27,931 nt of DNA from Candidatus Micrarchaeaceae archaeon (GCA_038881415.1 JAVZPY010000001.1:1-27931), one strand, 5' to 3'. Counted from the first letter of the stretch, positions 1-27,931 are shown. The notes: generated by a model not told the origin, from the letters alone. Translations and numbers: made by a program.

Positions 1-50
1 TAGAATTAAACGCTTTAATTACAAATTGGCAATGCAAATGGTAAGTTTGC

Positions 51-611
51 ATGGATGGCTGGGAAGGCTTTGACTACGCCAGATCGAGGCGGATAAAAAA
101 TTCGCTAATACCTATAGACAAAGTAATGCGGTTTATAGACCCTAGCAGCACCGACAGAATTTTGGAGATAGGGGCAGGTGATGGGGAGTATGCGGAGGCA
201 TTGGCAAAGGCCGCGCATTCTGGAGTGGTAGTTGCAATGGAGTTTACAGAAGCGGCATCAAAGCTTATTGAGCAGCGCATTGTAAAGTCTGGGCTAAAGA
301 ACCTTGAGCTGTGGAGGATGAATGCATGCCTAGTTGAAGATTTTTCTAAATTTGAGAAAATATTCATGTCTGATGTATTCCATGATATAGAGTGCAAGGA
401 CAGGCTGCTTGAAATGGTGCACAAAAGCGCAGAGCGCGGCATGCAGCTAATACTTATAGAATTTAAGAAAAGCTCAAAAATAGGGCCGCCTGAAAGCATA
501 AAATTGAGCGAAAAGCAACTGGATGGAATAATGTCAAAGCATGGCTTTGAGCTTTTAGGGCGCATAGAGCTTGAACAGCATTACATGGCAAAATACCGCA
601 TTGCTGACTGA
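51..611 (+). CDS. Class I SAM-dependent methyltransferase (UbiE/Methyltransf_11-like), substrate unknown
   Basis: Motif I ILEIGAGDG, acidic residue at the end of strand 2 (VAMEF), 186 aa Rossmann-type pattern. Confidence 0.85.
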   Translation: MDGWEGFDYARSRRIKNSLIPIDKVMRFIDPSSTDRILEIGAGDGEYAEALAKAAHSGVVVAMEFTEAASKLIEQRIVKSGLKNLELWRMNACLVEDFSKFEKIFMSDVFHDIECKDRLLEMVHKSAERGMQLILIEFKKSSKIGPPESIKLSEKQLDGIMSKHGFELLGRIELEQHYMAKYRIAD

Positions 612-807
612 GCTGGGAATTGCACCGCTTGCAAATTTTATATATGGGTATATATAAATTTTCTAATCTTCTGATACAAATTTTATGTTCTGCATTTAAT
701 CTATTAATAATATGGATATATAATTAAGGATATTGACAATTTTATTAATTATTCTGTAGTATATCTGTATTAAATGCATTGGATTACATATGGCGCCTGC
801 AATACTA

Positions 808-815
808 TTTAAATA
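808..815 (+). promoter_or_regulatory. Putative archaeal TATA box (TTTAAATA)
   Basis: Matches the TATA consensus; about 30 nt upstream of the 5' end of the GC-rich stem at 839. Confidence 0.5.
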
Positions 816-838
816 AAACACTTTCCATAAGTATAATC

Positions 839-951
839 AAGCGCTTGGGGATTTCGTGGTAACAAATTGCTGTGGAAATTGCTGTAATAAACTGGCCATA
901 ATTCCCTCAACCGGCATGTACTCTTTTTATGTTCCCATGCCCCCAGCGCTT
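839..951 (+). ncRNA. Candidate structured RNA or structured 5' leader, unclassified
   Basis: Ends pair: AAGCGCT(839-845)/AGCGCTT(945-951), GGGG/CCCC, CGTGG/CCATG, AACA/TGTT; inner hairpin GGAAATT..AATTCC; GC-richer than its AT-rich flanks. Confidence 0.45.
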
Positions 952-963
952 TATCGCGTTTAA

Positions 964-1233
964 ATGGGTGGGTCTATGCACATATGGGAGGTAAAGTTCG
1001 TTCTGTCGCTTCCTTATATAGGGAAGTGGGCAAGGAAAAAGAGGGAAAAGTGGGTTTTCGAGGATGACCCTAACAATAAGCGCCCTGTTATTGGGATTGC
1101 GCTGAGCAGCATTGCATTCATGTATGTATGGGCTGACACTCCGCTGAAGAAACAGCTGAGCGAACGCGATTTCGCGCGCTTCCTTGAGTACAACAAAATT
1201 AGAGAGGATGAACTTCCGGCTAATTTGCGTTGA
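964..1233 (+). CDS. Hypothetical protein (89 aa)
   Basis: Fills the gap between the structured element and the next gene; followed by a GAGGTG SD for the next ORF; no recognisable motif. Confidence 0.6.
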   Translation: MGGSMHIWEVKFVLSLPYIGKWARKKREKWVFEDDPNNKRPVIGIALSSIAFMYVWADTPLKKQLSERDFARFLEYNKIREDELPANLR

Positions 1234-1242
1234 GGTGCCTCT

Positions 1243-1536
1243 ATGGGTGGAAAAAACAAAAGGAATGGGTTTGTTGAAATAAGGCGCGGAAAGAAATTCT
1301 ACAATTTTTATTTTCTAAAGCCTCCTGTTAATTCTGAGATGGAAGGCCTTGGCGACTCACTGATCGCAATGAAGGAAGTCGAGGAAGTATTCCTTACTGA
1401 CGGTGACTTTGGGTACATAGTAAAGGCTAGGTTCAACGAAGGAAATGAGCCATCTGACGTGGAGCGCTTCATACAGAAAAGGCTCGGAAACAGGTACGGA
1501 AGAGTAACAACTTTCGACAAATATGGGAAATATTGA
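1243..1536 (+). CDS. Stand-alone Lrp/AsnC ligand-binding (RAM)-like domain protein
   Basis: EVEEVFLTDGDFGYIVKARF resembles the Lrp C-terminal motif EVxEVYxVTGxYDxIVKV; no HTH; SD GAGGTG upstream. Confidence 0.55.
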   Translation: MGGKNKRNGFVEIRRGKKFYNFYFLKPPVNSEMEGLGDSLIAMKEVEEVFLTDGDFGYIVKARFNEGNEPSDVERFIQKRLGNRYGRVTTFDKYGKY

Positions 1537-1540
1537 ACAG

Positions 1541-1552
1541 TTTCTTTTTTTT
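1541..1552 (+). terminator. Oligo-T tract, putative archaeal terminator
   Basis: TTTCTTTTTTTT starts 5 nt after the stop codon at 1536. Confidence 0.5.
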
Positions 1553-1625
1553 ATTAAAGATATGAAATTTTTAGTTTTAAGGCGTTGCTGAGGAAATGTA
1601 TTTAAATCTTTACTGACATAACTTA

Positions 1626-1662
1626 ATGTATAAGCATATATAGGTAAAATATGCATATACAT
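1626..1662. promoter_or_regulatory. Inverted repeat overlapping the likely thermosome promoter, candidate operator
   Basis: ATGTATAAGCATAT-N9-ATATGCATATACAT, 13/14 match, ending 20 nt before the ATG. Confidence 0.45.
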
Positions 1663-1682
1663 CTGATGCTTAGGTGATTAGA

Positions 1683-3335
1683 ATGGCTGAAAATCAATTA
1701 GGACCACAGTATCTGGTATTGCCAGAAGGATCTACAAGGCTTCTCGGTAGGGATGCCCAAAGGACAAATATTGCGGTTGGAATGGCAGTAGCAAATGCAG
1801 TTAAGACTACGCTTGGACCGAAAGGCATGGACAAAATGATGGTAAGCGATCTGGGCGACATAGTGATAACAAACGACGGTGCAACAATATTAGAAGAGAT
1901 GAATGTTGAGCACCCAGTAGCAAAAATCATGGTTGACATAGCCAAGACGCAGGACAGGGAAGTGGGTGACGGGACCACCACAGTAGTTGTTATGGCAGGT
2001 GAACTCCTCAAAGGAGCAGGAGAATTGCTAGAGCAGGGAGTGCACCCAACTACAATAATAAATGGCTATAAGATAGCCGCCCGCAAAGCCGAAGAGATAC
2101 TTAGGAAGAATGCTAAGGAAGTTAGTATAGAAGACGATTCTCTCCTTCAGAAAATAGCAAATGTTTCGATGGGTTCGAAGAACGTTGGAGATGAGTCGGT
2201 TAAGGCGTACCTTTCTAAGCTCGTTATAAAATCAGTAAAGCAAGTAGTTGAAAGGAACCAATCTGGCAAGCTAGTTGTTGATAAGGATTACATAAAAATA
2301 GAAAAGAAAAGCGGAGGGACTATTTCTGACACGCAGATGATTAGCGGAGTTCTCATAGACAAGGAGATAGCCCACCCAGGCATGCCAAAAAGCACTAAAA
2401 ACGCCAAGATAGCACTACTTGACGTTGCGCTTGAAATTGAAAAGACAGAGACTGACGCAAAGATAGAGATAACTTCTCCAGAGCAGATGCAGGCATTCCT
2501 GCAGCAAGAAGAGCAAATGCTAAAGGACATGGTTGAGAAGATAAAGAAGAGCAAGGCAAACTTTGTAGTTACGCAGAAAGGAATAGATGATGTCGCACAA
2601 CACTATTTGTCAAAGGCAGGCATAGCTGCAGTCAGAAGGGTCAAGAAAAGCGACATAGAGAAGATAGCAAAGGCAACTGGGGCAAAGATAGTCACTAGCT
2701 TGGATGACCTAGAAGAGCAGGATCTTGGCTTTGCAGGGCTTATTGAAGAACGCAAAGTAGCCGGAGAACAAATGGTCTTCATAGAGAACTGCAAGAATCC
2801 AAAGAGCGTCACTATCTTTATAAGGGGAGGAACCCAGCAGGTAGTTGATGAAGTAGAAAGGTCTATAGTTGATGTAATAGGCGCAATAACAAGCGTTGTG
2901 GAAGACGGAAAGTATGTTCCCGGAGGTGGCAGCATAGAAACAGAATTGGCCAACGAAATCAGGATGTATTCCAACAGCGTCGGCGGAAGGGAACAGCTAG
3001 CAATACAGAAGTTTGCAGACGCCCTTGAGATAGTGCCTAAAACGCTTGCAGAGAGCGCTGGAATGGATGCAATAGACACTCTTGTACAGCTAAGGAACAA
3101 GCACAGGACAAAAGAAGGTGCAAACTACGGCATAGATATATACAAGAACACGATAAGTGACATGGCCAAGCAGAGCATCTTTGAGCCTATGAGGGTCAAA
3201 ATGCAAGCAATATACAGTGCAAGCGAAGCCGCAGAGATAATTCTGAGGATAGATGATATGATAAGCGCAAAGGCCAAAACAAGCTCAGGAGGGCCGGGAG
3301 GCGGCATGCCACCAGGAGGAGGAGAGATGGAGTGA
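1683..3335 (+). CDS. ths: Thermosome subunit (group II chaperonin)
   Basis: [29 protein letters not shown](S)IE motifs and Gly/Met-rich tail; ATG 1683 follows SD AGGTGA. Confidence 0.98.
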
Positions 3336-3387
3336 TTCCATCCTCTAACCCTAGTTAGCTTTTTAATGCTTGAACCTATATTTTATT

Positions 3388-3954
3388 ATGAAAGCAGTTA
3401 TAGTAACTGGTTCTCCTGGAGCAGGCAAAACTACTCTTCTTGGAATGCTCCACCTGAGAGGAACAGATATTGTAAATGTTGGAAGCATTATGAAGGATAT
3501 TGCTCTTGAAAAAGGATACGTAAATGATAGGGATGAGATAAGGAAGCTTGGCCTTGGCAAAATAGATTATTTGAGGGAAGCTGCGTTCAACAAAATAAGC
3601 AATATGAGTGGAAATATAGTGATAGACACCCATGCTACTGTTGAGTCTGAAGGCAAATTTGTCACTGGGCTGCCAATGCGCATACTTGGAAAAGCAGATT
3701 GGCTTAGGGCATTTGTATATATAGATGCTAAATCGCAGGATATACTGCTCAGAAGGGCATTGGATACAAAAAGGCATAGGGAGAGGGAGGGTAAAGATGC
3801 GCTGGACCTACAAAGAAGCATAAACCTATCGACGCTTGCATTTTATAGCTCATATTTAAATATTTCATTATATGTAATTAAAAATGAACAAGGTATGCTC
3901 GAGCAGAGCGCAGCTGCGCTAAAAAAAGCAATCCTAGAAAGCCTTGGAGATTAA
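3388..3954 (+). CDS. adkA: Archaeal adenylate kinase
   Basis: P-loop GSPGAGKTT, IDTH motif, RRxxDxxRxR lid; precedes DUF106-L34e as in the conserved archaeal cluster; ATG at 3388 preferred over TTG 3370. Confidence 0.9.
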   Translation: MKAVIVTGSPGAGKTTLLGMLHLRGTDIVNVGSIMKDIALEKGYVNDRDEIRKLGLGKIDYLREAAFNKISNMSGNIVIDTHATVESEGKFVTGLPMRILGKADWLRAFVYIDAKSQDILLRRALDTKRHREREGKDALDLQRSINLSTLAFYSSYLNISLYVIKNEQGMLEQSAAALKKAILESLGD

Positions 3955-4473
3955 ATGACTGTAACTACTGTACCCATGCCATTTGGCACAGAACTTGCCA
4001 TAATAGCTATAGGATTGGCTTATACTGCGCTTTCTATATTTGCTCAGCGCAAAATTTCAGATCCGCGCAAGATACGCGCTGCGCAGGCAAAAATGAAATA
4101 TCACACTGCCATGCTCAATGAGATGGTGAAGAACAAAAGGCCGCAGGAAGAAATTTTGGCAAAGCAGCGCGAAATTATGCCGATGATGACAGAAAGCATG
4201 AAGTTGCAGATGAAATCTACAATGATAATAATACCTATATTCTTTCTGCTTTACTATGTGCTTATGCCGGCATTGTTTGGCAGCATATCGAAAGAGACTG
4301 CCACCTTCATAGTCTCTGGGCTTAACTACAGGAGCCTTTTCTTTGCTGTTGTATTACTTTCCGGCATGATTTCTGCGATTATTATAATGCTCTACGACAG
4401 GAAAAAGACAAAACAGGAGCAGGCTGCGTTTGATAGCGAAGGCGTATCTTTGCAAAGATATGACAAAGACTAA
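3955..4473 (+). CDS. DUF106 / EMC3-TMCO1 (Oxa1 superfamily) membrane protein
   Basis: N-terminal TM, coiled-coil, Met-rich MKxQMK segment, two further TMs; conserved position between adk and rpl34e. Confidence 0.85.
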   Translation: MTVTTVPMPFGTELAIIAIGLAYTALSIFAQRKISDPRKIRAAQAKMKYHTAMLNEMVKNKRPQEEILAKQREIMPMMTESMKLQMKSTMIIIPIFFLLYYVLMPALFGSISKETATFIVSGLNYRSLFFAVVLLSGMISAIIIMLYDRKKTKQEQAAFDSEGVSLQRYDKD

Positions 4474-4505
4474 ATAGCTTGCCCTACCAATAGATAAGTC
4501 GGCGG

Positions 4506-4832
4506 GTGTTTAGATTGACTAAACCAATGAACAGATCAAGCAGCATGAAGGCAGTAAGAAGGGTTACTCCAAAAGGCAGAAATGTTGTGCATTACAGACG
4601 CGGAAAGAATTCGATGCCACATTGCGCTATATGCTCTGCAGAGCTAAATGGAATAAGCAGTAGGGGAGGAAGGAGCAGGAGAACAAATGCGAGGCTATTC
4701 GGCGGCGTACTGTGCGCAAAGTGCGCTTCGAACATTGTCACTCTTGGAAGCAGAGTAGAGCATGGAGACATGAAGCTGGACGACGTTGGGATAAAGCAGC
4801 GCAAATATGTACTACAGCTTGTAGCCCATTAA
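4506..4832 (+). CDS. rpl34e: 50S ribosomal protein L34e
   Basis: RRVTPKGR, CAIC..LNG, R.FGG.LCAKC motifs; exact start uncertain (4506, 4515 or 4527). Confidence 0.92.
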   Translation: MFRLTKPMNRSSSMKAVRRVTPKGRNVVHYRRGKNSMPHCAICSAELNGISSRGGRSRRTNARLFGGVLCAKCASNIVTLGSRVEHGDMKLDDVGIKQRKYVLQLVAH

Positions 4833-4862
4833 TAATGTCCGTTTGTTACTTGTGGTGAGTTT

Positions 4863-5090
4863 GTGTTGCTGGAAGAAGGAAGAATATGCATAAAGAAATT
4901 TGGTAGAGATGCTGGCAGCAGGGCAGTGATAACAAAAGTAAGTGGTAAAAACGTGATGATTCTTACCGCTATAAGGCACAAGAAAGAAAGAAAATGCAAT
5001 CCTGCACACCTTGAGCTTCTCTCCGAAACTGTAGATTTGAAAAACAAGGAGGCAATAGCCAAGGCGCTAGGGTTAAAGTCTCTTGATTAA
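4863..5090 (+). CDS. rpl14e: 50S ribosomal protein L14e
   Basis: GRICIKKFGRDAG..AVI and ERKCNPAHLE motifs; GTG start after GGTGAG SD. Confidence 0.92.
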   Translation: MLLEEGRICIKKFGRDAGSRAVITKVSGKNVMILTAIRHKKERKCNPAHLELLSETVDLKNKEAIAKALGLKSLD

Positions 5091-6289
5091 TCCCTTTTCT
5101 CTAGCAACTCCATTATTGTTTTTATTGCATTATCCTTTTTTGACTCTGATAAGATTGAGAATAAAAAGCTTGGGTCGATATCTCCCGAATACCCTTCTTC
5201 CTTTAGCCTTTCCTTTAGTATCGACATCCCTAGCTCCTTTATGGACATGTTTCCTAGACGGCCCTCCCTGACTTCCACTATGCTTTCTTCAAGCCCCTCT
5301 TCTGAAAGCTTTGATATGTCTATTTCTACTTCTGCCTTACCATGGAATTCGGAAGCCAGCTTTTGTATATAGATGTCAGATATTTGTGAACCTTTATCCA
5401 AGGTTCCGCGCACTACCACGCGCACAATTGGGTTATCGTGATTGGAGATTGAGGATTCTACGGCCTCCCTTATCGAAGCCATAATCTCATCAGGCTTTGC
5501 AGAAGAAACCTCTATTGTGCGTATAATAAAATCCCTGGAATTTATGCGCACATACTCATAAGCTGAGGTTGCAGTGTCAAATATTATGAAGCCTTTGCCT
5601 TCAGTTTCAGCTTCTTTTAGTTGGGTGAGCACTGTGCTGCCAGGTATCAGGAATGGTTTGCCGTGCACCTTGCCCACAATTTTATTGTGTATGTGGCCGC
5701 ATACGTACAGGTCAAAGCCTTCTGGAAGGTCTTCGTACCTGATAAAATCTTCGCTGAAAGGAAGAATTTCATATATGGATTGGTGGAACATGAATATATT
5801 GAAAGCCCCTGGCACTGGTTTTGGGGAGAGCCTGACAAGTTCATCTTTTACCTTTTCTTCTGGCACCCCGCCTAGGCCAAAAACTGCAACTCTCTCATCA
5901 TCCTTGCGTATTATGGTTGTAGATTCGCTTGTGTCTGCAAGCAACCCTGCAAGAGATAGAAGAGTCAGAGGATTCTCTTTGCCTGCCGCTGTCCTCTCAT
6001 GTGTGCCAGGTATTGCTATTATAGGTATGTTTGTATATATGTGGCCAGCCCCTATGAAGCTTTCTATTGATGAACCGAAATCAGCAGCCTTGCCTATATC
6101 GCGGAATATGTTTATTGCTTCTGCTATTACGTCGGGCTTTGGCGAACGCTTGTCAAAGATGTCCCCAGGTATCAGTATTGCGTCTGCTTTGGACGCTGCA
6201 AGCTCCAAGGCCATGCGAGCCTGCCTGTACGCATCTTCTCTAAAGCGTTCATAGCCTATGTGCAGATCTGAAACTATCGCTATCTTCAT
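5087..6289 (-). CDS. mre11: Mre11/SbcD-family nuclease
   Basis: SDLHIG, GDIFD, GTHE (variant of GNHD), FHQ, GHIH, PGS metallophosphoesterase motifs plus capping domain. Confidence 0.88.
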   Translation of the reverse strand: MKIAIVSDLHIGYERFREDAYRQARMALELAASKADAILIPGDIFDKRSPKPDVIAEAINIFRDIGKAADFGSSIESFIGAGHIYTNIPIIAIPGTHERTAAGKENPLTLLSLAGLLADTSESTTIIRKDDERVAVFGLGGVPEEKVKDELVRLSPKPVPGAFNIFMFHQSIYEILPFSEDFIRYEDLPEGFDLYVCGHIHNKIVGKVHGKPFLIPGSTVLTQLKEAETEGKGFIIFDTATSAYEYVRINSRDFIIRTIEVSSAKPDEIMASIREAVESSISNHDNPIVRVVVRGTLDKGSQISDIYIQKLASEFHGKAEVEIDISKLSEEGLEESIVEVREGRLGNMSIKELGMSILKERLKEEGYSGDIDPSFLFSILSESKKDNAIKTIMELLEKRD

Positions 6290-7275
6290 TTGCTGCCACC
6301 TTTTATAAGATGTAGTATCTCGTTCATAAAAGCTTCCATAAATATATCTGCAGATTCTATTCTATTTCCAAATGCTCCTGCGGCGCATGGATGGCCTCCG
6401 CCGCTGCCCTCCAATATGTATGCAAGCTTCTGTGATATTTTTCCTAAGTGTATCCCGTATTTCTGGTCTAGTGTGGGCCTCAGCCTGGAGGAGAATGAAA
6501 CTTCAGAATCAGAAACGGAATAAAATAATGCAAGGTCCACCCCGCATTTTATTGCATTGTCAGCTGCAAGGTTAGGATGAGAATGGGCAATGCCTGTTAC
6601 CACGAGAATATCGTTGTATATTTCTATATGTGCATTTTGCAGGTCCTCAAATGTTAGCAGCCGACCATTCACGTCGCCAACATTTGATATGAGGTTGTGG
6701 ACTTTGACATAATCTGTCTTTGCAATTTTGAAAAGCTCGCCAAGCTGTATAAATGTATCTGGTGTTGAGTTTTTGAATTCTGCTGAATCTGATATTATTC
6801 CTGCGGCGAGAAGCGCAGCAAGTTTTTCCGATGGGTTTGTTTTTAAAGCCTTCAATAGTTTGTATACTATGCTTGCGGTTGAATTGTAGCCCTCATCATT
6901 GAATCCTTTCAGGTTGTCATTGCTTGGGGCGTGATGGTCTATGACTATTATCTTTGATTCATATTCGCGCAACTTTTCCGAAAATTTGCCGCAATCTGAG
7001 TAGTTATTCACATCGACCATTATAATTGCATCCGGTTTGTATGGAAAATCGGTAGAAATTGCGCTTGGATCGTACCCGAATGCGTAGAGTATGCGCTTAG
7101 AATTTGAAGTTATATAGTCTGGGGATGATATTGTTGCTTTGCTAAAAAGCGATGCTAGGCCGAATGCTGATGATACCGAATCTGTATCCCCTACAGAGTG
7201 GAATGTTATAAAAATGCGCTTTCCATTTAGCGAACTGATTTCGGAAATCAACTCATTCCAGTTAAGCAGCATCAT
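6286..7275 (-). CDS. DHH/DHHA1 family phosphoesterase
   Basis: HSVGDTDS, VD, IDHH, GIISDS motifs and DHHA1 GGGHPCAAG; follows prefoldin beta as in many archaea. Confidence 0.92.
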   Translation of the reverse strand: MMLLNWNELISEISSLNGKRIFITFHSVGDTDSVSSAFGLASLFSKATISSPDYITSNSKRILYAFGYDPSAISTDFPYKPDAIIMVDVNNYSDCGKFSEKLREYESKIIVIDHHAPSNDNLKGFNDEGYNSTASIVYKLLKALKTNPSEKLAALLAAGIISDSAEFKNSTPDTFIQLGELFKIAKTDYVKVHNLISNVGDVNGRLLTFEDLQNAHIEIYNDILVVTGIAHSHPNLAADNAIKCGVDLALFYSVSDSEVSFSSRLRPTLDQKYGIHLGKISQKLAYILEGSGGGHPCAAGAFGNRIESADIFMEAFMNEILHLIKGGSK

Positions 7276-7616
7276 TCTACTCCGCTCTTTGGTTGCATCA
7301 GGGAGCGCAGCTCCTCCCGTATTTTTTGTTCTGCTGCTGAAGCCTCATTATATTGCTTTGAAACAATTGAGAGGCGCATTTCGACTGACTCTGTCTTCTC
7401 TGCTATATTTGATAGCGCTTCTTCTTTTTTTGTTTCGACTATTGCCCCTCCTACCTGGTAGAATATTTTCCCTTCTGATGCTTCTATGCGCTTTTTGGCC
7501 TCCTCTAGTTCGTTTTTCTGCTGCTGCAGCTGGGCCTTCTGCAACGCAAGAGCCTGCTGGCGTTCCTGTGCAGCTTGATATTCCCTTGTAAGTTTTTCTA
7601 TCTTATTTTCAGCCAT
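7272..7616 (-). CDS. pfdB: Prefoldin beta subunit
   Basis: Two coiled coils flanking the KIFYQVGGAIVE beta-hairpin; 114 aa. Confidence 0.92.
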   Translation of the reverse strand: MAENKIEKLTREYQAAQERQQALALQKAQLQQQKNELEEAKKRIEASEGKIFYQVGGAIVETKKEEALSNIAEKTESVEMRLSIVSKQYNEASAAEQKIREELRSLMQPKSGVE

Positions 7617-7624
7617 AAAACCAA

Positions 7625-8710
7625 CTACCTGTCTATTTCAGCAAAAACTAAATCCAAACTTCCTATTATTGAGAACAAATCTGCAAATTTCTGCCCTTTT
7701 GCCAATTTTTTTAATATTGACAAGTTTATGTATGCAGGGCTTCTCATCCCTATCCTGTAAGGCCTTTGCTTATCTGGTATCATATAAATTAAGCCCTCTC
7801 CTCTGGGGAGCTCCCTTGATATTATTACTGTATCAGGTTTTGCTGGCTGGCCTATAAGTTTTATTTTGCTACCTGCTGCGCTCCCGTTTGGCATTTTTTC
7901 AAGAGCTTGGCGTATTATACCTATGCTTTGTATCATCTCTTCGTACCTTACTCTATACCTGTCAAACGAATCCCCTGCCTCGCCATGCGGAACCTTGAAC
8001 TTTAAGTCGCTGTATATGTAATACGGTTTGGCCTTCCTTACATCATATGCTACTCCAGATGCGCGCAGAACTGGGCCGGTTGTTCCATATGCTATTGCAT
8101 CCTCTTTGCTCAGGACGCCTATGCCTTTTGTCCTCGATATAAAAAAATTGTTTTTGTCCAGCAACTTCCTGTATTTAGGTATGTTTTCTTCAAGATAATC
8201 GCATAAAGCGTGCGCCCGTTCTAAAAAATCAGGGGGGAGATCGCCATTGAGCCCCCCTATCCTCATATTAACATAGAACATTCTGCTCCCAGAAACATCT
8301 TCAAGGAATTTTATGACCTTTGCCCTTTCCCTAGAGGCCCACATGAATATAGTGAACATCTGCCCCAGGTCATTTGCAAATGTGCCCAACCATAATAGAT
8401 GGCTTGCTATCCTCTGGAATTCAAGCAGTATTACCCTTGCGTATTGCGCAGGCTCTGAAACTTTTGCCCCAGTCGCTTGCTCTACAGCGCTTACATACAG
8501 TTCATCCCAGCCCATTGGCGCCACGTAATCGAGTTTTTCGGTATAAGAGGGGCTCTGCATGTACATCCTAGTTTCCATTAGCTTTTCAACACCTCTGTGC
8601 AGAAACCCTATATGCGGCTCTACGCTTTCTATAGTGTCGCCGTTAACATAAGCAACGACCCTTAGTACACCATGCGTGCTCGGATGTATTGGCCCTATAT
8701 TTATACGCAT
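7625..8710 (-). CDS. nuoD: NADH-quinone oxidoreductase (complex I-like) subunit D
   Basis: NIGPIHPSTHGVLR, GFLHRGVEK, KLDY, ELPRGE, SLDLVFAEIDR; no NiFe CxxC motifs; ATG 8710 preferred over TTG 8755. Confidence 0.95.
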   Translation of the reverse strand: MRINIGPIHPSTHGVLRVVAYVNGDTIESVEPHIGFLHRGVEKLMETRMYMQSPSYTEKLDYVAPMGWDELYVSAVEQATGAKVSEPAQYARVILLEFQRIASHLLWLGTFANDLGQMFTIFMWASRERAKVIKFLEDVSGSRMFYVNMRIGGLNGDLPPDFLERAHALCDYLEENIPKYRKLLDKNNFFISRTKGIGVLSKEDAIAYGTTGPVLRASGVAYDVRKAKPYYIYSDLKFKVPHGEAGDSFDRYRVRYEEMIQSIGIIRQALEKMPNGSAAGSKIKLIGQPAKPDTVIISRELPRGEGLIYMIPDKQRPYRIGMRSPAYINLSILKKLAKGQKFADLFSIIGSLDLVFAEIDR

Positions 8711-8723
8711 ATTTGGCGTGGTA

Positions 8724-9110
8724 TTACCTCTTTTCGTAATCCTTGCCCCACTCAAAACTTTTTAAGAGGGGATATCCCTTTCCATTCCATTCTTCTAAGA
8801 GCAGGCGGGGCGCTTTCCTGCCTTCTATCTTTATTCCAAACATTTCTGAAACCTCACGCTCATACCAATCAGCTGCCGGAAATAATTCGATCACGGTATG
8901 TATGCTTGGTTCTGTATTTTCGGATTTTTTTATTGGAACTGTTATTACTTCATCTGCACCTCGTTCAATATCAGATATTATGTACACTACCTCAAGCTTA
9001 TCTGGGAAGTCAGCAGCTGTAATATACTTAAGGTAGTTAAATCCCTTATATTTCAGCTCTTCTAGCGTTTTCAGCAATGCTTCTCTCTGTATCTCCTGCA
9101 ACTTTACCAC
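8724..9110 (-). CDS. nuoC: NADH-quinone oxidoreductase subunit C
   Basis: ITAAD, FPAADWYEREVSEMFGI, YPLLK motifs; start codon uncertain. Confidence 0.92.
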   Translation of the reverse strand: MVKLQEIQREALLKTLEELKYKGFNYLKYITAADFPDKLEVVYIISDIERGADEVITVPIKKSENTEPSIHTVIELFPAADWYEREVSEMFGIKIEGRKAPRLLLEEWNGKGYPLLKSFEWGKDYEKR

Positions 9111-9660
9111 TCACTTTATCTTGAAGCTTCATGAGGGCGCCAAAAAGATTTTCTGGCTTTGGTGGGCACCCTATCGCATAAACATCAACAGGAAGCACTT
9201 GGTCTATCCCTTTCACAATATTGTAGCTCTCATACCATGGCCCGCCAGATGTTGCGCATTCGCCAAATGCAACAACGTATTTTGGGCTTGCCATCTGCTC
9301 GTACAGCCTCTTTACCCTTGGTACCATAGATTTGGTAACCCATCCGGCCACTATCATCACATCGCATTGCCGCGGGGTGCCTCTAAAAAGAAGATAGCCC
9401 TTCCTTTCTGCATCTATGCGTGAGGCACCAAAATCCATAAGCTCCATTGCGCAGCATGCAAGCCCGAATTGGAGCGGCCACATTGAATTGGCCCTTCCCC
9501 ACCTAACCAAGCCTTTTGAAAATTCCTTTATTGCCTCACTTAATTTAGTGAACATAACACCTTGTGTTTGCTTATACTTTTTCATGGAGTTTTGAGTGAG
9601 TTCGCTCATTTCCCGCTCGGCATTATAAAATTCTTCCATTGAATATGGAGCTTCAGACAT
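9046..9660 (-). CDS. nuoB: NADH-quinone oxidoreductase subunit B (N2 Fe-S)
   Basis: GLACCAME, PRQCDVMIVAG, GECATSGG, GCPP; ATG 9660 overlaps the nuoA stop. Confidence 0.96.
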   Translation of the reverse strand: MSEAPYSMEEFYNAEREMSELTQNSMKKYKQTQGVMFTKLSEAIKEFSKGLVRWGRANSMWPLQFGLACCAMELMDFGASRIDAERKGYLLFRGTPRQCDVMIVAGWVTKSMVPRVKRLYEQMASPKYVVAFGECATSGGPWYESYNIVKGIDQVLPVDVYAIGCPPKPENLFGALMKLQDKVSGKVAGDTERSIAENARRAEI

Positions 9661-10009
9661 TTTTATCACTCATTATTTTGTACCCAATAATCGCTAAAAC
9701 TGATGATACTAAAAGAGATGCTAGTATACCGTATGATGAGGCAGCAGAAGTTAAGCGCGCTGCAGGAGCCCAAAAGATCATATAAATCGCAACAAGCTCA
9801 AATGGGAGGAATAGAGCAAAATATGAGATGTACTCGTTGTCCAAATCCCTACTGCTGCCTATGCTTTTCTCGCCGCTTTCGTATGGAGCGTTTTTGACAG
9901 GATTACCTGGAACCTTGTTGCGCAGAAGCTTAGAAGCAAGTAGAAATGAAGACGGCATAAATATTCCGAAAAGAACAAATACTACAAGCGCAATGTAATT
10001 ATACAGCAT
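9653..10009 (-). CDS. nuoA: NADH-quinone oxidoreductase subunit A
   Basis: TM1, K..PYESG loop, Y..FALLFLPFE, three TMs. Confidence 0.92.
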   Translation of the reverse strand: MLYNYIALVVFVLFGIFMPSSFLLASKLLRNKVPGNPVKNAPYESGEKSIGSSRDLDNEYISYFALFLPFELVAIYMIFWAPAARLTSAASSYGILASLLVSSVLAIIGYKIMSDKNV

Positions 10010-10060
10010 CGCATTACCGCACTAACAATCTCTCAAAAAACATATATATCGATTTGGTAG

Positions 10061-10360
10061 TTACTTTGGAGATACTGACATTATAGCTTGCTCTGAATCG
10101 TCAGGGGCGCACCTTACCCTCTTTTCTATGCCGCATTTGCCACATCTGTATACAAGCACAGTGTAGGTCCTCATGTATATCCTTCTAATAGGAAGCATTA
10201 CACCGCCACAATCCGAAAGCCTGTCTCCAGGATTGATATCTCTGTGAACACTGGCTAGGCATTTTGGGCAGTGGTCAGTATAGCCAGATCCTACTACCTT
10301 TGCCCCGCAATTTATGCAGACAAAATCTTCTATGTTTCTCCTAAATTTCGCCATCAGCAT
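10061..10360 (-). CDS. RNHCP-domain zinc-binding protein
   Basis: F.C..CG, TDHCPKCL.S.H.D..PGDR...CGG.M.P and C..CG motifs; ATG 10354 is an alternative start. Confidence 0.85.
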   Translation of the reverse strand: MLMAKFRRNIEDFVCINCGAKVVGSGYTDHCPKCLASVHRDINPGDRLSDCGGVMLPIRRIYMRTYTVLVYRCGKCGIEKRVRCAPDDSEQAIMSVSPK

Positions 10361-10389
10361 CTTTTAAACTTTTTATATATAAATTATTG

Positions 10390-11181
10390 ATGATTCTATT
10401 TGTTTTCAGCAGAACCGACATGGTATCCACATGGGCAGGCGAAGAGCTTATCAGGAAAGGCGATTTTAAAAGCTGTGGGGAATTTCTTGGGGCTAAACTT
10501 TACAAAAATGACAAATATTTTGTATTGGAAAGCAATGTAAAGAACATAAACGCAGAATTTATTGACAAATTTGGCAAAGCTGACTGCGCAATATTCTTGA
10601 GCGCGCATAGTAGTTCCAAAGGGGTAGAGTCTTTCACAGCACATTCGGAGGGAAATTGGAGTAGCGAAGCCAGTCTAGGCGGAGTAGGGAAGCGTCTCTC
10701 TATGGCTGCTCCGCTTTATATGCTTGCCATTGCAAAGGCAGCGTACAACGCCGTGGGAAACACGCCTGGATTTGTGCTTGAAGCAACGCACCACGGGCCC
10801 CTGCTTGATACGCCATCAGTATTTCTTGAATTTGGTGGAAGCGAAAAGGCAAAAACTATTAGGGAGAAGGCAGAAGTGCTTGCAGATATATCACTCGGCG
10901 CAAATGCCCCTGAAATGGAGTACTCGAAGATAGTTATTGGGATAGGGGGGCCCCATTATGCCTATAAATTTACAAAATTGGAGCTCTCGAAAGGTTATGC
11001 TTTTGCTCACATACTCCCAAAACATTACTGCTCTGAAGTTGATATGCTTGGACAGGCTTTTGATATGTCAAAACCAAGGCCTGAATCTGCCGTAATAGAA
11101 TGGAAAAGTATAAAAGCAGAAACAAGAAACTCTATTATAAGGCGGCTTGAAGATTCAGGTGTGGATTATGAGAAGGTTTAA
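10390..11181 (+). CDS. dtdA: Archaeal D-aminoacyl-tRNA deacylase (DTD2/GEK1)
   Basis: SAHSS, FTAHSEGN, EATHHGP, FLEFG, GIGGPHYA motifs. Confidence 0.92.
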   Translation: MILFVFSRTDMVSTWAGEELIRKGDFKSCGEFLGAKLYKNDKYFVLESNVKNINAEFIDKFGKADCAIFLSAHSSSKGVESFTAHSEGNWSSEASLGGVGKRLSMAAPLYMLAIAKAAYNAVGNTPGFVLEATHHGPLLDTPSVFLEFGGSEKAKTIREKAEVLADISLGANAPEMEYSKIVIGIGGPHYAYKFTKLELSKGYAFAHILPKHYCSEVDMLGQAFDMSKPRPESAVIEWKSIKAETRNSIIRRLEDSGVDYEKV

Positions 11182-12925
11182 CTTTGCGCTTCTACTTTTA
11201 CTGCTCCAACTATTTGCAATAACGGCTGTTGCGGCGAATACTGGACAAATTTATTGGTTCCAGACTGGAGCTAGAGCCACAAACCAGGCTTCAAACAATA
11301 GCGGAATTAGCGCTTATATACAAACTGTTCCGCAGCGTGATTTGAGCTATGGGTCTATGGCTTTTTGGATAGGAGAAAATCTTGCAAATGGAGCCTTTAT
11401 ACAGGAGGGTTATGAGATTAACAACCAAACTGGGTATTATCCTACAAACTGCACCTTATCGGGATGCAGCTCAAGAGTTTTTATAAGCAAAGGTTCGCCA
11501 GAATGGTTTTGGGAATATTTTCCCGCCGGGTATTATGGCAATAAATTTTTAGGGGAAATAGGTCCAAATGACTCGGCTGGGCCATATGGTGCTTATAATA
11601 ATTATACTTTTTATTACAATGGTTCTAGATGGATATTCCTTTTTAATGGAATGCACATAGGCAGCATTAACCTCAATACTTCTTCGTCTGGACCTAATCC
11701 GCCAACCGCTTTTGGTGAATACGCCGGAGCAATAAATAATATTACAAATATGAGCCCGGTAACCTTCAGGAATTTTTCTTATTTCAGGTCAGGCAATTTA
11801 ATCGAAATTCCTAAAGCATATGCGTATGTTGGATACGGCAAAGGAAGCGCTATGCAGTTAGCGAATCCTTATAGGATAATGGAAATAGAGCCGTATGCAA
11901 ATTTGTTTGAAGTAGGCTCATATATAAATGAATCTGGGCCAATTTTATGGAATCAGTCAGGAAAATTAAATATAATATCCGAATTTGGGAATACCTCGTT
12001 TACTAAATTGTATAACCTGTATTCTAGCTTCAACTTTTCAGAGCCTAGATTTTATTATATTAATAGTACTGCAAGAGCGGTCTTTGAAGGTTGGAAAGGT
12101 TCTGGATTTGGTTCATACACTGGCAACTCTACAAATTTATCGCTAGTAATAACAAGCAATATCACAGAAAAGGCGATATGGGGCATTCAATATTATATAA
12201 ACGCGAGTAGTGAATATGGAAACGCAACTGGATCTGGATGGTATTACAACGGAAGCTACGCAAAAATTAGCGTCCCTAACCAATATAATTTTGAAAATGG
12301 CACAATATTCAAATTTAGATCATGGAATGGGAAATATAGCAATAGCAGTATTTCATTCAGGGTAAATGCGCCTGCCACTTTCGTGGCAAACTTTTCAAAA
12401 ATTTATGAAGTCCACTTAATAGCTTTAGACGGCTACAACCAAACAATAAATGCAAGCTGGTTTGAGATAAGCGGAACAAAATATAATTCTACAGCAAATC
12501 TTACCGGTAGCGTTTATTTCGTGCAGTATGCAGTATATAAGAATGCAGAGATAGGCATAGATAGATACATAAATGTTACAGGCCCATCTACCTTTAAATT
12601 TGAACTGCCAGTATACAATATTTCTATATACATTAGGAATTATTTTGGATCGCCAGTAAGCGGAACTGCAAAATTAGTATTTAGCAACGGTACATCCCAA
12701 ATTGTAGCAATAAATAGCTCTGGAGTCATTGCACTTAAAAAAGTGCCTTTCGGCTTTGTGAAAGTTACTGTACAGCATGGTGGAATGAAACTTTCATTTA
12801 ATGATTCTTCTGGAACAAATCTGTACATAAGCGTGCCAGACCTATCACTTTATTTTGCAATAATAATTGGAGGGCTGATTGTTGTTTTAGCATTTTTTGC
12901 TGGGCGTAGGTTCTTTGAAAAATAG
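11168..12925 (+). CDS. Secreted, C-terminally membrane-anchored surface glycoprotein with a putative glutamic-peptidase-like N-terminal domain
   Basis: Signal peptide MRRFNFALLLLLLQLFAITAVAA, about 30 N-x-S/T sequons, GSGWY..G/FxxWxG repeat-like segments seen in acidophile surface proteins, C-terminal TM plus basic tail. Confidence 0.75.
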   Translation: MRRFNFALLLLLLQLFAITAVAANTGQIYWFQTGARATNQASNNSGISAYIQTVPQRDLSYGSMAFWIGENLANGAFIQEGYEINNQTGYYPTNCTLSGCSSRVFISKGSPEWFWEYFPAGYYGNKFLGEIGPNDSAGPYGAYNNYTFYYNGSRWIFLFNGMHIGSINLNTSSSGPNPPTAFGEYAGAINNITNMSPVTFRNFSYFRSGNLIEIPKAYAYVGYGKGSAMQLANPYRIMEIEPYANLFEVGSYINESGPILWNQSGKLNIISEFGNTSFTKLYNLYSSFNFSEPRFYYINSTARAVFEGWKGSGFGSYTGNSTNLSLVITSNITEKAIWGIQYYINASSEYGNATGSGWYYNGSYAKISVPNQYNFENGTIFKFRSWNGKYSNSSISFRVNAPATFVANFSKIYEVHLIALDGYNQTINASWFEISGTKYNSTANLTGSVYFVQYAVYKNAEIGIDRYINVTGPSTFKFELPVYNISIYIRNYFGSPVSGTAKLVFSNGTSQIVAINSSGVIALKKVPFGFVKVTVQHGGMKLSFNDSSGTNLYISVPDLSLYFAIIIGGLIVVLAFFAGRRFFEK

Positions 12926-12936
12926 GTGCAACGATA

Positions 12937-15660
12937 ATGGATGATTTTGATTTGAAGTTTATTTTACATCATGAAAGGCTAACAGAAATACAAAAACTTG
13001 CTTTTGAAAGGCTTAAGGGAGGGGGAAATTTTCTTTTAGTTGCCCCTACTGGTTCTGGCAAAACAGAAGCTGCTATCGTCCCGCTTTTAAAAAAGATAAA
13101 TGATAAAAAACCGGGAATACGCATCTTGTATATTACGCCTTTAAGGGCTCTTAATAGGGACATAGTAATTAGAATGGAGGCGCTTGCTAACTCTATGGGC
13201 TTCAGTGCTGGTGCAAGGCATGGGGATACAGAAAGGTCTGAAAGAGCGAAGCAGGCAAGGAAGGCTCCAGAATTGCTTGTTACTACACCGGAAACCCTTC
13301 AAAGTATACTGCCGACAAAATCTATCAGGCCGCAGCTCAGAAATCTAGTTGCAGTTGTAATAGATGAGGTACACGAACTTTACCATAACAAAAGAGGCGC
13401 GCAGCTAACCATAGCTCTTGAAAGATTAGAGTTCATTTCACCAGGCTATCAGCGCATAGGACTCAGCGCAACAGTAGGAAATGCGAATGAAATAATGTCA
13501 TTTATATCGGGGGGGCGCAAATGCGAATTAATAGAGGGCACGCATACAAAAAATGTGGATATAAAGATAGATGCAAGTTTTAGTGGAAAAGGCAAAACTG
13601 TTAATAAGCATGAGGTAGACAGCAAAATAGGGCTGTTGGCGGATTATATAAGAAAAAACAAATCTGTACTTATATTTGGCAATACCAGACACGTGGTAGA
13701 GGCTATAGGCAGCAGGCTAAAAGAGGCGGATACAGAGCTTAAATTGGGCGGGGTAGGGGTACACCACAGCTCACTAAACAAAGATGAAAGAATAGATCTA
13801 GAGAAAGAATTCAAATCAGGAAAGGTTAAATGTGTTGTGGCTACAAGCTCCTTGGAACTTGGAATAGACATAGGTAGGGTAGACCTAGTAATACAGTATG
13901 GATCCCCCAGACAAGCGATAAGGTTAATGCAGAGGGTAGGAAGGAGCGGCCACGGCGAATTAAAAGTTGCACGCGGGGTAATAATACCTTCAAATCCGCT
14001 TGAAGCAATAGAATCAGAAATCATATTGTCAAACTTAAAAGACGGAAGCTTTGAAAGCTTTACAATGCAAAAGGGTGCTCTTGATGTATTAATGCACCAG
14101 ATTTGCGGCATAATACTGGATTTTTATGGAACAGCTGCAAAGAAAGATATAGCAAAAATAGTTGGGGGAGCGGGAGCCTACCTAAACTCTGAAATAAATC
14201 TTGATGAACTTTTAAATTTTATGGCTGCACGGAGATTGGTATCAATAGATAACGAAAAAGTAAGTTCTACACCTATGACCAGGATGTTTTATTACGAGCA
14301 TTTAAGTTTTATATCGGATAAGAAAAAGTTTACAGTAAAGAGCATAATAGATAATAGGACTGTTTCTTTCCTTGATGAGGAGTTTGTTACAAGCTATCTT
14401 GATGAAGGGGTTACATTTATAACAAAAGGATTGCCTTGGAAAGTATTAAGCATAGAAGAGGATGTAATAAATGTTGAGCCTTCGTCCGACAGGGAAGCTG
14501 CCATACCTGACTGGAACGGCGAAGACATACCTATAGATTATAAAGTTGCTAAAAGGCTTCCTGAATTTTTTTCTAAGCCGTTTAACACCACAGTATTTAC
14601 TGGCGACAGCAAATCGGTTAGCTCATTCATAAAAGAGCAGAATGGTACATTCCAAATGGATGAGAGAAGGATAATCATTGAAAATGTGGGGGAGTATACT
14701 TTACTCCACACCCACCTTGGAACGCTAGCAAATGAAGCACTAGCAAAAATAATAACTTATTTTGCGTCTGCCAAGCTAGGCCATAGCATTGTCTCACGTT
14801 CATCGCCTTACTTGATACTGCTTGAGCTTCCGCGTGGCTTTGACATTCCATCAATATTCAAATCTTTGAAGGAGGAAACATTGGAAACCGTATTGCTAGG
14901 CGCTATAGAAAGGAGTGAACTTTTTATTTATAAATTTTCTTCCGTAATGAAGTTTTTTGGCATTGTGGAGAAGGATGCAAGCGTCAGCAAAAGCATGGTA
15001 AGGAGACTAATCAGGCTTTTCAAAGGAACACCAGTATATAAAGAAACGGTAAGGGAACTATTGAATAATTATTTTGACATTGAAATATTGAAATCTTTCA
15101 TTCGGAGCTTAAATTCCGGCAATATAAGATTTGAAACAATTAATAGGGATGCACTTAGCCCTATCGCAGACATGGTTATAAATTCTGCTTTTTACTCGAG
15201 CGAGCTTATGTTGCCAGTTGCACCGGACGACGAAATGGTTGATTCATTTGCAGAATATATAATGCGGAAGGATGCTGATATGATATGCACATACTGCGGA
15301 TTCAGATTTACTAGGAAGGTATCAGAATTAAAGCAAATTTCTAAACTAAAGTGCCAAAACTGTGGAAGCCCTATGATTAGCCTTTATGAGCCTAATGACG
15401 AAAAGATAATAGAAAAAAGAACTTCTGGCAAAAAGCTTGCTGCCGCTGAAAAGTCCAGGTTAAATGATATGCTTGCAATTGCGAGTTTGGTAAGCGAGTT
15501 TGGGTGGAGGGCATTATTTACGCTTGAAACATATGGGATAGGGCAGGCAAGCGCAGCCAGAGTTTTAAGGATGCTGAAGAATACTGACAGGGAGTTCTAT
15601 CTAGAAGCGCTAGAAGCGCAGAGGCAATTTATAAGGACTAGAAGGTACTGGTCTATTTAG
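12937..15660 (+). CDS. lhr: Lhr-family SF2 helicase
   Basis: APTGSGKT, DEVHE, SAT, HHSSL, LELGIDIG, QRVGRSGH, IPDWNGE; C-terminal CxxC...CxxC. Confidence 0.93.
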   Translation: MDDFDLKFILHHERLTEIQKLAFERLKGGGNFLLVAPTGSGKTEAAIVPLLKKINDKKPGIRILYITPLRALNRDIVIRMEALANSMGFSAGARHGDTERSERAKQARKAPELLVTTPETLQSILPTKSIRPQLRNLVAVVIDEVHELYHNKRGAQLTIALERLEFISPGYQRIGLSATVGNANEIMSFISGGRKCELIEGTHTKNVDIKIDASFSGKGKTVNKHEVDSKIGLLADYIRKNKSVLIFGNTRHVVEAIGSRLKEADTELKLGGVGVHHSSLNKDERIDLEKEFKSGKVKCVVATSSLELGIDIGRVDLVIQYGSPRQAIRLMQRVGRSGHGELKVARGVIIPSNPLEAIESEIILSNLKDGSFESFTMQKGALDVLMHQICGIILDFYGTAAKKDIAKIVGGAGAYLNSEINLDELLNFMAARRLVSIDNEKVSSTPMTRMFYYEHLSFISDKKKFTVKSIIDNRTVSFLDEEFVTSYLDEGVTFITKGLPWKVLSIEEDVINVEPSSDREAAIPDWNGEDIPIDYKVAKRLPEFFSKPFNTTVFTGDSKSVSSFIKEQNGTFQMDERRIIIENVGEYTLLHTHLGTLANEALAKIITYFASAKLGHSIVSRSSPYLILLELPRGFDIPSIFKSLKEETLETVLLGAIERSELFIYKFSSVMKFFGIVEKDASVSKSMVRRLIRLFKGTPVYKETVRELLNNYFDIEILKSFIRSLNSGNIRFETINRDALSPIADMVINSAFYSSELMLPVAPDDEMVDSFAEYIMRKDADMICTYCGFRFTRKVSELKQISKLKCQNCGSPMISLYEPNDEKIIEKRTSGKKLAAAEKSRLNDMLAIASLVSEFGWRALFTLETYGIGQASAARVLRMLKNTDREFYLEALEAQRQFIRTRRYWSI

Positions 15661-16171
15661 TGCGCTTTAAAAGCTGCTCATTTTGGCTTGGAAGCACTTT
15701 AAATTTTGCATTGCTAAAATTTAGCGAAAGCTCGCGCCCAGCGAAATACTGGTTTAGGAATATTGCCATAGCCGCAATAGAGGAATGGGGCTGTGAGGTT
15801 ATGCTTATGTTAAAGTCTGCAACTGTGCACATTGATTTTAATTCCTTTGTAGTAGAGATTGCAATTATTATATTCTTGTATGAGCGCAGCGTATATAGGC
15901 GCTTTTGGACAGGTATTCCATATCTAGTAAGGTGAACAGTTTTATAGTTGCGCCTAGACTCCAAATACCCTTTCCAATTAGATGTAAATTGAACGCTAAA
16001 ATTGCCGCCCCATTTTTTAGCCACTACGCTGCATGATCTTTTTAAGCGTGAAATAAGCTGTGGGTTAGAAATGGTAAAAACTGCTGAGCTTGCACCTAAT
16101 GCTCGCGCTGTAAGGCAAATGTCAAGCATGTTTTCATAATTTGGCTTGCCCACAACAAGAACTATTATCAT
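15653..16171 (-). CDS. trm56: aTrm56-like SPOUT tRNA (cytidine56-2'-O)-methyltransferase homologue, degenerate
   Basis: LTARALGA, KWGG.F, VHLT.YG, ADFNISI..QPHS..AA.AIFL match aTrm56; the N-terminal GHRxxRDKR motif is missing. Confidence 0.8.
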   Translation of the reverse strand: MIIVLVVGKPNYENMLDICLTARALGASSAVFTISNPQLISRLKRSCSVVAKKWGGNFSVQFTSNWKGYLESRRNYKTVHLTRYGIPVQKRLYTLRSYKNIIIAISTTKELKSMCTVADFNISITSQPHSSIAAMAIFLNQYFAGRELSLNFSNAKFKVLPSQNEQLLKRTK

Positions 16172-16217
16172 TTTACTCGATTAGGTATTGAGGCGAACTT
16201 TTATATGCTTATAGTGA

Positions 16218-18650
16218 TTATTCATTCACTTCATCTTGCTTAATTTCCCTGCACTGTACGTCAACTACACTTGCCCCTTCTGAAAGTTTGATCAGGCGCA
16301 CGCCAGATGCAGCGCGGCCGGTTATCCTGATTGAATTTACACTGAATTGTATTGATATGCCATCTGAGCTCAGTACAGAAGCTGTACCGTCCTGCTCAAC
16401 TAAAATGGCTTTCACTACTCTGCTACCCGTGCCCTTCAGTTTCATATTGAGCACGCCTGACCCTCCGCGCTTTTGAAGTCTATATTTTTCCAGCTCCGTT
16501 ACTTTTCCGTAGCCGGAACTGCTTACAGAAAATATCATGCTAGCCGGAGACTTGGCTGAAACAAGGCTAACTGCATAGTCATCTTTCTTGAGCCGTATTC
16601 CCCGTATGCCGTATGCCACCCTAGACATAGGGCGCACATCTGTCTCTTTAAACCTTATTGCCCTGCCATTAGCAGTAGCTATAAATATTTCAGAGTTGCC
16701 GTCGGATATACATATATCTGCTATTGTATCTGATTCGTTTAGAGATATCGCTTTGATGCCGGTAGATCTTTGCTTAAGAAACTTTGACCCCCTGACTTTC
16801 TTTATGCGACCATTCTTAGTTAGGAATACTATGAACTTTCCTTCAATATCTATCGCTCTTATTATGCGCTCGACCTTATGCTCCCCCAGCGACTCTATTA
16901 TATTTACTATTGGCTTTCCTTGGAAATATCTATCCCCTTCCGGTATTGAATAAGCTTTGCACCAGTATGCACGGCCATCGGATGTGAATAATATTAGCAA
17001 ATCTTTTGTGCGGCAATCCAACATTTGCTTTACTCTGTCGCTTTCCTTTAAGTTTATTGCTATGACCCCTTTGCCACCGCGCGATTGCTGCTTGTATAAT
17101 CTTGGGTTTGTCCGCTTTATGTAATTGCCGTTCGTTAGTATTATTGTAGTATCCTCATCATTTATGAGGTCTTCTATGTCAGTATTTACAGCTCCCGTGT
17201 CTTGAAGGATTTCTGTCCTTCTAGGCCTGCCATATTTGCTTTTTATTGCGGCGGTCTCATCCTTTATAACTTCGTATATCATCTTGCTGTTCGCCAACAT
17301 CTCTTTGTAGCTGCTTATCTTTGACTTAAGATCTTCATATTCAGATTTGATTGAGCCTATTTCTAAGCTTGTAAGTTTAGAAAGCTTCATATCCAATATC
17401 GCAAGAGCCTGTTTTTCGCTTAAGCTGTATCTTTGCATAAGCGATTCTTTTGCAACCTTTGAATCTGTGCTTTTCTTTATCAGTTCTATTATTGGTTCGA
17501 TATTCTCCAAAGCAGTTATAAGACCTTCAACTATGTGTTTTCTATCTTCTGCTATGTGCAAATCATACTTAGTCCTATTTGTTATTACCTGAAACCTATG
17601 ATCTACGAAGATCTTTAAGAAGTTGCGAAGATTCAAGGTCAGCAGCTTATTCCCTATTACTGCTATATTGATCGCGGGCAGCGTTATTTGCAGCTGGGTA
17701 TGTTTATAAAGTGTGTTGATTACATATTCTGGATTTGTATCCTTCTTTATATCTATAACTATTCTTATGCCCTCTTTTCCGCTCTCGTCTCTTACATCTG
17801 TCACTCCTATTAATTTTTTATCTCTAACAAGCACAGCTATTGATTCGGTAAGCATTGCTTTGTTTATTGTAAACGGTATCTCATTGATTATTATACTTGT
17901 CCTGTTGCCCTCTTCCTCTTGCTTTACTTTGCCTCTAACTATTACCGACCCCCTCCCTATCTTGTATGACTCGAAAAGTGAGGGAGTGTAGAATACGCTG
18001 CCCCCAGTAGGGAAATCAGGGCCCTTTATTATCTTAGCAAGTTCTTCTATAGAGATATCAGGTTTATCAATATAAGTGCATATTGCATCGCACACTTCAG
18101 ACAGATTGTGCGGAAGTATGTTTGTGGCGACTCCTACTGCTATTCCAGAAGCTCCGTTGACTAAAGCGTTTGGAAACTTGCTTGGAAGAACTATGGGCTC
18201 ATTTTCGGTATTGTCAAAATTTGGAACAAATTCTACCGCTTCTTTGTTAATATCTTCAAGCATTTCTTCTGCCAGTCTGGTTAGCCTTACCTCGGTATAT
18301 CGTTGCGCTGCGGGCGGATCGCCATCTATCGAACCCATGTTTCCTTGCCCCTCTACAAGGATATGGTTCATAGAAAAGTTTTGCGCCATTCTTACCATTG
18401 TCTCATAAACAGCGGCATCGCCATGCGGATGGTATTTTCCTATTACCTCCCCAACTATTCTTGCACTCTTTTTTGTTGGTGAATTGTGCAGATTGCCAAG
18501 CTTGTACATTGCATATAGAATCCTTCTTTGCGCAGGCTTTAGCCCGTCCCTTGCATCTGGCAGGGCCCGGCCAACTATTACGCTCATTGCGTAATCTACA
18601 TAGCTGGTCTGCATCTCTTTTTCAATGCTCGTCTCCAACACTGCTCCCAT
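16218..18650 (-). CDS. gyrA: DNA gyrase subunit A
   Basis: [25 protein letters not shown] (catalytic Tyr), GyrA-box QSRGGKG and beta-pinwheel CTD. Confidence 0.98.
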
Positions 18651-18659
18651 AAATATACC

Positions 18660-20579
18660 TCATACATCCAAGAAAGATACCTCGCTCGAATGCTCTTCCA
18701 GGAATTTGCGCCTTGCAGAAACATCCGAACCCATTAGCGTTGAGAATATTGCATCAGCTTTTTCTACATCCCATATTGATACTTTTTTCAAAACGCGCTG
18801 TTTAGGGTCCATTGTTGTCTCCCAAAGCTGTTCTGGGTTCATTTCGCCCAGACCTTTATAACGCTGGACTGAAACCGGCTCCCCAAGTTCTTTAATTGCT
18901 GCATTGAGTTCGGAATCAGAGTAAGCATATTTTACAGTCTTGCCTTTTGTTATTTTGTAGAGAGGCGGTTGCGCAATGTATACATTTCCCCTCTCTATAA
19001 GAGCCCTCATGTACCTATACATGAAGGTCATAAGTAAGGTGCGTATGTGGCTGCCGTCTACATCTGCATCAGTCAAAATTATTATCTTGTTGTAACGCAG
19101 TTTGTTTGGATCGAATGATTCTTTTATCCCTGTCCCGAAAGCTGCCACCATCATATGCAGCTCCTTGTTTGAAAAGATTTTGTCTTCTGTAGCCTTTTCT
19201 ACATTTAATACTTTGCCTCTTAGCGGTAGTATTGCTTGATAGAACCTATCCCTGCCCTGCTTACTGGATCCTGCTGCGCTATCGCCTTCTACTATAAATA
19301 TTTCAGTTTTTTCTGGATTGCTTTCTGTACAGTCTGCCAATTTTCCAGAAAGCAAAGGCCCGTCAAATATGCTTTTCTTCCTTGAAAGTTCCCTGGCTTT
19401 GCGGGCTGACTCCCTTGCCCTTGCTGCAGAGTATACTTTTTCTAGTATTCTAGACGCTTCTATAGGATTTTCTTCAAGATACCTGCTAAATTCGGCATAT
19501 ACAATGCTGTCAACTATGCTTTTTACTGCCATGTTGCCTAACTTTTCTTTTGTCTGCCCTTCGAATTCAGGATTCTGAAGCATTATTGATATTATTCCAT
19601 ATAGGCCCTCCCTGACATCATCGCCTTCTATTTGAATGTTTTCCTGCTTCTTTGGATTCCTTTGTATGTAATTCGTAATTGCCCTTGTTATAGCTGCCCT
19701 GAATCCTGTTATATGGGTACCGCCTTCAGGTACCTTTATCTTGTTTACAAATGAGACGATATTCTCATTGTAAGCTGCCACGTATTGGAAGATTACAGTT
19801 ACTTCTGTGGTCTCCTGTGTTTTTGATATGTATATCGGCATCGATATCTTTTCTTTTCCTTCTGTTATGTATTCCAAGAAATCAGATATGCCATTTGTTG
19901 AAGTGTAAACTTTCTCATGCCGCTCTCCGTCTCTTGTATCGATAAGTTTAATTGTAATTCCTTTGTTTAGATAGGAAAGATCGCGCAACCTTTCTTCTAA
20001 CTCTATAGTATCAAAATTTAGCTGGTTAAAAATTTCGCGGTCTGGCCTGAACTTAATTGTTGTGCCGGTCCCGCCACTATCGTATGTGCCAATTTCCTCC
20101 AAGCTTGATACTGGTTGGCCTCTGCTGAACTGCTGCCTATATATTTTTCCGTCCCTGCGCACAGTTACAATAGTGTATTCAGACAGAGAATTGACAACTG
20201 TAAGCCCTACTCCGTGCAGGCCGCCAGATACTTTATATGCCTTGCTCTCAAATTTGCCGCCGGCATGTATCGATGTCATTATAACTTCTAGTGCCGGTTT
20301 ACCAAACTTTGGCATGATGTCTACCGGTATTCCCCTTCCATCATCGGATACTTCTGCAGTGTCTATTCCCTCTTCCCTGCCCAAAGTTATTGTTATATTG
20401 TGGCAATATCCAGCAATTGCCTCATCTATTGAATTATCTATTATTTCGTATAATAAGTGGGTAAATCCGCGGCTTCCGGTAGAGCCAACATACATTGCCG
20501 GGCGTTTTCTTATTCCTTGAGGGCCTGAAAGAACGGTAATGTCCTTTGCAGTATATCCATTAGAATCATTACTCTCCAT
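18660..20579 (-). CDS. gyrB: DNA gyrase subunit B
   Basis: EIIDNSIDE, DDGRGIP, HAGGKF, GGLHGVG, EGDSA, PLRGK, DADVDG, RYKGLGEM. Confidence 0.98.
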   Translation of the reverse strand: MESNDSNGYTAKDITVLSGPQGIRKRPAMYVGSTGSRGFTHLLYEIIDNSIDEAIAGYCHNITITLGREEGIDTAEVSDDGRGIPVDIMPKFGKPALEVIMTSIHAGGKFESKAYKVSGGLHGVGLTVVNSLSEYTIVTVRRDGKIYRQQFSRGQPVSSLEEIGTYDSGGTGTTIKFRPDREIFNQLNFDTIELEERLRDLSYLNKGITIKLIDTRDGERHEKVYTSTNGISDFLEYITEGKEKISMPIYISKTQETTEVTVIFQYVAAYNENIVSFVNKIKVPEGGTHITGFRAAITRAITNYIQRNPKKQENIQIEGDDVREGLYGIISIMLQNPEFEGQTKEKLGNMAVKSIVDSIVYAEFSRYLEENPIEASRILEKVYSAARARESARKARELSRKKSIFDGPLLSGKLADCTESNPEKTEIFIVEGDSAAGSSKQGRDRFYQAILPLRGKVLNVEKATEDKIFSNKELHMMVAAFGTGIKESFDPNKLRYNKIIILTDADVDGSHIRTLLMTFMYRYMRALIERGNVYIAQPPLYKITKGKTVKYAYSDSELNAAIKELGEPVSVQRYKGLGEMNPEQLWETTMDPKQRVLKKVSIWDVEKADAIFSTLMGSDVSARRKFLEEHSSEVSFLDV

Positions 20580-20668
20580 AAAACCAGTCTGTCTCTTATA
20601 TTCTTTTATTATTTTGTGTTTATAATACTTGTGGTAATTCGAGAAAAAGCACTAATTTTTGTGATTTA

Positions 20669-21073
20669 ATGGACGTAAAAATTTTATTGTTAACTATTTT
20701 TGTAATTGGGATAGCTGATGCTTCATACCTTACCTTTGCACATTATACGAATTCGCAGCTGTACTGCAGCAACTCTGGGATAGTTAACTGCCAAGAGGTA
20801 ACAACAAGCAGGTTCTCAACGATCTTGGGCGTCCCGATTGCACTTATGGGCCTTGTGTGGTTTGTAGTAGCATTCATTTTGTTAGTAGCTTATAAAAAGT
20901 TTTTAGTGCCGTGGCAATTTCTTGGGATAATGGGTGCAGCATATTCTATAAGTGCTATGGCCTCTCTTGGGAAAATCTGCGAATACTGTTCTTTACTGGA
21001 TGCGCTTTTGCTGATTTCTGCAGGTATTGTACTTGGATATGGATTGGAAAACAAAGGTAAGAAAAATGCGTGA
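20669..21073 (+). CDS. Vitamin K epoxide reductase (VKOR) family disulfide-bond formation protein
   Basis: Loop cysteines C.....C, S..S..LGVP.A..G, and CEYC active site before the last TM. Confidence 0.88.
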   Translation: MDVKILLLTIFVIGIADASYLTFAHYTNSQLYCSNSGIVNCQEVTTSRFSTILGVPIALMGLVWFVVAFILLVAYKKFLVPWQFLGIMGAAYSISAMASLGKICEYCSLLDALLLISAGIVLGYGLENKGKKNA

Positions 21074-22190
21074 CCGATATATACGCGACCCAATATTCGG
21101 AAACATAAAATTATCTGATACAGAACAGAGGATACTTGATACAAGGGCAATGCAAAGATTGAGGCGGATAAAACAGCTTGGGAACGCTTATCTTGTTTAC
21201 CCTGGAAGCACCCACACGAGATTTGCACATTCTTTAGGGACAATGGAGATAGCAAAAAGAATGTCAAACCAGTTGCTTGATGAAGAGCGGGAGGATCTTG
21301 CTTTGGTTGGGTTACTGCATGATGTAGGTCATGCACCTCTATCACATACGCTAGACAATATATACGCGGAATACTTGCATAAATCTCATGAACAAATAGG
21401 CCTTGAAATTATATCAAATTCTGAAATAGGGGATGAAATTAGTGCTGCCGGATTAACTAAAGCTAAATTTTCTTCGCTGTTTAATGGAAAGGGGGAAGGC
21501 AAGGTCATTACTGGCGCCCTTGGGGCAGATAGGATTGATTACCTATCTAGGGACGCATATTACACAGGGGTTGCGTTGGGCATAATAGATTTTAATAGGA
21601 TTATAGGCAAAATGGTAATGCATGGAAATACCCCTGCAATGGAAGAGGGCGGTATTGTAGGAGCAGAATCGCTACTCATAGCGAGATATTTCATGTTTTC
21701 ATCCGTTTATGCGCACCATGCAGTGGCGATAGCAAACTTAATGGCTTCAAAAGCTGCAAACATTGCAATATCTGAAGGCTATATAGACCCCAAAGAGCTA
21801 ATAGTTTTGGATGATAATAGGCTTGAAGCGAGGCTTATTGAGTCTCCCGCAAAGGCTATGCAGCAGAGGATAACGGATAGAAGGTTGTACAAGAAAGCAG
21901 TATTCACAGAACTAGGTGAAAATGAAAGAATAAAGATTTCTGAAATAGATATGCATCTTTCAAAAGCAGGCCTTGATTACGAGGATTATGTTGTTGATAT
22001 AATAACATTCAAGCCAGGAGGTGACATAGAAATCGTAAAAAAGAGCGGAAATAGTGCAGGAATGCTTGGGGAGCTGTCTGCTTTGGTCAAAACCCTTAAT
22101 GAATTGATGGGAAAGAAACGTATGCTAATAATCGCGTGTGACAGAAAGAATGAAAGCAAGGTTAAAAGAGTTATAGGTAAAATCTTATAA
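21066..22190 (+). CDS. HD-domain phosphohydrolase (SAMHD1/dNTP triphosphohydrolase-like)
   Basis: RDPIFG, QRLRRIKQLG, HTRFAHSLG, LLHDVGH.P.SH, D.DYLSRD; ATG 21066 overlaps the VKOR stop (ATGCGTGA). Confidence 0.9.
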   Translation: MRDRYIRDPIFGNIKLSDTEQRILDTRAMQRLRRIKQLGNAYLVYPGSTHTRFAHSLGTMEIAKRMSNQLLDEEREDLALVGLLHDVGHAPLSHTLDNIYAEYLHKSHEQIGLEIISNSEIGDEISAAGLTKAKFSSLFNGKGEGKVITGALGADRIDYLSRDAYYTGVALGIIDFNRIIGKMVMHGNTPAMEEGGIVGAESLLIARYFMFSSVYAHHAVAIANLMASKAANIAISEGYIDPKELIVLDDNRLEARLIESPAKAMQQRITDRRLYKKAVFTELGENERIKISEIDMHLSKAGLDYEDYVVDIITFKPGGDIEIVKKSGNSAGMLGELSALVKTLNELMGKKRMLIIACDRKNESKVKRVIGKIL

Positions 22191-22202
22191 TCGGCGATTT
22201 CT

Positions 22203-22277
22203 GGGCCCATAGCTCAGTCTGGTCAGAGCGGCTGGCTCTTAACCAGTAGGTCGGGGGTTCAAATCCCCCTGGGCCCG
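22203..22277 (+). tRNA. tRNA-Lys(CTT), no intron, CCA not encoded
   Basis: Acceptor GGGCCCA/TGGGCCC, D arm GCTC/GAGC, anticodon arm GCTGG-CTCTTAA-CCAGT, T arm GGGGG-TTCAAAT-CCCCC. Confidence 0.97.
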
Positions 22278-22362
22278 CAGCAATTTGATATAAGAATTGG
22301 ATAATAACAATTTGGCATGGCCGCTAGATTGATATGTATTTATACATAGTTTATTTCTGCGG

Positions 22363-23079
22363 CTATATGCTGCTTCTTTCTTTGCCTCTTATATCTGCAG
22401 CTTTTATATTTACTGCTTTTCCGGCACTTGCAAATTTTAATTTGAGAAGCTCTTCATAAAGTTTTGATTCTCTTGGGTTATCTGCTTTGTTTATTACCAA
22501 CCTAATATTATCCGCGTGTAAATCATTCACAGCAAGAGATATATCTGGCATTGAAGCTTCTACTTGCGATTGCACTACGTAACATTGAAACGGGTCAAGA
22601 TTTTCAGTTTTAAATGCAGCAGAATAATTTGGCTCGCCTGGTTTTACTATAAACAGATAGTGCTCTTTTTCGTTTTTTATGCCTTCCATCTTTTTGGCGT
22701 CCAATAATTTACCCTCAACTTTTAATTCCGGAAATTCTTCTGTTAAAACATTTAGCTGAATTTGCAAATTTTTGCTCTCTAACTCTTCTTTCGTGGAAAA
22801 CTCAATTGACTTGAATTGGTTTATGAGTGTTTCCTTGAGTTCTTCTTCAGCATTGCCATTATTTTTTATTACTGAAAACACTTTACCCATTGCTCCACAG
22901 TCTGTATGAGTGAAAACTGTTATTTTCCTTATGGAATTTTCCTGAACTGCATTCCTTATTTCATCTAATATCGGCTTTACATTTGCTCCAGCATTTCTGA
23001 TTACAAACATGTGCGGGTAATTCTTTTCTATGAATTCGTTAAATCTTCTATCCATGCAGAATATTCCAAGTTCTTCCAT
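22363..23079 (-). CDS. Beta-class carbonic-anhydrase-like zinc protein with an extra C-terminal domain
   Basis: CMDRR (CxDxR), RNAG, HTDCG (HxxC); ATG 23079 with GTGA SD preferred over 23097. Confidence 0.75.
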   Translation of the reverse strand: MEELGIFCMDRRFNEFIEKNYPHMFVIRNAGANVKPILDEIRNAVQENSIRKITVFTHTDCGAMGKVFSVIKNNGNAEEELKETLINQFKSIEFSTKEELESKNLQIQLNVLTEEFPELKVEGKLLDAKKMEGIKNEKEHYLFIVKPGEPNYSAAFKTENLDPFQCYVVQSQVEASMPDISLAVNDLHADNIRLVINKADNPRESKLYEELLKLKFASAGKAVNIKAADIRGKERSSI

Positions 23080-23107
23080 GAAATCACGCGCAAGCATACA
23101 AATGAAA

Positions 23108-23372
23108 GTGAACTACCCCGACCTTGCAGACGTAGCGAAAGCCCCATCCGCAACTTTTGAGTTTCCTGCTTCAAAGGCAATGCTTGCTTTCACATGCTGA
23201 ATGATTTTTATGTATTCGAGCATGATACTTGCAGACGCATAATCCTCTGAGATAGTTTAACCTGCGTTCCGCAGGCGAACCTTTTTGGCAATAACATTTA
23301 CAGCAACAACTATAAACACTTTTGCCCGTTTTCATCCCCTTGCCAAGTCAAGGGTACTTCCCGCTCACTCAG
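23108..23372 (-). mobile_element. Non-autonomous IS200/IS605 (tnpB/IS1341-like) mini-element: left end, decayed tnpB 3' region and right end
   Basis: Minus strand: TTTAA | CTGAGTGAGCGGGAAG-CCCTTG/CAAGGG hairpin-GATGAAA ... TGAAGCAGGAAAC ... GCAAGGTCGGGGTAGTTCAC end; frameshifted TnpB-like peptides KRFACGTQVKLSQRI and EDYASASI...ATSARSG*. Confidence 0.65.
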
Positions 23373-23378
23373 TTAAAA

Positions 23379-23386
23379 TTTATAAA
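23379..23386 (-). promoter_or_regulatory. Putative TATA box (TTTATAAA) with an A-rich BRE-like upstream sequence
   Basis: Consensus TATA just upstream of the mini-element left end, facing the CA-like gene. Confidence 0.55.
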
Positions 23387-23422
23387 TGCTTTTAGCGCAC
23401 CAAAATAGCTAATTTTTTAACC

Positions 23423-24595
23423 TTAAGGCTGCACCCAGTCTATTTCATAGTATTCATATTGGCTTCCTGGGAGCTCTATGCGTTTCACTTTGTAGTATGT
23501 AACGGCAGTCTCCCTGTCTGCAATTGCAATTATTAGTTCGCATCCGCTTTCTGAAGACTGCATTATAACTGAGGAGAGTTCTGCACCGCCTATATATTCC
23601 TCCTCACTCAATGATAGCATTGCAAGACTAGGCGTAGCATTGGAAGGGTTTTCAGTTCCTTGGCCCTTTCTATGGTAAAGATAGAAAGTTATGGGCAACT
23701 TCTTTTTCCTACTTTTTCCTGGTATTGCAAGTATGAAAGTTTTCCTTACCGAATGCGCCACCCTTATTGCGCGGGCCCATTCTGAAGTTAAGAGCTTCGA
23801 ATCGCGTGGAAATACATGCAATACGTGCTTTGAATGAAGCCATTCACTATTTTTATCCTCTGGAAGCGCGCCGGGAAAATAAATCCTGAAGTTAGTGCCG
23901 AATTTGAATCCTGTCTTTATTATATATCCCTTCGACCTCCAATCAACATATACAGAATACAATTTTGGGAAATCTTTCCTCCTTTCAGAGCATATGCGCA
24001 TTATGTCTTTATATGAAAGGTTGCGCACTTTTAGGATGCCTAGGTCCATCAAGAAAAGCGTTTCATATGCGTCCAATTTTGCCAGGCTTCCCCTTGAGCT
24101 TGCCTTATAGTTACCATACTGACCTATCCAAAACTTTCTATAAAGCTCGGCCCCACCTTCAGCTTCTTCTACTAGGGTTATAAGATCATCTGTAAAAAAT
24201 ATTCCAGTAAGGTTTTTCTGCGGAAGCTTGAGTTTTGATGCGGGATATTTTTTGGGCTGCTTTAACTGTTGGTGCTTAGGGGTGGAATTTGCCTCTGGTA
24301 TTTTTGCTATCAAACCGCGCTCACGCCAATCTTTGAATGTTAGATATCTTGCCATGAACTTTTTAGAAGAAGAGAACTCTGCGGCGAGTTCTGGCATGCT
24401 CAATGGTGTTCCATCTTTGTTTGTGCATTCTGCAGATCTAACATCCATTAGGTACATTGCTTCAACTATGTCGAGCTTTATTGTGCTGCCATCCCTTTTT
24501 CCTATATAGCCGTTTGTTAGGATGTCAACAGTGGATTGGTCTACAGCACTTATTATTCTGGTATGAGGATCGTATTGTATCTTTAGGCTTGGCAT
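23423..24595 (-). CDS. endA: tRNA splicing endonuclease, three-unit epsilon2 type (390 aa)
   Basis: KTGFKFGTNFRIY (Tyr), LHSKH (His), SVRK (Lys) triad; WIGQYGNYK loop; ATG 24595 overlaps the dph5 stop (TGATG). Confidence 0.92.
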   Translation of the reverse strand: MPSLKIQYDPHTRIISAVDQSTVDILTNGYIGKRDGSTIKLDIVEAMYLMDVRSAECTNKDGTPLSMPELAAEFSSSKKFMARYLTFKDWRERGLIAKIPEANSTPKHQQLKQPKKYPASKLKLPQKNLTGIFFTDDLITLVEEAEGGAELYRKFWIGQYGNYKASSRGSLAKLDAYETLFLMDLGILKVRNLSYKDIMRICSERRKDFPKLYSVYVDWRSKGYIIKTGFKFGTNFRIYFPGALPEDKNSEWLHSKHVLHVFPRDSKLLTSEWARAIRVAHSVRKTFILAIPGKSRKKKLPITFYLYHRKGQGTENPSNATPSLAMLSLSEEEYIGGAELSSVIMQSSESGCELIIAIADRETAVTYYKVKRIELPGSQYEYYEIDWVQP

Positions 24596-25359
24596 CACCA
24601 TTCCCCTTCTAGCAGCAGCCCTGTTAGCTCTGCCTCTATATATGTGAGCTCTGCAGGCACTATAATAGAATTCAGGCCATCAGTATATTTTATGTTTTGT
24701 GCATCAGAAAGCCTGCCTTTTACTACTGATTGACCTTCTATGCCTATGTTATGCAGAAATATAACCTTTGAGTTTTCATTTAGTATGCCTTTCTGGTATT
24801 TTTTCTCAGCTGCATGCATTACTTCGAATGCCTCTTTGAAACTCATTGAGCGGCTTTTCTTTGAGTCGTAATCAAATAGCAGCAACGTATGCGCCCCAGC
24901 TGTTGAGTTGCCCAGAACAGTTTCATAAAACGAAACAGGATGGTAATGCTCGCTCCACGACGGAACCGTGGCTATGCGCCCGAATCTATAAAAATCAAGC
25001 ATGCTTTCCCCAATAGCAGCTGAAGCTATTGAACTTGAATGAACAACAAGCCATTTAGCGCCGGCCTTTTTTGCCTCAGCTAGAAGTGTTTTGTGAGTTG
25101 TCGCTACCAGCGGATCACCCGGAACAAGTACTGCTACATCTGATGACACCGCTTTTTTTGCTAGCAAACTTGCTCCTTCTTCCAAATCGTATCTTGCTAG
25201 GGGCTTTGGCTCCACGCCTATTTCCCTTGAAACTTCAAGCAGGGACTCTTTTGAAAGCAGGCTTGTGTATGAATCTATGTATGCTTCAGAAGACGAGCAT
25301 ATGCGCTTCGCATTTGGGGATAGCTCGCCAGAAATGCCCATACCAACAAGATACAACAT
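24595..25359 (-). CDS. dph5: Diphthine synthase
   Basis: MLYLVGMG, D.YTS, GDPLVATTH, FYRFGRIATVP, HTLLLFD motifs. Confidence 0.93.
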   Translation of the reverse strand: MLYLVGMGISGELSPNAKRICSSSEAYIDSYTSLLSKESLLEVSREIGVEPKPLARYDLEEGASLLAKKAVSSDVAVLVPGDPLVATTHKTLLAEAKKAGAKWLVVHSSSIASAAIGESMLDFYRFGRIATVPSWSEHYHPVSFYETVLGNSTAGAHTLLLFDYDSKKSRSMSFKEAFEVMHAAEKKYQKGILNENSKVIFLHNIGIEGQSVVKGRLSDAQNIKYTDGLNSIIVPAELTYIEAELTGLLLEGEW

Positions 25360-25386
25360 CCTAGCACCAGTAAAAAGTAAAAGGCA

Positions 25387-26337
25387 TTAACTAGTTATGC
25401 CATCAGCAGTAATCTTTATGACGCATTCACCTTCGGGCATGGATGGGGAATCGACCAGCCGCACTATTCTCTTCTCATCCTTGCTTTTGCGCATGTAAAG
25501 CCTTGTTGTGGCTGCATGTGCTATTACATTGCCGCCTATTGGGGTAGTGGGATCGCCAAAAAGTATACCTGGATTATCCATAACCTGGTTTGTCATATAT
25601 ACTGCTATGTTATATTTGTCTGCAAGTGTTTGAAGCCTGTGGATGTGCATGTTTAACTTTTGTTGCCTTTCCCCTAGTGCTCCGCGGCCTACGAATTCTG
25701 ACCGGAATAGCGCAGTCATAGAGTCTACTACTATCAGTTTGATGTTATTTTCTTGGATTAGTTTGTCAGCCCTCTCCACAGTGAGTATCTGCTGGCTTGT
25801 AGTGAGCGCCCTTACGTAAGCTATTTTTGCCAGAACCTCTTTCGGATCCAGCCCCTTCGCTTTTGCAATCTGGGTTATACGCTCTGGCCTGAATGTTCCT
25901 TCGGTGTCTATGAAAAGGACACTGCCTTCAAGCCCGCCTTCCTTTCTTGGAAGCTGTACATTTACACTCAGCTGGAATCCTAACTGCGTTTTTCCGCTGG
26001 CAAATTTTCCATAGGCTTCTGTTATAGCATTTGTTTCTATGCCGCCACCTATCATTTCATCTAAATCCTCTGATCCTGTAGTTATTTTGCCTATTGCGTC
26101 ACGCCGCTCAGATACCTGAGCCCCGGTTTCATATTCTACAGTAGTAGATTCTTGTGCTACCTGCACGGCCTTTTTTGCCGCGTCTACGCTTATTCCAGTT
26201 ACTTCAGATAATTCATGCGGCGCCATTATCGCAACTTTATCGAGCGTGTCTATTCCATTGCTCCTTAATTTTGCTGATGCCGCTTCTCCTATACCTGGAA
26301 GGTCTTCTATTTCGCGGACAACCTTTTCCTTGGCCAT
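25387..26337 (-). CDS. radA: DNA repair and recombination protein RadA
   Basis: N-terminal HhH (LPGIG), Walker A GKFASGKTQ, FIDTEGTFRPER, Walker B IVVDS, TNQV, PIGGNVIAH; no intein. Confidence 0.97.
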   Translation of the reverse strand: MAKEKVVREIEDLPGIGEAASAKLRSNGIDTLDKVAIMAPHELSEVTGISVDAAKKAVQVAQESTTVEYETGAQVSERRDAIGKITTGSEDLDEMIGGGIETNAITEAYGKFASGKTQLGFQLSVNVQLPRKEGGLEGSVLFIDTEGTFRPERITQIAKAKGLDPKEVLAKIAYVRALTTSQQILTVERADKLIQENNIKLIVVDSMTALFRSEFVGRGALGERQQKLNMHIHRLQTLADKYNIAVYMTNQVMDNPGILFGDPTTPIGGNVIAHAATTRLYMRKSKDEKRIVRLVDSPSMPEGECVIKITADGITS

Positions 26338-26436
26338 TTAAACACTTAAGTATTAGACTATAGATATAAGGACTAAGGTTTAATAAAGATTAGCTTGCAT
26401 AAGCTTGAGAAACTAATAATGAATGGATTATAATGA

Positions 26437-26520
26437 AGCCACCCATAAGAAAGAGTGCCAGCGTGTTTCCACGCTGGCAAGGCGACCAGTTCTTCACGAC
26501 CTTCCTACAGTAGAGAACCC
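26437..26520 (-). ncRNA. Candidate structured small RNA upstream of radA, unclassified
   Basis: Perfect 10-bp stem TGCCAGCGTG-GAAA-CACGCTGGCA, flanking stems GGTTCT/AGAACT and GGTCGCC/GGTGGCT; TATA TTTAAATA (26549-26542) about 30 nt before GGG at 26520. Confidence 0.5.
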
Positions 26521-26584
26521 GTAATAACATATAAAATGATATATTTAAAAAACTATCTTATTAGTGGAATTTAAAGGTTGTGAT

Positions 26585-27265
26585 ATGGACTTTCTAACTC
26601 TTGATGGCGCGGCAATAGGCAGTGCACTTGTGCTTGCGCTTGCATTTTGGTTTATAGGTGGAAATTATTGGCTTTTCATGATATTGGAGATGTTTCTATT
26701 CCTTTTTGTTTCTGCAATTGTAACTAAAATAGGCACATCTTATAAGAAAAGAAAAAATTTATACCAGAAAAACAGAACTGCAGAGAATGTGGTTGCAAAT
26801 GGGCTGGGTCCACTAATCTTTGCTTGCATACTTTATTTTGGGGCACTGCACTCCATAGCTTTTCTTGAGCACTCTGCAATATTTGGCTTTATAGGAAGTG
26901 TGGCTGCAATTACTGCGGATAAATTTAGCAGCGAATTGGGCGTATTAGACGGAGTACCTCGCATGATATTCACCTTTAAAAAGTGCAAAAAGGGCGAGAG
27001 TGGGGGGCTTACTATATTCGGGCTGCTTGCTGGGGCAGGCGGCTCTTTGGTAATAACTGCTACAGTAATACCGTTTATTAAATATTTCAAGATCGCTTTC
27101 CCAAGCATTTGGATGGCTGCGTTCGCGGTTTTCGTTGGGGGTTTTGCAGGTACTATATCCGATTCTGCTTTCGGCTTCTTTGAAAACAAGGGCTACGGTA
27201 CAAAATACTCTACTAACTTCCTATGCAGCATTGCTGGAGGCTTAATTGCAATGTTTCTTCTTTGA
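26585..27265 (+). CDS. DUF92/TMEM19 family membrane protein
   Basis: Multi-TM; NRTAENVVANG, ADKFSSELG, G.SGGLT..G, GTISDS motifs; ATG 26585 preferred. Confidence 0.88.
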   Translation: MDFLTLDGAAIGSALVLALAFWFIGGNYWLFMILEMFLFLFVSAIVTKIGTSYKKRKNLYQKNRTAENVVANGLGPLIFACILYFGALHSIAFLEHSAIFGFIGSVAAITADKFSSELGVLDGVPRMIFTFKKCKKGESGGLTIFGLLAGAGGSLVITATVIPFIKYFKIAFPSIWMAAFAVFVGGFAGTISDSAFGFFENKGYGTKYSTNFLCSIAGGLIAMFLL

Positions 27266-27270
27266 GCCAA

Positions 27271-27356
27271 TGCGCTAGCCGGGATTTGAACCCGGGCATT
27301 CGGCTTTTTCCGCCAAGATGGGAAGCCGATATCCTACCAGGTTAGATTACTAGCGC
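27271..27356 (-). tRNA. tRNA-Gly(CCC) with a 13-nt intron at position 37/38 (intron 27306-27318)
   Basis: Acceptor GCGCTAG/CTAGCGC plus discriminator A, anticodon stem TCGGC/GCCGA, TTCCCA|TCTTGGCGGAAAA|A, T arm CCGGG-TTCAAAT-CCCGG. Confidence 0.92.
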
Positions 27357-27366
27357 AATTAGCATA

Positions 27367-27931
27367 CTAGCGTATGTATGATGGCTGCACTTCGCCATCT
27401 ACGGCTTGGGCCCCTTGTGAAGCCATCTGTTTCTCTGCAGCTTTTATGGCTTCTGCTGTGTTCTTTATTATTAAATCGATATTGTTCATGTCAACCTTTA
27501 ACTTTAGAACCTCTGATAAGACCATCAAAACAGCTTTTGCAGCGGCTGCGTCTAGATCCATTATCCTGGTTTCGCCCATCAGGCATATGCCTGGAATCTT
27601 TTTCATCTTTGCGAAGGCCAAAAGCATTCCTGCAGAGCCCATTATCGTTCCTCTCGATTTGCCTATTACTATATCAGTATTTTTAAAGGATTTGAATACT
27701 GAAGGGTCTGTTGCATTGGCAAATACCCTTGGTTTTTCATTGCTGCTGTCACCAGAATTGTAACCACCAACAGTAAAGATAAACTTGCCTCCCAACTTAT
27801 TTGAAAAGAAGTCTACTACCTCATCATTAATTGCGTACTGCGCTTCCTGGGTCATTGCCTGCACATCGCCAGTAAGCAGCACTATATCTTGGTTTTTGCG
27901 CTTTATTAAATAAAAGGAGTTGTTGAGCAGG
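27367..27931 (-). CDS. PAC2 family (proteasome assembly chaperone-like) protein, 5' end outside the window
   Basis: LLTGDVQ, FTVGGY, I.GSAG.LL, GICLMGET, D..AAKAVL, C-terminal SYIR; the frame stays open to the window edge. Confidence 0.88.
   Translation of the reverse strand, partial: LLNNSFYLIKRKNQDIVLLTGDVQAMTQEAQYAINDEVVDFFSNKLGGKFIFTVGGYNSGDSSNEKPRVFANATDPSVFKSFKNTDIVIGKSRGTIMGSAGMLLAFAKMKKIPGICLMGETRIMDLDAAAAKAVLMVLSEVLKLKVDMNNIDLIIKNTAEAIKAAEKQMASQGAQAVDGEVQPSYIR

What the first reader, a model, noticed from the sequence alone, without database searches (positions are those of the whole stretch)
23088..23377. Orphan TnpB omegaRNA-like locus: protein-less IS200/IS605 mini-element with a target motif and potential guide
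Seen on the minus strand: TTTAA (23377-23373) directly precedes a left end with a hairpin (GGGAAGTA-CCCTTG-ACTTGG-CAAGGG-GATG). About 180 nt of hairpin-rich sequence with frameshifted TnpB C-terminal-like peptides follows, then the right end GCAAGGTCGGGGTAG-TTCAC (ending 23108), whose TAG closes the tnpB-like frame. Known: TnpB omegaRNAs overlap the tnpB 3' end and right end, the downstream flank is the guide, and TTTAA is the TAM reported for a Sulfolobus TnpB. Inference: the deletion removed the protein genes but kept roughly the omegaRNA part, behind a TATA box. It could supply a trans guide (TTTCATTTGTATGCTTGCGC) to a TnpB, Cas12f-like or nuclease-dead TnpB protein encoded elsewhere, targeting the empty site at the CA-like gene promoter. 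The right-end hairpin looks partly decayed, so an inert relic is also plausible.
Basis: partly seen in the sequence, partly recalled or inferred. Interest (0 to 1): 0.75.

Follow-up and report, generated by a model that had tools for sequence, protein, structure and literature searches.

The report
Gene-less IS605 mini-transposon with guide-RNA scaffold
This 265-base stretch is a gene-less miniature copy of a TnpB-carrying IS200/IS605 transposon in a tiny (Micrarchaeota-like) archaeal genome; it kept the transposon ends, a promoter and the guide-RNA scaffold, which is a real but already described kind of element.

Summary

**What it is**
- Window 23372-23108 (minus strand) is a 265-nt internally deleted IS200/IS605 element.
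- It sits directly 3' of TTTAA and ends in GTAGTTCAC.
- It belongs to a family of about 10 decayed copies in this 0.56-Mb, 67%-complete genome.
- Full-length parents (tnpB alone, or tnpA plus tnpB) occur in related Micrarchaeota MAGs.

**What it keeps**
- The left-end (LE) hairpin.
- The LE-borne BRE/TATA.
- The last about 72 codons of tnpB, in one frame with one internal stop. The tnpB TAG lies 5 nt before the end.
- The complete 3' structured RNA region, which shows covariation in 19 copies. The window copy keeps 30 of 35 pairs, but one long-range helix is broken.

**Insertion site**
- Orthologous beta-CA-like genes in relatives show the uninterrupted site.
- The element therefore landed between that gene's conserved TATA box and its leader.

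**What argues for decay**
- No intact cognate tnpB or tnpA is found in the assembled genome.
- No other target of the guide exists in the assembly.
- No sequencing runs were listed, so expression is untested.

**Verdict**
- It is most likely a decaying non-autonomous element. A working trans guide is possible but unsupported.
- Gene-less IS200/IS605 elements with omegaRNAs (PATEs, standalone omegaRNAs) are published.
- This scan has already found the same kind of element on other genomes.

The parts
23379..23392 (-). Host BRE/TATA (AAAGCATTTATAAA) of the beta-CA-like gene, now separated from the gene by the insertion
   Evidence: The same motif (AAAGCnTTTTTAGA) lies about 40 nt before the ATG of orthologous CA-like genes in 4 related genomes. 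Its promoter function is inferred.
23373..23377 (-). TTTAA target site / transposon-adjacent motif
   Evidence: Precedes 27 of 30 distinct left ends of the family as extracted; two more read TTTAAC, a 1-nt offset. It is the TAM of SisTnpB1 in the literature.
23108..23372 (-). Whole 265-nt non-autonomous IS200/IS605 element
   Evidence: Boundaries come from own-genome and related copies. It equals reference element positions 1-52 plus roughly the last 215 nt of the 1435-nt full-length element L034:318-1752.
23321..23372 (-). Left end, with subterminal hairpin CCCTTG/CAAGGG at 23354-23337
   Evidence: 88% identical to the LE of the full-length element. The hairpin appears in the MFE fold. The stem shows compensatory variants in other copies.
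23310..23325 (-). Element-borne BRE/TATA-like motif (GCAAAAG..TTTATAG), the likely tnpB promoter, now about 30 nt upstream of the first scaffold helix
   Evidence: An A-rich plus TATA-like block at LE +50 to +68 is conserved in nearly all left ends, and in L034 it lies about 35-45 nt before the tnpB ATG. Promoter activity is inferred.
23113..23331 (-). Remnant of the tnpB 3' end: one frame, internal TAA at 23259-23257, native stop TAG at 23115-23113
   Evidence: 34/50 identities to residues 391-440 of P0001.
23108..23296 (-). omegaRNA-like structured scaffold. Helices: 23279-23257, 23253-23165, 23245-23176, 23240-23180, 23225-23192, 23162-23115, 23148-23129
   Evidence: RNAalifold consensus and pair counts on 19 copies. 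Held-out covariance model hit at 134.6 bits, E=1e-35. The window copy keeps 30/35 pairs, with helix 2 at 2/5.
23108..23148 (-). Right end: subterminal hairpin (GCGGAT...GTCTGC) and terminal cleavage motif TTCAC (23112-23108)
   Evidence: The hairpin covaries (column pair 162/183: CG 5, UG 5, AU 4, UA 3). The family consensus end is GTAGTTCAC; most of 47 right ends carry it, with a few point variants.
23088..23107 (-). Flank that would serve as the omegaRNA guide (TTTCATTTGTATGCTTGCGC). It is the native 5' leader of the CA-like gene.
   Evidence: Position is by analogy with ISDra2/SisTnpB1 omegaRNAs. There is no other TTTAA-adjacent match in the assembly.
22363..23079 (-). Downstream beta-carbonic-anhydrase-like gene. 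The true start is ATG 23079, preceded by the SD-like GTGAT at 23087-23083.
   Evidence: Pfam Pro_CA E=9e-11. Orthologues start at the equivalent ATGGAA.
23423..24601 (-). Upstream tRNA-intron endonuclease (EndA-like) gene
   Evidence: Pfam tRNA_int_endo and tRNA_int_endo_N.

Best explanation
Window 23372-23108 (minus strand) is a non-autonomous, internally deleted IS200/IS605-family element of the PATE/MITE type.

**Origin and anatomy (shown)**
- Its parent is a roughly 1.4-1.9-kb element (tnpB alone, or Y1 tnpA plus tnpB) found in Micrarchaeota and co-occurring archaea.
- One deletion joined about 60 nt of the left end (TnpA hairpin plus the tnpB promoter) to the last about 215 nt. That part holds the tnpB C-terminal codons, the overlapping omegaRNA scaffold and the right end.
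- It inserted 3' of TTTAA, between the conserved TATA box and the leader of a beta-CA-like gene.

**How it works (inferred from ISDra2, ISGst and SisTnpB1)**
- A Y1 TnpA supplied in trans would excise or insert it as single-stranded DNA, using the two subterminal hairpins.
- Excision would reseal TTTAA|TTTCATTTG.
- Transcription from the host TATA or the element's own TATA would give a scaffold RNA that runs into the flank.
- A cognate TnpB supplied in trans could use that flank as a guide. It would cut the emptied site and restore the element by recombination.

**Likely state in this genome**
- The family looks old and decaying and no partner protein is seen.
- The copy is therefore most likely a relic that now merely forms part of the CA-like gene's upstream region or 5' leader.

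I put the identity at about 0.95 and the relic state at about 0.6.
For: **Repeat family**
- About 10 copies occur in the own genome.
- 9 of the 60 related genomes searched also carry it.

**Full-length relatives**
- They carry TnpB (Pfam OrfB_IS605 plus Cas12f1-like_TNB; ISDra2 TnpB structure match E=1.5e-8).
- They also carry Y1 TnpA (PF01797 E=4e-34).
- They share the LE at 88% and the RE at 81% identity with the window copy.

**Ends and remnant**
- TTTAA precedes 27 of 30 left ends as extracted.
- The family consensus right end is GTAGTTCAC, carried by most of 47 right ends, and it is followed by unrelated sequence in all of them.
- The tnpB C-terminal remnant is 68% identical and closed by TAG.

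**Structured 3' region**
- 35 pairs, with 95.5% of cells paired.
- 9 pairs show double-sided changes, and 0 of 500 shuffles reach the observed values.
- Slid controls pair in 31-52% of cells.
- Many G-U pairs fit only the minus-strand transcript.
- Fold z-score is -3.7 on the minus strand against -1.7 on the plus strand.
- The held-out covariance model hits at 134.6 bits.

**Empty orthologous site:** found in relatives.

**Signs of decay**
- No intact cognate tnpB or tnpA in the assembly.
- The tnpA on C23 is frameshifted and truncated.
- Copies are 8-25% diverged from one another.
- The window copy is the only one of 19 with helix 2 broken.
Against: - The genome is only 67% complete, and repeats break this assembly. 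Contigs C18 and C72 end inside copies, so an intact tnpB or tnpA could lie in the unassembled part.
- The window copy is the best of seven own-genome matches to the covariance model. It keeps a promoter-like motif just upstream of the scaffold, which would also fit a still-used RNA gene.
- Expression, processing, TnpB binding and mobility were not observable. No sequencing runs were listed.
- The relatives that show the empty site are only 41-48% identical in the CA-like protein, so they do not date the insertion.
Confidence: 0.85

Rival explanations
1. A working stand-alone omegaRNA gene. The mini-element is transcribed from its retained LE promoter. Its RNA is loaded in trans by a cognate TnpB encoded in the unassembled third of the genome. 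The RNP cuts the empty donor site (TTTAA + TTTCATTTGTATGCTT...), so the element is retained or copied without encoding any protein.
For: - The complete scaffold is retained with 30/35 pairs.
- It gives the best covariance-model score of the own-genome copies.
- A conserved BRE/TATA lies about 30 nt upstream of helix 1.
- Several independent deletion derivatives in three other genomes break at reference positions 1232-1246, just upstream of the scaffold.
- Published precedent: PATEs often encode omegaRNAs, and standalone omegaRNAs work in trans.
- The assembly is incomplete, with contig ends inside copies.
Against: - No intact cognate tnpB is found.
- Helix 2 is broken only in this copy.
- Many sibling minis keep only 46-133 nt of the 3' end, so the scaffold is not generally required.
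- The copies are diverged.
- There are no expression data.
Confidence: 0.25
2. Co-opted leader or promoter. The element's main present role is in cis. Its internal promoter, or read-through from the displaced host promoter, now drives the beta-CA-like gene, with the 265-nt structured RNA as a 5' UTR that modulates expression.
For: - The insertion lies exactly between the conserved TATA box and the conserved leader/SD of the gene.
- Both TATA-like motifs point towards the gene.
- The CA-like ORF is intact and matches Pro_CA.
Against: - Nothing shows selection on this arrangement.
- No relative shares the insertion.
- An intact ORF is equally expected after a neutral or mildly harmful insertion.
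- Other copies sit in unrelated contexts.
Confidence: 0.12
3. It is not a mobile element but a housekeeping or regulatory structured RNA (SRP RNA, RNase P RNA, riboswitch or snoRNA) in the EndA / CA-like intergenic region.
For: The region folds significantly better than shuffles (z = -3.7).
Against: - No Rfam family reaches its threshold. The best hits are snoRNA models at E about 5.
- The sequence is multi-copy with transposon-type boundaries.
- It is homologous to the 3' end of tnpB genes.
Confidence: 0.01

Closest known systems
PATE-like non-autonomous IS200/IS605 elements that encode omegaRNAs (Geobacillus stearothermophilus ISGst families; Meers et al. 2023, PMC10055086)
   Same: - No protein gene.
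- LE and RE with subterminal hairpins, shared with tnpB/tnpA-bearing elements.
- Insertion next to a fixed motif.
- A retained omegaRNA region that would need a TnpB in trans.
   Different: - The host is archaeal (a Micrarchaeota-like reduced genome) and the TAM is TTTAA.
- No cognate tnpB or tnpA is visible in the assembled genome.
- One scaffold helix has decayed.
- Expression was not shown here, whereas the Geobacillus omegaRNAs were seen in RNA-seq.
Standalone omegaRNAs of OMEGA systems (Altae-Tran et al. 2021, as summarised in PMC10691335)
   Same: A mobilised guide-RNA locus without effector or transposase. The published idea is that it works in trans with a compatible effector.
   Different: Those were described in genomes that also hold effector-containing loci, and they were tested experimentally. 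Here no partner was found and nothing was tested.
Sulfolobus islandicus IS200/IS605 elements with SisTnpB1 (bioRxiv 10.1101/2023.03.06.531077)
   Same: An archaeal element with TTTAA as LE-adjacent target and TAM, and a guide RNA derived from the right end.
   Different: - Sequence relatedness to SisTnpB1 was not tested here.
- The Micrarchaeota clade TnpB carries Gln instead of the RuvC-II Glu (AYQND).
- The window copy has no tnpB at all.
ISDra2 TnpB-omegaRNA (Deinococcus radiodurans; PDB 8EXA/8H1J)
   Same: The parents' TnpB aligns to it over residues 106-399 (E=1.5e-8). The omegaRNA overlaps the tnpB 3' end and the RE, and the guide is the flank.
   Different: The TAM differs (TTGAT against TTTAA). 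The scaffold sequence is unrelated (no Rfam or model match), and the RuvC-II motif differs.

Membership tests
IS200/IS605-family non-autonomous element (PATE/MITE type) | Subterminal hairpins at both ends instead of terminal inverted repeats | tested here: met
   The LE hairpin is CCCTTG/CAAGGG and the RE hairpin is GCGGAT../..GTCTGC. Both covary across copies. The end sequences CTGAGTGAGC... and ...GGTAGTTCAC are not inverted repeats.
IS200/IS605-family non-autonomous element (PATE/MITE type) | Insertion 3' of a fixed short motif, in one orientation, without target-site duplication | tested here: met
   TTTAA precedes 27 of 30 left ends as extracted; two more read TTTAAC, a 1-nt offset. The right flanks are unrelated to each other and are not TTTAA.
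IS200/IS605-family non-autonomous element (PATE/MITE type) | Ends shared with elements that encode Y1 TnpA and/or TnpB | tested here: met
   Full-length L034 (tnpB), L033 and L035 (tnpA + tnpB) share the LE and RE. Pfam and PDB confirm the proteins.
IS200/IS605-family non-autonomous element (PATE/MITE type) | No intact protein-coding gene inside | tested here: met
   Only a 72-codon tnpB tail, with an internal stop and no N-terminus.
IS200/IS605-family non-autonomous element (PATE/MITE type) | Evidence of insertion: an orthologous site without the element | tested here: met
   The CA-like gene upstream regions of 4 related genomes read as the joined window flanks. These relatives are distant (41-48% protein identity). 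A same-species empty allele was not available.
TnpB omegaRNA | Encoded on the tnpB strand, overlapping the tnpB 3' end and the right end | tested here: met
   By homology to the full-length elements.
TnpB omegaRNA | Conserved secondary structure supported by covariation | tested here: met
   (family level). The window copy keeps 30/35 pairs, with helix 2 at 2/5. The held-out model hits at 134.6 bits.
TnpB omegaRNA | Guide is the variable flank immediately 3' of the transposon end, matching the TAM-adjacent empty site | tested here: met
   The flanks diverge right after TTCAC. TTTAA plus this flank is the reconstructed empty site.
TnpB omegaRNA | The RNA is expressed and processed to a defined species | not testable with these tools
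   No sequencing run was listed for this DNA.
TnpB omegaRNA | A compatible TnpB is encoded in the same genome | tested here: not met
   Only N- and C-terminal fragments occur inside the minis, plus a degenerate remnant of another family on C48. The assembly is 67% complete, so absence is not proven.
TnpB omegaRNA | Forms an RNP with TnpB that cuts TAM-flanked targets | not testable with these tools
   This needs biochemistry.
Housekeeping RNAs (SRP RNA, RNase P RNA) and other Rfam families | Match to the curated covariance model | tested here: not met
   only tRNAs elsewhere in the window. In the region itself the best hits have E about 5.

The most novel reading that the evidence does not exclude
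The mini-elements of this reduced, probably symbiotic archaeon have no partner genes of their own. They could be serviced by TnpA/TnpB (or their RNPs) from the host or neighbour archaea, which carry intact copies of the same IS family. MAGs labelled Thermoplasmata and 'Nitrososphaeria' from the same hot springs encode TnpB 67-80% identical to the Micrarchaeota one, with near-identical ends. That would be cross-organism trans-complementation of a guide-RNA-only transposon.
Probability: 0.03. Interest if true: 0.8.

Novelty: new member of a known kind. Interest (0 to 1): 0.28.

Why it matters
- It is a clean, well-bounded example of a guide-RNA-only IS200/IS605 derivative in a DPANN-type archaeon with a genome under 1 Mb.
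- It shows that these elements and their TTTAA-type TnpB family reach even the smallest archaeal genomes and insert into promoters there.
- It yields a covariation-supported omegaRNA scaffold of about 170-190 nt for an uncharacterised archaeal TnpB clade with an unusual RuvC-II motif. That could interest people who mine compact thermophilic editors.
- It does not change the current understanding of how such elements work.

Tried and rejected
- **Rfam.** Searches at gathering and at permissive thresholds found no SRP, RNase P, riboswitch, group I intron or omegaRNA family. Only chance-level snoRNA hits appeared.
- **Public sequencing runs.** Two queries listed none. Expression, RNA ends, empty-site reads and unassembled full-length copies could therefore not be examined, and read laying was not used.
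- **Second (trans) target of the 20-nt guide in the genome**. No TTTAA-adjacent match exists. The closest is 1 mismatch in 16 nt on C24, without a TAM.
- **Partner proteins in the own genome.** I searched with PF07282, PF01385 and PF01797 and ran tblastn with two TnpBs and one TnpA from relatives. Only fragments, one tnpA pseudogene and one degenerate TnpB remnant of another family turned up.
A curated set of collinear copies was needed.
- **Is the scaffold always kept by deletion derivatives?** Rejected. Retained 3' lengths run from 46 to about 215 nt.
- **Same-species empty allele.** Not obtainable. Even 'same genus' genomes are only about 45% identical in the neighbouring protein.
- **Geometry of the unusual TnpB active site.** Not tested, because the structure tools return no coordinates.

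Full report
**1. Observation**

- TTTAA lies at 23377-23373.
- A left end starts at 23372, with the hairpin CCCTTG-ACTTGG-CAAGGG at 23354-23337.
- About 180 nt of structured sequence follows.
- The right end reads ...GCAAGGTCGGGGTAGTTCAC and stops at 23108.
- The region lies between a tRNA-intron-endonuclease gene (23423-24601, minus) and a beta-carbonic-anhydrase-like gene (22363-23079, minus).
- The minus-strand RNA folds better than shuffles (z = -3.7). The plus strand does not (z = -1.7).
- Rfam gives nothing for the region.

**2. It is a repeat with transposon boundaries**

The window's genome is 559,596 bases in 73 contigs, 67% complete, with 42.6% GC.

It holds about ten related pieces, on C1, C2, C6, C18, C23, C27, C28, C32, C52 and C72.
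- Every left end in the own genome is preceded by TTTAA.
- Nearly every right end across the family stops at GTAGTTCAC, and unrelated sequence follows.
- Across the own genome and relatives, 27 of 30 distinct left ends follow TTTAA as extracted. Two more read TTTAAC, a one-base offset.
- 47 distinct right ends diverge immediately after the terminal motif.
- There is no target duplication and there are no terminal inverted repeats.
- On C23 the left end is followed by a Y1 transposase fragment (PF01797, E=1e-12).

**3. Full-length parents**

Nine of the 60 related genomes searched hold the family. All of these genomes are 0.6-1.1 Mb.

| Locus | Genome and contig | Content |
|---|---|---|
| L034 | G054:C7 | Complete 1435-nt element: TTTAA, LE, tnpB, RE |
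| L033 | G033:C35 | tnpA fragment plus tnpB |
| L035 | G029:C32 | Full Y1 tnpA (PF01797, E=4e-34) |

- The 443-aa TnpB (P0001) matches OrfB_IS605 and Cas12f1-like_TNB.
- It also matches the solved ISDra2 TnpB structure (E=1.5e-8).
- Named records place the family in Candidatus Micrarchaeaceae/Micrarchaeota MAGs from DRTY hot springs.
- It also occurs in MAGs labelled Parvarchaeota, Thermoplasmata and Nitrososphaeria.
- The window organism is therefore very probably a Micrarchaeota-type (DPANN) archaeon. This is an inference from kinship and genome size.

**4. Anatomy of the window copy**

Against the 1435-nt reference, the window copy has positions 1-52 at 88% identity and positions 1254-1388 at 81% by BLAST.
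- By translation the retained 3' part reaches back to about position 1220.
- The frame reads ...AVNVIAKKVRLRNAG*TISEDYASASIMLEYIKIIQHVKASIAFEAGNSKVADGAFATSARSG, then TAG.
- This is collinear with the TnpB tail, with 34 of 50 identities to residues 391-440.
- The remnant is therefore not frameshifted. It has one internal TAA and lacks everything upstream.
- The left end also carries a conserved A-rich plus TATA-like block (GCAAAAG..TTTATAG, 23325-23310).
- In full-length elements this block lies about 35-45 nt before the tnpB start. It is present in nearly all left ends.
- I infer that it is the tnpB promoter. In the mini-element it now sits about 30 nt upstream of the first scaffold helix.

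**5. The omegaRNA-like scaffold**

I aligned the last 190 nt of 19 collinear copies: full-length and mini, from seven searched genomes plus six further named MAG records.

RNAalifold gives 35 pairs in 8 helices. Pair counts:
- 95.5% of cells are paired.
- Nine pairs show changes on both sides.
- Covariation score is 0.216 against 0.149 for shuffles, with 0 of 500 shuffles reaching it.
- Slid controls pair in only 31-52% of cells.

The strongest covariation is in helix 1. It lies 146-172 nt from the end, inside the tnpB coding region, with CG/GC/GU and UA/GC/CG alternations. That is far beyond what TnpA needs at a right end.

Frequent G-U pairs fit only the minus-strand transcript.

A covariance model built without any own-genome sequence hits the window once. 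The hit is at 23108-23296 (minus strand), full length, 134.6 bits, E=1e-35. It is the best of seven own-genome hits.

- The window copy keeps 30 of 35 pairs.
- The exception is the long-range helix 2 (CUCGC/GCGAG in all others; AUCUC/GCAGG here), with only 2 of 5 pairs.
- It is the only one of the 19 copies with that defect.

**6. Insertion site**

Orthologous CA-like genes were found in 19 of the 60 other family genomes searched.

In four of the closest, the upstream region reads AAAGCnTTTTTAGATTTTAA-AGnTTATTTGTnTGCTTGCGTGATTTnATGG. This is the window's left flank (AAAGCATTTATAAATTTTAA) joined to its right flank (TTTCATTTGTATGCTTGCGCGTGATTTCATGG).

So the element landed 3' of TTTAA, between the conserved BRE/TATA and the conserved leader/SD of this gene.
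- It pushed the promoter 265 nt away from the gene.
- The gene's true start is ATG 23079.
- Both the host TATA (23386-23379) and the element's own TATA point through the scaffold into the gene.
- The scaffold would therefore be transcribed either on its own or as a 5' leader. This is inference; no RNA data were available.

**7. Is there a partner?**

None is found in the assembled genome.
- tblastn with two TnpBs of the family finds only residues 3-72 and 391-440 inside mini-elements.
- PF01385 has no hit.
- The PF07282 hit on C48 is a degenerate remnant of another family. Only its TNB domain still scores.
- The only Y1 transposase (C23) carries a 10-nt tandem duplication and is truncated before the catalytic half.
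- The 20-nt guide has no other TTTAA-adjacent match in the assembly.
- Own-genome copies are 8-25% diverged from one another and mosaic.
- In genome G054, which has an intact tnpB, minis are 89-96% identical to it.
- Deletion derivatives keep anything from 46 to about 215 nt of the 3' end. The scaffold is therefore not generally required, although several independent deletions break just upstream of it (reference positions 1232-1246).

Caveat: the assembly is 67% complete and two contigs end inside copies. An intact element could be unassembled.

**8. Mechanism and verdict**

Identity is secure at about 0.95. It is a PATE/MITE-type IS200/IS605 derivative that keeps its ends, a promoter and the omegaRNA scaffold.

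The mechanism follows ISGst, ISDra2 and SisTnpB1.
- TnpA in trans would excise it and reseal TTTAA|TTTCATTTG.
- A TnpB in trans, loaded with scaffold plus flank, would cut that empty site and restore the element by recombination.

For its present state I favour a decaying relic (about 0.6). Alternatives are a working orphan guide (about 0.25) and a co-opted leader or promoter (about 0.12).

**9. Novelty**

[quoted passage not shown] Standalone omegaRNAs functioning in trans are also summarised in PMC10691335.

Earlier reports of this scan reached the same conclusion for similar elements in other genomes.

This is a new member of a known kind. Its small points of interest are the DPANN host, the promoter insertion, and the parents' TnpB clade with Gln in place of the RuvC-II Glu.

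Noticed in passing
L034:416-1744 (P0001) and eight other full-length TnpBs (L059, L060, L061, L062, L064, L077, L033): All full-length TnpBs of this clade read AYQND where ISDra2 TnpB has its RuvC-II catalytic Glu. Gln takes its place and an invariant Asp lies two residues on. The RuvC-I D and the RuvC-III DRD are kept. This is probably one of the published RuvC-II 'rearranged' branches (PMC10691335), but I did not test which, nor whether the enzyme is active.
   Followed up: partly
L059, L063 ('Nitrososphaeria' MAG DRTY1_bin.15); L077, L082 (Thermoplasmata/Thermoplasmatales MAGs); many DRTY3_bin.13 loci: The same IS family occurs in MAGs of other archaeal phyla from the same hot springs as the Micrarchaeaceae MAGs. 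TnpB is 67-80% identical, the ends are near-identical and the target is TTTAA. This points either to transfer between DPANN symbionts and their neighbours or hosts, or to binning errors.
   Followed up: no
G000:C52:3483-3528 (+): A 46-nt micro-element follows a TTTAA. It consists of 16 nt of left end fused to the last 30 nt of the right end at a GCGG(G)AAG microhomology shared by both ends.
   Followed up: no
G000:C23:79-347 (L014): A left end followed by a tnpA pseudogene. A 10-nt tandem duplication (GCGTTACAAT) shifts the frame, and the gene stops after about 100 residues, before the catalytic tyrosine region. No right end is nearby.
   Followed up: partly
G000:C48:3427-4179 (L009:1063-1815): A degenerate remnant of a different TnpB family, interrupted by stops. 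Only the zinc-ribbon/TNB domain still scores, and its RuvC-III motif reads NSN rather than DxD. It abuts a CoxS-like 2Fe-2S gene on the other strand.
   Followed up: partly
window 23079-23107 and 23373-23392; L098, L099, L100, L101: The promoter and short leader of the beta-CA-like gene are conserved at the nucleotide level across genomes whose proteins are only 45-48% identical. The conserved motifs are AAAGCnTTTTTAGATTTTAAAG and TGCTTGCGTGATTTnATGG. This suggests a regulated promoter or leader.
   Followed up: no
G000:C2:22496-22855 and G000:C18:11-349: Two 340-360-nt siblings keep the first about 50 codons of tnpB (MSNAEKISRIREKGEATSAKRKYQTAKVYEIKFDKSKISKQ...) fused to the last about 95 nt of the element. 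They share the same 10-nt right flank at a contig end, so they may be one locus assembled twice.
   Followed up: no
reference positions 1232-1246 of L034:318-1752, in L016, L025, L026, L036, L047, L052: Deletion derivatives in three different genomes have different 5' breakpoints (reference positions 211, 491, 503, 511) but nearly the same 3' breakpoint, just upstream of scaffold helix 1. This may be a deletion hotspot or selection for an intact scaffold.
   Followed up: no
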